Notes under the pieces: model-generated
Database searches by the model: none
What the model was told of the DNA's origin: nothing
What the model saw: the letters and a program-made list of their open reading frames with translations, nothing else
In this document: in pieces, positions 1 to 64,000 of the stretch
Layout of the letters: each line of letters starts with the position of its first letter
Position numbering within the stretch: the first letter of the stretch is position 1
Translations under genes and position numbers: made by a program
Assembly: GCA_963833985.1 (NCBI GenBank)
Contig: CAWIAD010000002.1
Coordinates: 3,808,001-3,872,000 of the forward strand
Direction of reading: 5' to 3'
Origin: an uncultured Planctomycetaceae bacterium
GTDB taxonomy: Bacteria > Planctomycetota > Planctomycetia > Isosphaerales > Isosphaeraceae
DNA length: 64,000 nucleotides

Positions 1-357
1 CGAGGATTCCAGGAGTGCCTGGATGCCCTTGCCGGCTTCCATCATGTCGCGGCGGTTGCAGCGCAGGGCGAAATGGACGAGCCACGACCAGAGCGCCGGG
101 TCCATACGGAACTTGATCGCCAGCGGCGAATTCTTCTGGAAGAGGGTGGCCAGGCCCTTGGCCACCATGCCCGGTTCGGCCATGGGCAGGACGTGGCTGG
201 GGCACACGAGCCCGCAGTTGCCGTGTGACGACCCCCCGCCGAAGGTGCCCTTCTCGACGACGGTGACCTTCCAGCCCGATTTCAGCAGGTAGTAGGCGCA
301 TGCGGTGCCGATGACTCCACCGCCGATCACGACCACGTGCCTGGAAGAATTGCTCAT
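1..357 (-). CDS. FAD-dependent D-amino acid dehydrogenase (DadA-like), runs off window start
   Basis: Manual translation from ATG at 357: [24 protein letters not shown]...SHGNCG, with GxGxxG Rossmann motif; ATGA overlap with the epimerase stop. Confidence 0.85.
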
Positions 358-1307
358 GAGCGAATTCCTAGCGCAAAGGGATCGTGCGGATCGATGATCA
401 GGGTGGCCTCGGCCGTGATGTAGGCCGAGCCCTTGATCCGCGGCAAAACCTTGCCCTCGGCGATCCGCACCGATCCGTCGAAGACGCTGCCGATGAGACT
501 TTCCTGCCGCCAGACTTGTCCCGGCGCCAGCTTCCCGTCGGCCGCCAGACATGCGAGCTTGGCGCTGGTGCCGGTGCCGCAGGGAGAGCGGTCGAACGCC
601 TTGCCGGGGCAGAGTACGAAGTTCTTGCTGTGGGCCCCGGGGACGGTGGGCGGGCCGAAGAGCTCGATGTGGTCGATCTCGCCGCCGTCGTCGCCGGTGG
701 TCCCCTGTGCGTTCAGTGCCTGGCGGATGCGCCAGGTGATGTCGGTGAGCCGGTCGGAGTGTGCCAGGTCGATCGTCTCACCATGCTCCTGCACCAGGAA
801 GAACCAGTTGCCGCCCCAGGCCACGTCGCCCAGGTAGGTGCGCAGGCCGGGCACATTGACCGGCACGTCCTTGGCGGTGCGGTAGCTCGGCACGTTGTCG
901 ATGCTCACATGGTTCGGCTCGTCGATCGCGAAGGCCACCACGCCCACGGGCGTCTCCAGCTTGTGCGTTCCGGGGCCGATCCGGCCCAGGTGCGCCAGCG
1001 TCACAGCCACGCCGATGGTGCCGTGGCCGCACATTCCCAGGTAGCCGACGTTGTTGAAGAAGATGACCCCCGCGGCGCACGAGGGGTCGACGGGCGGGCA
1101 GAGCAGGGCACCCACCAGCACGTCCGAGCCGCGCGGTTCGTTCACCACCGCCGAGCGGAATGAGTCGTGCCGCGCGCGGAAGACGGCCAGCCGCTCGGCC
1201 ATGGTTCCCTGGCCCAGAACAGGGCCGCCCGCGACCACCACCCGCGTCGGCTCGCCGCCGGTGTGCGAATCAATCACCTGCACGCGGTTCTTTTCCAGCG
1301 CCGCCAT
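354..1307 (-). CDS. Proline racemase family, probably 4-hydroxyproline 2-epimerase
   Basis: [14 protein letters not shown] and [11 protein letters not shown] motifs; DVLVGA (Val) and FVLCPG favour the Hyp epimerase over Pro racemase. Confidence 0.9.
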
Positions 1308-1331
1308 GGTCTCTCCTTCTGGGTGTCCGCC

Positions 1332-2237
1332 TCAGCCGCTTTGCGGCCGATGCGCGATGCCGTGGCGAATGATCGCCAGGATCTGCTCGCGCTCCTGCCC
1401 CACCAGCGGCAGCCGCGGGGCGCGCACACGCTCCGAGCCGTAACCGCACTCCTGCACTGCCAGCTTGATGTACTGCACCAGCTTCACGTGCGTGTCCAGG
1501 TGCAAGAGCGGCGTGTACCAGCGATAAACCTTCAGTGCCTCATCCCAGCGCCCGCTGGTGGCCAGGTCCCAGAGCAGCCGGTTCTCGGCGGGGAACGCAT
1601 TGACCAGCCCGGAGACCCAGCCGCTTGCCCCCAGCAGCAGGCTTTCCAGCACCAGGTCGTCCACGCCGCAGAACAGCGCGTAGCGCTCGCCGCTAACGTT
1701 CTTCAGGTCGGTGATCCGCCGCACGTTCTCGGATGATTCCTTGATGGCCACGAACTTCGCCTCGTCGGCCAGCTCGGCGAACATCTCGGGCGTGATGTCG
1801 ACGTTGTACGAGATTGGATTGTTGTAGACCATGATCGGCAGGTCGCTGGCGCCGGCCACGGTGCGGAAGTGCGTCATGGTCTCGCGCGGGTCGGACTTGT
1901 AGACCATCGCCGGCAGCACCATGAGCCCCACCACGCCGATGCTCGCGGCGTCACGCGCGAACCGGCAAGCCAGCGCCGTGCTGCACTCGGCCACGCCGCT
2001 CAGCACCGGCACGCGGCCCGCCACATGATCGACCGTGGCCTTGAGCAGCTCGAGCTTCTCGGCATACTCCAGCGAGCAATTCTCGCCCACCGTGCCGAGC
2101 ATGATCATGCCGTGGACGCCGGCGGCGATCATGGCGTCGAGATGCCTGAGCGTTCCCGGTATGTCCATCGCCTGGTCGGGATGAAACTGCGTGGTGGCCG
2201 CGGGGAACACGCCTCTCCAATGCACGGGCGCTGCCAT
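1332..2237 (-). CDS. Dihydrodipicolinate synthase family, likely pyrroline-4-hydroxy-2-carboxylate deaminase
   Basis: GTVGE, YNNP and IKESS motifs; context with Hyp epimerase and D-amino acid dehydrogenase. Confidence 0.85.
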   Translation of the reverse strand: MAAPVHWRGVFPAATTQFHPDQAMDIPGTLRHLDAMIAAGVHGMIMLGTVGENCSLEYAEKLELLKATVDHVAGRVPVLSGVAECSTALACRFARDAASIGVVGLMVLPAMVYKSDPRETMTHFRTVAGASDLPIMVYNNPISYNVDITPEMFAELADEAKFVAIKESSENVRRITDLKNVSGERYALFCGVDDLVLESLLLGASGWVSGLVNAFPAENRLLWDLATSGRWDEALKVYRWYTPLLHLDTHVKLVQYIKLAVQECGYGSERVRAPRLPLVGQEREQILAIIRHGIAHRPQSG

Positions 2238-2439
2238 GAGCCTGGCTCCTCAGGTCGATGTTCGAGATTGCCGACGCGGTCGAGGCGTCCTGGAGGTTTT
2301 GCGGATACGATCGATTCTACCACCGGGGCCCACCCGCCTCCACGACCCCGAGACACCACGGACAGGTTTCCCCTCGCGCGGGGCGCACGCACCGCGGTTG
2401 CGTCACGGGGCAAAACCAGGCAGCGACCGGCGTGACCGG

Positions 2440-3909
2440 TCAGATATACCCGAGCCCACTGAGACGCTCGCGGATGATTGCTTCCGCGTCTTGCTCGTCC
2501 TGGTCCGTGGTCGGTAGCTGGTGCTGCTGTGCCGGTACCAGAGGTCGGCCCTGCATCGACTCGGGAACCTCGTGGCCCGCCAGTTGCAAAAGCGTCGGCG
2601 CGATGTCCAGCAGGCTTGCCCCGGTGATCTCACCGCTCACCGCCAGACCTGGAGCCGCCAGCAAGAACGCACCACAGAACGTGGGGTTGCAGTCGTCCGG
2701 CTCGTCGTCCCGCGGCACCTCGTGGAGCCCGGCATGGCCGAGGCTGCCGGACGCGCGCCAGGCCAGGCCGCCGAACTGGACGATCAGGTCCGGCGCCAGG
2801 CCGCGCACATTTCGGTAGATCTCCTCGGGCCTGAACACTTGCGTGCCCAGCGGCTTGCCGTCCGGTCCGACCGTCGCTTGCAGCCGCGCCTGGAGCTCGT
2901 CGCGAAACGCCTCGTAGCCGGCCGGGACGATGACTCCCTGGGATTCGCGTCCGCGCACGTTCAGGAAGACCTGCGCATGGTGTCCACCGATGCACCAGGC
3001 CCGCGTCTGTTTCCAGTTTACATCCAGCTCGTCCAGGTCCGTGACCGTCTCGGGAGCACGGTTCAGCACAAGCAGTCCTTCCCGCACCAGCCACTCGTTG
3101 ATGTGGAAACGGCCCAGCATCGATTGAGAACCATGGCAGGAAACGGCGGCCAGGATGGTCTGGTCATCCAGCCGCTCCATGATCTGGCCGAGTTCGGCGT
3201 CGAGATGCGCGTAGTAGTCGGGTATGGCGGTGCGGAACGGACTGCCGGGATCATGCAGCAGGTGCCCGGGGTCGTGATCTTTGCCGAACGCTCGATGCAT
3301 CTGGTAGAGCCCGCGATCCACGAAGTGGAAATAGTCCCAGGCCTCGGTCTCCAGCAACTGTCGCGCGGCGCGAAAACGGTCGCGGCTGACGGTCGCGATG
3401 CCCTCCTGGAGCTGCCGCCGGTCCCCGAGCTGAAAACCCTTGACGAGCACGGACGGGAGCTGGACGAGACGGCGGATTTCGTCTGCAAGTGTTTCCGGGT
3501 AAGAGAAGGCCTCGAGCTTGGGATTGAGCCAGAAGTCGATGCCGACCTGCGATTTTTCGCCCGTGTCGGTGGGAAGGGAGCCCTGCGGAAGATTCAGCAC
3601 GATCGGCCGCTTGCCGAGACGGCAGAACTGACCCCAGATGGCCGGTTCCGAGTAGAGCCGCGCATCGACGACATCAGGGCACAGCTCGTACGAGCGGTCC
3701 ACTCGGTTGCGTGGTCCGTACACCCCCAGCGATCCCGGATCCTGGCTCGTCGCCAGGCACATCCAGGCGGGAAAGGGTGTGGAGGGAACCACGCTCTCGA
3801 TGCGGCCGTACACGCCGGCCGACATCAAGCAACGAATGCTGGTCAAGCTTTCGGATCCGAAGAGCAGATCGGGGTTCGCCCCGTCGATGCCAACAACCAG
3901 GATCTTCAT
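2440..3909 (-). CDS. Alkaline phosphatase superfamily / type I phosphodiesterase-nucleotide pyrophosphatase
   Basis: Starts MKILVVGIDGA; contains PAW, ASLLDIAPTLL and the C-terminal ERLSGLGYI typical of the family. Confidence 0.8.
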   Translation of the reverse strand: MKILVVGIDGANPDLLFGSESLTSIRCLMSAGVYGRIESVVPSTPFPAWMCLATSQDPGSLGVYGPRNRVDRSYELCPDVVDARLYSEPAIWGQFCRLGKRPIVLNLPQGSLPTDTGEKSQVGIDFWLNPKLEAFSYPETLADEIRRLVQLPSVLVKGFQLGDRRQLQEGIATVSRDRFRAARQLLETEAWDYFHFVDRGLYQMHRAFGKDHDPGHLLHDPGSPFRTAIPDYYAHLDAELGQIMERLDDQTILAAVSCHGSQSMLGRFHINEWLVREGLLVLNRAPETVTDLDELDVNWKQTRAWCIGGHHAQVFLNVRGRESQGVIVPAGYEAFRDELQARLQATVGPDGKPLGTQVFRPEEIYRNVRGLAPDLIVQFGGLAWRASGSLGHAGLHEVPRDDEPDDCNPTFCGAFLLAAPGLAVSGEITGASLLDIAPTLLQLAGHEVPESMQGRPLVPAQQHQLPTTDQDEQDAEAIIRERLSGLGYI

Positions 3910-4092
3910 GTCGTGAGAACCTGCGAGTCCACTCAGGGCCCGGGCGCGGGCCGGAAACGCCTGCCGGCAAGGACGCAAACGAAACGCGCGACCCCCGCGA
4001 CCGGCAAGCCATCGCGGATCCCGGCCGCCCGCGAGCCGAGCCACCAGGTAGAATAAGCCATGAGCGAACGGGTTGAGAAGCCGAGAGTTGCT

Positions 4093-4179
4093 TCACGCCA
4101 GGTCAACCAGCACCGCGCCGGCAAGGATGACCCCCAGTGCCATGCCCTTGCGCCAGCCGATGGGCTCCTTCAGCAAGAG
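4093..4179 (-). pseudogene. C-terminal remnant of an EamA/DMT transporter
   Basis: Manual translation LLLKEPIGWRKGMALGVILAGAVLVDLA*; no upstream part present. Confidence 0.5.
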
Positions 4180-4364
4180 AGGGCTCCCGCGCACCGGAAC
4201 GGACGTTCTTGGGAAGGACCGACGCCGGCCCGGAACACCCGTTGGCGGGCGACGGAGGTTTGACTATGATTCCTGCCACTTGAGTTCCCCTGCGCTCCAG
4301 GGATGGTCCTTCAGTCGGGGGAACCTGCCGCCGGAAGTGGTCGCTCGCGGCCAGGTCTCTGCCC

Positions 4365-7300
4365 ATGCGACGCGTGGTTCGGATCGTGATGCTCCTCGGT
4401 GTCGTTGGGGTAGCCGCAGGCATCCTGCCTCGCCGTCCGACCCCGTTCAAGCTGGCGCCGGGCTGGAAGATCGAGCTGGTTGCCGAGGCGCCGGCCATCC
4501 GCTTTCCGACGGCCATTGCCGTTGCGCCCGACGGGACGATCTACCTGGGGCAGGATCCCATGGACATGCCCGGGCCGCCAACGGTCCCGGCCGACTCCGT
4601 CGTTGCGATCAAGAACGGGCGGGTGCGGGTCTTTGCCGAGAACCTCTGGGCCGCCATGGGACTCGAGTGGGTTGAGGGCACGCTCTACGTCGTTCATGCC
4701 CCTTACCTCTCGGCGTTCCGCGACACCGACGGCGACGGCAGGGCCGATCAGCGGGTGGACCTCGTCACTGGGCTGGGGCCACCCATCCCCGGGTTCAATG
4801 GGTTGAACAACCACATTGCCTCGGGAATTCGCCTCGGGATCGACGGGTATCTCTACATCTCGATCGGAGACAAGGGCATTCCCCGAGGCGTGGGCAGGGA
4901 CGGCACGACGATCCGGCTCCACGGCGGAGGCGTCATCCGCGTGCGGCCCGACGGCAGCGGTCTGGAGGTCGTGTCGACGGGCGAGAGGAACCCCCTGTCG
5001 GTCGCCCTCAGCGATACGGACGAGATTTTCACCTACGGCAACGACGACGGCAGCAACTGGCCCAACAGCCTGACCCACCACATCGTGGGCGGGCATTACG
5101 GCTACCCCGACGAGTTCCTGGAGCATCCGGAGCGGGCACTGCCCATCATGGGAGGCCGCGTCGGCGGCGCGGGGGCCCAGGGACTGTGCTACAACGAGGA
5201 CGGCCTGGCCGAGCGCTTTCACGGCAACCTCTTCTTCTGCGACTGGGGCCGGCGCACGCTCATACGTTATGAACTGGAAAAGTGCGGAGGCACCTTCAAG
5301 GTGAAGGACCAGGAATTCGTCGTCCGCAAGGGGACGATCAACGAGTTCCGGCCGTTTTCCATAGCCGTCGGTGATGGAGGCAACTCCCTCTTCCTGGTCG
5401 ACTGGGCCTTCAGCGGGTTTCTCGTCGCCGGTCCGCAAACGGGGCGGCTGTATCGACTGACCTACACAGGCCCGGACAGCGTGCGTGCGGCGCCCCGGCC
5501 GACGGGCCCATCGGTTGCCGATCGGCTCGTGGCGCTGGATCATCCGGCACTGTCGGTCCGTCTCGCGGCTCAGCGAGCGCTGGCAGCTCAAAGCCAGGAG
5601 ACCGAGGGGCCCCTGCTGGCCAGTCTACGCGGCAGAGGTGCGCGACGTTCGCGGCTGCACGCGCTCTGGGCACTTGATGCGATTGGCACCATGGCCGCCC
5701 GGCAGGCGATCCGGGAGGCCCTGACCGATGCCGACGCCGAGATCCGCAGCCAGGCGGCCCGATCGGCCGGAATCCGCCGCGATCGGCAGCCGTCTGCGGC
5801 CCTGACCGGTCTGCTGCGGGACGCCTCTCCGATTTGCCGCCGGGCAGCGGCCATCGCGCTGGGCAGGATTGGCGATCGCGGAGTGATCTGGCCGCTCCTG
5901 GCCGCGCTTGGTGATCCGGACCCGTTCGTGGACTGGTCGATTCGCCGGGCGATTCGTGCGCTCGGAACGCCCGAGGCCGGCACGCTGGCAGACGCCCTCG
6001 TCGATCTGCGCCGCCGGGAATCGGCTCTCAGACTCTGCGACGAATGGTGGTCGGTCGTTGTAGCCAGGGCGCTCGTCATGGCGCGCGAGCGTTCGTGCGA
6101 AGCCGCCTGGCGGAGCCGGCTCGTCGCGACGCTCGCGAGCCTGTACCGCTGCTACCCGGAATGGACCGGTTACTGGTTCGGCCCCACGCCTCTGGCCGGC
6201 GAACGTCCGCGCAAAACCAGTGAATGGGAACCGGAAGGCATGACGGAAGTGTTCGAGGGTCTTGTCGCGGCCCTCGACGATCCCGCGCCTGCGGTCCGGC
6301 GCAGCGCGATCGGCGGCCTGGCGGACGTTGGCCCGCGCGCGTTGCCCCGGCTGCGAGCCGCCCTGAGGCGGGAACGCGATCCGGCGAACCTCGCCCTGCT
6401 GGTCCAGGCGATGGGACGGCTTGGCGATCGCGAGTCCGTCCCCGTGCTGAGAGGCCTGCTCAAGGATCCGCGCGGCGACGAACAGGTGCGAGCTGCCGCG
6501 CTCGATGTGATCCAGGCCGCCGGCGGGCCGAACGCCCGGGTGGTGCTGCGGGAAGTCGCCCGTGACGCGGCCGCACCCCTGCCCCTGGTGGCACGAAGCA
6601 TCTCCGCTCTCGGCCGCGAGGGATTTCTCTCCCCAGGTGAACTCGAGACGTATCTCGATCACGCTGACCCGACGATCCGTATCGCCGCGCTCACAGGGCT
6701 GGGTAGTCCCTCCACGCCGTCGATTTGCCGCGCCATCATCGGCCGGCTGGATGACCCCTGCGCCGAGGTGCGCCTGGTCGCCATCAGGAGAGCCGGCTCG
6801 CTCAAGATCCGCGCGGCCATTCCCAGGCTGCTGGAACTCTCCGGCGATGCTGCGTTTCGGGCCGAGGCGATCAGCGCCCTGGCCGCGGTTCCCGATCCGG
6901 CGGGCATGGACGTGTACCTGAAGGCCCTCGATGACCGGGCGCCCGACGTGCGACGCGCCGGCGATGCCGCATTGAACGCCATCCGTGATCTCGTCGCGGA
7001 GACCCTCAGGTCGCGAGTTCAGGGGGGCCAACTGTCGGAACAGGCCGCCCTGGCGGTGGAACGCGTCCTGGTGCAATTTCAGCCGGTCACCGAATGGAGG
7101 GTGATCGGCCCCTTCCCCAGCAACATGGGCCGGCCCTTTGCCAATCCGGATGCAATCGATTTCACCGGAAGCCACGTCGGCGCCCTGGGCCGCGTGATCG
7201 CCTGGACTGAAAGGCAAGGTGAGACGGCAACCGGGCGAGTCGTGATCGACGACCTGAAATCTCATGCAGGCGGTCGAGCGGATTCGGGATTCGACCAGCG

Positions 7301-8066
7301 CGTGTCGGCCGACCTGGCGGCCGTGGGCGTCGCCAACCTCGGCTCTGATGAGGATCGCTCGGCCTTGTTGCTGGCCGGTTCCAGCGGCACGATCACCATC
7401 ACCGTGAACGGATCGGTCGTCCTGCACACCGACAGCAACGCCGGCCGGGTGTACGCTCCCAGCTCGGATACCGCCCGGATCACGCTCAGAAAGGGATCGA
7501 ACCGGATCATGGTGCAGTCCCGGCAGGGCATCGGCGCCTGGTCATTCAGCGTCCAGGTCTCGGACAGGAGCGACCCCGGAGTTGTGATGCGAAGCGCCCC
7601 GAAGACCAGGGAATCGCTGCGCACTTATGCCCGCTCTCATGCGGGCGTCGCCATCCGCGGCGAAGCCCTCTTCTTTGACCCGAACGGGATTGGCTGCGTG
7701 AAGTGCCACACCGCTGGACGCCGCGGCTCGGCGCGCATCGGCCCGGACCTCTCCGGCTTGTCGCTCAAGTACGACCGAGAGGAGATCGTCCGCTCAGTCC
7801 TCGAGCCTTCCAGTCGCATCGCCAGCGGCTACCAGCCAGTGCTCATCGCCCGGACGGACGGCACCGTCTTGACCGGCCTGGTTCGCGGCGAGACCGCCAC
7901 CGACATCGAGCTGGTCGGCCCGGATCTGAAGCCCGTCCGCGTCTCCCTGGCCGACATCGACGAGCGGCGGACCGCGGATACCTCGCTCATGCCCGCCGGG
8001 CTCGTCGATGCCCTGTCGCCCGATGAATTTGCCGACCTGATCGCTTTTCTGGAATCGCTCAGATAG
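4365..8066 (+). CDS. PVC-type heme-binding protein (dehydrogenase-like propeller, HEAT repeats, cytochrome c domain)
   Basis: 1233 aa; signal/anchor, DTDGDGRAD, HEAT-like repeats, C-terminal CVKCH...IGPDL...SLMP. Confidence 0.88.
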   Translation: MRRVVRIVMLLGVVGVAAGILPRRPTPFKLAPGWKIELVAEAPAIRFPTAIAVAPDGTIYLGQDPMDMPGPPTVPADSVVAIKNGRVRVFAENLWAAMGLEWVEGTLYVVHAPYLSAFRDTDGDGRADQRVDLVTGLGPPIPGFNGLNNHIASGIRLGIDGYLYISIGDKGIPRGVGRDGTTIRLHGGGVIRVRPDGSGLEVVSTGERNPLSVALSDTDEIFTYGNDDGSNWPNSLTHHIVGGHYGYPDEFLEHPERALPIMGGRVGGAGAQGLCYNEDGLAERFHGNLFFCDWGRRTLIRYELEKCGGTFKVKDQEFVVRKGTINEFRPFSIAVGDGGNSLFLVDWAFSGFLVAGPQTGRLYRLTYTGPDSVRAAPRPTGPSVADRLVALDHPALSVRLAAQRALAAQSQETEGPLLASLRGRGARRSRLHALWALDAIGTMAARQAIREALTDADAEIRSQAARSAGIRRDRQPSAALTGLLRDASPICRRAAAIALGRIGDRGVIWPLLAALGDPDPFVDWSIRRAIRALGTPEAGTLADALVDLRRRESALRLCDEWWSVVVARALVMARERSCEAAWRSRLVATLASLYRCYPEWTGYWFGPTPLAGERPRKTSEWEPEGMTEVFEGLVAALDDPAPAVRRSAIGGLADVGPRALPRLRAALRRERDPANLALLVQAMGRLGDRESVPVLRGLLKDPRGDEQVRAAALDVIQAAGGPNARVVLREVARDAAAPLPLVARSISALGREGFLSPGELETYLDHADPTIRIAALTGLGSPSTPSICRAIIGRLDDPCAEVRLVAIRRAGSLKIRAAIPRLLELSGDAAFRAEAISALAAVPDPAGMDVYLKALDDRAPDVRRAGDAALNAIRDLVAETLRSRVQGGQLSEQAALAVERVLVQFQPVTEWRVIGPFPSNMGRPFANPDAIDFTGSHVGALGRVIAWTERQGETATGRVVIDDLKSHAGGRADSGFDQRVSADLAAVGVANLGSDEDRSALLLAGSSGTITITVNGSVVLHTDSNAGRVYAPSSDTARITLRKGSNRIMVQSRQGIGAWSFSVQVSDRSDPGVVMRSAPKTRESLRTYARSHAGVAIRGEALFFDPNGIGCVKCHTAGRRGSARIGPDLSGLSLKYDREEIVRSVLEPSSRIASGYQPVLIARTDGTVLTGLVRGETATDIELVGPDLKPVRVSLADIDERRTADTSLMPAGLVDALSPDEFADLIAFLESLR

Positions 8067-8520
8067 CGAACTGGTCGGTCTGGCGACCCGGCCATGGGCC
8101 GGTGCAACTCCGTCATGACGCCTGGGTTTTTTTGTGTGCGTCCGCTGAACCCCGTTCCGATCGGCGGCTCGGCTCAGCCGCCGCCACGGGGACGGTGCGC
8201 TGACATCGGGGTAGGATCGCAAACGGACAAAAACCAACGCTCGGTGCTGACCGTCGGTTCAGTAGTGTGCCCTCGGCATCGACTGAGGGACGAACGGACT
8301 TCTCAAGCGATGGGCGGGGTCAGCTAGAATCAACGACTGGTCCTCGGTGTGCATTCCTCCCTCGTGCACCGGGGGACTCGCCCTGCCGACGGGCCGGGAC
8401 TCTCGGCGACCCAGCCCGATCGCCAGGACTTGTCTCCTCTTGGGAAAAAGTTGGAGCAATCATCCTCCCCGGGCCCATTATCACCAGATGCCGAGACAAA
8501 CCGTCCGGGAGGAATGACGG

Positions 8521-10374
8521 ATGAAGGATGGTCAGCGGGCCTTTCTCCGATACATCGAGGCGCTCTTCGATGGGGGGGCGGTCGCAGAGCAGACCGATCG
8601 CCAGCTGCTCCAGGTGTTCACCGGCGGCGACCGGATGGCCGCCGAGCTGGCCTTCACGGTCCTGGTGAAGCGGCATGGCCCGATGGTCTACCGGGCCTGC
8701 CAGGCGATCCTCTCCGATCCGCACGCGGCCGAGGATGCATTCCAGGCGACCTTCCTTGTCTTGGCCCGCAAGGCGGGGGGGCTGTGGGTCCGCGGCTCGC
8801 TGGGGCCATGGCTCCTGTCCGTCGCACATCACGTCGCCCGCTGCGCCCGCGGAGGCGCGTCCCGACAGCGCGCCCACGAGCGGAGGGCCGCCGCGCTGGC
8901 GATGCCGACCGTCCGTGACGAGGCGTGGGATGATCGCGATGCCATCCTCCATGAGGAATTGCGCCGTCTGCCGGAGAGGTACCGCGCCGTGGCCATCCTC
9001 TGCGACTTGGAGGGATTGACGCAGAAGCAGGCGGCAGACCGGCTCGGCTGGCCTGACGGGACGGTCCGCAGCCGTCTGGCGCGGGCGCGGGACCGCTTGC
9101 GCGAACGCTTGACCCGGCGGGGTATGGCCCCCGCTGTCATCCCAGCGGCGCCGAGACCGTCGATCGATCAGCCGTCGGCGGCGCTGGTGCAGAGCATCGT
9201 GCAGGCCGCCCTCCGGCCCGTCTCGGGTCAGGTGCTCGGCTCAATGGAGGCGGCCGAAGTGGTTCCGGATCCTGTCGCGACCTTGGCAGAGAAAGGGATG
9301 AGGACCATGTGGCTCGCCCGATGGAAGACGCTCGCAGGCGCCCTGGTGATCCTCGGCGTCAGTACCGCCCTGGTACGGGCCTTCGCCCAGAAGCCGAAGG
9401 ACCCCGCCAGGCCGGGGGTGGCCGAGGCACAAGCCGCGGGCGCCGCGCTGCCGGCGGTCGAGGAGGGCCGGGTCACCGACACCCGTCCCGCCACCCCGCG
9501 CGTCCTTCCCGTCGCCGAGGGCGGCGTCCGGGCCGTGGCCTTCGACCCGGAGGGCCGCATCGCCGCCGGTTACGCCTTCAGCTTCCCAGCCGGCGGCCGC
9601 CCCGACCATGGCGGCGTCGTGGTCTTCGACGCGCGCGGCGAGCGGCTCCGCCACGCGCCACTGAAGCTCAAGGAGGACGAGGGCCCCGTCGTGAGCGTGG
9701 CCTTCGGCCCGGAGGGCCACATCGCCGTCGGTTACGACGACCGTATCGGTGGTGGCGGCGTGATGATCTTCGACCGAGACGGCGTTGGCGACGAGGTGAT
9801 CTTCGACCGCGCCGGCGAACGGTTCCGGCCGGGGACGCTGGACGTCAAGGAGGGCGTCGTCAAGAGCATGGCCTTCGGCCCGGAGGGCCGCATCGCCGCC
9901 AGTTATGCCAGCGGCGCTGGCTGCGGCGTGGTGCTCTTCGACGCGCGCGGCGAGCGGCTCCGCCCGGCGCCGCTGAAGGTCGATGAGGGCGAGGTCTGGG
10001 GCGTGGCCTTCGGCCTGGAGGGCCGCATCGCCGTCACTTACTCCCACGGCTTCGAGCGCGGCGGTGTGGTGCTCTTCGACGTGCGCGGCGAGCGGCTCCG
10101 CAACGCGCCGCTGAAGGTCGAGCAGGGCGAGGGCATGATCAGGGGCGTGGCGTTCGGCCCGGAGGGCCGCATAGCCGTCGGTTACGTCGGCCGCCGCCCC
10201 GACCCCAGCGGCGTCGTGCTCTTCGACGCGCGCGGCGAGCGGGTCCGCCCGGCGCCGCTGAAGGTCGATGAGGGCGAGGTCTGGGGCGTGGCCTTCGGCC
10301 TGGAGGGCCGCATCGCCGCGGGATACGAGGACACCCGCGGCAGCGGCGGTGTGGTGCTGTTCGACGCACCATGA
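8521..10374 (+). CDS. ECF sigma-70 factor with TM segment and WD40-like repeat extension
   Basis: Region 2 [12 protein letters not shown], region 4 [15 protein letters not shown], hydrophobic helix, six VAFGxEGRIA...GVVLFD repeats. Confidence 0.9.
9520..10370 (+). repeat. Intragenic tandem repeats (about 45 aa units) encoding propeller blades
   Basis: Recurrent gtggccttcggcc(c/t)ggagggccgcatcgcc; segments near 9928-10033 and 10214-10319 are almost identical. Confidence 0.85.
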
Positions 10375-10380
10375 GACCTT

Positions 10381-10758
10381 TTATCCGCACCATGCGGATC
10401 TGCTGGCAGATCGCGCACACCAGAACCGACGCTCACCACGCTCGAACAGCCCGACGACGCGCACGAGGGTCCGGGGATCGAAGCCGGCTGAGACGCGCAC
10501 CGATCGTCCGTTGGCGAGGACGAACTCGATGCCGACCGGGGACGGCTCGGTCGTCTCGGCGAGAACATGCACGGGGAGGAAGGCGGACTGAGGCTGGTCT
10601 CGTCGCCCCAGTTCTCTGCACCACCGGTAGAACGTCATCGGGTTGAGGCTCTCAGCCCCGCAGAACGCCCGGACGGATAGACCACTTCGCTTCCAACGGG
10701 CGATGGCCTGCCGCCAGTACGGCACGCGGCTCGGTCGCCCGCGTACGGTCTTGGCCAT
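10381..10758 (-). CDS. tnpA: IS66 family accessory protein TnpA
   Basis: WRQAIARWKRSGLSVRAFC...TFYRW HTH, FLPVHV and C-terminal IEFVLANGRSVRV..GFD. Confidence 0.85.
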   Translation of the reverse strand: MAKTVRGRPSRVPYWRQAIARWKRSGLSVRAFCGAESLNPMTFYRWCRELGRRDQPQSAFLPVHVLAETTEPSPVGIEFVLANGRSVRVSAGFDPRTLVRVVGLFERGERRFWCARSASRSAWCG

Positions 10759-10840
10759 GGTACACCCCCTCTCGGCCGTGCCGTGATCGTGGCATGGGCC
10801 GCAAGAAGGGGGTCACCGAACGCACACGTTTTTTTTGAGG

Positions 10841-12151
10841 TTACGGCAGCGAAGGCTCGGGCCTGGCTTGCTCGGGCTGCGGCGATTTCTTGACCAGCTC
10901 GAGTGCCTTGTCGATCAGGATCTCGCCGGTCATCTCGCCCAGGGATGTACGGGAGATGTAGTCGTAGCGGGGGAAGCTCTGAAAGTCGACCTTCGTCAGG
11001 ATGTAGCCGAATGCGTCGTTGGTCAGGCCGAACAGAAAGTTCGGTTCACCGCGCATCTTCCGCTTGAGATAAAAGCCGATGTTGGGCAGGGCCTCACCGG
11101 GAATGGTGAGGATCTGAGCGCTGCCCACGTTCACCAGGTTGATCCGGGTCGTGATCGAGCGGTCGTGGTTGTACGGATACTTGAGTGGCGAGCCCGTCAC
11201 CACGGCCCACATGGCGTCCGACTGGACCGGAAACCGCACCGAGAGGGAGTCGCAGAAGAGGTCAGGGGCCGGCTGGACCGGGGCATCGCGCACGATCCGG
11301 AGGGCCTCGCCGGCCATCAACTTGCCGATCCTCAGGCACTCCTCCCAGGTACGGGCGTCATGCCAGTAGCCGCGCTGGCTGTCCCGGGGTTGGTCGAGCA
11401 TGCGGTTGTCGGCCGTGACCATTCCGCCCTGGGCGCTGTTCATGAACAGGCCCATCCCTCCTTCGCGAGCCTTGATCTCGTCATACAGCGGACCAACCAG
11501 GTCGGGGCTGCAAATGCCGATATCGTTGCCCAGCACTTCGGGATGGACCGCGTAGTTGACCAGTGTGGCAATGGCCTTGCCATCGCGGCCGAGGGCCTGG
11601 ATCACGTTCATCCGCCGGTCGTAGAGATCGGGTGCGTAGTAGTTGTATGCGATCTTCCCCTGCGCCTCGCCGCTGGCGATCCTCAGCGCCGCGGGCTGGA
11701 GGCGGTCGGCAGCCTCGTTGATCGCGGCTGCCGTCAGGTCGCAGACGCGTTGGATGTAATCCAGATCGCCCGTATGTCCGCCCTTGCCATCGGGGAAAGC
11801 GTAGCATTCCGGAGCGCTATGGGTGTGCGTCGAGCCGATCAGGATGTTCGCGGCCGGAATGCGATCCACCTTTTGCCGAACTCGATCGCACAGTACCGAT
11901 GGGAAACCGAGCAGGTCCAGCGAGACGATGGCCACGGAGACGCCCGAGTGGCGCAGCACGAGCGCCCGGGCCGTGAGCTCGCCCCGTGTTTCCGTTGCGG
12001 GCCTGGGCACTCCCATACCTCCCGAAATGGGCAAGAGCGGCCGAGGCGTGATCGACCGCGAGGCTGCACCAACTTCCAGTTCACCGCGAGCGATGGAGGT
12101 GTGAACGCAGGCACAGAGGAATAGGCAAGCCACGGGAAGTCTTAGTAACAT
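10841..12151 (-). CDS. Secreted neutral/alkaline ceramidase-like hydrolase
   Basis: Signal peptide; STHTHSAP, NYAVHPE, IPGE and NDAFGYI motifs. Confidence 0.7.
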   Translation of the reverse strand: MLLRLPVACLFLCACVHTSIARGELEVGAASRSITPRPLLPISGGMGVPRPATETRGELTARALVLRHSGVSVAIVSLDLLGFPSVLCDRVRQKVDRIPAANILIGSTHTHSAPECYAFPDGKGGHTGDLDYIQRVCDLTAAAINEAADRLQPAALRIASGEAQGKIAYNYYAPDLYDRRMNVIQALGRDGKAIATLVNYAVHPEVLGNDIGICSPDLVGPLYDEIKAREGGMGLFMNSAQGGMVTADNRMLDQPRDSQRGYWHDARTWEECLRIGKLMAGEALRIVRDAPVQPAPDLFCDSLSVRFPVQSDAMWAVVTGSPLKYPYNHDRSITTRINLVNVGSAQILTIPGEALPNIGFYLKRKMRGEPNFLFGLTNDAFGYILTKVDFQSFPRYDYISRTSLGEMTGEILIDKALELVKKSPQPEQARPEPSLP

Positions 12152-12237
12152 CGGTAGAGGCTCCGAGATGTAGAAAGCCGGATTGGCCGACCATCTTACG
12201 AGCTCGAACGTCGGCTGCCACGGGGAGAAACGAAAAA

Positions 12238-14610
12238 ATGGCCAGTCCCGGGGGAAGTCGGCACCCTGAGCCGGCTGGCCAAGAATCCGCGGAGACGAAG
12301 AGCGTCGCACAGCGGCTCTGCGTGCTGGGGCGGGTGCAGGGCGTGGGCTTCCGCCCGTTCGTGGTGCGGCTGGCGGCGGGTCTGAGGCTGGGCGGCTGGG
12401 TCAAGAATACGCCCGACGGAGTGGTGATTCATATCGAGGGGCCCGAGGTCCCACTTGCCGACTTTCGACGGCGGCTGACCGGCGAGCTGCCGCCTGCCGC
12501 CGAGGTCCTGTCGGTCACGGTCGAGGACACACTTCCCGAAGGCCATCGCGGCTTCGCCATCCGCCGGAGCGACGAGATTGGCTCCGCCGGCAAGCCCGGC
12601 GCCGGAGCCTTACTCCGAGTGCTCATCACGCCCGACCTGGCGGCCTGCCCGGCCTGCCTGGCGGAGTTCCACTCCGCAGAGGATCGCCGGCATGGCTTTG
12701 CCCTTTCCGGCTGCACCGATTGCGGGCCGAGGTTCAGCATCCAGGTTTCCGCCCCGTTCGACCGCGAGCGGACGACGATGATCGATTTCCTCCTTTGCCC
12801 GGACTGCCAGAAGGAATATGAGGACCCCGCCGACCGACGATTTCACGCACAGAATACCTCCTGCCCGCGGTGCGGCCCACGCATCTGGCTGGAGCCCGGC
12901 GGCGCTCCACACTCCTTGCCGCAGCCGGCTCCTGAACCAGCCGACACGTCGGATTTCCCGGTGCTGGAGCAAGCCGCGCGGCAATTGCGTGAGGGAAAGA
13001 TCCTGGCCGTCAAGGGAATTGGCGGCTTTCACCTGCTCTGCGACGCGACGTCGGAACAGGCCGTCACCCTGCTCCGCGAGCGTAAGCGGCGCGATCGTAA
13101 GCCCCTGGCGGTGCTGTTTGGAAATCTCGAGGAGATCGGTGCACACGCCGAGGTCGACGAGGCCGCGCGCGCCGCGCTGCTGAGCGCGGAGGCGCCCATT
13201 GTGCTGCTCAGCGCCGGGCCGATTCGACCCTGGCGTCCGGCGTGGCACCCGGGCTGGCCAGCGTCGGCGTCTTCATTGCCTACACGCCACTGCACCGGGC
13301 CCTGGTGCAGATGGTCGGCCGGCCGCTGGTGGCGACGAGCGGAAACCCGAGCGACGAACCGATGCCGACCGAGAACGCCGCGGCGCGTGCCGAGCTCGGA
13401 CATATCGCGGATGCGTTCGTCCTCCACAACCGCCGGATTCTCCGCCATGCCGATGACTGCCTGGTGCGGATCATCGCCGGGCGGCCGGTGCCGATCCGGG
13501 TCGGCCGTGGGCTGGCCCCGGTGCGCATCGAGCTACCGTTCGAGCCCCCCGCACTGCTTGCCACCGGGGGCCACTTGAAGGCAGCGATTGCCTTCACGCG
13601 CGGCCGCGAGCTTTTTCTGGGACAGCATATCGGTGATCTCGATACGCCCGGCGCGGAATCGCTATGTCGAGAACGTCGCCGACCTGACCGCGCTCTTCGG
13701 AGTGGCCCCCGCGTTCATCGTGCACGACGCCCACCCCGACTATTTCACGACCCGATATGCCAGCGAGCAGCCACTGCCTGCCGTGACCATCCAGCATCAC
13801 CACGCCCATATCATGGCCTGCCTGGCCGAGTACGGTGCGCACGGCCCGGCGCTGGGGATTGCATGGGACGGCACGGGCTACGGAAGCGACGGATCGATCT
13901 GGGGCGGAGAATTCCTGAAAGTGGACGGAGCCCGGTTCCAGCGGGTGGGATCAATCTGGCCGTTCTCGCTGGTGGGCGGGGACCGGGCCGCCCGCGAGCC
14001 GAGGCGGTGTGCCGCCGGCGTCTGTTTCGCCGCCGGCGAACCGTTCCCCGAGAACCAGGGGTTTTCCACCGCCGAGCAGGCGCTGCTGACCTCCGCTCTG
14101 CGTTCGCCGCGGGCCAGTTCGGTGACAACCAGCGCAGGCCGGCTCTTCGACGCCTGGGCTTCGCTGCTCGGCATCGCCCAGCGCTCGGCCTACGAGGCAG
14201 AGGCCGCCATGCGATTTGAGGACCTGGCCGACCCGTCGGAGCAGGGAGCCTTTGACAACATCGCTGTCCAGCATGCCGGTTCCGATGCCGGCTTGCCCTA
14301 TCGCCTGGACTGGCGACCCTGGGTGTCTGAAACCCGGCAGAGACTGGCTGCGGGGCACACGGCGTCGAGTATTGCCGCCTATTTCCACAACTCCCTGGCG
14401 ATCGGGTGTCTCGAGATCGCGCGTCGCGTGGGGCTGGAGACTGTCGCGCTGGGGGGTGGCTGCTTTCAGAACCGGCTGCTGAGCGAGCGGGTGGCCGGCA
14501 TGCTGCAAGCCGACGGATTTCGTGTACTCGCGCCGCACCGGGTGCCCCCGGGTGATGGCGGTCTGGCCGTTGGCCAGGTCTGGGCAGCGGCGCTGCAACT
14601 CATGCAATGA
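12238..14610 (+). CDS. hypF: Carbamoyltransferase HypF (two frameshifts, near 13210 and 13650)
   Basis: GRVQGVGFRPF acylphosphatase domain, CxxC zinc fingers, KGIGGFHL, ATSGN, QHHHAH, WDGTGYG and PPGDGGLAVGQ spread over three overlapping ORFs. Confidence 0.9.
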
Positions 14611-15701
14611 TCAGTGATGAATTCCATGGAGCGAATCTGTTCATGTCCGATACAGAAGTCCGGTCACGTGGCCTCGCCCGGTCGATCACTCCGCAATCCG
14701 GCAAGCGAATCTTGCTCTCTCACGGGGGTGGCGGCAAGATGTCGCGCCGGTTGATCCAGGAGGTGTTTCACAAGCACTTCCGCAGCAAGGAGCTGGCTCG
14801 CGAGCACGACGGCGCGTACCTGGACTTGCAGACACAAAAGCTTGCGTTCACGACCGACGGGTTCGTGGTGAGCCCGCCGTTCTTTCCCGGCGGCAACATC
14901 GGCTCGCTGGCCGTGCACGGCACCGTGAACGACCTGGCCGCCTGCGGTGCCAGGCCGCGATGGATGTCGGCCGCGTTCATCCTGGAGGAAGGGTTCCCGC
15001 TGGCCGACCTGGAACGGATCGTCGAGGCGATGAGCAAAGCGGCCGAGGAAGCGGACATCGAACTGGTCACCGGCGACACGAAGGTGGTGGAGCATGGCAA
15101 GGGAGACGGCATCTACATCACGGCCAGCGGAGTCGGGCTGATGATGACGGACCCGCCCCCGGACCCGCGCGCCGTCAAGCCGGGAGATGCCGTCATCGTG
15201 AGCGGGCCGATCGGCCTGCACGGCATGACCATCATGGCCCTGCGCGAAGGCCTTGACCACGAACCCGACCTCATGAGCGACTCGGCCGCTCTGGGAGACC
15301 TGGTGGCCACCGTGTATCGTGCCGGTATACGTCCGCGCTGCCTGCGGGACGCGACCCGGGGCGGAGTGGGTGCCACCCTCAGCGAGATCGCGGAGGCGGC
15401 CGGCGCAGGCATTCTGCTGGAAGAAGCGGCGATCCCCGTTCCGGAATCGGTCCGTAAAGTCTGCGAAATCCTTGGCCTCGACCCTCTGCTGGTCGCCAAC
15501 GAAGGAAAGATGCTCTTCCTGGTTGCTCCGGAAGATGAGCAGGCCACACTCAAGTCGCTGCGGGCGCACCCGCTCGGTCGCGAGGCCGCCACGATCGGCC
15601 GGGTCCAGGCGGAAGCCGCGGGCTCCGTTCTGGTACGGACGCCAGACCGCACTTTCGTGCTCGATGTGCCCATCGGCGAGGAAATGCCGAGAATCTGCTG
15701 A
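14607..15701 (+). CDS. hypE: Carbamoyl dehydratase HypE
   Basis: SHGGGG, GTVNDLA, TGDTKVV, RDATRGG, ANEG and C-terminal PRIC. Confidence 0.95.
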   Translation: MISDEFHGANLFMSDTEVRSRGLARSITPQSGKRILLSHGGGGKMSRRLIQEVFHKHFRSKELAREHDGAYLDLQTQKLAFTTDGFVVSPPFFPGGNIGSLAVHGTVNDLAACGARPRWMSAAFILEEGFPLADLERIVEAMSKAAEEADIELVTGDTKVVEHGKGDGIYITASGVGLMMTDPPPDPRAVKPGDAVIVSGPIGLHGMTIMALREGLDHEPDLMSDSAALGDLVATVYRAGIRPRCLRDATRGGVGATLSEIAEAAGAGILLEEAAIPVPESVRKVCEILGLDPLLVANEGKMLFLVAPEDEQATLKSLRAHPLGREAATIGRVQAEAAGSVLVRTPDRTFVLDVPIGEEMPRIC

Positions 15702-15866
15702 AAGCGTGCGTGCAGGCGCCCCAGCTCACACCTGCTTCAGTATCTCTGTTCGTTCGGGCGATACTTCCGCGGAGGCCGAGGGTTCAATCTTCTGAGCAGT
15801 TCCTTGCTGGATCCAGCGCAGCGCATTGACTGGAGCAGCCAGCCCCCGGTGCGAGGGAGAATAACG

Positions 15867-16964
15867 ATGCGCATGGAGATGCATGTAGCCATCTTGGTCG
15901 TCATACTGACCACTACGGCGCTGGCGGGACCAGGCAAAGGGGGCGGGCACGCTGGCAGAGGGGGTGGAGGCGGTCATGCCGGCGGCGGAGGCCATGCCGG
16001 CGGCGGGGGCCATGCCGGCAGTGCAAGCCATGCGGGAAGGGGTGGAGGTGGCGGGCACACAGGCAGCTCGCATGCCGCCGTGACGCCCCGGGTTCATGCA
16101 CCCAGCCCGCCGCGCGCTCATGTGTCAGGGTCGACTGGAACACAACGGGCTTCGGCCCTTGCCAGTCCGCGAGCCGCCACACCCTTCGCGACCCGGGGCG
16201 CGAGCGGGTCGTCGCTTCACCCATCACAGATCACTATACCGAACCAGGGAGGCGGCACCAGCCAGAAACCAGGTTCTGCGCTGGCGAGCCGTCCCGCGAC
16301 GGTTGCGACCACACCGGCCGCGAACGCTTCGGCCGCGAACGCTTCGACTTCCGCAGCGCCGGCGGCCAGCGCCGGCACGCCGTCTGCCATCAGCGCGGCC
16401 GGCACATCTCCTCTGATGCTTTACGGTTCGCTCATGCCGTTTGCGAACCAGTCCGGGCTGGCAATCCATCACGGCTACCATAACTACAGGAACTCCTACG
16501 GCTCCAGGTCCGCCTACCGCGGCTACGGCTACCGCGGTTCTGCCAGGGTGTCGAACCGGATGAGCCGCCTGTCCAGGCTGGTGCGCGATCTGAACACGCT
16601 GACGGTCGGCTACGCCGCGCCGCCGAACGATCGGAACATCCTGCGCAACGACCTCATGGCGGTGACCCAGCGCGGCATGCGGCCCCCCTCCAGCGCGGTC
16701 AGCCAGCTCTCTCAGCATCTCATCAACTACCTGCCGCAGCGCCGAACGCCGCTCCTGAACACCGAGCGGCTGGCTCTCGACATGGAAACGATCATGAACG
16801 GCGGCCGGCTCAATCCGGCCCAGGTGAACCGGGCCGTCAATTCCGCCTACTCCACGCTGCGTGCCTCGGGGCTGCATCAACAGGGATTGCAAGCCGTGAC
16901 CTCGGCCATGCGGAGCGTCGGTTTCTCGGGCCTGGCGGCGAACCAGGCAGGCTTCGTGCGATGA
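15867..16964 (+). CDS. Secreted low-complexity hypothetical protein
   Basis: Signal peptide, GGHAG repeats, Ala/Ser linker and helical C-terminal domain. Confidence 0.65.
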   Translation: MRMEMHVAILVVILTTTALAGPGKGGGHAGRGGGGGHAGGGGHAGGGGHAGSASHAGRGGGGGHTGSSHAAVTPRVHAPSPPRAHVSGSTGTQRASALASPRAATPFATRGASGSSLHPSQITIPNQGGGTSQKPGSALASRPATVATTPAANASAANASTSAAPAASAGTPSAISAAGTSPLMLYGSLMPFANQSGLAIHHGYHNYRNSYGSRSAYRGYGYRGSARVSNRMSRLSRLVRDLNTLTVGYAAPPNDRNILRNDLMAVTQRGMRPPSSAVSQLSQHLINYLPQRRTPLLNTERLALDMETIMNGGRLNPAQVNRAVNSAYSTLRASGLHQQGLQAVTSAMRSVGFSGLAANQAGFVR

Positions 16965-16974
16965 AACACAATGA

Positions 16975-18344
16975 TCAGTTCCGGCTCAGAAGTGCCGCTG
17001 TCTCCCCCGCCAGCCAGCCGCTGCTCCAGGCGCCTGGAAGTTGTAACCGCCGATCAGACCATCGAGATCCAAAATCTCTCCGGCGAAGTGCAATCCAGGC
17101 ACGATCCGGCTCTCCAGCGTGCGCGGGTCCACCTCGTCGAGCACCACGCCTCCACTCGTCACCTCGGCTTTTTCGAAGCCGAGCGTGCCCCGGATCGGCA
17201 GCACGACGCCCTTCAAGGTGGAGATCAGGCGCATGCGCTCGATACGGGACAGATCCGGACCGATGCGGCCCCGAGGCACGTCGGCGACCTCCATCAAGCA
17301 TTCCGCCAGGCGATGCGGCAGCATCGAGGAAAGGACGGATACGACGGCCGGGCGGCCCTGGCGACACGCGGCCTGAAGCTGACCGTCGACCTGCTCACGT
17401 GAATTGCCGGGCAGGAGGTCGAGCCGGAGCTCGAGCGTCTCCGGCTGCTCGTGGCGTGCCACCGCACGGCTGACATCCAGGATTGCCGGACCGCTCAGGC
17501 CGAAATGGGCAAAGAGAATCGCCTCCCTGCGCTGTTGCAGAGCCTGGGCCTCGCGGCTCGGACCGTCTTTCGCCTGCACCGTGGCCACCACGTCCTGGAG
17601 ACTCAGGCCCCGCAGCGAGGAGACCCACTCAGGGACGACCCGGATCGGCACCAGTGCAGGACGGGTCGTTGCGATCGTGTGGCCAAACGAGCCGGCGAGC
17701 GCATAGCCGTCGCCCGTCGTTCCACAACCAGGGTAGGAACTGCCGCCCACCGCCAGGATCACCCGGCGTGCGGTGACGGTTCCGTCGTCCAGGCGGATCG
17801 CGAATGCGGGAGCCGAAGCAGGATCCTCGGTTCGCATATGCTCGATGGCCAGGACGGGGCTCCGGCCGCGAAACCTGGCTCCGCTCCGATCGAGCCTGCG
17901 GAGGAGGGCCTCCAGGACGTCCACAGCACGGTCGGAGGCCGGGAAAACCTTGCCGTTGGCTTCGATCTTGGAGGTCACCCCCTCGGCCTGGAACATCCGG
18001 ACCGTCTGGTCAACGTCCAGGCGCCGCAGCGCTGGGCCCAGGAACGGGCCGCCCGTTCCGAAGGCCGCCTGGATTGCCGGGATGCCCCGGCACCATTCCG
18101 GGTTGAACGCCGGGTCGACCGGCCCCGATACGGCGTCCAGCCGGCGCAGGCCGCGGGCATTGGTGATGTTGCACCGGGTTCCCCCCGAAATCAGGATCTT
18201 CACGCCCGCACGGCGGTTCTTCTCGAGCAGGAGCACCCGCGCGCCCAGCTCCGCCGCCCGGATCGCCGCAAAGAGCCCGGCTGCGCCCGCCCCCAGCACG
18301 GCGACGTCGTACTCCAGAAGATCGCTGATCCCCGCATCTGCCAT
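16975..18344 (-). CDS. HI0933/BaiN family flavoprotein (frameshift near C-terminus)
   Basis: GAGAAG, KILISGGTRCNITN, GTTGDGY, EVTSGGV, GGYNFQ; the expected AWSSG tail is in the neighbouring frame. Confidence 0.9.
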
Positions 18345-18463
18345 TGTCCATCCTCCCCGTCCAGCGATGATACCGCGGGGACGGATGGCGCGTCAGTTCT
18401 CGCGGGCTCCGCCGGGTGCACTGCCCGGCCAATCGAGGCAATGCACAAGGCATGCGCTACAGG

Positions 18464-19789
18464 TCACATGACGGTGAAGTAATTGCCCACGGCGAAATCA
18501 AAGTACTCGGGCTTGAGCACCAGAGGGAGGTCATTATAAATGCAGAAATTCCGCACCTGGAGCAAGAGGTCGCGTGGCTGGCAGCACCGGAACGGGCGTT
18601 TGCTCCGCTTGTAATGGCGTTCCAGCAAGTAATCGACGGCCTCCTGGTCAACCTCGTCGAAGCCGAGCTTGGGCGCGAACATCTCGATCATCTGGCGGAA
18701 TTCCGCTTCGGATGGATCCGCCGCGTGGATCTTGTAAGGGATGCGCCGCAGGAACGCCTCGTCGACCAGTTGCTTGGGCTCGAGATTCGTGGAGAAGATG
18801 ATGAGCTGGTCGAACGGCACCCGGACCTTCTTGCCGTTGGCGAGGTTGAGGAAATCGTAGCGCTTTTCCAGGGGGACGATCCAGCGGTTGAGCAATTCCA
18901 CGGGCTGCATCCGCTGGCGGCCGAAGTCGTCAATCAGGAAGCTGCCCAGGTTGCTTTTCAGTTGCAAGGGGGCCTCGCTCACCTTGGTCACCGGATCGTA
19001 GCGGATTTCCAGGTCGTCCATCCGCAGCTCGCCGCCGGCGACAATCGTGGGCCGCTTGATATGCACCCAGCGGCGGTCGTGCTCGTTGCAGTCGAGCAGG
19101 CCGCTGGAGCCGGAATCCTCGATCGGCTCATGATTGGCCATGTCGAAGAGCTTGATGAGCTGGCCCTCGATGCAGAGCACCCGGGGAATCCAGACACTGG
19201 TGCCGAAACAGCGGGTGATCCGCTCGGCGATGCTGGTCTTTCCGTTGCCCGGAAAGCCGTACAGGAACAGTCCGCGGCCGGAGTTGATCGCCGGGCCGAG
19301 CATGTCGAAGGTACGCTCGGAAATGAGCAGGTCCGCGAAGGCCCTGCGCAGGTCCTCTTCTTTCGGATGCTCGGTGGCGATCGTCTGGGCGGCGATCGAG
19401 TCCAGGTAGTCCTCGAACGGGACCGGTGCGGTGCCGACGTAGGTGCACTCCTCGAGGTAGGTTTTCGCCCGGGCCCTGCCGTGGTCGGTCAGGGAGTAGA
19501 CGAAGTCGCTGGCTGTCCCGGCGCTCGTGTAGTTGACGATCTGCTGGTTCTTGAGCTGGCGCAGAAACTCCGGGAAGGGGCCGAATGGCAGCCCCAGCTC
19601 GGAGGAGATGCGCCGGCCCGACGCCGTGCCCAGGTTCATGAGGAATTTCAGGACCAGGCTCTCGACCATGGCGTGGCTCAGGCCCGCTTCCTCGAAGGTG
19701 TTGACAACCCGGGGATAGAACGACGGGCGGTCATCCCTTTCTCCAAGATCCAGCAGCGGAGGTAGTACCGACGGGGCAGACAAGCTCAC
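18464..19789 (-). CDS. AAA+ ATPase with N-terminal winged-helix-like region
   Basis: Walker A GFPGNGKT, Walker B LIDDFGRQ, STN, DEAFLRRI; start uncertain. Confidence 0.8.
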   Translation of the reverse strand: MSLSAPSVLPPLLDLGERDDRPSFYPRVVNTFEEAGLSHAMVESLVLKFLMNLGTASGRRISSELGLPFGPFPEFLRQLKNQQIVNYTSAGTASDFVYSLTDHGRARAKTYLEECTYVGTAPVPFEDYLDSIAAQTIATEHPKEEDLRRAFADLLISERTFDMLGPAINSGRGLFLYGFPGNGKTSIAERITRCFGTSVWIPRVLCIEGQLIKLFDMANHEPIEDSGSSGLLDCNEHDRRWVHIKRPTIVAGGELRMDDLEIRYDPVTKVSEAPLQLKSNLGSFLIDDFGRQRMQPVELLNRWIVPLEKRYDFLNLANGKKVRVPFDQLIIFSTNLEPKQLVDEAFLRRIPYKIHAADPSEAEFRQMIEMFAPKLGFDEVDQEAVDYLLERHYKRSKRPFRCCQPRDLLLQVRNFCIYNDLPLVLKPEYFDFAVGNYFTVM

Positions 19790-19890
19790 GGCGCAGCACT
19801 CCCAGGGATCCCGACGTCCTCCGTAGCACCGCGACCGGTGCACCCGCGGAAAGACGACGCGCTCAACCCTATGCCGCCGGAATCGTCGGG

Positions 19891-20409
19891 TCAAACCGCG
19901 CCGCGGCTCGGTGTTTCGCCAGGCCCCCGCGCCAGGTGATCGGCGAGATCCGCCCCGTCAGCGGCTGCCGGAAACGAGATCTCAACGTGGCGGCTGCACG
20001 GACCGGAAGGTTCGATCGTCAGGGACCAGGTGTCAGCCGGAAGCAGTGGCTGCACCCGGTCTGCCCACTCGATGAGGCAGACACCGCCGGCGTTCCAGTA
20101 ATCGCACACGCCCAGGTCGTCGAACTCCTGCGCGGACCGCAGCCGGTAGACATCGAAATGATACACCGGCATCCGCCCCTGATATTCATGGATCAAAACG
20201 AAGGTCGGACTGGCGATGGCGGCCGGATCGACTCCTAGCGATTCGGCAAGGGCCCGCACCAGCCGGGTCTTGCCTGCACCCAGCGGACCGGCCAGTCCAA
20301 TCACGCAACCCGGCTTGCACATGCGGGCCAGCGCAGCTCCCAGTTCCTCCGTTTCCTGCTCGGAGTGCAGATCGACGGACAGGACGCGACCGGTGCGGCT
20401 GACCTTCAT
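19891..20409 (-). CDS. tsaE: tRNA threonylcarbamoyladenosine biosynthesis ATPase TsaE
   Basis: GPLGAGKT, SPTFVL, HFDVYRL, IEWA. Confidence 0.92.
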   Translation of the reverse strand: MKVSRTGRVLSVDLHSEQETEELGAALARMCKPGCVIGLAGPLGAGKTRLVRALAESLGVDPAAIASPTFVLIHEYQGRMPVYHFDVYRLRSAQEFDDLGVCDYWNAGGVCLIEWADRVQPLLPADTWSLTIEPSGPCSRHVEISFPAAADGADLADHLARGPGETPSRGAV

Positions 20410-21378
20410 GAGCCTGGTCCCGCGGCATCCCGGAAATGGTTGAACCCGCGCGGCTCCAGCGGGGAAATGCTCCCACCCGCCTGGCGCAGCCGCAGCCCCG
20501 GCTCGGCGGTGATCTCGCCCACGCGGTAGAGCCGGACCTCCGTGGGAGGCGCCGCCAGCAAGGAATCTGCGGCGGCCGGGACCAGGGTGAGGCAAAGCTC
20601 GAAGTCCTCGCCGTCGTGCAGCGCGTGCTCGAAGCGCCGGGATCCCGTCCTCCCGGGCAGCCTGCACCGCGTCGGCATGGATCGGGATGGCAGCCGCGTC
20701 CAGCACCGCTCCCAACCCGCCGCTCTCCGCGAGAATATGGCCCAGGTCGGAGGAGAGGCCATCGGAGATGTCGATCATCGCACCCAGCGGCGCCGCTTGC
20801 AGCAAGGCCAGGGCTTCACGGATACGCGGCTCGGGCCGAAGATGACGGCCCCGGCAGAGACTGCCACCAAGAGGCCCGGTGACCAGGATGACATCGCCGG
20901 GCCGGGCTCCTGACCGGCGTACGGGCCCGGCTGGTGCCGCCTCGCCCAGGACCGCCACGTTGATCACCAGGGGTCCGTCCCACGCATTGGTATCACCGCC
21001 GATGAGGCCGACGTCGAACCGCTCCGCCATCCGCTTCAATCCGGCCAGGAGGCCCTGGCCCACCGGCACCGCGGCGCCGCGCGGCAGGGCCACCGACACC
21101 AGGGCCGCGAGGGGCACGCCGGCCATGGCCGCAATGTCGGAGAGGTTCACGCCCATGGCCTTGTAGCCCACCGCTTCAGCCCCGTCGACGTTCAGCCGGA
21201 AGTGCCGGCCGTCCATGAGCATGTCGGTGGTGGCCAGAAGCTGGCATCCGGGCGGCAGGTCGAGCACTGCGCAGTCGTCGCCGATGCCGACCGCGGTTCT
21301 CCGGCCTTGCCGTCCGGCTTGCTGGCGGCGGATCCAGTCGATCAGTGCAAATTCGCCCTGTGGAGTCGCAGGTCCCAT
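20406..21378 (-). CDS. thiL: Thiamine-monophosphate kinase (frameshift near 20635)
   Basis: GEFALI, GIGDDCA, NLSDIAAMAG, IGGDT, DISDGL; GEDFELC and GFNHF in the shifted frame. Confidence 0.92.
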
Positions 21379-21402
21379 GTTCGCACCGGAGCCAGAGATG
21401 AA

Positions 21403-22545
21403 TCAAAGTGCGGGACGTCCGGCGAGATACGCTCGCACAACCTGGACCGTGGCATTCTCCAGGAGCTCGGCAGCCCGTGCGATGGCCTCATCCAGGGAGA
21501 TCGGGCCGGGGCAAATGCTGAAGAAGGCGTCCACACCCTGGGCCAGGACCGCGTCGGCCCCCGGTCCGAGCGTCCCGGCAATGGCCAGCGTCGGGCATCC
21601 CAGGCTGCGCGCCAGCCGCGCGACGCCGACGGCCGTCTTGCCGAAAGCGCTCTGTGCATCGAGCGACCCCTCACCGGTGAGGCAGAGGTAGGAACTGCGA
21701 AGCCGCGCGCGGAGCTGCACGGCCTCGATCACGAGATCCACCCCTGGCTGAAGCTTGCCACCCGCGAAGGAGACAAGGCCTGCGCCCAGGCCTCCGGCGG
21801 CTCCCGCTCCCGGGAGGTCGCGAACCGAGACGCCCAGGTCGCGCCACACAATCCGGGCGAAGTGCTCGAGGTTGCGATCGAGCCGTTCGACGATCTCGGG
21901 CGTCGCTCCCTTCTGCGGTCCGTAGACGGCCGACGCCCCGTGTGCTCCGCACAGCGGGTTGGTCACGTCACAGGCGACGTAGATCGAAACCGAGCTCAGC
22001 AGGCGTGCGTCCGCGGGGGGCTCGATCCGATCCAGGCTGCCAAGCCCGCCTCCGCCCGGCTCAATCTCGCGGCCGTGAACGTCCAGGAGCCGGAAGCCGA
22101 GAGCCTGGCCCAGGCCCGCTCCGCCGTCGTTGGTGGCGCTGCCGCCGATCCCCACGATCACCCGCCGGGCGCCGGTCTCGAGCGCTTCGCGGAGGAGCTC
22201 GCCGGTTCCACGAGTCGTGGCACGCAGCGGATCGCGTGCGGTCACCGGAACCAGCCCGAGCCCGGAAGCGGAGGCCATTTCCAGGGCGGCGGTCCGGCCG
22301 TCGCCCAGCAGGCCGAAGGTGGCGCCGACAGGCTCCCCCAGCGGCCCGGTGACGGTGACCGCGCGAAAGCATCCACCCGTCGCCGCAACCAGCGCGGCGA
22401 CCGTCCCCTCGCCGCCGTCGGCCATGGGCACCCGGTCAAGCCGGGCGCGCGGGTCCACCCGGGCCACGCCGCGCGCCATCGCCTCGACCGCCTCCAGCGC
22501 CGTCAGGCTCCCCTTGAACTTATCCGGAGCAATCACGACCCGCAT
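21403..22545 (-). CDS. Glycerate kinase (GlxK/GarK family)
   Basis: APDKFKGSL, DGGEGT, GGSATNDGG, TGEGSLDAQS. Confidence 0.93.
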   Translation of the reverse strand: MRVVIAPDKFKGSLTALEAVEAMARGVARVDPRARLDRVPMADGGEGTVAALVAATGGCFRAVTVTGPLGEPVGATFGLLGDGRTAALEMASASGLGLVPVTARDPLRATTRGTGELLREALETGARRVIVGIGGSATNDGGAGLGQALGFRLLDVHGREIEPGGGGLGSLDRIEPPADARLLSSVSIYVACDVTNPLCGAHGASAVYGPQKGATPEIVERLDRNLEHFARIVWRDLGVSVRDLPGAGAAGGLGAGLVSFAGGKLQPGVDLVIEAVQLRARLRSSYLCLTGEGSLDAQSAFGKTAVGVARLARSLGCPTLAIAGTLGPGADAVLAQGVDAFFSICPGPISLDEAIARAAELLENATVQVVRAYLAGRPAL

Positions 22546-22850
22546 CGAGACCGGCCTCAAGAACTTCTGAGCGCGCACTCCACGCCGGAAAACACGCCGG
22601 CGTCTCATGTTAACATACAGGTGGCGGGGCAGCGGTTCCAACCCGCAGACGGGGACCGGCCCACGGTGGGTGGACTGGTACCGGCCCGTACACCCGGACC
22701 TGCGGCACCCGGGCGGAGGATTTCTGGAGCTGGTGGTGTTGCGTCACGGTTGCGACGTTCTAGGTTCTAGGATGAATGGGTCCGGAGCGCGGGAGAGTCG
22801 TGTGTCCACGGGATGAACGGCGGCTTCGGGATCCAGTGAATGTGGGAGTC

Positions 22851-24371
22851 ATGACGATGGATGCGCCGGTCCGCATGGTCTGTGGCGGTTGCTTGCGGAG
22901 CGTGGAGGTCTCAGTCGGGGCAGCCGGTGAATTCTCCAACGTGTGCCCCCACTGCGGCCGCGATATTGAGAGCAGGCAGGGCAGCACACTGACGGCATCG
23001 GCCGTTGCGGACGCGATGGAGGGACTGCTCGAAGCGGAGCCGAGCGCCGCGGACGGACCGGCCGGCTGGACGCAGACCTGGTGCCGGGGGTCGCTCGGTT
23101 CTCTGGGGCGGTTCCAGTTGCGAGAACGGCTGGGCGACGGCGGGTTCGGACAGGTGTACCTGGCGTTCGACCCCAGGCTCGATCGCGACGTGGCGCTCAA
23201 GGTGCTCAAGCAAGCCAACCCGAATGAGCGGGTCATGGAGCGGTTTTTCCGCGAGGCCAGGGCGGCGGCGCGGCTGGACCACCCCAACATCGTGGCCGTG
23301 CATGACGCCGGGTTCGATGCCGGACGCTGCTGGGTCGCGTTCCATTTCGTCAGCGGCCGGCCCCTGGGCTGGTATCGCGAACAGCACCGCCTTGACCCGC
23401 CGACGGCCGCCCGCATCCTGCGCGACCTGGCCGACGCGGTCGACCATGCCCACCACCAGGGAGTCCTCCACCGCGACATCAAGCCGGCCAACGTCCTGAT
23501 CGATGACCTGGGCCGTCCGCGGCTGATCGATTTCGGACTGGCCCGGCGCTCCGACCTGGATTCCAGCCTGACGCACGATGGGGCGGTCGTGGGCACCCCG
23601 GCCTACATGAGCCCTGAGCAGGCCCTGGGCTTCAGCCGGCAGGTCGACGAGCGGAGTGACGTCTTCAGTCTGGGCGTGATCTTCTTCGAGGTTCTGAGCG
23701 GCCAGCGGCCCTATCCATGTCCCACGGCGAGCGGCATGGCGGAGGGATCCGGCGAACCGGTTCCCGTTCCCGGCAAATGTCCGCCGCCCCCTTCGGTCCG
23801 GGTCCTTCAGCCGGCGGTTCCCGGCGCGCTCGACCGCATCTGCATGCGCGCCATCGCCCGGGACCCCAAGGACCGTTACGCTTCGGCCCGAGCGCTCGCC
23901 GACGACCTGGACCGGTGGCTGCTCCGGCACAGGCTGGGCCGGGTGCGGCTCTCCATCCCGGTGACCACGATGATCCTCGGGCTGGCGGCCGCCCTGCTCC
24001 TGGTCATCGGCGTCCGCACCGCTCTGGGGCCGCGGTACGAGGCTCCCCGATCGGCAGAGCAAGCCGTTCAGACCGCCGTGGAGAACGTGGCTCCGGCCCC
24101 GGCACTGGAACCGGCTCCGGCACTGGAACCGGCCCGGGCGGCACCGCGCACGCGTTCCAGCCAGGCCAATCCCCAGGCCACCCAGCTCATCGGCAACCCC
24201 AGCAAGGGCCGCTATCACCTTTCCACGTGCGCCGATATCCAGTTCATGAACCCCTCCAACAAGGTGCTGCTGCGCGATGCCGAGGAGGCACGCCGGGAGG
24301 GGCTCCAGCCTTGTGCCCATTGCCGGCCTCCCGTCTCGACCGAAGAATCGGGCGCTCCAGGAGACCCCTGA
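22851..24371 (+). CDS. Hanks-type Ser/Thr kinase with N-terminal zinc ribbon, TM helix and C-terminal Ada-like metal-binding domain
   Basis: CGGC..CPHC; GDGGFG, VALK, HRDIKPAN, DFG, GTPAYMSPEQ; TM; YHLSTC...PCAHC. Confidence 0.9.
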   Translation: MTMDAPVRMVCGGCLRSVEVSVGAAGEFSNVCPHCGRDIESRQGSTLTASAVADAMEGLLEAEPSAADGPAGWTQTWCRGSLGSLGRFQLRERLGDGGFGQVYLAFDPRLDRDVALKVLKQANPNERVMERFFREARAAARLDHPNIVAVHDAGFDAGRCWVAFHFVSGRPLGWYREQHRLDPPTAARILRDLADAVDHAHHQGVLHRDIKPANVLIDDLGRPRLIDFGLARRSDLDSSLTHDGAVVGTPAYMSPEQALGFSRQVDERSDVFSLGVIFFEVLSGQRPYPCPTASGMAEGSGEPVPVPGKCPPPPSVRVLQPAVPGALDRICMRAIARDPKDRYASARALADDLDRWLLRHRLGRVRLSIPVTTMILGLAAALLLVIGVRTALGPRYEAPRSAEQAVQTAVENVAPAPALEPAPALEPARAAPRTRSSQANPQATQLIGNPSKGRYHLSTCADIQFMNPSNKVLLRDAEEARREGLQPCAHCRPPVSTEESGAPGDP

Positions 24372-24457
24372 GCCGAAGCTTGTCGGGGAAAACGGATCGG
24401 CCGTACAATGAGCCCGTGCCTCGAGCCAGTCACTCCACTCGACGACGGGAGCCAGCA

Positions 24458-25405
24458 ATGTCCCAGGAGCCTTCCCTGACCGCACCCCCAATCGATCCGT
24501 CGCGCCGCACCCTCGGGCCGACGCCGCGGCCGGCGGAGCCAAGGCAAGGGCAGGGGCAAGGGCACGGACCGCGCCCGGGTCCTGCCGCGGAGGTACCCGC
24601 GAGCCTGGTCCCCGAGACCGGCTGGCATTTCCTGCACCTGTTCTACCGGGTCGACCGGCAGCGGCTGCGCGACTTCTCCGAGGAAGAAACGCAGGCCGGC
24701 CGCAAGGAGCTCATCGAGGCTCTCGGGACACGAATTCCCGGAGCGCTGGAGCAGCTTCAGTGCTTCGCGATTCCCGGGCACAAGGCCGATTTCGGGGTGA
24801 TGATGGCGGGGCCGGACCTCAGGCTCCTGCACGGCGTGCAGACGGCCTTGCAGGCCTCGACACTTGGCCCTGCGCTTGTGCCGGTGTACTCGTTCTACTC
24901 GATCACCGAGGTCTCCGAATACGTTCCCGACGCCGAGGAGTATGGGCGGATCCTGCGCGAGCGCGAGCAGATGGACCCGGAGAGCAGCCTGTACAGGGCC
25001 AAGGTCGACGCCTACGCCGAGCGCCTCGTGCCCATGAATCGGCAGCGGCTTTATCCCGATTTTCCCGACTGGCCCTGCCTCTGCTTCTACCCCATGAGCA
25101 AGATGCGCCAGCACGACCAGAACTGGTACTTGCTGCCGTTCGAGTCACGGTCGGAGCTGATGTCCCAGCACGGCCGGAGCGGCATGAAGTTCGCCGGCCG
25201 CGTCACGCAGGTGATCACCGCGTCCACCGGTCTGGACAACTGGGAGTGGGGCGTGACGCTCTGGGCGCGCAATCCGCAGTTCCTCAAGGACATCGTTTAC
25301 ACGATGCGATTCGACGAGAGCTCGGCGCGGTATGCCCTCTTCGGCGAGTTCTACTTCGGCTACATCCTGCCGCCTGCCGAGCTCTTCGAGGCGATCCGGC
25401 TGTGA
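24458..25405 (+). CDS. hemQ: Coproheme decarboxylase / chlorite dismutase family (HemQ/ChdC)
   Basis: GHKADF, CFYPMSK, NWY, HG..G, STGLDNWEWGVTL, MRFDESSARYA. Confidence 0.85.
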   Translation: MSQEPSLTAPPIDPSRRTLGPTPRPAEPRQGQGQGHGPRPGPAAEVPASLVPETGWHFLHLFYRVDRQRLRDFSEEETQAGRKELIEALGTRIPGALEQLQCFAIPGHKADFGVMMAGPDLRLLHGVQTALQASTLGPALVPVYSFYSITEVSEYVPDAEEYGRILREREQMDPESSLYRAKVDAYAERLVPMNRQRLYPDFPDWPCLCFYPMSKMRQHDQNWYLLPFESRSELMSQHGRSGMKFAGRVTQVITASTGLDNWEWGVTLWARNPQFLKDIVYTMRFDESSARYALFGEFYFGYILPPAELFEAIRL

Positions 25406-26009
25406 ACCTCCAGGAAACGGGGCGACGCGAGCCGGCCGAGCTGGTGCTGGCGAGCACCTCGGCCTATCGCCGGGAACTGCTGGCGCGGCTGGGCCTTCCG
25501 TTTCGTTGCGCTGCACCTCGGTTCGACGAGGACTCGATGGCCAGGGCCGGCAGGTCGCCCCGCGCCTCGCCGAGGCACTGGCGGAAGCCAAGGCGGCCAG
25601 CATCGAGGTTCTGGAGCCGGGGGCCGTCGTCGTGGGTTGCGACCAGCTCGCCGCCCTGGATGGCCGGATCCTCGGCAAGCCCGGAACCCTTGAAAAGGCC
25701 GCAGCCCAGCTCGAGGCCCTCGCCGGCCGCACCCATGAGCTGATCACGGCACTGGTCGTGCTGCATGCGGGGCAGGTGCTCCGCCACACCGACGTCACGA
25801 GGCTGCACATGCGGCCGCTGACACGCCTGGAGATCGAACGCTACCTGGCGCACGACCGCCCGATCGACTGCGCGGGAAGCTACAAGCTGGAGCAGAGAGG
25901 GATCGTCCTCTTCGAGAACATCGAAAGCGCGGATCACTCGGCGATTACCGGCCTTCCCCTCATTCGACTGACGAGCATGCTGCGCGGCCTTGGCTTTCCC
26001 GTACCATGA
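25402..26009 (+). CDS. maf: Maf/YceF family nucleotide pyrophosphatase (frameshift near 25562)
   Basis: LVLASTSAYRRELL, GCDQ, ILGKP, CAGSYKLE, ITGLP. Confidence 0.85.
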
Positions 26010-26455
26010 ACGAACGAGAGCCTCTGGATGCCGGCGCCGCCGCCCGGTTCACGGCTCGTCGTCTTCTCCGGGGGTGCGGCGCGCAGGCCGAGCACGCGCT
26101 CGATGGCGCGCACCAGCTTCTCCATGGCGAATGGTTTGCGGATGTAGTCGCGAACGCCGAGCATCTCGGCATACGCGCGATGCCGGCTTCCCTCATTGCC
26201 GGTGATCATGATCGTGGGAATGAGACCGCCCGGGCGGCTCTTGAGCTTTTCGAGGACCAGGAATCCGCTCTTCTTGGGCATCATCATGTCGAGGATGAGC
26301 AGATCGGGATTCTCCCGTTCGGCCACCATCAAGCCGGAATTGCCGTCGCGCGCCACAAGGATTCGGTAGCCTTTGTTCTCGAGCACGGTGCGCATGGATT
26401 CGACAATCTCGTGATCGTCATCGACCAGGAGGATAGTCTTTGAGTGAGGAGGCAT
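25934..26455 (-). CDS. Single-domain response regulator
   Basis: ILLVDDD, DLLILDMMMP, ITG, YIRKPF; the C-terminal extension overlapping maf is doubtful. Confidence 0.88.
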   Translation of the reverse strand: MPPHSKTILLVDDDHEIVESMRTVLENKGYRILVARDGNSGLMVAERENPDLLILDMMMPKKSGFLVLEKLKSRPGGLIPTIMITGNEGSRHRAYAEMLGVRDYIRKPFAMEKLVRAIERVLGLRAAPPEKTTSREPGGGAGIQRLSFVHGTGKPRPRSMLVSRMRGRPVIAE

Positions 26456-27113
26456 GGCGTGGTTCCCTGAGGCCGCGGTTCGCAATGGAAATGCTTGCGG
26501 ACAACCAAAACTTCATCGTATGTTCTTGGCCCGCGGCGAGCAAGGGGGCCTCGTTCCAGGCTCAGGATCGATCGGGAGCGACCATCTCAGCCAGCGCGAG
26601 AGTGCCAGCGGGCTGTCGCGCCGCGGATGAGGTTCACGAACTCGCGGCGATGATGAGGCATTCTGGACCGGCGCGACGGCTTCCCCCGGCCCCCAACCAC
26701 GCGGGAACCTGGAGAGCCTCGCACCCAACTTGTCTGCCGCCGGGCGCCTGCCCGGACGAGCCTGGCAGTCACGAAGATTCGTTTCGCGCAGGCGCGTCAC
26801 CCGGATGATCGTGCCGCCGGACCCGCCATGCACCTGGGAAGACGCCGATCACGGAGCTGCTGGCCGGGAGGTGCCGCGGCCAGTTCCCACTCAGCGGGGA
26901 GGTCGTCTCAATCTGGAAATTCGACGAGGCGTGGCAGCCCCGGCGCGGGCGATTGCGTGCGCGGAACAAGCTTGCCCTCTTCCACGCCCCGGGGCCACGC
27001 TGCATAATACGTATTGATGAATTGTGCTGGCAGTGCGAGCAGGGTCGTGAGCGGGCGAAGCAACTTGGTGCCGGCGAGTTTTCCGGGGCCGGAAGAGAAA
27101 GGAATGGGGTGCG

Positions 27114-28226
27114 ATGAGAGCTTGGATCCATTGGTCGGCAAGCCTCGGCCTCGCCGTGTCTTGCGTGGTGTTCACGGGTTGCGGAGGGAGTGACGTTCCC
27201 GATCCGGGGTCGGACAGCCAGGCTGCCAGCGATGCGGTGCCTGAATCGGGTGGCGCACCGGCTCCCGCACCGGCGGTGGCAGCACCCGCGCCGGCTGTGG
27301 CCCAGAGGCCGGCCCCGGCCGCTCCAGCGGCCAAGGAAGCGGCGGCGGATGAGCCAACTTCGTCCGAGGCCGCGCCGGCGGCGAAGGCGGAAGGCGGTTC
27401 CGCGACCGCCGAGATGCTGGCGATGGCGACCGGCGGGCCGCAGCCTGCTGGGGGTGGAGCGCAAGCACCGGCGGCCGGAGGAAGTACCCCCCCGGCGTCG
27501 CCCCCTGGCGCGGCCGCGCCTCCCGCTCAGGCACCTCAACCCGGCGGCGGAACAGGTTCCACCCCTCCCGGTGCGGCCGGGCAGGGGGGAATGGCCGGTT
27601 ATGCTGAATCCATGCGATCACAGAGTAGCGGAGGGGGCGGCATGAACAGCTATGCCGACGCCATGCGCTCCCGGGGCGCCGGCTCAGGATCTGGCTACCC
27701 GACGGCTCCTGGCGGGGCAGGCGTGCGCTCCGGCGGCGCGCCCACCGCGGCCGGGGCCGGGGCCATGGGCGGGGCAGGCGGGGCAGGCGGGGCAGGTGAT
27801 GTGAGCAAACCAGGCGATACGCGTACGCCCCGGGGCGCCGTCCAAGCCTTTCTGAACGCTCTGAAAGCCAAGGACCGGGATCGCCTGGCCGAAGCCACGG
27901 CCTTACGGTCGCAGACCGAGGCAAGCAGCGAGAAGTCCAAGGAACTCTTCGCCAAGATCGTCGACTCCAGTATCTCGGATGCCGAGCTCGACGAACTGGC
28001 CAAGCGGTTCGACGGCTACAAGATTGGCGGCGAAAACGCGGTCCATAGTACCGGCCGCCTCGGGATTTATGTTGACAAACGCAGCGAAGAGGGAAGCACC
28101 CTCCGCGTCACGCTGATGGTGCGCAAGGAGAAAAAGGGCTGGGGAGTCGTGGATATCGGCCACTCTTACGAATTCAAGCCCATGGGAATGGCGCGGCGGA
28201 AACCGGCGGCCAAGCCTGGCAATTGA
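27114..28226 (+). CDS. Putative lipoprotein with Ala/Gly/Pro-rich linker and small C-terminal domain
   Basis: Lipobox-like FTGC after a hydrophobic stretch; purine-rich RBS. Confidence 0.7.
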   Translation: MRAWIHWSASLGLAVSCVVFTGCGGSDVPDPGSDSQAASDAVPESGGAPAPAPAVAAPAPAVAQRPAPAAPAAKEAAADEPTSSEAAPAAKAEGGSATAEMLAMATGGPQPAGGGAQAPAAGGSTPPASPPGAAAPPAQAPQPGGGTGSTPPGAAGQGGMAGYAESMRSQSSGGGGMNSYADAMRSRGAGSGSGYPTAPGGAGVRSGGAPTAAGAGAMGGAGGAGGAGDVSKPGDTRTPRGAVQAFLNALKAKDRDRLAEATALRSQTEASSEKSKELFAKIVDSSISDAELDELAKRFDGYKIGGENAVHSTGRLGIYVDKRSEEGSTLRVTLMVRKEKKGWGVVDIGHSYEFKPMGMARRKPAAKPGN

Positions 28227-28283
28227 CCGATCCCAGGTGCCGGATCTCAAGCCGGCACGGCATTTTGAAAGAACGTCCTCTGT

Positions 28284-28331
28284 AAAAACTCCAAGCCGCC
28301 CCGAAAAAAATGGGCGGCGCGGAGTTTTTTT
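28284..28331. terminator. Intrinsic terminator, possibly bidirectional
   Basis: AAAAACTCC..GCCGCCC / GGGCGGC..GGAGTTTTTTT stem-loop after 27114-28226. Confidence 0.7.
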
Positions 28332-28505
28332 CTCAAGTTTTCGCCTTGAACGGCCGGCCCAGGAGTCGACTTCGGCCGGTTTGCGGGTTTGGTACGGGGG
28401 ATGCTACTTGTAGATGCCGTTCGCCGGCGCAGCGACCTCGCCTGATCGCGACGCCGTCACCATCGTTCTTCCCACGCAGGAACCAAGGAAGGAGCCTGTC
28501 TGGCC

Positions 28506-28820
28506 ATGTTCTCATCCCGGATCGATCTCTGCGCGGTGCTCGAGGTACTCGTGGTCTTCTTCCAGGTGTGCGGCATCATGGGCCTCTGCCTGAGCCGGCT
28601 CATGCCGCGGTCGGCCTGGTCGTATCGCGGCAAGATCGGCTTCATCGTCGCGCTTTTCGGGCTCGGCATCGCCGGCGCGCTCTGCGGCCGGCACGACTCG
28701 GAGTTTGCCCTCTTCGCCGGTGGAACCATGACGGTTCTCCTCATCGGCATGACCATGGGACGCAGCGTGATCGACGCAACCGAACCGCCCCCCGCCTGCA
28801 TGCAAGGGAAGGCCGCATAG
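28506..28820 (+). CDS. Small membrane protein (about 3 TM helices)
   Basis: 104-aa hydrophobic ORF with AGGAG RBS and downstream terminator. Confidence 0.7.
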   Translation: MFSSRIDLCAVLEVLVVFFQVCGIMGLCLSRLMPRSAWSYRGKIGFIVALFGLGIAGALCGRHDSEFALFAGGTMTVLLIGMTMGRSVIDATEPPPACMQGKAA

Positions 28821-28875
28821 ATTGTCTGCGACTGACTTGCCGACGTAAGTGCCCGTGACACATGAGGCTGAATCC

Positions 28876-28905
28876 ATCGGGGTGAAAACACCCCGATTTT
28901 TTTTT
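28876..28905 (+). terminator. Intrinsic terminator
   Basis: ATCGGGGTG-AAAA-CACCCCGAT followed by a T run. Confidence 0.8.
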
Positions 28906-29203
28906 GCCCGCGATTTGACGGCCCCCAAAACGCGCGCCATAGTTTCGCGACGTCATTGACGCAGCGGACTGCCGCGCCAGCGCTCCTGCCACCTTGCCGC
29001 ACATCTCGGAGCAGTTGGTCCCTGCGCGACACGTCTCGCAATGGTCGCGAGTTCCGGCCGGATTCTTTCCGCGGTTCCCGCCCGGCATTGTGAGACATTC
29101 ATCGACCGTCACGACGGACCATACTCCGACCCGAACGACGCGTCCCGCTCGCCGTTCGTCCTGAGGTCGAGTCGGATTTCTGCGGGAGAAGGAATACCCA
29201 AAG

Positions 29204-29965
29204 ATGGTTGGACTGAAACGGATTTCAACCGTGGTCGGTCTTCTGGCCGTGACGGCCTCGGCGGCACTGGCCCAGGAGACCGTCGTCAATCCGAACCAGA
29301 CAACGGCCAACTCGGTGGCCAGCGCGCTGCTGGAGAGCCGAACCCTGTCCGGTTCGCGGATCGAGATCGAGGCGCAAGGCGGGCTGGTCACGCTCAACGG
29401 CCAGCTTTCCTCTCCCACACTCAAGGCCGAGGCGGTTGCGCGTGCTCGCAACGTTGCCGGAGTCCAGGGTGTGGTCGACCGTCTCCAGGTGGCCGATCGG
29501 ACCGTTCGCCCTGCCCAGTACCAGCCCCAGCTGGCCCTCGGCCATGGCCACAACCGCTACACCGACGGTGGCATGATCACGGAAGGCACGCCGGTGGGCT
29601 CCACCGGAACGATGGGTGCTCCGGTGAGCGGAGGCTCCGCGGGCGGGTTCGTGAGCGACGGAGGCCCACTCCCCGAAGGTCCGGCCGGCGGCGGTGCTGG
29701 CGGCGCAGGAGCCATGCAAGGCAATCCCAACTATGCCTGGCCGAGCTATGCTCCTTACCCCAACTTCTCCGCGGTGGGCTACCCGACTGCTTACCCCTGG
29801 CAAGCCTGGCCCAACATCGGACCGTTCTACCCCTACCCCGAAGTGCCGCAGGACTGGCGTGCCGTGACCCTGCGGTGGGATGACGGCATCTGGTGGCTCG
29901 ACTTCAAGAAGAACTACACCCGGCCGTTCTTCGTTCCGTATCCCTTTGGTATCTTCGCCTACTGA
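29204..29965 (+). CDS. BON domain protein with aromatic/Pro-rich C-terminus
   Basis: Signal peptide; GLVTLNG...VAGVQGVVDRL BON motif; YAWPSYAPYP...WDDGIWWLDF. Confidence 0.8.
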   Translation: MVGLKRISTVVGLLAVTASAALAQETVVNPNQTTANSVASALLESRTLSGSRIEIEAQGGLVTLNGQLSSPTLKAEAVARARNVAGVQGVVDRLQVADRTVRPAQYQPQLALGHGHNRYTDGGMITEGTPVGSTGTMGAPVSGGSAGGFVSDGGPLPEGPAGGGAGGAGAMQGNPNYAWPSYAPYPNFSAVGYPTAYPWQAWPNIGPFYPYPEVPQDWRAVTLRWDDGIWWLDFKKNYTRPFFVPYPFGIFAY

Positions 29966-30205
29966 GCTGAGCCAACGTGCTGAGGCCATCCGAGCCAGGG
30001 CGGCCTTCCTCCACCTGACGACGCAGCATGCAGCCGGTCCGGGGATTCCCGGCCGGCTGCCTGTTTTCCCGCCCGGCCCCGTCGCCGGAGTGCCCGTCTG
30101 CCTGCCTTGCGTGCAGAGACTCCGGGACCCAACGGCAGCAAGTGAGGTACAATCGCTTCTGAATCGCGTGCTTCCGCCATGCCCCACCTGGAGAGAGCCA
30201 CAGGA

Positions 30206-31674
30206 ATGATAAGCATGTGGAATCACGCGCGGTGGTACGTGCGTGAAGTGCTGGCCGCGGTGCTGTTCTTGCTGGCCGCGGGAATCGGCCTGTCGCTCTA
30301 CTACTCGCAGCGTCCGTCGTTCCGGAAAGAGCTGCTCATCACCGGCGGAAGCGCCGGCGGCTCGCGCGCTCAGATTGCCTTGTGCCTGGCCAGAGTGGCC
30401 AGGGTTGACGGGCTCAGGCTCAGGGTTGTAGATTGCGAGGGCTCCAAGCAGGCGCTCGAGTGGCTCGACCGTGGCCAGCTGGACCTGGCGCTGGTGCAAG
30501 GTGGTCTTGACCCGGAAGCCTATCCACATGTTCGCCAGGTGGCGGCACTTCATGTCGAGCCGCTCCATCTGCTCGTGAAGCCGGCACGGTATCAATCCAC
30601 GCGCGAACATCTGGCGAGTCTGCGAGGAGCCATGGTCAATCTCAGCACCCCGGAGAGCGGCACTCATGATCTGGCTCTCGAGGTGCTCAGGTTCGCCGGG
30701 CTCCGGCCGCGCATGCCTGATGGCACGGGGGACTTCGCCGTCTCCAGCTTGAGCTATCAAGAGATCCGCGAGCAAGCCGACCCGGGCAAGCTCCCGGATG
30801 CGGTCTTCACGGTGTCGGACCTGCCTTCTCCGGTGGCCCATCTTCTGGTCTCCAGACACCACTTCCAGCTTGTGCCTTTGCCTTTTGGTGAAGCCTTCGC
30901 CCTGGGTAATTTCGGAGATCGGCAGCGGGAGCGCATGGGCGATGACGTCGCCGACATCACGCGGTTCACGATCTACCCGACCGTGATTCCACCGTTCACC
31001 TACGGGATCGATGCTCCCTGTCCGGCGGAGCCGCTGGCCACTTTCGGACCGCGGCTCCTGCTCGTCGCGCAGCAGTCAGTTCCCCCCCACGCTGTGCGGC
31101 TGGTGCTGGAAACGCTTCTCTCCAGCAGGTTCGCGCCGTATTACCACCCGATCCTGGATCCCAGCCTGCTGGACGCCCCGCCCGAGTATCCCTGGCATGC
31201 CGGGACAGACGAGTATCGTCAGTACCACAAGCCCGTGCTTGCCGGTGAGGTGGTCGACTTGATGGAAAAGGCCACCAGCCTCACCGGAGCCGTTCTGGCG
31301 CTCTTTTCTTCCTGTGGCAGTGGCTCCGCCAGTACGTGCGCCGCAAGCGGGAGCTGGGCTTCGAGTCGTACATGCTGAAGGTGGCCGAGATCGAGCAGAA
31401 AGCACTCGCGCTCGAAGTGCAGTCGATGCTCAACCTGAAGGAGCTGCTCGAGCTCCAGCTCGAGCTCGGCCGGATCAAGAACGAGGCAATTTCCCGGTTC
31501 GCCTCCGGCAAGCTGGAAGGCGAGGCATTGATCTCGGGTTTTGTCACGCATGTGAATGACGCCCGAAGCCATCTTACCCGGTTGATCCTGCACGAGCGTG
31601 ACAACCTGGAGACGCGGGCCCAATCGCAGCAGCGACCCGCGCAGGAGCTGTGGACGGAAACGCTGCGCCAGTGA
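30206..31674 (+). CDS. TAXI-type solute-binding protein with C-terminal TM and helical domain (frameshift near 31300)
   Basis: GS..AL..L..GQLDLALVQGG, LHVEPLHLLV, SGT, PWHAG; frame continues in 31336-31674. Confidence 0.75.
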
Positions 31675-31843
31675 GCTGCCCGGGACCATGGCCCTCTCGG
31701 CAAAGCTCCGGGACCGTCGAGCGCCGCTCGCTTTTCAACCGGAGTGCTTGCTGAAGCCTGAGCCAGCGATCAAACTGGATGCGGATCGCCGGTTCGATGC
31801 ATGCCAGAGCACGGAAGAACTGGCGGCCAGAGGAGCCAGGGGC

Positions 31844-33218
31844 GTGAGCCAGACAAGGATCGCCGGCATTTCCGGCCTGCGCGGTGTGGTTGGTCAGGGA
31901 CTTGACCCCGTGGTCACCGTCGAGTTCGCCGCGGCCTACGCCAGCCAGTGCCAGCCCGGCGCGGTGGTGCTGTCGCACGACGGCCGGATCTCCTCGCGGG
32001 TTTTCTTCCCGGCGATGCTGGCCGGCGTCGCCGCGACCGGACGGGACGCGCTGGTCGCCGGCGCGGTCTCCACGCCCACGGTCGGCCTCCTGGTCCGGGA
32101 CCGCAACGCGGTCGGCGGCATCCAGCTCTCGGCATCGCACAACCCTCCGCAGTACAACGGGCTGAAGTTCTTCCAGCCCAGGGGCATGGTGCTCAGCCCG
32201 CAAGAGGGGAAGACCGTGCTCGCGCTGGCAGAGCAAGGAGTTCGAGTGGGCAAGCTGGGACGCGCTGGGGCAGATTCGCACGCTGGAAGACCCCGAGGAG
32301 ATCCATCTCAGGCGCGTTCTCGAGATCGTCGACGTCCAGGCCATACGCCGCCGTGAGTTCGTGGTGGCCCTGGACGCTTGCCATGGCTCGGGTGGCAGGC
32401 TGGCTTGCCGGCTGCTGCGTGCGCTGGGGTGCAGGCCCATCGTGCTGGGAGGCGAGCCTGACGGGCATTACGACCATCTCCCCGAACCAACCGCGAAGAA
32501 CCTGCGTGCGTTCTCGGCCCTGGTTGCCGCCATGGGCGCCGTGGCCGGTTTCGCACAGGATCCGGATGCCGACCGGCTCGCCATCGTCGACGAGACGGGT
32601 CGATACATCGGCGAGGAGCTCACGCTTGGCCTCTCGGCCCTGCGCCGACTGCACCAGGTTCAAGGTCCGGTCGTGCTCAATCTCTCCACATCGAAGGTCA
32701 CGGAAGTGCTGGCCCGCGACCTGGGCTGCCCGGTCGTGCGTACACCGGTTGGCGAGATCAACGTGGTGGAGGCCATGCTCGGCGAGGAAGCCGTTCTGGG
32801 AGGCGAGGGGAACGGTGGAGTCATCGATCCCCGCGTGGGATTTGTGCGCGATAGTTTCGTGGCCATGGCACTGGTGCTCGATTTGCTGGCCAGTTCAGAG
32901 CAGCCGCTCTCGCAATGGGTCGACGGTTTGCCCCGGTTCGCCATGGTCAAGGACCAGTATCCGCTGTCATCGCAAAATGCTGGACCCGAGAAGACGTCAG
33001 CGCTCTGGGATCGGATCGCGCGGGCCTACCCGGAAGCCAGGTCGGACCGGCGTGATGGCCTGCATCTGGACTGGGACAGTCATTGGGTGCATGTGCGTGC
33101 GAGTAACACCGAACCAATCGTGCGGGTCATCGCCGAGGCGCCCGAGGCTGCGACCGCACGCCATCTGGCCGATGAGGTGGGTCAGTGGGTGAGCGGCGGC
33201 GGGACGACAGAGCGATGA
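31844..33218 (+). CDS. Phosphoglucosamine mutase / phosphomannomutase (frameshift near 32235)
   Basis: ISGLRG, SASHNP, DPDADR, GGEGNGG, VRASNTEPIVR. Confidence 0.88.
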
Positions 33219-33950
33219 GCGAGATCGAATGGCCGAGCTTTGACAAGCCCCCCTCGGTCGCCTTTGTGGATGTGGACGGCACACTGCTTGCCGAAACCAC
33301 CACCTTTCTGTTCGCGCATCCTCCTGCGCCGCGGTCTGATCCGTCGTTCGTTCCTGCTGCGAGCCCTGTACCACGGTCTACAGCATAAGCTAGGGCGCCT
33401 CGACTATGGGCGTCTGATCGCCTATGGATTGAAGAACATTTCACGCATTCCCGTGGTCGAGCTCGAGCGCATCGCATACGAGAACTTCACCGAGTACGTG
33501 CAGCCACGCCTCTATGATGGAGTGGTCGAGCATTTCAACGGGCTCCGGCGGCAAGGAACACCCATTGTGCTCGTCTCTTCATCGCCAGGACTCGTCATCG
33601 AACCGTTGAGTCTGTACCTGGGATGCTCGGCCACACTGACCACGCCTACCGTGATCGAACGGAACCGAATTGTTCGAATGGGTACCGGGCCGCCTTGCTA
33701 CGGTGAAGGAAAGCTTTATTACGCTCTCAACTGGGCTGCGGAGCACGGGCTATCCATGGCCGAGGCCGTGGGTTACGCCGATAACTGGAGTGACCGCGCC
33801 TTGCTCGAGCAGGTGGGACGCGCCGTGGTTGTCCACCCGAAAGGGAAGTTACTGCGCCTTGCCCGCAAGCGTGGATGGATGATTGTGCGGCCACGGCAAC
33901 CGGCTCGCCCACCGGGCCGGCATCGAGGGACCTCGAAGCGGCGAGTTTGA
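33215..33950 (+). CDS. HAD-IB family hydrolase (frameshift near 33313)
   Basis: FVDVDGTL, LVSSS, GEGK, GYADNWSD. Confidence 0.82.
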
Positions 33951-34025
33951 GGCTTTTCCTCAAGGTTTTTCAAGACAACCCCGCGCAAGCAGCCTGAGCG
34001 CTGTTGATTTTTGGCGAGGATTCGT

Positions 34026-34039
34026 TAGACAATTGTCTA
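34026..34039. promoter_or_regulatory. Perfect 14-bp palindrome, candidate operator
   Basis: TAGACAATTGTCTA in an AT-rich region about 60 bp upstream of the sigma-like gene. Confidence 0.55.
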
Positions 34040-34097
34040 TACAGCAATGAGGGACCTTGGTGTAATTTCGACGCTCCAAACCAGCCCACCGATCACA

Positions 34098-34829
34098 ATG
34101 AAGGATGAGACTCCGATTCTGACGGAAAAGGAATTCGACCAGCGGGACGACAACCGTACCGCACCCGAGGCGACCGTGGCTCAACCCGCGGCACTCCCCG
34201 TTTCTCGGGCCCGTCGGGCTGGACCTGCGGCGATGGCCCTGGTTATCGGCCTGGCCGCGCTCACCGCGCAAGCCTCCGAATCCGATCTGGTCCGCGACAT
34301 CCAGCGGTACTGTACCGTCTGCTGGCGCAATGCGCGGCTGGACCCGATGCTATGGGATGATTGCACGCAGGAAGTCTGCTGCCGCCTGCTTTCGAAGGCG
34401 CGGGCCGGTGAGCTCGAGCTGGCCCAGGTTCTGGCGGATGACACTCCCGAGCGCCGTGAACTGGTTCGGGCCATCGATATGGTTCGCAAGCGTGTCCAGC
34501 GGGCCAGGAGACACCAGGCCATTGACCCGGCCTGCGTGACAAGCGTCGACCACGACGCCCGCCACCGCGAGCGCCTGGAGCTCGGTGAAATCCTCGAGGC
34601 GGCCCGCAGCGCCGTGCTGTCGCCGCGCCAGGACCGTATCGTCGAACTCTGGATGCGCGGTTGGGCCGTGCCTGAAATCGGGGCCGAGCTGGGCATGCCG
34701 GTGAACCGCGTCAGCGATGAGAAGTACAAGGCCCTCAGAAAGCTTGAGCACCACCTTCGGAATTCCGGCGAGGAGCTGGGCCTGAACCCCGCGGCCGCAC
34801 CCGCTGCGCCAGCCGCCGAGACGGCCTGA
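34098..34829 (+). CDS. Divergent sigma-70/ECF-like protein with N-terminal hydrophobic segment
   Basis: WDDCTQEV (region 2-like); LSPRQ...EIGAELG...VSDEKYKALRKL (region 4 HTH). Confidence 0.7.
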   Translation: MKDETPILTEKEFDQRDDNRTAPEATVAQPAALPVSRARRAGPAAMALVIGLAALTAQASESDLVRDIQRYCTVCWRNARLDPMLWDDCTQEVCCRLLSKARAGELELAQVLADDTPERRELVRAIDMVRKRVQRARRHQAIDPACVTSVDHDARHRERLELGEILEAARSAVLSPRQDRIVELWMRGWAVPEIGAELGMPVNRVSDEKYKALRKLEHHLRNSGEELGLNPAAAPAAPAAETA

Positions 34830-34921
34830 TGGGCCACTACGGATCTCCCGCGCGTTCCGACGGGCGGAGCGGTTCACCCGCCCCGAACCGGCATGGAACG
34901 GGATCGGCATGTCCGCTCAGC

Positions 34922-35386
34922 TCAACCCTTGGACTGAAGGGCTGATAGGATCGCGCTGGAGTGGCCCTCCACCTTGACCTTGGGAAACACCTGGCGGACC
35001 ACTCCCTCGGCATCGATGAGGAACGTCGTGCGCTCGACTCCCATGTACTTCTTGCCGTACATGCTTTTCTCTTTCCAGACGCCGAACGCCTCGCAGACCT
35101 TCTTCTCGGTGTCGGCAAGCAGAGTGAAGGGGAGCTCGTACTTGCAGGCGAACCGGTCATGCGAACCGATGTCGTCGGGACTGACGCCAATCACCTTGAC
35201 ACCGGCTTTCTCGTAGTCGGCGAAGGCGTCGCGAAAGGCACAGGCCTCCTTCGTGCAGCCCGAGGTGTCATCCTTGGGGTAGAAGTACAGGACGATCGGC
35301 GAGCCCTTCAGCCCGGAGAGAGTGACCTTGTTCCCCTTCTGGTCGGGCAAGGTGAAATCAGGGGCGGGTTTGCCAGTTTCCACCAT
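34922..35386 (-). CDS. bcp: Thioredoxin-dependent peroxiredoxin Bcp
   Basis: APDFTL, YFYPKDDTSGCTKEAC, ERTTFLID. Confidence 0.93.
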   Translation of the reverse strand: MVETGKPAPDFTLPDQKGNKVTLSGLKGSPIVLYFYPKDDTSGCTKEACAFRDAFADYEKAGVKVIGVSPDDIGSHDRFACKYELPFTLLADTEKKVCEAFGVWKEKSMYGKKYMGVERTTFLIDAEGVVRQVFPKVKVEGHSSAILSALQSKG

Positions 35387-35627
35387 GAGCACAGCTCCTT
35401 GATCGACTTTGGTTACGAGCGAGATTCCACAGTCTGGTCGGGTCTCACGCGGCCCGGCCCTGACGGACATCCGGGCGCGTTGCGTCCCGCAGCCGGCAAG
35501 ATGACCTTGTTCTAGACGGAACGGCCATCTCCGGAAAGATCAGGACTGGGAACATCCCCCGAACCGCGCCGGCCAGCAGGCGGCCGCGGCAGTCATCAGC
35601 CCGGAGCCCTGAACAGCAAGGTACAAC

Positions 35628-36050
35628 ATGGGACGCTTCACCACCTTTGATCACACCGCCGACCTCGGCCTGCGCATCGAGGCCCTCGAGCTGGACGACC
35701 TCTTCCGGACTGCGGCCGAGGGGCTTTTCAGCGTCATCGTGACCCATCCCGATCACATTCAGCCCGTGCATGTTGAGGAATTCCAGCTCCGCGCGGAGTC
35801 GGTGCAGGAGTTGCTGGCGGACTGGCTGAACGAGCTCATCTTTCGCTGCGAAACCATGCACCTCGTGTTCAGCCAGTTCGAACTCCACGTCGATCATGCC
35901 GGAGCTTCGTTGCAGGGCTGGGCCCGCGGCGAGGCACTCGACCCGGAACGCCACGGACTGGACCACGAAGTCAAGGCGGCCACGCACCACGGTCTCTGCC
36001 TGGTTCATGAGGAAGGCGGCTGGATTGCAGAGGTGATACTCGACATCTAA
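35628..36050 (+). CDS. Archease
   Basis: DHTADLG, WLNELIF, EVKAATHH, terminal LDI. Confidence 0.9.
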   Translation: MGRFTTFDHTADLGLRIEALELDDLFRTAAEGLFSVIVTHPDHIQPVHVEEFQLRAESVQELLADWLNELIFRCETMHLVFSQFELHVDHAGASLQGWARGEALDPERHGLDHEVKAATHHGLCLVHEEGGWIAEVILDI

Positions 36051-36084
36051 ATAGCTCTCCGTAAAAGGGAAAGTATGGACGGCG

Positions 36085-36114
36085 GCCCTCGGCTGTCCCG
36101 AGCCAGCCGAGGGC
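36085..36114. repeat. REP-like hairpin
   Basis: GCCCTCGGCTG / CAGCCGAGGGC, perfect 11-bp inverted repeat. Confidence 0.6.
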
Positions 36115-36147
36115 GGCTGGCCCACATTCCAGGAGGCGAGGCTCTAT

Positions 36148-36295
36148 CTAGAGCGGTTTTCACTCGGATCGCAGACTGAGACCGGGGGGCAGGCATTCCT
36201 GCCTGCCGGAGCAGGACTGTCGTGGCAAAGAGGAATGTCTGCCCCCCTTTCCGAAACTCAGAAACTGCCTGCAACGCGTCAGAAAACCGCTCTAG
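36148..36295. mobile_element. MITE-like palindromic element with nested REP-like inverted repeat
   Basis: Perfect 14-bp terminal IR CTAGAGCGGTTTTC / GAAAACCGCTCTAG; inner IR GGGGGGCAGGCATTCCT / AGGAATGTCTGCCCCCC (16/17). Confidence 0.65.
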
Positions 36296-37314
36296 GCGGT
36301 GAAGCGCCGCGCGGCCCCACCCTCTTCGAGTCGCTGCACCGGCAGCTCGTGCCTGCGGAGGAACTCCTCCGCCTCGGCGCGATTGAAGACGCCGGCAGTG
36401 GTACCCACGGCACGCACGCAGCTTGCCCCCACGGCACTGGCGAGCTTCAGACAATCCAGCTCCGATCGTCCTTCCAGCAATCCCACGATGTAACCCGCAT
36501 TGAACGCATCGCCGCCGCCCGATCCATCGACGAGATCCACCGGATAGGCCGGCATCGCCAGGGTCTGTTCGTCCGAGATCGATACAAGCCCACGTTCGCC
36601 CCGCGTGATGACCACCCTGCGCGCGCCCATCTCGTGAAATGTGCGCGCCTGCTCCATCGGGTCGTCCACGCCCAGGATGAGGGCGGCCTCGTCGCTGTTG
36701 GGCACGAAGATGTCGGTCTGGGGCAGGATGACGCGGAGGGGTTCGAGATAATCACCGGGCCCAGGTGTGGCCACGTCCAGTAGCGTGATCGTTCCCTGCT
36801 GCCTGGCACGTGCGAAACGCTCGGCCAGTCCCGTGGCTTCGAGTTCGGGGAGAATCAGAAAATAGCCGATATGCAGCACACGGGGCGGAGGATCAAGCAC
36901 CGGATCGATGTCCTCAGGAGTGAATGCAAGATTCGCTCCCACGGAATGGATGAACCGTCGATCCTCACCACGCACGTTGACGATCAACGTCTGGCTGGTG
37001 GCCCGCCGAGGATCAACGCGCACCGCGGCCACGTCAATCCCGTGAGAGACCAGGGTCTCGGTGGCGAACCGGCCCAGGATGTCGTCTCCCACGCGCGCAC
37101 AGACAGAGACGGCAATCCCCAGCCGGGCCAGGTCCACGGCCGTGTTGGCGGCGCCGCCGCCGATGTTCAGGACGAGCTGGTCCACGGGCAGAAGTTCTCC
37201 CGCACGCGGCAGCCGGGGTATCGGGGGTGTGAGGTGATCGACGACCACCATGCCCGCGCAGACGACCGCGGCCTTGGGCGTGACGGCGCCAGCGGCGATC
37301 TGGGTTTTGAACAT
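36292..37314 (-). CDS. PfkB family carbohydrate kinase
   Basis: GGGAANTA, PNSDEA, ITRGERG, DGSGGGDAFNAG. Confidence 0.9.
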   Translation of the reverse strand: MFKTQIAAGAVTPKAAVVCAGMVVVDHLTPPIPRLPRAGELLPVDQLVLNIGGGAANTAVDLARLGIAVSVCARVGDDILGRFATETLVSHGIDVAAVRVDPRRATSQTLIVNVRGEDRRFIHSVGANLAFTPEDIDPVLDPPPRVLHIGYFLILPELEATGLAERFARARQQGTITLLDVATPGPGDYLEPLRVILPQTDIFVPNSDEAALILGVDDPMEQARTFHEMGARRVVITRGERGLVSISDEQTLAMPAYPVDLVDGSGGGDAFNAGYIVGLLEGRSELDCLKLASAVGASCVRAVGTTAGVFNRAEAEEFLRRHELPVQRLEEGGAARRFTA

Positions 37315-37391
37315 GGGCACGACCGGTTGCACAGAAAAGGACGTTCAAGGCAACCCAAACGCACGCAGGGCGACAGGTCCGGAAAAGCCGG

Positions 37392-39389
37392 TCACGACGG
37401 CTTGTCGACCGAGGCGATGAGGGGGTCTTCGTGTGCCCGGGAAACGGGATCCTGGCCGTTGCGGCTCTCGCGCTTGCCGATCAGGGCGGCGATCTCCGGC
37501 TCGGTCAACACCTCACGCTCGATGAGCGATTCGGTGAGCCGTTCCATTTCATCACGGTGCTCGTCGAGCAGCCGGTACGCGTGTTCGTCAGCCTCGCGCA
37601 GGATGCGGGCGACTTCTTCGTCGATGATCTGCTGCATGTATTCGGAGTGATCGCGGGGTTCGGACATCTCGCGGCCGAGGAACGGGTGCTCGGACATGGA
37701 CTTGAACGAGACCGGCCCGACGCGCTCGCTCATTCCCCACTGTGCCACCATCTTCCGGACCAGCCGGGTGGCTTGCTCCAGGTCCTGGGCGGCCCCGGTG
37801 CTGAGGTCGTCATAGATCAGGCGCTCGGCCGCACGCCCTCCCATGAGCGTGTAGAGCTTGGCCTTGATCTGGCTCTCATTGTGGCTGACCCGGTCTTCCT
37901 CGGGCATGAACTGGGTCACGCCCAGCGCACGGCCACGGGGAATGATGGTCACCTTGTGCACGGGATCGGACTGGGGCGTGAGCCAGCCGACCAGCGCATG
38001 GCCGACTTCGTGGTAGGCCGTGGCCCGCTTGTCCTTCTCGGTGATGACTTCCTCGCGCTTGGCCCCCAGGATCACCTTGTCCAGTGCCGCGTCAAGATCG
38101 GCGGCATCCACGGCTTGCTTGTCCTCCCGGGTGGCCAGGAGCGCGGCCTCGTTGACCAGGTTCGCCAGGTCCGCTCCGCTCATGCCCACAGTGCTCCGCG
38201 CGATCTTGTCCAGGTCCACGTCCGAGGCCAGCGGGACGTTCCGCGTATGAACCTTGAGGATCTCCAGCCGGCCCTTCTTGGTCGGCAGGTCCACCGTGAC
38301 ATGACGATCAAACCGCCCTGGCCGCAGCAGCGCGGGATCGAGCACGTCGGGCCGGTTGGTCGCGGCCAGAACGATCACACTCTCGCTCGGCGAGAAGCCG
38401 TCCATCTCCGTGAGAATCTGGTTCAGCGTCTGCTCACGCTCGTCGTGGCCTCCGCCCAGCCCCGCCCCTCGGATCCGGCCGACGGCATCAATCTCGTCAA
38501 TGAACAGGATGCAGGGGCTGTTTTCCTTGGCGGTCTTGAACATGTCGCGGACGCGGCTGGCACCCACGCCCACGAACATCTGGATGAATTCCGACCCCGA
38601 AATGGAATAGAAGGGAACGCCGGCCTCTCCGGCAACGGCCCGTCCCAGCAGCGTCTTGCCTGTTCCCGGGGGTCCAACCAGGAGCACTCCCTTGGGGATG
38701 CGGCCTCCCAGCCTCTGAAACTTCTCGGGATTCTTCAGGAACTCGACAATCTCGTGCAGCTCACCCTTGGCGTTCTCGAGCCCCGCCACCTCCTCGAACG
38801 TCGTCCGCTGCTTCGATTTGTCGTGCCGCTTCGCCGGGCTCTTCACGAAGCTGCCGAGAATCCCGCCGTCGAACTGATCGCGCGCACGCCTCATCATGAG
38901 GTAGATGAAGCCGAGGAAGAGGATGGTCGGCAGGAGCAGCATCAACCACACCAGCCCGTTGGCCGAGTTCGCAGGGTTGGTCTCGATGCGCACCGGATCG
39001 TTCGACTTGCTGGAATTCTCGCGGAGCCGCTTCAGAACCGGGTCGATCGATGCATCGGATGGGAAATATGTGATGAACTTGTGCACATTCACGCTGTTCG
39101 GCGATGTGCTGCTCTGGTAAGGCCTGTCCTGCCGCAATTCCCCGCGGACCTCGTTCGCCTGCAACGATAGCTTCTTGATGTTGTCGGCCTCGACCTGGTC
39201 AAGAAACCATGGATTGTAATCGACGGCCGTCTCGGGTTTGGGCATGAACAGGTAGAAGATGATCGCGAACCCGCCGATCAGGAGCAGCCAGAGCCAGGGG
39301 GGTGTGGGCGATCCGCCCGAACCGTTGGGCTTGCGTGCTCCCGGGGTGGGCCGGCGCGGCAGATCCGATTGCGGCGGTCGATTCTCCAT
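37392..39389 (-). CDS. ftsH: ATP-dependent zinc metalloprotease FtsH
   Basis: Two TM helices, [40 protein letters not shown]. Confidence 0.97.
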
Positions 39390-39622
39390 ACGTTCTTACT
39401 CAATTCCCGACGGCAGTTGGGTTTGTCTCGGTCTCTTCGGAAACGCCGGCGCGGCTTGACCGCTCGTCGCACGACGTCAACCGCACTAGAATTGTAGCGA
39501 AGATTCGCCAAAAGTTCAGGGGGGTAAAACATGAACCGGGCATGGCCGCGGAGCACTGCCAGAATGTGTGCATGTAGGGCCGCCACTCAGAATGCGCAGT
39601 CAGGCGCTGCGAGGGCGCGCGC

Positions 39623-41170
39623 GTGAAACCCGGACCACTCGCCCTGAGATCCCTTCTCGAGGGCTGCGGAATCTCGATCACCGCGTCCCAGCTTGACCAG
39701 CTCTGGGCCTACCACCGGCTGCTCCGCGCGGCGAACGCGCGGCTTAACCTCACGCGCATCCACAACTTCGAGAACATGGTCCTGAAGCACTATGTCGACA
39801 GCCTGCTGGTGCTCAGGTTCATCGAGCTCCCCTCGCCTCTGGTCGATCTGGGTTCCGGCCCGGGGCTTCCCGGCATTCCCCTGGCGATCGCACGGCCCCA
39901 GACCAGCATCATCCTGGCCGAACCGCGAGGCGTGCGTGCCGACTTCTTGCGTGAAGTGTGTGCTGAGTTGGCCCTCGGGCACGTCGAAGTCCACGCGCAC
40001 AAGGTGGCGGCGGACTTTCCCCGCAAGGTGCAGGGAGTGATCAGCCGCGCCGTGGGGTCGATCGTCCAGACGCTTGAACGCGTGGCCGCGTGCCTCGAGA
40101 CCGGCGGGCGGATGATCTTCATGAAGGGACCCGACTGCGACTCCGAGATCGCCCAGGCCGGGACTGGTACGGCGCGCCTGTTCCGACTCACCGAGGATCA
40201 TCGGTACGCGATTCCCGGCACGCCGCACCAGCGCAGACTGGTTGTGTACGAGCGGCTCGACGCTGAAGCCACGCCCGGCACAAGCGTCGCTGCCTCGGAT
40301 CCTCGCAGCCACCGGGCATTCCGGGACATCAGCAGCGAGTCCAACCCCGGTTTCCGCCTGCTGCGCGACCTGCTCAACGGACAGGGTGTCCGCAAGCACA
40401 GGCAAGCCCTGATTGCGGGCCCGCGGATCGTCGCCGAGGTTCGAGACAGGCACCCCGAGCGGGTCCTCGCGTGGATCAGCGACGATCGCCGGGAGCCGCC
40501 CGATGACGGGATCGAGTGGTATCGTCTCGGCCGGCCGTTGTTCCAGCAGCTTGACGTCTCCGGAACCAATATGCCTCTGCTGCTGGTGACCGCCCCGGCG
40601 CTGCCAAGCTGGTCCGATGACGAGCCGTGGCCGGAGGGATGTACCCTGTTCATCCCATTTCAGGACCCCGAGAACGTGGGTGCCGTGATCCGCTCGGCCG
40701 CCGCATTCGGCGTCGCGCGGCTGGTCCTGATGAAGGAGGCCGCGCACCCGTTCCATTTCCGCGCCAGCCGGGCGGCGGGCCCCGCACTCTTCCAGGTCCC
40801 GCTCCTCGAAGGGCCCTCGATCCACGAGCTGGAGGTCCGGCAGGTGCCGCTCATCGCGCTCGATCGCGAGGGCCGCGACATCAACGAGACTCCCTTCCCG
40901 GCGACGTTCGCCCTGCTGGTGGGCGTCGAGGGCCCGGGACTCCCCGCGCACCTCCGCCTGGGCGAGAAGCGGCGGATTCCCATCGCACCAGAGGTCGAAT
41001 CCCTGAACGCGGCCACCGCTGCCGCCATCGCACTCTACGCCTGGTCGCTCCCTTCGCCGACATCCCCTGGAGATCCTGCGGATCCCGCAAACCCGGCAGG
41101 AACCAACCGTCCGCCGGCCCCGGAAGGACGAAAAGGACCTGGGGCAGGGGCCACGGTGTCGAATGGATAG
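39623..41170 (+). CDS. rsmG: RsmG (GidB) 16S rRNA m7G methyltransferase fused to a TrmH/SpoU SPOUT methyltransferase
   Basis: N-half NLTRI, HYVDSL, DLGSGPGLPGI, SRA; C-half QDPENVGAVIRSA, GVEGPG, ESLNAA. Confidence 0.88.
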   Translation: MKPGPLALRSLLEGCGISITASQLDQLWAYHRLLRAANARLNLTRIHNFENMVLKHYVDSLLVLRFIELPSPLVDLGSGPGLPGIPLAIARPQTSIILAEPRGVRADFLREVCAELALGHVEVHAHKVAADFPRKVQGVISRAVGSIVQTLERVAACLETGGRMIFMKGPDCDSEIAQAGTGTARLFRLTEDHRYAIPGTPHQRRLVVYERLDAEATPGTSVAASDPRSHRAFRDISSESNPGFRLLRDLLNGQGVRKHRQALIAGPRIVAEVRDRHPERVLAWISDDRREPPDDGIEWYRLGRPLFQQLDVSGTNMPLLLVTAPALPSWSDDEPWPEGCTLFIPFQDPENVGAVIRSAAAFGVARLVLMKEAAHPFHFRASRAAGPALFQVPLLEGPSIHELEVRQVPLIALDREGRDINETPFPATFALLVGVEGPGLPAHLRLGEKRRIPIAPEVESLNAATAAAIALYAWSLPSPTSPGDPADPANPAGTNRPPAPEGRKGPGAGATVSNG

Positions 41171-41247
41171 GAAGCAGGAGATCGGGCACGCGGGCCGAGA
41201 GCCGCCGGCCTCACCTTGCGCTGCCGTTTGAGACCAGGGAGGGTCGC

Positions 41248-42876
41248 ATGGGACGTCTGTTCCGGGTGATCGTGCGCACGCTGGCGGTCGCAGTCCCGCT
41301 CGTGCTGGCTCCCGGTGCGGCACGCGGCCAGGGAGGCATTGTCACCCTGGCCGACGACATCATCGTGATCTCGTCGGGAGAGCGGTCGAAGACGCGAGCC
41401 CGCGACGCGACCCAGCTCGGCCCGATCCATGGTGCCGGCGAGAAGCGGTTCCCGCGGGTCGCTGGCGCGGACGACCCGCGCCTGGGGAATCAGCTCCCCC
41501 AGCATCAGCCGCTCGACACGCTGCAAGCCGCCTCACGGTCCATTGTGACCGGTGCACCACGCGACCGCGGCTCGCCCATCCGCCCGCCCGCGGCACCGGC
41601 ACTGCCACGCGCCCCAGCGCCTCTCTACGGGCCGATCATGCGCGCCGCCGAGGACGAGGGGCCGCCCGATGGCTTGACCCTGGAACAGGCCCTCGTGCAG
41701 ATGGTTCGGGCCAATCCCGACCTTGCCGTCAAGTTCCAGGAGATCCCCAAGGCCGAGGCCGACATCCTGACCGCCTCGCTCTGGGGCAACCCGCTGATCT
41801 TCGCCGCGGCCGATACCCTTCCCTACGGCAGTTACTCGCCCGAGCGTCCGGGAACCAATTCGTACGGCATCACGCTCGTCCAGCCCTTCGACCTGAACGG
41901 CAAGATCCGGGCGCGCACCCGCCTTGCCCGTGCAAACCGGCAGGTCCTCTGCGCCCAGTACCAGGATGCCGTTCGCCTGGAAGCCGAGAACCTGCACGCC
42001 GCCTTCGTGGACGTGCTCGCGGCCAGAACCACCGTCCGTTATCTGGAGACAAGCGTCGCGAACTTCGAGTCCCTGCTGAAGACTAACCAGGAACTGTTCC
42101 AGCGAGGCGACCTGTTCCATTCCGACATCGACTCGGCCCTGATCCAGCGCGAGATGACTGCCAACGCCAGGGACGAGGCCGTCACTCGGCTGCGGCAAGC
42201 CAGGCGCGCTCTCGCGCTGCTGCTGGGAATCCCGGCCAGCCAGGCCGACGCGATCGAGCCGAGGGGCCGGGTGACGGATCGCCCCGCGGCCGTCCCCACC
42301 ACCGACCAACTCGTCGGGCTGGCGCTTGCCAACCGGCCGGACCTCGCCGCCGTCCGGCTCGGGGTCCGTTCGGCCCTGGCCAACGCCGAGGTCCAGCGCC
42401 GGGAGGGCTTCCCGGACGTCTTCGCCCTGTACACTCCCTATAACATCAACTCGAACAACGGAAACCCCAACACCCAGGCCGCCACGTCCTGGGCGGCAGG
42501 AGTCTTCGCCACGATTCCTCTTGCCAACCGCAACCAGGGGAACGTTCGCCGGGCGAATCGAAACGTGATGCAGACTCAGATGGAAGTCACCGCCCGCGAA
42601 CGCCAGGTCGCGGCCGAGGTCGAAATCGCCGCCATGGAGTTTGCGGGAGCACACACCGCGGTCGAGCGGTTCCAGGTGACGATTCTCCCCCGGGCCGGGC
42701 ACCGGCTGAACGACTACCACGCCCGCTACACCGAGGGCAATGTGTCACTCGACACCTACCTGAACATCCAGCGCGACTTCAACGACGTCCTGCGCCAGTA
42801 CCGCGACGCGCTGGTCCGCCGCCGCCGTGCCATGCTCGCCATCAACACGGCCGTCGGCTTGCGGCTCCTGCCCTGA
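41248..42876 (+). CDS. TolC/CzcC-like outer membrane efflux protein
   Basis: Signal peptide; GLTLEQAL...ANPDL, ALANRPDL, IPLANRNQG. Confidence 0.85.
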   Translation: MGRLFRVIVRTLAVAVPLVLAPGAARGQGGIVTLADDIIVISSGERSKTRARDATQLGPIHGAGEKRFPRVAGADDPRLGNQLPQHQPLDTLQAASRSIVTGAPRDRGSPIRPPAAPALPRAPAPLYGPIMRAAEDEGPPDGLTLEQALVQMVRANPDLAVKFQEIPKAEADILTASLWGNPLIFAAADTLPYGSYSPERPGTNSYGITLVQPFDLNGKIRARTRLARANRQVLCAQYQDAVRLEAENLHAAFVDVLAARTTVRYLETSVANFESLLKTNQELFQRGDLFHSDIDSALIQREMTANARDEAVTRLRQARRALALLLGIPASQADAIEPRGRVTDRPAAVPTTDQLVGLALANRPDLAAVRLGVRSALANAEVQRREGFPDVFALYTPYNINSNNGNPNTQAATSWAAGVFATIPLANRNQGNVRRANRNVMQTQMEVTARERQVAAEVEIAAMEFAGAHTAVERFQVTILPRAGHRLNDYHARYTEGNVSLDTYLNIQRDFNDVLRQYRDALVRRRRAMLAINTAVGLRLLP

Positions 42877-43046
42877 TGCAGTAGACGCTCGGAGAGTCGC
42901 AGCGTCCTTCCGCCTCGCTCAATCTCTCCTTTGGATGGCGGAGCGCCCGAAGTCGACGCCGCCCAGTTCCTCCCCGGCCGCAGATGAACGCTGGTCGGAC
43001 TGGCGCCAAGGGTTGGGAGCTGCGCCCGTGCAAACCACGCGCTGGC

Positions 43047-43133
43047 GCAGGTGGCCGCCGGCCGGGTTCTGGCTTCTGCACAGGTGGCCACCAGCCCGGT
43101 TCTGGCTTCTTCTGCACATGGTGCCACCAGCCC
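43047..43133. repeat. Short tandem repeat (about 33-36 bp, 2.5 units)
   Basis: caggtggcc(g/a)cc(g/a)gcc(g/c)ggttctggcttctgca twice plus a partial third unit. Confidence 0.65.
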
Positions 43134-43785
43134 ATCGTCTCGCGGGAAGCCCTCAGGCTGCGGGTGGATTTGCAAGCACACGGCATTTCCACCGTAGACT
43201 CAATAAGACGGCAGGGCATTTGACCGCATGCCGGGCACGCATGGGCACACAAGGAGAGCGTGCCCCACGACTCTTTGACAATGCGGTGGATGGTTCGGAC
43301 CAGCGCCCGGGCCGGCGGCGCGCTGGATCCACTTTTTTGCCAGGCATGCAAGGCCGTTTGCCGGAGCAAGAGCGCCAACCTTCGCGGACGAACCCAATTC
43401 GAAAAGGCGATGCAACTCCATGTGAATCAAGGATTAACGTACGTTTTTCGTGACTCGTCAGGGTGCAAAACGAAGCCAATTCGGGAGCAGGCTGCGGCGC
43501 CTCCACCGGGGCGCGGCCGGGGATCACGCTTACCGGCTGGCGAGCAGGGGGGAGGCGGCGCAGCAGCCCTGTCAACCAGTCAGGCCGAGGAGGACTGGGA
43601 CCAGGCCGCACGTTCGGTTCACCTGCGCCGGGTGCTCGTGGGGAAGTGAGGCAGTGGTGTAGCCTTCGGCTGTGAACCCGGAAACACGACACCGGCGGCC
43701 GGTCATGTTAAGATACATTTCCGTGCGGATGCACTCCGCGGCAGCGCGGCCGGCGGGGACGCCCTCCAACTCGAAGTGCAAATCC

Positions 43786-45321
43786 ATGCTCGCCAAGCTT
43801 TTTTCCTACACGCTCATCGGTATCGACGCGGCCCCAGTGGAGGTCGAGGTCGACGTCTCGGCCTCGTCGATGCCCAAGACCGTGCTGGTGGGCCTGGCGG
43901 AAGCGGCGGTCAAGGAGAGCACCCACCGCGTCGAGCGCGCCATTGTGAATTCGGGCTTCCGCCGGCCGACCGACCGGATCGTCATCAACCTCGCCCCGGC
44001 CGACGTCAAGAAGGATGCCAACGGCTTCGACTTGCCGATCGCGCTGGGGTTGCTGCTGGGCAGTGCGCAGGTGGCGTATGACCGACCCGGAAACTTCGCG
44101 ATCGTCGGCGAGCTGGCGCTCACCGGCGAGACGCGCCCGGTGAAGGGGATCCTCTCGATGGCCCTCCAGGCGGTGATCGAGGGCCGCGACGGCATCCTTG
44201 TTCCCACGGCCAACGCCTCGGAGGCCGCCGTGGTCGAGGGGCTGAGCGTCTATCCCGTGGGCAGCCTCGCCGAGGCCGTCGCCTTCCTCTCCGGCCAGGT
44301 CGACATGGACCCGGAATCCGTCGACCTGGAGGAGCTCTTCGCCCAGCACTCGCACCTGGACGAGGACTTCGTCGACGTGAAGGGCCAGGACTACGCCAAG
44401 CGGGCCCTGCTGATCGCCGCGGCCGGCTGCCACAACGTGCTCATGATCGGTCCGCCGGGCACCGGCAAGACGCTCCTGGCCAAGCGCCTGCCCACGATCC
44501 TGCCCCCGCTCACGCCAGGCGAGAGCCTGGAGACCACCCGCATCTACAGCGCGATGGGAAGGCTTCAGCCGGGTCAGTCGCTCATGGCCGTGCGCCCGTT
44601 CTGCACGCCGCACCACTCGATCAGCGACGCGGGACTGGTGGGCGGCGGCAATCCGCCCCAGCCCGGACAGATCTCCATGGCCCACAAGGGCGTGCTCTTC
44701 CTCGACGAGATGCCCGAGTTCAACCGCAAGACGCTGGAGGTGCTCCGTCAGCCGCTGGAGGAGGGCAAGGTCACCATCAGCCGGGCGATGAACAGCTCGA
44801 CCTTCCCCGCCGACTTCATCCTGGTCGCCGCCATGAACCCGTGCCCATGCGGCTACAGGTCGGATCCCCGCCGGGCTTGCTCATGCACTCCGCCGCAAGT
44901 GGAAAAATACCTCAGCAAGATCTCCGGTCCGCTCCTGGATCGCATCGATCTGCACGTGGAGGTGCCGGCGGTCCCCTTCACGCAGCTTGCCGAGATGCCG
45001 CCGGGTCCGCCCTCGAGCGACTTCCGCGCCCAGGTGCTGGCCGCGCGCGAGCGGCAAACGAAGCGGTTCGGCCACAAGGGGACGCAGGTCAACGGCCGGA
45101 TGACCCCGCGCCAGATCAGGAAAGTGTGCCAGCTTCGGCCCGAGGCGATGTCCATCTTGAAGGCGGCCATGGAAGAGCTGGGCCTCTCCGCACGTGCTCA
45201 CGACAAGATCCTGCGGGTGGCGCGGACCATCGCCGACCTGGAAGACTCCGCCGAGATCCAGCCCCAGCACATCGCCGAGGCGGTGGGATATCGGTCGCTC
45301 GACCGCAGCGTGTGGATGTGA
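43786..45321 (+). CDS. comM: YifB/ComM Mg-chelatase-like AAA+ ATPase, intact copy
   Basis: [60 protein letters not shown]. Confidence 0.95.
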   Translation: MLAKLFSYTLIGIDAAPVEVEVDVSASSMPKTVLVGLAEAAVKESTHRVERAIVNSGFRRPTDRIVINLAPADVKKDANGFDLPIALGLLLGSAQVAYDRPGNFAIVGELALTGETRPVKGILSMALQAVIEGRDGILVPTANASEAAVVEGLSVYPVGSLAEAVAFLSGQVDMDPESVDLEELFAQHSHLDEDFVDVKGQDYAKRALLIAAAGCHNVLMIGPPGTGKTLLAKRLPTILPPLTPGESLETTRIYSAMGRLQPGQSLMAVRPFCTPHHSISDAGLVGGGNPPQPGQISMAHKGVLFLDEMPEFNRKTLEVLRQPLEEGKVTISRAMNSSTFPADFILVAAMNPCPCGYRSDPRRACSCTPPQVEKYLSKISGPLLDRIDLHVEVPAVPFTQLAEMPPGPPSSDFRAQVLAARERQTKRFGHKGTQVNGRMTPRQIRKVCQLRPEAMSILKAAMEELGLSARAHDKILRVARTIADLEDSAEIQPQHIAEAVGYRSLDRSVWM

Positions 45322-45341
45322 TGGTCGGGCAGGCAGACGAC

Positions 45342-45350
45342 TGTTAGAAT
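45342..45350 (+). promoter_or_regulatory. Extended -10 promoter candidate for the TA pair
   Basis: TGtTAGAAT 25 bp upstream of the relE-like ATG, followed by GAAGGAG. Confidence 0.45.
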
Positions 45351-45374
45351 TCAGGAAGGAGAGTGAGTCTCGGA

Positions 45375-45659
45375 ATGCCCTACGAGATCCGTTACTCGAA
45401 CGAGGCAGTCGAGCAACTCAGGAGGCTCAGGGTCTTCGACCGAACCGCGATTCTCGATCAGATAGAGCAGGTTCTGAGAGTAAATCATACGATCGTGAAC
45501 AAGTCGCGAGTCAAGCAGCTTCGCGAGCCCGCACCGACTCAATATCGACTTCGGGTCGGCGAGTTCCGCGTCTTCTACGCCGTGGCAGAAGAGGCCGTCC
45601 TCATCATTCAGGTGTTCAGCAAGCAAGATTCGATCGACTACCTCGGAGAATCGCCATGA
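45375..45659 (+). CDS. RelE/ParE family toxin
   Basis: YEIRYSNEA...YRLRVGEFRVFY. Confidence 0.85.
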   Translation: MPYEIRYSNEAVEQLRRLRVFDRTAILDQIEQVLRVNHTIVNKSRVKQLREPAPTQYRLRVGEFRVFYAVAEEAVLIIQVFSKQDSIDYLGESP

Positions 45660-45910
45660 CCACACAGCCTGTCAGTGATCCGAATACGCCGATCGGCGAC
45701 ATCATCAAGGCCGCTGGCTCGCAGGGGATCGTGTTTGAATCCGAGGGTCAAGGGCGTTTTGCCCTCCTGCCGCTCGATGATGACGTGATCGATCTGCTCA
45801 TCGAGCGAAGTCCGAAGTTCCGCGCGGACTGTCAGGAGATCCGCGATCGTATGAACTCGGGACAGTTCCAGACTCACGAGGACCTCAAAAGGCAACTGCT
45901 TGGAGAGTGA
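45656..45910 (+). CDS. Putative antitoxin
   Basis: 84-aa acidic ORF coupled by ATGA overlap to the toxin. Confidence 0.7.
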   Translation: MTTQPVSDPNTPIGDIIKAAGSQGIVFESEGQGRFALLPLDDDVIDLLIERSPKFRADCQEIRDRMNSGQFQTHEDLKRQLLGE

Positions 45911-46030
45911 CTCTGGGAGCCCCAGTGGGACTGCGCCTTGCCTCCGAAAGCTGCCCCATGACGGACACGTTCAGGGTGGGAAACAAATTCCCCAGGGTTC
46001 GCAGCCTGCGACGACAATCAGGCATGTCCC

Positions 46031-47510
46031 GAATGCCGCGAAGTTAATTTTAACTAATTGTGCCATTTGATCTTGCGCCATGGGTGAGGCTCCGGGCATC
46101 CTGTGGGAAGTACCAGGACCCACAGTTGCTGGAGGGAGCCCCACCCATGCCGCCTCGCATCATCCCTATTCTCGATCGACTGCGCCAAGATATCGCCGCG
46201 GGATTGTCCCGGGAGACGATCGAAGAAGCCTGCCGCCAGGCGAAACACCGCTGGCGGAATCGCGTTCTCGACCCCGCGACGACCATTTATCTGTTCCTTC
46301 TCCAGGTCCTTCATGGCAACACGGCTTGTCGCCACGTGGTGCACTTCGGCGCTTGGACCTTCACCGACAGCGCCTACTGCCTGGCGCGAAAGCGGCTTCC
46401 GCTGGCCGTCTTCGACTGGCTCGTGGAGCGGACCGCTGCCGCCGTGCGGACTGCTTCGGATGGCGCGCGGTGGCTCGGGCACCGAATCTGGGTCGTCGAC
46501 AGCTCCAGCTTCTCCATGCCGGACCAACCAGAACTGCAACGTCACTTCGGCCAACCCAGCGGTCAACGCAAGGGCTGTGGCTTCCCGGTGGCGAAATGGC
46601 TGGCCCTCTTCGACGTCACCACCGGCATGCTTCTGCGTTCGAGGACGGCCCCTTTGCGGACCCACGAGATGTCCCAGGTTGGCCCGATCTCCGACGGCCT
46701 GGAGCCGGGAGACATCGTGCTCGGTGACCGCGGATTTTGCTCGTATGCTCATCTGGCGATATTACTGCAACGCGGTCTGCATGCGGTTTTCCGCGTGCAC
46801 CAGCAGCAGATCGTCGATTTCACGCCGGGTCGTCCGATGGCCAGGAGGAAGGGTCCGTACCCCAGGCCGCAGGGTCTGCCGAGTTCGCGGTGGGTGTTGG
46901 CGCAGGGAACCGCAGATCAGATTGTCACATGGTTTAAATCGAAATCCCATCCGAAGTGGATGTCGGCGGATGAGTTCGAGGTGCTGCCCTCCGAGATCAC
47001 CGTGCGCGAGCTGAGGTACCGGGTCGAGACACCCGGGTATCGGGTGCGCGAAATCACGCTGGTCACGACTCTGTTAGACGCATCGACCTACCCGGCGACA
47101 GAGCTGGCCGAACTCTACTACAAGAGGTGGAGAGTCGAACTCAATTTTCGTCATATAAAGATTAGCATGAAGATGGATGTTCTGCGTTGCGAGACAGTCG
47201 AAGGGGTTCTCAAAGAGCTGGCGATTTTCAGCCTGGCGTATAACCTGGTAAGATCGGTCATGCTGGAGTCGGCACGCATGCGCGGCGTTGATCCGGATCG
47301 GATCGGCTTGATCGACGCGGTGCGCTGGCTGATCGGGTCCGAAGGGGGTTCTGAGCCCGCGCGGATCGTCATCAACCCATTGCGCCGTGGACGCGTCGAG
47401 CCCCGAGTCGTAAAGCGACGACCAAAACAATACATGCGGATGACTAGGCCCAGATCCGAACTCCGCAAACAGTTGCCAATGAAGCACTTCTGACTAACTT
47501 TGTGGCATTC
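46031..47510 (+). mobile_element. IS4 family insertion sequence
   Basis: IRs GAATGCCGCGAAGTTA / GAATGCCACAAAGTTA (14/16); 11-bp target duplication AGGCATGTCCC at 46020-46030 and 47511-47521. Confidence 0.92.
46147..47493 (+). CDS. IS4 family DDE transposase
   Basis: VVDSS, LGDRGF, YYKRWRVELNFRHIK (YREK motif), EPRVVKRRPK. Confidence 0.92.
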   Translation: MPPRIIPILDRLRQDIAAGLSRETIEEACRQAKHRWRNRVLDPATTIYLFLLQVLHGNTACRHVVHFGAWTFTDSAYCLARKRLPLAVFDWLVERTAAAVRTASDGARWLGHRIWVVDSSSFSMPDQPELQRHFGQPSGQRKGCGFPVAKWLALFDVTTGMLLRSRTAPLRTHEMSQVGPISDGLEPGDIVLGDRGFCSYAHLAILLQRGLHAVFRVHQQQIVDFTPGRPMARRKGPYPRPQGLPSSRWVLAQGTADQIVTWFKSKSHPKWMSADEFEVLPSEITVRELRYRVETPGYRVREITLVTTLLDASTYPATELAELYYKRWRVELNFRHIKISMKMDVLRCETVEGVLKELAIFSLAYNLVRSVMLESARMRGVDPDRIGLIDAVRWLIGSEGGSEPARIVINPLRRGRVEPRVVKRRPKQYMRMTRPRSELRKQLPMKHF

Positions 47511-47590
47511 AGGCATGTCCCCCTCGACCTCTCCTTCTCCGGAACGACAGAACAGAGGCGATATCCCGCCTCAAGAAATTAGCTCAGTCG

Positions 47591-47911
47591 ATGGAACAGA
47601 ACGTCAGCACCTTGAGCAGTGCCGAGAAGAAGCTTGAGGAAATTCAAGTGCGAGCAAGAGCGGCGGCTCAAATCCTCAATCGACTCGCTGCGGCCCTCGA
47701 ACTTTCCAATAAGCTTGGAGGGGGCGGCTTTTTCGGAAATTATCTGCTCTTGAACCAATTTGACGCAATGCAGTTGTCCAGTAATGTGAGAACTATTGCC
47801 ACGGATGCAAACAACAAGCTTGAGGAAGTCGGGCGCGTTCTCCCTCAAGAAAGGCAACGCCTGAACAATCTGAAGACCAATCTTAGGACAATTTTTAATA
47901 TTGACATATAA
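47591..47911 (+). CDS. Hypothetical helical protein, AT-rich, possibly N-truncated
   Basis: 106-aa ORF visibly lower in GC than its flanks; frame stays open upstream to the IS end. Confidence 0.5.
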   Translation: MEQNVSTLSSAEKKLEEIQVRARAAAQILNRLAAALELSNKLGGGGFFGNYLLLNQFDAMQLSSNVRTIATDANNKLEEVGRVLPQERQRLNNLKTNLRTIFNIDI

Positions 47912-47942
47912 TAACATGCCTAAGACAGGTCTTGCGTGGAGG

Positions 47943-48422
47943 CTAGGGAATCATCGGCCCGATGGGGCCGGGCCTAAACACACTGCGAAGGATCGCCACA
48001 ACCTCCTCGCCGGTCACCTCGCGGCGGTCCAGGCGTAGCAGGGCGTCGGCCAGCGCCTCAACATGTCGCCAGTACATCTCCAGGTACAAGGCGGTCCGAG
48101 CGGCCATCCGATCGAGATAGGACTCAACCCCCTCCCGCCCGGCATGCGGGATGAGATAGATCAGCCCGGCGAGGTCCGCCGGGTTGAGGTGCTTGCGCGG
48201 GCAGCGTCCCCGGAAACGAGATTCCGCAAGCTCCCCGGCGAGGGAGATCAGGGCCTCCCGCTCGGCGAGAGCGCGGCACCTCGGTTCTCGGAGATCGAGG
48301 TCGGTGGGGAGAGGGGACAGCACGACGCATCCGGCCTCTACCCTGTACTTCGGGTCGGCCCCCAATCCGTTCGCGACGTCGGGTAACAGCGAGATCACGC
48401 TGCAAAGTTCTGGGGACGCCAT
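47943..48422 (-). CDS. Hypothetical protein resembling a stand-alone peptidase M41 C-terminal fold
   Basis: ALISLAGELAE...WRHVEALADALL...VTGEEVVAIL; no HExxH seen; start uncertain. Confidence 0.5.
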   Translation of the reverse strand: MASPELCSVISLLPDVANGLGADPKYRVEAGCVVLSPLPTDLDLREPRCRALAEREALISLAGELAESRFRGRCPRKHLNPADLAGLIYLIPHAGREGVESYLDRMAARTALYLEMYWRHVEALADALLRLDRREVTGEEVVAILRSVFRPGPIGPMIP

Positions 48423-48962
48423 ACCCAATTCGATCACGCTGGAATCGACCGAGTCAGGATCGTCACCAGTAGAGCATGCGGTGAACGCCCGCACCTCTCC
48501 GCTTCGCAAGCGCACTCCGGCCGACGTCAAGAAGGATGCCAACGGCTTCGACTTGCCCATCGCGCTGGGGTTGCTGCTGGGCAGTGCGCAGGTGGCCTAT
48601 GACCGCCCCGGAAACTTCGCGATCGTCGGCGAGCTGGCCCTTACCGGCGAGACGCGCCCTGTGAAGGGGATCCTCTCGATGGCCCTCCAGGCGGTGATCG
48701 AGGGCCGCGACGGCATCCTGGTCCCCACGGCCAACGCCTCGGAGGCCGCCGTGGTCGAGGGGCTGAGCGTCTATCCCGTGGACAGCCTCGCCGAGGCCGT
48801 CGCCTTCCTCTCCGGCCAGGTCGACATGGACCCGGAATCCGTCGACCTGGAGGAGCTCTTCGCCCAGCACTCGCACATGGACGAGGACTTCGTCGACGTG
48901 AAGGGCCAGGACTACGCCAAGCGGGCCCTGCTGATCGCCGCGGCCGGCTGCCACAACGTGCT

Positions 48963-49170
48963 AACATTGTGGTCGATTACACCCTCTCTGGTTGATTCGT
49001 TCTGGAGATCAGCAATGGACCTTCTGTTTTTCTTGGCGTGTGCCGTTCTCGGTGCTGGGTCTCTCGTTTCCCACTCGCTTTTGCGAATTGCGAAGGCGTT
49101 GGAAGAGAGGAATCGGCTCGAAAGTCGGCAGACGCAGCCGTGATGTCAATACTGGCGGCTGCAACCTGCT
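48963..49170. mobile_element. 208-bp mini integrative element inserted at the HNVL|MIG codons of comM
   Basis: Absent from the intact copy; CAACnTGCT at both junctions; inverted symmetry around the CT dinucleotide. Confidence 0.65.
49015..49143 (+). CDS. 42-aa single-TM peptide inside the mini element
   Basis: MDLLFFLACAVLGAGSLVSHSLLRIAKALEERNRLESRQTQP; GGAG RBS at 49004-49007. Confidence 0.55.
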   Translation: MDLLFFLACAVLGAGSLVSHSLLRIAKALEERNRLESRQTQP

Positions 49171-50097
49171 CATGATCGGTCCGCCGGGCACCGGCAAGAC
49201 GCTGCTGGCCAAGCGCCTGCCCACGATCCTGCCGCCCCTCACGCCCGGCGAGAGCCTGGAGACCACCCGCATCTACAGCGCGATGGGGCGGCTCCAGCCG
49301 GGTCAGTCGCTCATGGCCGTGCGCCCCTTCTGCACTCCGCACCACTCGATCAGCGATGCGGGGCTGGTGGGCGGCGGCAATCCGCCCCAGCCCGGACAGA
49401 TCTCCATGGCCCACAAGGGCGTGCTCTTCCTCGACGAGATGCCCGAGTTCAACCGCAAGACCCTGGAGGTGCTCCGTCAGCCGCTGGAGGAGGGGAAGGT
49501 CACCATCAGCCGGGCGATGAACAGCTCGACCTTCCCCGCCGACTTCATCCTGGTCGCCGCCATGAACCCGTGCCCCTGCGGATACCGCTCCGATCCCCGC
49601 CGGGCTTGCTCGTGCACTCCGCCGCAAGTGGAAAAATACCTCAGCAAGATCTCCGGCCCGCTGCTGGATCGCATCGACCTGCACGTGGAGGTGCCCGCCG
49701 TCCCCTTCACGCAGCTTGCCGAGATGCCGCCGGGTCCGCCCTCGAGCGACTTCCGCGCCCAGGTGCTGGCCGCGCGCGAGCGGCAAACGAAGCGGTTCGG
49801 CCACAAGGGCCCCCAGGTCAATGGCCGCATGACTCCGCGGCAGCTTCGCAAGCTGTGTGCCCTCAAGCCAGAGGCGATGACGATCCTCAAGGCCGCCATG
49901 GAGGAGCTCGGCTTATCGGCGCGCGCTCACGACAAGGTGCTGCGCGTGGACCGCACCATTGCCGACCTGGAAGACTCCGCCGAGATCCAGCCCCAGCACA
50001 TCGCCGAAGCGGTCGGCTACAGGTCGCTCGACCGCAGCGTGTGAATGTAGAATTGTGTTCGGAACCGAGGTCTTCCCGTACAGAGGAGCGCTCGCTG

Positions 50098-50391
50098 ATG
50101 GCAACCGGACAGAGCTTACAGCGCGATACGTCGAGTGAACTGGCCATCTTCGCGCGGTTGATCAGGGCCGACGCTTCCCACCTCTCGCGCAACCTGGCCC
50201 GCTACATCCTCACACTCGGTTTCGATGCCGCGGATCAAAATAGGATGACGGATCTGGCGGAGCGGAACCAGGCTGGCACCTTGTCCGGAGAGGGGAAGGC
50301 AGAACTGGAGCATTTCGTCAAAGCGGGACACTTGTTAGCCCTGCTGCACTCGAAGGCCAGAATCGCCTTGAAAGTCAAGAGGACGAAATGA
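50098..50391 (+). CDS. Small hypothetical protein, putative antitoxin-like partner of an HNH nuclease
   Basis: 97 aa, GAGGAG RBS, R..DLAERNQAGTLS....AELE pattern; directly upstream of the HNH ORF. Confidence 0.65.
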   Translation: MATGQSLQRDTSSELAIFARLIRADASHLSRNLARYILTLGFDAADQNRMTDLAERNQAGTLSGEGKAELEHFVKAGHLLALLHSKARIALKVKRTK

Positions 50392-50398
50392 GGCCGCC

Positions 50399-50540
50399 AT
50401 GGAGTCATCGCTCGCTCGAGAGGTGAGGGAGCGAGCATGGCACGCCTGTGAGTACTGCCGGATGCCCCAGTCTTGTTATCCGACGGTTCCGTTTCCCATC
50501 GACCATATCGTCGCCCGCCAGCACGGTGGTGAGACCACGA
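50399..50540 (+). pseudogene. Truncated HNH endonuclease
   Basis: VRERA..ACEYC...IDHIVARQHGGET, then no N..LAC..CN half. Confidence 0.7.
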
Positions 50541-51108
50541 AAGTGCTCCGACATGAGGCAATTGACCGAGGACACTGGGTGTCCAGGGCAAATGGGGCCA
50601 GCCCATCGTTTTCCAGAAACATGGATCGGAAGAAATTGTTCTCATATGCCATTATCGGAGTCGTGTCAGTATGCCCCGAGCACGCTCGGAAATCGTCTGC
50701 CTCCATGACGCCAGTGCGTGTTTCTGGCAGGGACTGGTCGAACTCAGCGGCTACCCGAACGCCTACCGGCGTCTTTTCGACAGGTTCGACCGCGAGGCCA
50801 CGCTTCTCGCATTCAGTGCTGGCTCGCGGAGGCTGGCTTACGCGACGTTCGAGCCATCCCTCTGCTCCAACCGGATGGGCCCGGCTCCTCGCCCAGGCTG
50901 ACACAGGGCGCGCGAGCTGAGATTGGGAGCGCGTCGCCCGAGGGGCAAGCAGGACCCCGCAATCAACGGCCACGGCCTGGGCATCGGCCGTGCCGAGGGG
51001 GAGTCGCACGGATGGGCGGCTCTGCTTATCATGGGAAAGACCCGGGGACGTACTGCCCGCCGAATCGTCGCGGGCTCGATGTCGCGGAGAGGAAGAGACG
51101 AGGTGCTC

Positions 51109-52810
51109 ATGCCACTGCTGGTCCGCCGACTCGCCGTAACGCTCGCTGCCGCCATCCTGCTCACAGGCGCCGCACCGCCGAGGGAGGGTCCGCTCGCGGA
51201 CGCACTCCAATCCGTCTCGCCCGAGGCGATCCTGCGGCACATCAAGGTGCTTGCCGGCGACGAGTACGAAGGCCGGGGGCCCGGCACAGCGGGCGAGGAG
51301 AAGACCATTGCCTACCTGACCGGGAAGCTCCGGTCGATGGGGCTGAAGCCGGGGAATCCGGACGGCAGCTTCCTCCAGAATGTGCCGCTTGTGGGGTTTC
51401 AGAGCACGCGCGTCGCCGGCTCTTTCCAGGCGGGCGGGCGAACCATCGCGCTGGAGTTCCCCAGGAACTTTGTCGCGATGCCGGGAAAGGCCGGCGAGGA
51501 GCCGAGGATCAATGGCTCGGAGGTCGTCTTCGTGGGCTACGGAGTCGTGGCCCCGGAGTATGATTGGGATGATTACAAGGGGCTCGACGTCCGGGGCAAG
51601 ACCATCCTCATGCTTGTGGGCGACCCGCCGGTCCCCGACCCCAAGGATCCCTCGAAGCTTGATCCCGGCCTGTTCAAGGGCCCGGCAATGACTTATTACG
51701 GCCGCTGGACGTACAAGTACGAGATCGCCGCCAGGCTGGGGGCGGCTGCCGCCATCATCGTCCACGAGGATGGTCCGGCCGGCTACCCGTTCTCGGTGGT
51801 CCAGGGAAGCTGGAGCCGCGAGAACTTCGATATCGTCGCCTCGCCGTCCAGCGCACCGGCGGCGGTTGTTCCGGTCAGAGGCTGGATCGACTCGCCCACG
51901 GCCAGAACCCTCTGCCAGGCAACCGGCCACGACCTGCCAGAGCTCAAGAGTGCGGCGATCCGCCGCGACTTCCGACCCGTTCCCCTGAGCGCCAGCGCCC
52001 GGTTCGAGATCGACGCCAGGACACGCCAGGTCCAGTCGCACAACGTGGTCGCCAGGCTGGAGGGCTCCGACCCTCAGCTCAAGGACCAGTACGTGATCTT
52101 CACGGCCCACTGGGACCACCTGGGCATCGACCCCAATCTCGAAGGAGACCAGATCTACAACGGCGCGGCCGACAACGCCTCGGGGACGGCCGCGGTGCTC
52201 GAAGATCGCCGGGGCCTTCACGCACGTCCGGCCGGCGCCCGGCGCTCGCTTCTTTTCCTGTTCGTGACCGCAGAGGAGAAAGGCCTTCTGGGGTCGAAGT
52301 ACTACGCCAGTGCCCCGCTCTACCCGCTCGAAGCGCACACTCGCGGACATCAACCTGGACGTGGTCAACCTCTGGGGCAAGACCACCGACCTGATCAGCA
52401 TCGGCATGGGCCAGTCCGAGCTGGATGACCTGATCGTGGACGTGGCGCGGGGACGTGGTCGAACGGTCGGGCCCGACGCGGAGCCCGAGAAGGGCTACTA
52501 CTACCGCTCCGACCATTTCGAGTTTGCCAAACAGGGCGTCCCGGCGCTCGACCCCAAGAGCGGGCGTCACTACATTGACAGGCCCGCCAACTACGCGAAG
52601 CGGAAGCAGGATGAGTACACCGAGAAGAACTATCACAAGGTGAGCGACGAGGTGAAGCCCGACTGGGACCTGGCCGGCGCGGCCGAGGACGCGAAGGTGA
52701 TCCTCGAGGTGGGCTATCGCGTGGCGCAGGGCGATCGCTTTCCGGAGTGGAAGCCCGACAGTGAGTTCCGCGCGCGTCGCGAGGCCATGCTCCAGGCCCG
52801 GCCGCATTGA
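51109..52810 (+). CDS. M28 family metallopeptidase with PA domain (indels near 52200-52335)
   Basis: Signal peptide; [36 protein letters not shown]. Confidence 0.9.
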
Positions 52811-52862
52811 CGACGATGTGCGCGACTCGCTTCAGAAGCAGAACCACGGGGAGGGTGCTCGC

Positions 52863-54744
52863 GTGAGGACCTCCGCACGAGGGTGGTGGATCGTCTCCAG
52901 CATCTTCCTGGCGACCGCCGGAACGGTGGCGGCCTGGGCGGACATGCGCACCGGGTGGATCACGCCCGCGTTCGACTTCGTGGCCCACCAGTTCTACGAG
53001 ATCCCCGTGCTGGCGCGGATCCGCCGGCCGTCGCAGCTCTTGCTGGTGCGCCAGCACCTGGCCGTCGCCACCGGCCTGGCCGTGCTCGGACTGGGCGCGA
53101 GCGCCCGCCTGGGCGGCCATGCCCGCGCGTTTCTCGTCGTTCTGTGGGTCGGCTACGCGCTCCGTGCAACGATCTGGATCTGTGGCGGCAACCTGCCGCT
53201 GGTGCCCGGCGATAGCTGCCATTACCTGGAGGTGGCCACCTCCGTCTACCGCGGCGAGGGGCCTGTGAAGCATTACGTCGAGAGCTTCTTCACCGACTAT
53301 CCGAAGATTCTCGAAGGCAGGGGCGTGCTCGACGACTGGGCCACGCCGCTGGACGCCTACGTGCGGGCGGGGTGGTTCCGGCTTGCCGGCGTCGAGCCGG
53401 GGAATTCGCTCGAGGCGACGGTCGCTTCCGCGAAGGCGTGCAGCTTCACAATCAACCTGGCCACGCTTCCCCTCCTCTACCTGTTCGGCCGCAGGCGCTT
53501 CGGCAGGGAAGCGGGCCTCATGGCGATGGCGGTCCTCGCGGTGCTGCCCGTTCACGCCATCTACGCGGGGTTCGTGCTCCGTGAAAGCCTGGTGGCGCTG
53601 ACCGCGCTGCTGGCCGTCTGGACCTTGACCGAGGTCTGGCACTGCCAGCGGGGCAGCCGCCTTTCGTGGCTCTGGGCGGCAGCGGCCGGGATGTCCGGAG
53701 GACTGGCCATCCTGGCGCGGAACACGGCGCTCGCCATCATCGCCGCGGCCGGGCTGATTGCGGTCGTCCGGCTGGTCCGCACAAGACCGGGCCAGCTCCT
53801 GCTGTGGATGACGCTCATGGTGCTGGTGATCCTGCCCTGGGCCGTTGCGACGACGCGCGAATATGGAGCTCCGTTTCATTCGTATACCAGCTACTTTGAA
53901 TATAACTTCTCCTGGACCGTCCATCACTTCGACCGGGGGAACACCCGGCCCGACCAGTTCTACACCTGGGCCAACGCGCCGGAGATCCTCCGGGTGAAGT
54001 TCAAGTCGCTGCTCATCATCGCCGTCTACTCCACGATGATCCTCGGATTGCCGCTTGCCGCCGGCTTCGCCGCCCGGCTGCTGCGCAGACCCGGAGCGTC
54101 CCGGACGCGACGTCGACGTGCTGGCGGCGGCCGTGCTCCTGGTGTTCGTGCTGGCCACGCTCAAGAGCATTCCGGACGTCACCCAGGTCGCGCAGCTCGG
54201 ACGCTATTACCTGCCGGCGTTCCTTCTAACTCTTCCCAGGCGCCGTGGCCGGCGTGCTCGACTGGCTGGACCGGAACCGGATCGGCAGACATGCCCGGGG
54301 ACGGCTGGCCGCCGTCTTCGTACTGCTAGTCTGGGCCGACCCCACCTGGGCCTATGACGCTTCCTGGGTGGTGAAGCCGCACCAGCTTCACTGGCCGGCC
54401 CTGGCCGCGGCGGGTGACTGGATCAAGAGCCATCCCGAGCGCGTTCCGGCCGATGCGCGGGTCATGACCTGGCTCCCCTGGGAGCTGCGCATCGTCAGTG
54501 ACCGCACGACGATCCTCATGCCGCGGAGCTACGCCCCGCGCCGCATCGAGGAAGTCATCCAGCAGTACAAGGTGACTCACGTCCTGTGGGGCTCGTTCGA
54601 CCCGCCCCCGCACTCCGACCCGGAGACCTGGGCGCGTACCTCGAGTCGTTGCGTGCGGGGCTGGGCTTGACCTCGGACCGCGAGCTTTACCGCTCACCCA
54701 GGGACACGCCGTTCTATCCGGTCCGTCTCTACCGCCTGCGCTGA
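52863..54744 (+). CDS. ArnT/PMT-like (GT-C) membrane glycosyltransferase (several frameshifts)
   Basis: Multi-TM; DSCHYLEVA, LRES, GGLAILAR, RYYLP; continues through overlapping ORFs; start uncertain. Confidence 0.7.
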
Positions 54745-54755
54745 GAGGCCCCCGT

Positions 54756-57721
<2,966 letters not shown>

Positions 57722-57867
57722 TCATTAGAGGTCAACGGCCCGCAGCCGGGAAGGAACGTTCCTCCAAAAGGCTTGCCTGATCCTCTCGGAAGCGAGAAGG
57801 ACTACCCACAGTTCCGCATCATTCCGTATCCTGAACCTCTGGAAGCCCAGCACGACCGGAGGACTCG

Positions 57868-58770
57868 ATGGACGGCCAGACAGACAATCGCAAGCGGCTC
57901 GCCTCTCTCCTCGATCAGGTGGCGGTTCACGAGGGGACGCAGGGGACGCTGGTCGAGGGCGTGCAAGTGAGCCGGGTGTCGAAGCCGGTGCCCCGGGCCC
58001 CGGTCGTTTACCAGCCGAAGATCCTCATTGTCGGCCAGGGCGTGAAGCAGGCCTTTCTCGGCGGCGCGGTCTACAGGTACGACGCATACAATTATCTGGT
58101 CCTGTCCGTGCCGCTGCCAGCGGAGTGCGAGACCGAGGCGAGCCCCGAGGAGCCCTTGCTCCTGCTCGCCATCAATGTCGAGCCGACCATGCTCGGCGAG
58201 ATGCTGCTGGACATGGACGACCCCTTGCCGTCTTTTGAAGCGACGCCGCGGGCCATCTCCTCCACGCCCATGACCGAGGACCTGGGCGGTGCCGTCGTCC
58301 GACTCCTGGAGTGCCTCCAGTCGCCACTGGACAGCCGCATGCTCGGCCGCCAGACGGTCCGCGAGATCGTTTACCGTGTGCTTCAGGGCGAGCAGGGAGG
58401 GGCGCTCCGTGCCCTGGCTCGCCGGGACGACCACTTCTCCCGGATTGCCCGAGTGCTGAGGCACGTCCACACCGAGTATGCGAAGCCGCTCAGCGTCGAG
58501 CAACTGGCAAGGCAGGCGGGAATGAGCGTCGCGGCCTTCCATCACAACTTCAAGCTCGTGACGGCAAGCTCGCCGCTCCGGTACCTGAAGCGGGTCAGGC
58601 TCGACCACGCGAGGCGGCTCATGGCTCACGACGGCTACAACGCAAGCACCGCCGCACGGGCGGTCGGCTACGAGAGCCCGTCGCAGTTCAGCCGGGAGCT
58701 CAAGCGGCTCTTTGGTGTCAGCCCCGTCGTCGAAGCCGGACAGACGCGGGCTCGTCTTGTCGCCGGATGA
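57868..58770 (+). CDS. AraC family regulator (YqhC-like)
   Basis: AraC_N_2-like N-domain (QGVK, YD...YL..SVPLP); double HTH, VGYESPSQFSRE. Confidence 0.92.
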   Translation: MDGQTDNRKRLASLLDQVAVHEGTQGTLVEGVQVSRVSKPVPRAPVVYQPKILIVGQGVKQAFLGGAVYRYDAYNYLVLSVPLPAECETEASPEEPLLLLAINVEPTMLGEMLLDMDDPLPSFEATPRAISSTPMTEDLGGAVVRLLECLQSPLDSRMLGRQTVREIVYRVLQGEQGGALRALARRDDHFSRIARVLRHVHTEYAKPLSVEQLARQAGMSVAAFHHNFKLVTASSPLRYLKRVRLDHARRLMAHDGYNASTAARAVGYESPSQFSRELKRLFGVSPVVEAGQTRARLVAG

Positions 58771-58802
58771 AGGCCCGTCGCAACAAAGAGTCGCCGTGCA
58801 CC

Positions 58803-59961
58803 TCATTGTCGGGCGGCTTCGGCCGTCCGTCCGGTCCGGGCGTCGATGGTAAGTCGATAGCGCTGGCGGAGCGCGCCCATGATGGCGTCCCAGCTCTGGC
58901 TGAGGGCGTAGGCACGGGCTTCCCCGGCCATGGCGCGGAGGCGGTCCGGCTCGGCAAGGAGCGCGAGGATGGCCTCGGCGAAGGCTGCCGGCGGCTCGAC
59001 CGATTCGACGAGCAGACCGGTCTTGCCCGGCTGCACGGTGTCTCCCACACCGCCGGCGCGGAGGGCCGCCACGGGCATGCCGGACGCCATGGCCTCCAGC
59101 ACCACGTTGCCAAAGGTCTCTGTCAGGCTCGTGAACGCGAACAGGTCGCCGACCGCGTAATAGTCGGCCAGCTCCTCGCCCACCCGGTAGCCCGCAAACC
59201 GGGCGATGCCGCCGATCTTCCGCTCCAGCTCGCCACGCGTCGGGCCGTCACCCACGAAGAGGATACGCACGTCAGGCCGGCGCGCCGCCACGATCTCCAG
59301 GGCATCGGCGAGGTAACCAACGTTCTTCTCGGCGGCAATCCGGCTGACATAACTGATTACCAGGTCATCCGGTCCCCAGCCCAGCTCTTGCCGCAGGCGC
59401 TGGCGTCCGGGCCGGTCGGGCCGGAACAGGGTTCCATCGACACCGCGCGGCCAGAGCACCAGCCGCTCGAAGCCGAGGGCCTCCAGCCCGCGGATGGTGG
59501 TCAGCGACGGCACGTAGGTTTCGCGGGTGCGGTTGTGAAACCAGCGGAGATAGCGCCAGATCGTGCCGTTGGCCCAGCCCATGCGGTAGTGCTTGCTATA
59601 CTGGTCGAAGTTCGTATGAAAGCTGGAGACCGTTGGCAGCTTGCGTCGCAGCACGTGGCGAAGCACCGTCAGCCCCAGAGTGGCCTCGGTGGCGATGTGT
59701 ACGATGTCCGGGCGGAACGCGTCGATCGCCTGCCGCACGGGACGAAACGGCGGCAAGGGCAGATAGAGCCTCCTTGTAGAAGGGCAGGTTCACCGACCGC
59801 ACGAGATGAACGTCCGCCCGCGTGGCTGGAGCTCCATAGTCGGGATGGATGAGCTGAACCAGGTCTCCCTGCTCGGTGAGGTGTCGGACCAGCTCGCCGA
59901 GCGTACGGGAAACGCCGTTGACCTGAGGGAAATACGTTTCGGTGACGAGACTGACGCGCAT
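58803..59961 (-). CDS. GT4 family glycosyltransferase (frameshift near 59768)
   Basis: ETYFPQVNGV, FHT, VSRIAAEKN, ETFGNVVLEAMASG. Confidence 0.9.
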
Positions 59962-59970
59962 CGGGTCTCT

Positions 59971-60348
59971 TCAGGCCTCCGGTGACGAGCTGGGGTGCTT
60001 CGTGTAGCGCGGCTGGTAGAGCTGGACCACGAAGTCTCCGGGAACCTTGAAGTGCGTGACCAGGCCATAGCCGTGATCGGCGATCTGATCGGTGAACTCG
60101 ACACCGCGGTACCGCAGCTCGGAGACGGTCGTCTCGATGTCATCACAGTAAAACGAGATGTCATGAGTCCCCGACACCGCGCCCTTGGCCGTGTCCTCGG
60201 GGTGGCATCCCATCTCGGCCTCGGGAAGGTCGAAGATCAGCCATCCTTCACCGGCATCCGAGCAGGGCAGGCCAAGCTTGTCGCGCAGGAACGCACGCAG
60301 CTCGTCCGGCTGCGACGAGTAGAACATCGTGTGGACACCGCGGATCAT
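59971..60348 (-). CDS. VOC/glyoxalase family protein
   Basis: MIRGVHTMFYS, GWLIF, CDDIETTV..L..RGVEF, LYQP. Confidence 0.85.
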   Translation of the reverse strand: MIRGVHTMFYSSQPDELRAFLRDKLGLPCSDAGEGWLIFDLPEAEMGCHPEDTAKGAVSGTHDISFYCDDIETTVSELRYRGVEFTDQIADHGYGLVTHFKVPGDFVVQLYQPRYTKHPSSSPEA

Positions 60349-60613
60349 GGGCGGCTCCTCTTGCGGTAAAAGTAGAGGCGGCACGGCCGACGATTCTCCC
60401 TTCATCCCGGCCGCTTGCCAAGCACAAACGGACCGAGCCCGGCTCCAGTTTCCGTTCCGGCACCGATCTGCATGTTGCGCCGGTCGGCGCACGCAAGAGA
60501 CGCCGGGTCGGTCGTTGGGTGCTGGGCCGGCTAGTGGTACACTGATCGGGATTGCTGCCTGGTCCCCGGACGGTGGATCGTGGTCTTCTTCTCCGCCTGC
60601 GAGTCTTACACTC

Positions 60614-61999
60614 ATGAATCAGCGACACACTGCTTCCCCGGGCGGCTCTCGCCGCGACTTCCTGCGAGCTTCTCTTGGGACGATGACCGCCGGCCTGGCG
60701 TTTCCGACCATCGTGCCGGCAGCTTCGCTCGGACTCGGCGGCCGGATCGCGCCGAGCAACCGGGTGACGGTCGCGGTCATCGGCACGGGCAACCAGGGGT
60801 TCAACGATATTGGCTCATTCCTGCGCGACGAGCGCGTGCAGATCGTGGCCGTCTGCGACGTGAACCGCGAAAGCGCAGGGTACTGGGACGGCAAGGTCGG
60901 CGGCCGCGAGCCGGCCAAACGCAAGGTGGAAGAATACTACGCGGGGCACAAGCCCTCGGGCACCTATCGCGGCTGCGACGCGGTGGTCGATTTCCGCGAG
61001 ATCCTGGGGCGGAGCGACATCGACGCCGTCGAGGTCGCCACTCCGGACCACTGGCACGCCATTCCGGTGATCGAGGCCTGCAAGGCGGGAAAGGATATCT
61101 ATTGCCAGAAGCCGCTGGCCCTGACCATCGCCGAGGGCCGCGCCATGAGCTACGCCGTGAACAAGCACCACGTCGTTTTTCAGACCGGCAGCCAGCAGCG
61201 GTCCGACGACCGCTTCCACCGCGCCTGCGAGCTGGTGCGCAACGGCCGCATCGGCGAGCTGAAGACGGCCCGCGTCGGACTGCCCGGCGGGCGGCCCGAC
61301 CTGGCGAAAACGGGCGATCGCAAATCGCCCGCGCCGGTTCCGCAAGGCTTCGAGTATAACACCTGGCTGGGCCCCGCGCCCGACGCCTCCTATGCCCCAG
61401 CGCGGTGCCATGTGAACTTCCGCTGGATCCTCGATTACTCGGGCGGACAGGTGACCGACTGGGGCGGGCATCATCCGGACATCGCCCAGTGGGGCATGGG
61501 CACCGAGCTGACCGGCCCGGTCGAGCTGCGCAACATCCACGGCGAGTTTCCTCCCGACCCGCTCTGGAACACCGCGACCGATTTCCATATCGAGGCCGTC
61601 TACGAGAACGGTGTCACCATGATCATCTCGAACAAGAACCGCATGGGCGTGACGTTCGAGGGGAGCAAGGGAAGCATCTACGTCGACAGGGGGAAGCTCA
61701 CGGCCGACCCGAAGTCGATCCTCGATTCGAAGATCGGCCCGAACGAGATCCACCTCTACAAGAGCGATGACCACTTCCGGAACTTCATCGACTGCGTGAT
61801 CTCGCGCGGACCGACCGCCGCACCCGTCGAGGTGGCCCACCGCTCGATCACGATCGCCCATCTGGGGAACATCGCCATGCGGCTCGGCCGCAAGACTCTG
61901 AAGTGGGACCCGCGCACCGAGCAGATCGTGGGCGACGAGGAAGCCTCGAAGCTGCTCAGCCGGCCGTACCGTGATCCCTGGAAATTGCCAACCGCTTGA
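60614..61999 (+). CDS. Tat-exported Gfo/Idh/MocA oxidoreductase
   Basis: SRRDFL Tat motif; IGTG, ATPDHWH, CQKP, QTGSQQRS, DWGGH. Confidence 0.92.
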   Translation: MNQRHTASPGGSRRDFLRASLGTMTAGLAFPTIVPAASLGLGGRIAPSNRVTVAVIGTGNQGFNDIGSFLRDERVQIVAVCDVNRESAGYWDGKVGGREPAKRKVEEYYAGHKPSGTYRGCDAVVDFREILGRSDIDAVEVATPDHWHAIPVIEACKAGKDIYCQKPLALTIAEGRAMSYAVNKHHVVFQTGSQQRSDDRFHRACELVRNGRIGELKTARVGLPGGRPDLAKTGDRKSPAPVPQGFEYNTWLGPAPDASYAPARCHVNFRWILDYSGGQVTDWGGHHPDIAQWGMGTELTGPVELRNIHGEFPPDPLWNTATDFHIEAVYENGVTMIISNKNRMGVTFEGSKGSIYVDRGKLTADPKSILDSKIGPNEIHLYKSDDHFRNFIDCVISRGPTAAPVEVAHRSITIAHLGNIAMRLGRKTLKWDPRTEQIVGDEEASKLLSRPYRDPWKLPTA

Positions 62000-62014
62000 T
62001 CAGGGGGCAGACCG

Positions 62015-62812
62015 TTGAAGAAGAATCCAGTCATCCGGGCACTCCAGGCGGGCAAACCGCAAATTGGCACGTGGCTCTCGCTGGGCAGCGTGGCCGCGGC
62101 ACGGTTCATGGCACGCGCCGGCTGGCCCTGGCTCACTGTTGACATGGAGCACACCCATACCGACATCCAGACCGCGGCACTCATGTTCGCGGCCATCGCC
62201 GATGCCGGCTGCGTTCCCCTGGCGCGTGTGCCGACCGGCAAGCACGAGTGGATCAAGATGGTGCTCGACTGCGGCGCGATGGGGATCGTGGCTCCCATGG
62301 TCATGGACCCGGCCGAGGCCAGGGCCATCGTGGCGGCCACCAAGTACCCGCCGCGCGGCAACCGCTCGGTCGGCGGCGGCTTCCACGCCATCAACTTCGG
62401 CGCCACCGCAGAGGAATACTACCGCCACGCGGACGATGAGATCCTCGTCGTGCTTCAGACCGAGCACATCCACGCCGTGGAAGTTGCCGACGAGATCTAC
62501 GCCGTCCCTGGCATCGACGCGATCTTCATCGGTCCCAACGACCTGGCCTACTCGATGCGTTCCGCCGATGGAGCCATGCCCGATAAGGAACACTTCGAAG
62601 CGACACTCGCGCGGATCTTGCAGACCGCCCAGCTTCACAAGGTCCCCTGCGGCCTGCACGTCCTGACCGCCGAGGACGCCCTCCGCCGCGCCCGCCAGGG
62701 CTTTCAATTCATTGCCGTCGGCAGCGAGCTCAAGTTCATGCTCGACGGCTGCGCCGACGCGATGCGCCTGATCAACCCCAGGGAAGACGTGGAGGGGCTG
62801 GCGAAGTATTGA
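62015..62812 (+). CDS. HpcH/HpaI aldolase family
   Basis: DMEH, LARVP, LDCGA, YPPRGNR, FIGPNDL. Confidence 0.9.
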
Positions 62813-62902
62813 ACGAGGTTTTGCCGGCCCCTGGTGGCCTCCAGTCCCAATTGCGTTGCACTTGAATAAGTGCGCTTGTGGACACAGGCTCCTGAAGCGT
62901 CC

Positions 62903-63094
62903 TCAGATTCCGGGTGCCGAAACCACGAGTTGCCGGCAGATTCGTATTGCCGTGAATTCGGCGATCTCACGATGCCTCGGTATCGAGGTTCTGCGATGAT
63001 TCACCGGATTCTCCCAGATCGAATGTTCGCCTCCCTCACGCACAAATCTACAACCCTGCTGGACCAGGTGTTGCAGTAGATCACGACGCTTCAT
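62903..63094 (-). CDS. hicA: HicA family toxin
   Basis: MKRRDL...VREGGEHSIW...IPRHREI. Confidence 0.88.
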   Translation of the reverse strand: MKRRDLLQHLVQQGCRFVREGGEHSIWENPVNHRRTSIPRHREIAEFTAIRICRQLVVSAPGI

Positions 63095-63375
63095 GAGGCC
63101 GCACCGTGAGGTACAAGGTGTACGCGCGAGCTCGCGCTCAGCAAGAGATGGATCGGCTCCTCCAGATCCGCATTGGGATCTGTTGCGCTGGGGTCTGGAC
63201 GGGGCAAAGGCTCGCCGAGCAGCAAGTTTGTCTCTGCCATGTCAACCAGGGCGCTGGCAAGCAGCCTCCGGGCTTCCGCTTCATTCTGACCGAAGGTGAT
63301 CACGCCGGGAAAGTCTAGTAACTCGGCATGGACTCCATCTGGTAAAAATTTGAACATGGCCTTGTACGTTAGCAT
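63091..63375 (-). CDS. hicB: HicB family antitoxin
   Basis: DFPGVITFGQNEAEARRLL...PLPRP; coupled to hicA. Confidence 0.85.
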   Translation of the reverse strand: MLTYKAMFKFLPDGVHAELLDFPGVITFGQNEAEARRLLASALVDMAETNLLLGEPLPRPDPSATDPNADLEEPIHLLLSASSRVHLVPHGAAS

Positions 63376-63645
63376 AGGACAACTCCCTGACGGCGGCTAT
63401 GGAAGCAGCGAAATTACGGTTCTGTAGAGGGCTTTCCCATTAGACTCTCCGTTTCACTCGATGATCAACTGTCTGGCGGGGATGCAACTCGCGAGCGGCA
63501 GTGCAGAAGACAGTGCCGAATACCCTGGCCCGGTGCACGTGCTGTTCCTCTAACGGCATCCATCCTCAGCGGTAGCTGCATCCAAGTTGAGCCGTAGCTG
63601 CATCAACTCCGGGTTGGATGCGCCTGATCAAGTTCCCGGGTTCAT

Positions 63646-64000
63646 TCAAAACCCCTGGATCTCGACCGCGGGATTGAGTGCCTTGACCGTGACCAGGAAC
63701 TCTCGAAACACCGGAAACTGGTTGATCAGGTGAATCCTCCCCTGCCTGTGGCGAATCTCGGCCTGGAAGCAGTTCGTGTCCATCCAGCCGCCGGTCTTGA
63801 TCGAGAGGATTTCCGAGACGGGAACCGAGCGCATCAGGAACCAGCTCTTGAAGAGGATGGATCGGTCCTCTCCAATGGTGATTTCCACCGGGGTCTGGAC
63901 AAGCCGGCCCGTCACGTATATGAAGCCGGACAGGCACAACACCGGAGCCAGTTCTTGCACGCCGAACGCCTTCGAGGCAGCGCCTGAGGGCAAGATGCCA
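63646..64000 (-). CDS. Small membrane-associated hypothetical protein (PH-like), may start beyond the window
   Basis: Hydrophobic segment, then a beta-rich domain ending ALNPAVEIQGF. Confidence 0.55.
   Translation of the reverse strand, partial: GILPSGAASKAFGVQELAPVLCLSGFIYVTGRLVQTPVEITIGEDRSILFKSWFLMRSVPVSEILSIKTGGWMDTNCFQAEIRHRQGRIHLINQFPVFREFLVTVKALNPAVEIQGF

Follow-up and report, generated by a model that had tools for sequence, protein, structure and literature searches.

The window, a 64,000-nt stretch of the genome under study (G000:C2:3808001-3872000), carries two copies of comM/yifB on the plus strand. The first, at 43786..45321, is intact and encodes 511 amino acids with the Pfam domains ChlI, Mg_chelatase and Mg_chelatase_C. 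It contains an empty attB-like site centred on the CT dinucleotide at 44440-44441, whose pseudo-palindromic symmetry of 11/17, claimed in the first-pass annotation of this DNA, was reproduced on recounting. The second copy is split and, as the first-pass annotation had overlooked, also truncated at its 5' end, starting near residue 70 (48516). Its 5' piece (48516..48962, approximately residues 70-219, 436/447 positions identical to the intact copy) ends with the B arm and CT, and its 3' piece, from the B' arm onward, occupies 49171..50044 (810/882 identical). Comparison of the two copies delimits a single-gene cassette between these pieces (48963..49170, plus strand), 208 bp long including its trailing CT. 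The cassette opens with a conserved left end, a P'-like arm at 48963..48984 with the family consensus GACRTTGTGGWCAATTNNACCC, which recurs across genomes of the family. A GGAG word resembling a ribosome-binding site (49004..49007), an ORF for a 42-aa peptide (49015..49143) and the right end (49152..49170) follow on the same strand; the right end, a B-like arm plus CT, fits CCGGCGGNCTGCACATC-CT and lies in register with the comM left arm.

Several other features surround the comM copies. A ParE-like toxin ORF follows the intact copy (45363-45659), and a homologous stretch trails comM copies in other genomes. A DDE_Tnp_1 insertion sequence lies at 46031-47513, with about 10 further copies in G000. 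Outside the window, G000:C2:3888460-3888559 (minus strand) is a 100-bp comM 3' tail whose downstream flank matches that of the intact copy, and at G000:C2:3951537-3951673 (plus strand) a degenerate comM segment from around these codons precedes an ATPase-like gene; a 45-bp comM-like match at C2:3979618 proved to be an FtsH Walker A. The stretch preceding the truncated copy (48430..48518, plus strand) is 88.8% identical over 89 nt to loci of G063, a genome whose own residue-70 comM copy also holds a cassette at the CT, and is similar to L097 and L100. Copies truncated at residue 70 have this upstream sequence in common in three independent assemblies (loci: window 48430-48518, L052, L097 and L100), and in all three a cassette sits at the CT; the upstream sequence may mark another fixed breakpoint or belong to a mobile landing-pad module. 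A full comM followed by several 3'-partial copies with cargo between them is a frequent pattern, of which window positions 43786-50044 are one instance and others lie in G063:C10, G056:C3 and C9, G051:C17, G064:C14, G089:C3, G020:C16, G010:C15 and G024:C96. The partial copies start near residues 70, 160, 200-216, 250-300 and 341-360, a pattern that suggests repeated insertion of comM-tagged DNA at the locus.

The extra 208 bp in the second comM copy are exact and interrupt the HNVL|MIG codons at their CT, as first described. The junction CTs lie at 48961-48962 and 49169-49170; TGCT is present at both, so the cut point is ambiguous by 4 bp from this pair of copies alone. The left junction is an inverted repeat about its CT (symmetry 8/10 and 9/17), again as claimed, and the right junction has a symmetry of 10/17. 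The insert has a GC content of 53% versus 65% for the genome, and it is single-copy in G000, where the best left-end site scores 39.1 bits and the runner-up 15.4. Neither a sigma-70 promoter nor a terminator was matched in positions 48300-49300, and an Rfam search returned no match. The concern that the insert might be an assembly chimera was dispelled, as contigs of two public sequencing runs carry the same unit. A 673-nt contig (run X4) matches 48964-49170 only (record positions 154-360, 11 differences), and a 304-nt contig (run X2) matches 48960-49166 and is unlike the window beyond that. Judged by these alignment limits, the cassette also occurs in other DNA with its ends unchanged and comM absent from its flanks. 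Joints in public contigs that skip the 208 bp were considered as evidence of excision and rejected: they come from the intact comM of other organisms at 80% likeness.

The only gene of the insert is the hydrophobic 42-aa ORF that the first-pass annotation had noted, with its GGAG word 7 nt ahead of the ATG. It encodes a predicted single-pass membrane peptide, with hydrophobic residues 1-19 (mean hydropathy 1.94) followed by a charged tail. Five homologs of 42-43 aa (P0004-P0008) were retrieved from other assemblies; the peptide was not found in the 120 other family genomes searched, has no Pfam or PADLOC match that would point to the toxin or exclusion function conjectured in the first-pass annotation, and in an atlas search fell among unnamed clusters only (best 0.87). 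The first-pass annotation had also missed that the frame of the truncated comM is stop-free into the peptide ORF (open frame 48184-49143). A second frame (48992-50044) opens within the cassette and continues into the comM 3' half. Judging from these frames, comM-peptide fusion products are possible.

A DNA search of 40 relatives yielded junction matches only, extending about 22-30 bases beyond the left junction and leaving the cassette body unmatched. Other genomes show the left-end consensus CT|GACRTTGTGGWCAATTNNACCC too, both at this comM position and within tandem arrays. A strict left-end pattern matched 14 of 121 family genomes, with no match for the reversed-pattern control; matches in G084 (coding) and G064:C8 were dropped from this list as chance or doubtful, and split comM loci were additionally retrieved from G051, G124, G135:C8, G064:C14 and G074, placing cassette-type sites in about 15 of the 121 genomes. 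With three mismatches allowed, 10 selected genomes yielded 44 sites, against 1 for the control. At the HNVL|MIG codons of comM the left end is again present in G007, G009 (twice), G024, G063, G064, G124, G135 and G074, as well as in the metagenome loci L097/L098/L100 and L099. Scanning a collection for the comM junction returned 6 loci, all titled Planctomycetota (Isosphaeraceae, Planctomycetaceae, Fuerstiella), and a metagenome scan returned 9, of which 4 were at comM. Nothing convincing was found beyond the family in a phylum-wide sample of 401 genomes; 7 single matches outside G000 were attributed to chance, none lying beside comM or a large serine recombinase (LSR) gene and most falling within coding sequence.

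To describe the units themselves, we used the 35 of 63 sites that have another site or a comM B' arm within 1.5 kb. These bounded units span 143-1404 bp (median approximately 350; mostly 150-600 bp), and in 30 of the 35 a same-strand ORF covers at least half of the unit, compared with 7/35 for the antisense control and 198/700 random genome windows. The ORF starts 35-96 nt from the site, and in 4 units the stop codon is completed across the next junction. Column counts over the 35 units gave the right-end consensus CCGGCGGNCTGCACATC-CT, which copies the comM left (B) arm in register, and the left end begins with 10 bases that form an inverted repeat of that same arm. The site comprises two arms of approximately 17-22 bp each, symmetric about CT: over 9 bp, the 63 sites have a mean symmetry of 4.5 about the dinucleotide, as against 1.4-2.4 with the centre moved by 1-2 bases. 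As expected of LSR integration, the site has two symmetric arms and the target is not duplicated beyond the core; attP-derived arms at both ends, also expected of it, were not seen, as the right ends of cassettes are B-like, and inverted P-type ends occur only in large elements of G009 and G096.

Three features depart from this plan, of which the hybrid arms and the inverted-B arm count against an LSR model. Hybrid right arms in G124 and G056 are comM-like for the first 9-11 bases, with a distal part that is the cassette's own; one site in G007 has an AG core instead of CT; and four arrays (L022:297, L024:1104, L028:1303 and L030:1806) end in CT|GACRTTATGCCC(G/C), the reverse complement of the comM left arm (an inverted-B arm), followed by unrelated DNA.

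Cassettes also stand in tandem arrays of up to seven sites, both within comM and elsewhere. Units are common to different genera at 81-95% identity with differing neighbours: a 357-bp unit occurs in G024, G056 and G066 (93-95%), a 223-bp unit in G056 and G066, a 264-bp unit in G059 and L092, and a 237-bp unit in G007 and G124. Two arrays of G056 carry the same two units in opposite order. The first-pass annotation had proposed a minimal satellite or relic using an integrase in trans, and the part of this that stands is a non-autonomous element with att-like ends at a comM site of serine integrases. A solitary satellite or relic, however, understates the finding, because the insert belongs to a family that forms tandem, shuffled arrays.

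The arrays outside comM lie in low-GC variable regions that have accessory genes in common. A gene for a small repeat-domain protein (motif AVNEAWTAAG) lies just 3' of four of them (L044:15979-16500, L040, L043 and L114) and is also present at G000:C2:3633238-3633939. In G000 this gene, another small one and a phosphotransferase-like gene mark a low-GC stretch (C2, 3.624-3.642 Mb) that has array-associated genes and no recognisable site (best 1.3 bits). An atlas search with the accessory protein near the arrays returned unnamed clusters only. After the last site of one array (L047; G060:C3, approximately 848900-849150) there are short tandem repeats (about 70 bp), and sequence after the G024 site at 153270 resembles them.

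The cargo is largely anonymous. After exclusion of duplicates and doubtful calls, 32 of 44 candidate ORFs were scanned, giving 2 Pfam matches above cut-off (SMI1/KNR4 and DUF1493) and 2 weak candidate-defence matches with PADLOC. A membrane-like segment was predicted in 12 of 30 cassette ORFs.

The first-pass annotation had suggested looking for serine recombinases between similar ends, and LSR elements were found at the cassette codon of comM in three genomes (G096, G010 and G402), not all with ends that match. In G096 a 36-kb prophage with head- and tail-type genes sits at the same CT (C2:29120-65401) and encodes a 567-aa LSR (Resolvase plus Recombinase) just within its left end; the prophage ends match the cassette motif weakly (15.6 bits), and two extra motif-like half sites lie 45 and 125 bp inward of the right end. 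The G010 element abuts the comM 3' half, and its end is the cassette motif (29.5 bits with the right-arm model); its LSR gene, which reads as broken and truncated in the assembly, is the sole one whose element end matches the motif. A related LSR in G402, from another family, uses the same comM codon with arms that do not match the motif, and an LSR in G090 is at a different comM position. Larger elements with the same left end as the cassettes include an 18-kb element in G009, which bears the motif as inverted ends, and the G009 C39 and G007 second units. The LSR elements at comM agree with PMC10083194, according to which 12.4% of predicted site-specific LSRs target comM-type (Mg-chelatase) genes.

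The comM LSR clade was found in 8 of 121 family genomes, many of them incomplete, and in none that bears arrays; it was not found in G000 with the queries used. Next to the arrays of the genomes tested there is no recombinase gene of the serine, tyrosine or IS110 type. G000 separately contains eleven near-identical copies of an insertion-sequence-like LSR of about 620 aa (e.g., C1:775570-777444). Among viral contigs, the attP-type and junction patterns had no matches and the intact G096 LSR (P0003), used as query, retrieved no locus; three motif matches, of low score and inside a large phage gene, were taken as chance.

Judging from sequence comparisons, we consider it probable that the insert belongs to a family of mobile single-gene cassettes occupying the comM CT site and forming tandem arrays, and that a comM-targeting LSR acts on it in trans. 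We infer the action in trans, since no such LSR was found in G000 or in the array-bearing genomes. Each unit consists of a P'-like left arm, a ribosome-binding site, one ORF and a B-like right arm ending in CT. As a circle, a cassette would have its ends joined in a B-CT-P' junction. Once inserted at comM, it would be bounded by B-CT-P' on the left and by a regenerated, usable B-CT-B' on the right, so that further cassettes could stack. Recombination between any two junctions would then excise or reorder cassettes. The LSR would arrive with a visiting prophage or island, most cassettes would be promoterless and dependent on upstream transcription, and the likely benefit would be an exchangeable stock of small proteins of envelope and immunity type. 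Neither a circle junction nor a same-strain empty site was seen. In G000 the outcome is one cassette in a spare, truncated comM copy, with no switching of competence.

Recombination between two B-P' junctions is non-canonical for phage LSRs in the absence of a directionality factor, and IS110-family recombinases also use a CT core. The cassettes could instead be mobile through an IS110-family (bridge-RNA) recombinase, resident insertion-sequence-like serine recombinases or a host factor; consistent with this, the array genomes lack the comM-clade LSR, and all five tested have IS110-family genes as well as other serine recombinases. Those genes never adjoin arrays in the genomes tested, however, and the two-arm CT-symmetric site coincides with the end of one comM-resident LSR element, so we regard a different enzyme as unlikely. 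Immobility is a further alternative, in which larger comM-integrated LSR elements decayed by internal deletion and the arrays are fossils of successive insertions that now spread only via larger islands or homologous recombination. The larger elements with the same left end would fit such a history, as would the location of the non-comM arrays in variable regions with common accessory genes and the lack of a resident enzyme. Against it, the units fit single ORFs tightly and their right ends are conserved and B-like; identical boundaries, differing neighbours and swapped order are not expected of random deletion, and we judge immobile remains improbable.

Two other readings concern what the insert does and what kind of cassette it is. 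The first-pass annotation had suggested an excisable switch governing comM, and hence natural transformation. Precise excision would restore the reading frame, and in G007, G009 and G124 cassettes likewise sit after a 5' comM piece. At the present locus, however, this is largely refuted: an intact comM is present 4.5 kb upstream, and without residues 1-69 the interrupted copy would remain truncated even after excision. An intact copy is also retained near the interrupted one in G063, G064, G124 and G135, and many arrays are outside comM, making a switch highly improbable. That these are ordinary integron cassettes, with attC sites and a tyrosine integrase, which happen to sit in comM is hardly credible. 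In size, one-ORF content, shared orientation and kind of cargo (SMI1/KNR4, DUF1493) they resemble integron cassettes, but GTTRRRY was found at 0/63 junctions and RYYYAAC after the stop in 1/33. The gap from stop codon to junction is -2 to 59 nt in 26/30 units and 27 nt here, mostly too short for attC; the fold of the insert is no more stable than that of shuffled versions (z -0.54); and PF00589 (tyrosine recombinase) is absent near arrays in 5 genomes and from the window ORFs scanned.

Returning to mobile cassettes served by a comM LSR, a bolder form of the proposal, which we hold tentatively and with slightly less than even confidence, is that Isosphaeraceae-type planctomycetes have evolved a convergent "serine integron". 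B-CT-P' cassettes would hijack the integrases of comM phages, phage arrival would reshuffle or release envelope and immunity genes, and recombination between like junctions would escape the attP x attB rule. The cassettes in comM and their shuffled tandem rows constitute an integron-like family of soil planctomycetes that is apparently undescribed; in literature searches outside subscription journals and supplements, no description of single-gene LSR-type cassettes at comM was found. If the proposal is true, the gene-by-gene capture and shuffling that characterise integrons evolved a separate time on serine-recombinase chemistry and can operate where no enzyme is resident. Arrays of this kind would escape attC-based searches, which would leave a pool of small uncharacterised genes unexplored, and an LSR that regenerates its target and stacks cassettes would be of interest for genome engineering. 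With the site sequences in hand and P0003 as an intact candidate enzyme, the hypothesis can be tested directly.

Three known systems come closest to the comM cassettes. Integron cassettes have one ORF per unit in a common orientation, form shuffled tandem arrays, encode mostly small uncharacterised proteins, and occur in arrays without an integrase. The comM cassettes resemble them in their single co-oriented ORFs, shuffled tandem arrays and a pool that extends across genera; unlike integrons, they have neither attC hallmarks nor IntI, and their two-arm CT site is of a double-stranded type and copies comM. With the LSR prophages and islands in Mg-chelatase/comM genes (PMC10083194), they have the target gene in common. 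They agree in codon with the LSR elements of G096, G010 and G402, and their left end is the att arm of such an element (G010), whereas they have no recombinase and a right end that is B-like rather than P-like. SCCmec and SCC-like elements (CcrAB/CcrC), as described in PMC11470126, likewise have serine-recombinase att sites between tandem units in one target gene. According to the same paper, CcrAB can excise any combination of tandem SCC-like units, and units without their own recombinase are moved in trans and excised singly or combined, as is predicted for the comM cassettes. SCC-like units there are approximately 17-26 kb, multi-gene and beside a resident ccr element, whereas a comM unit typically carries one gene in 150-600 bp. 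An SCC element is defined by its rlmH (orfX) target and ccr genes; here the target is comM, and in the genomes tested the arrays have no recombinase beside them.
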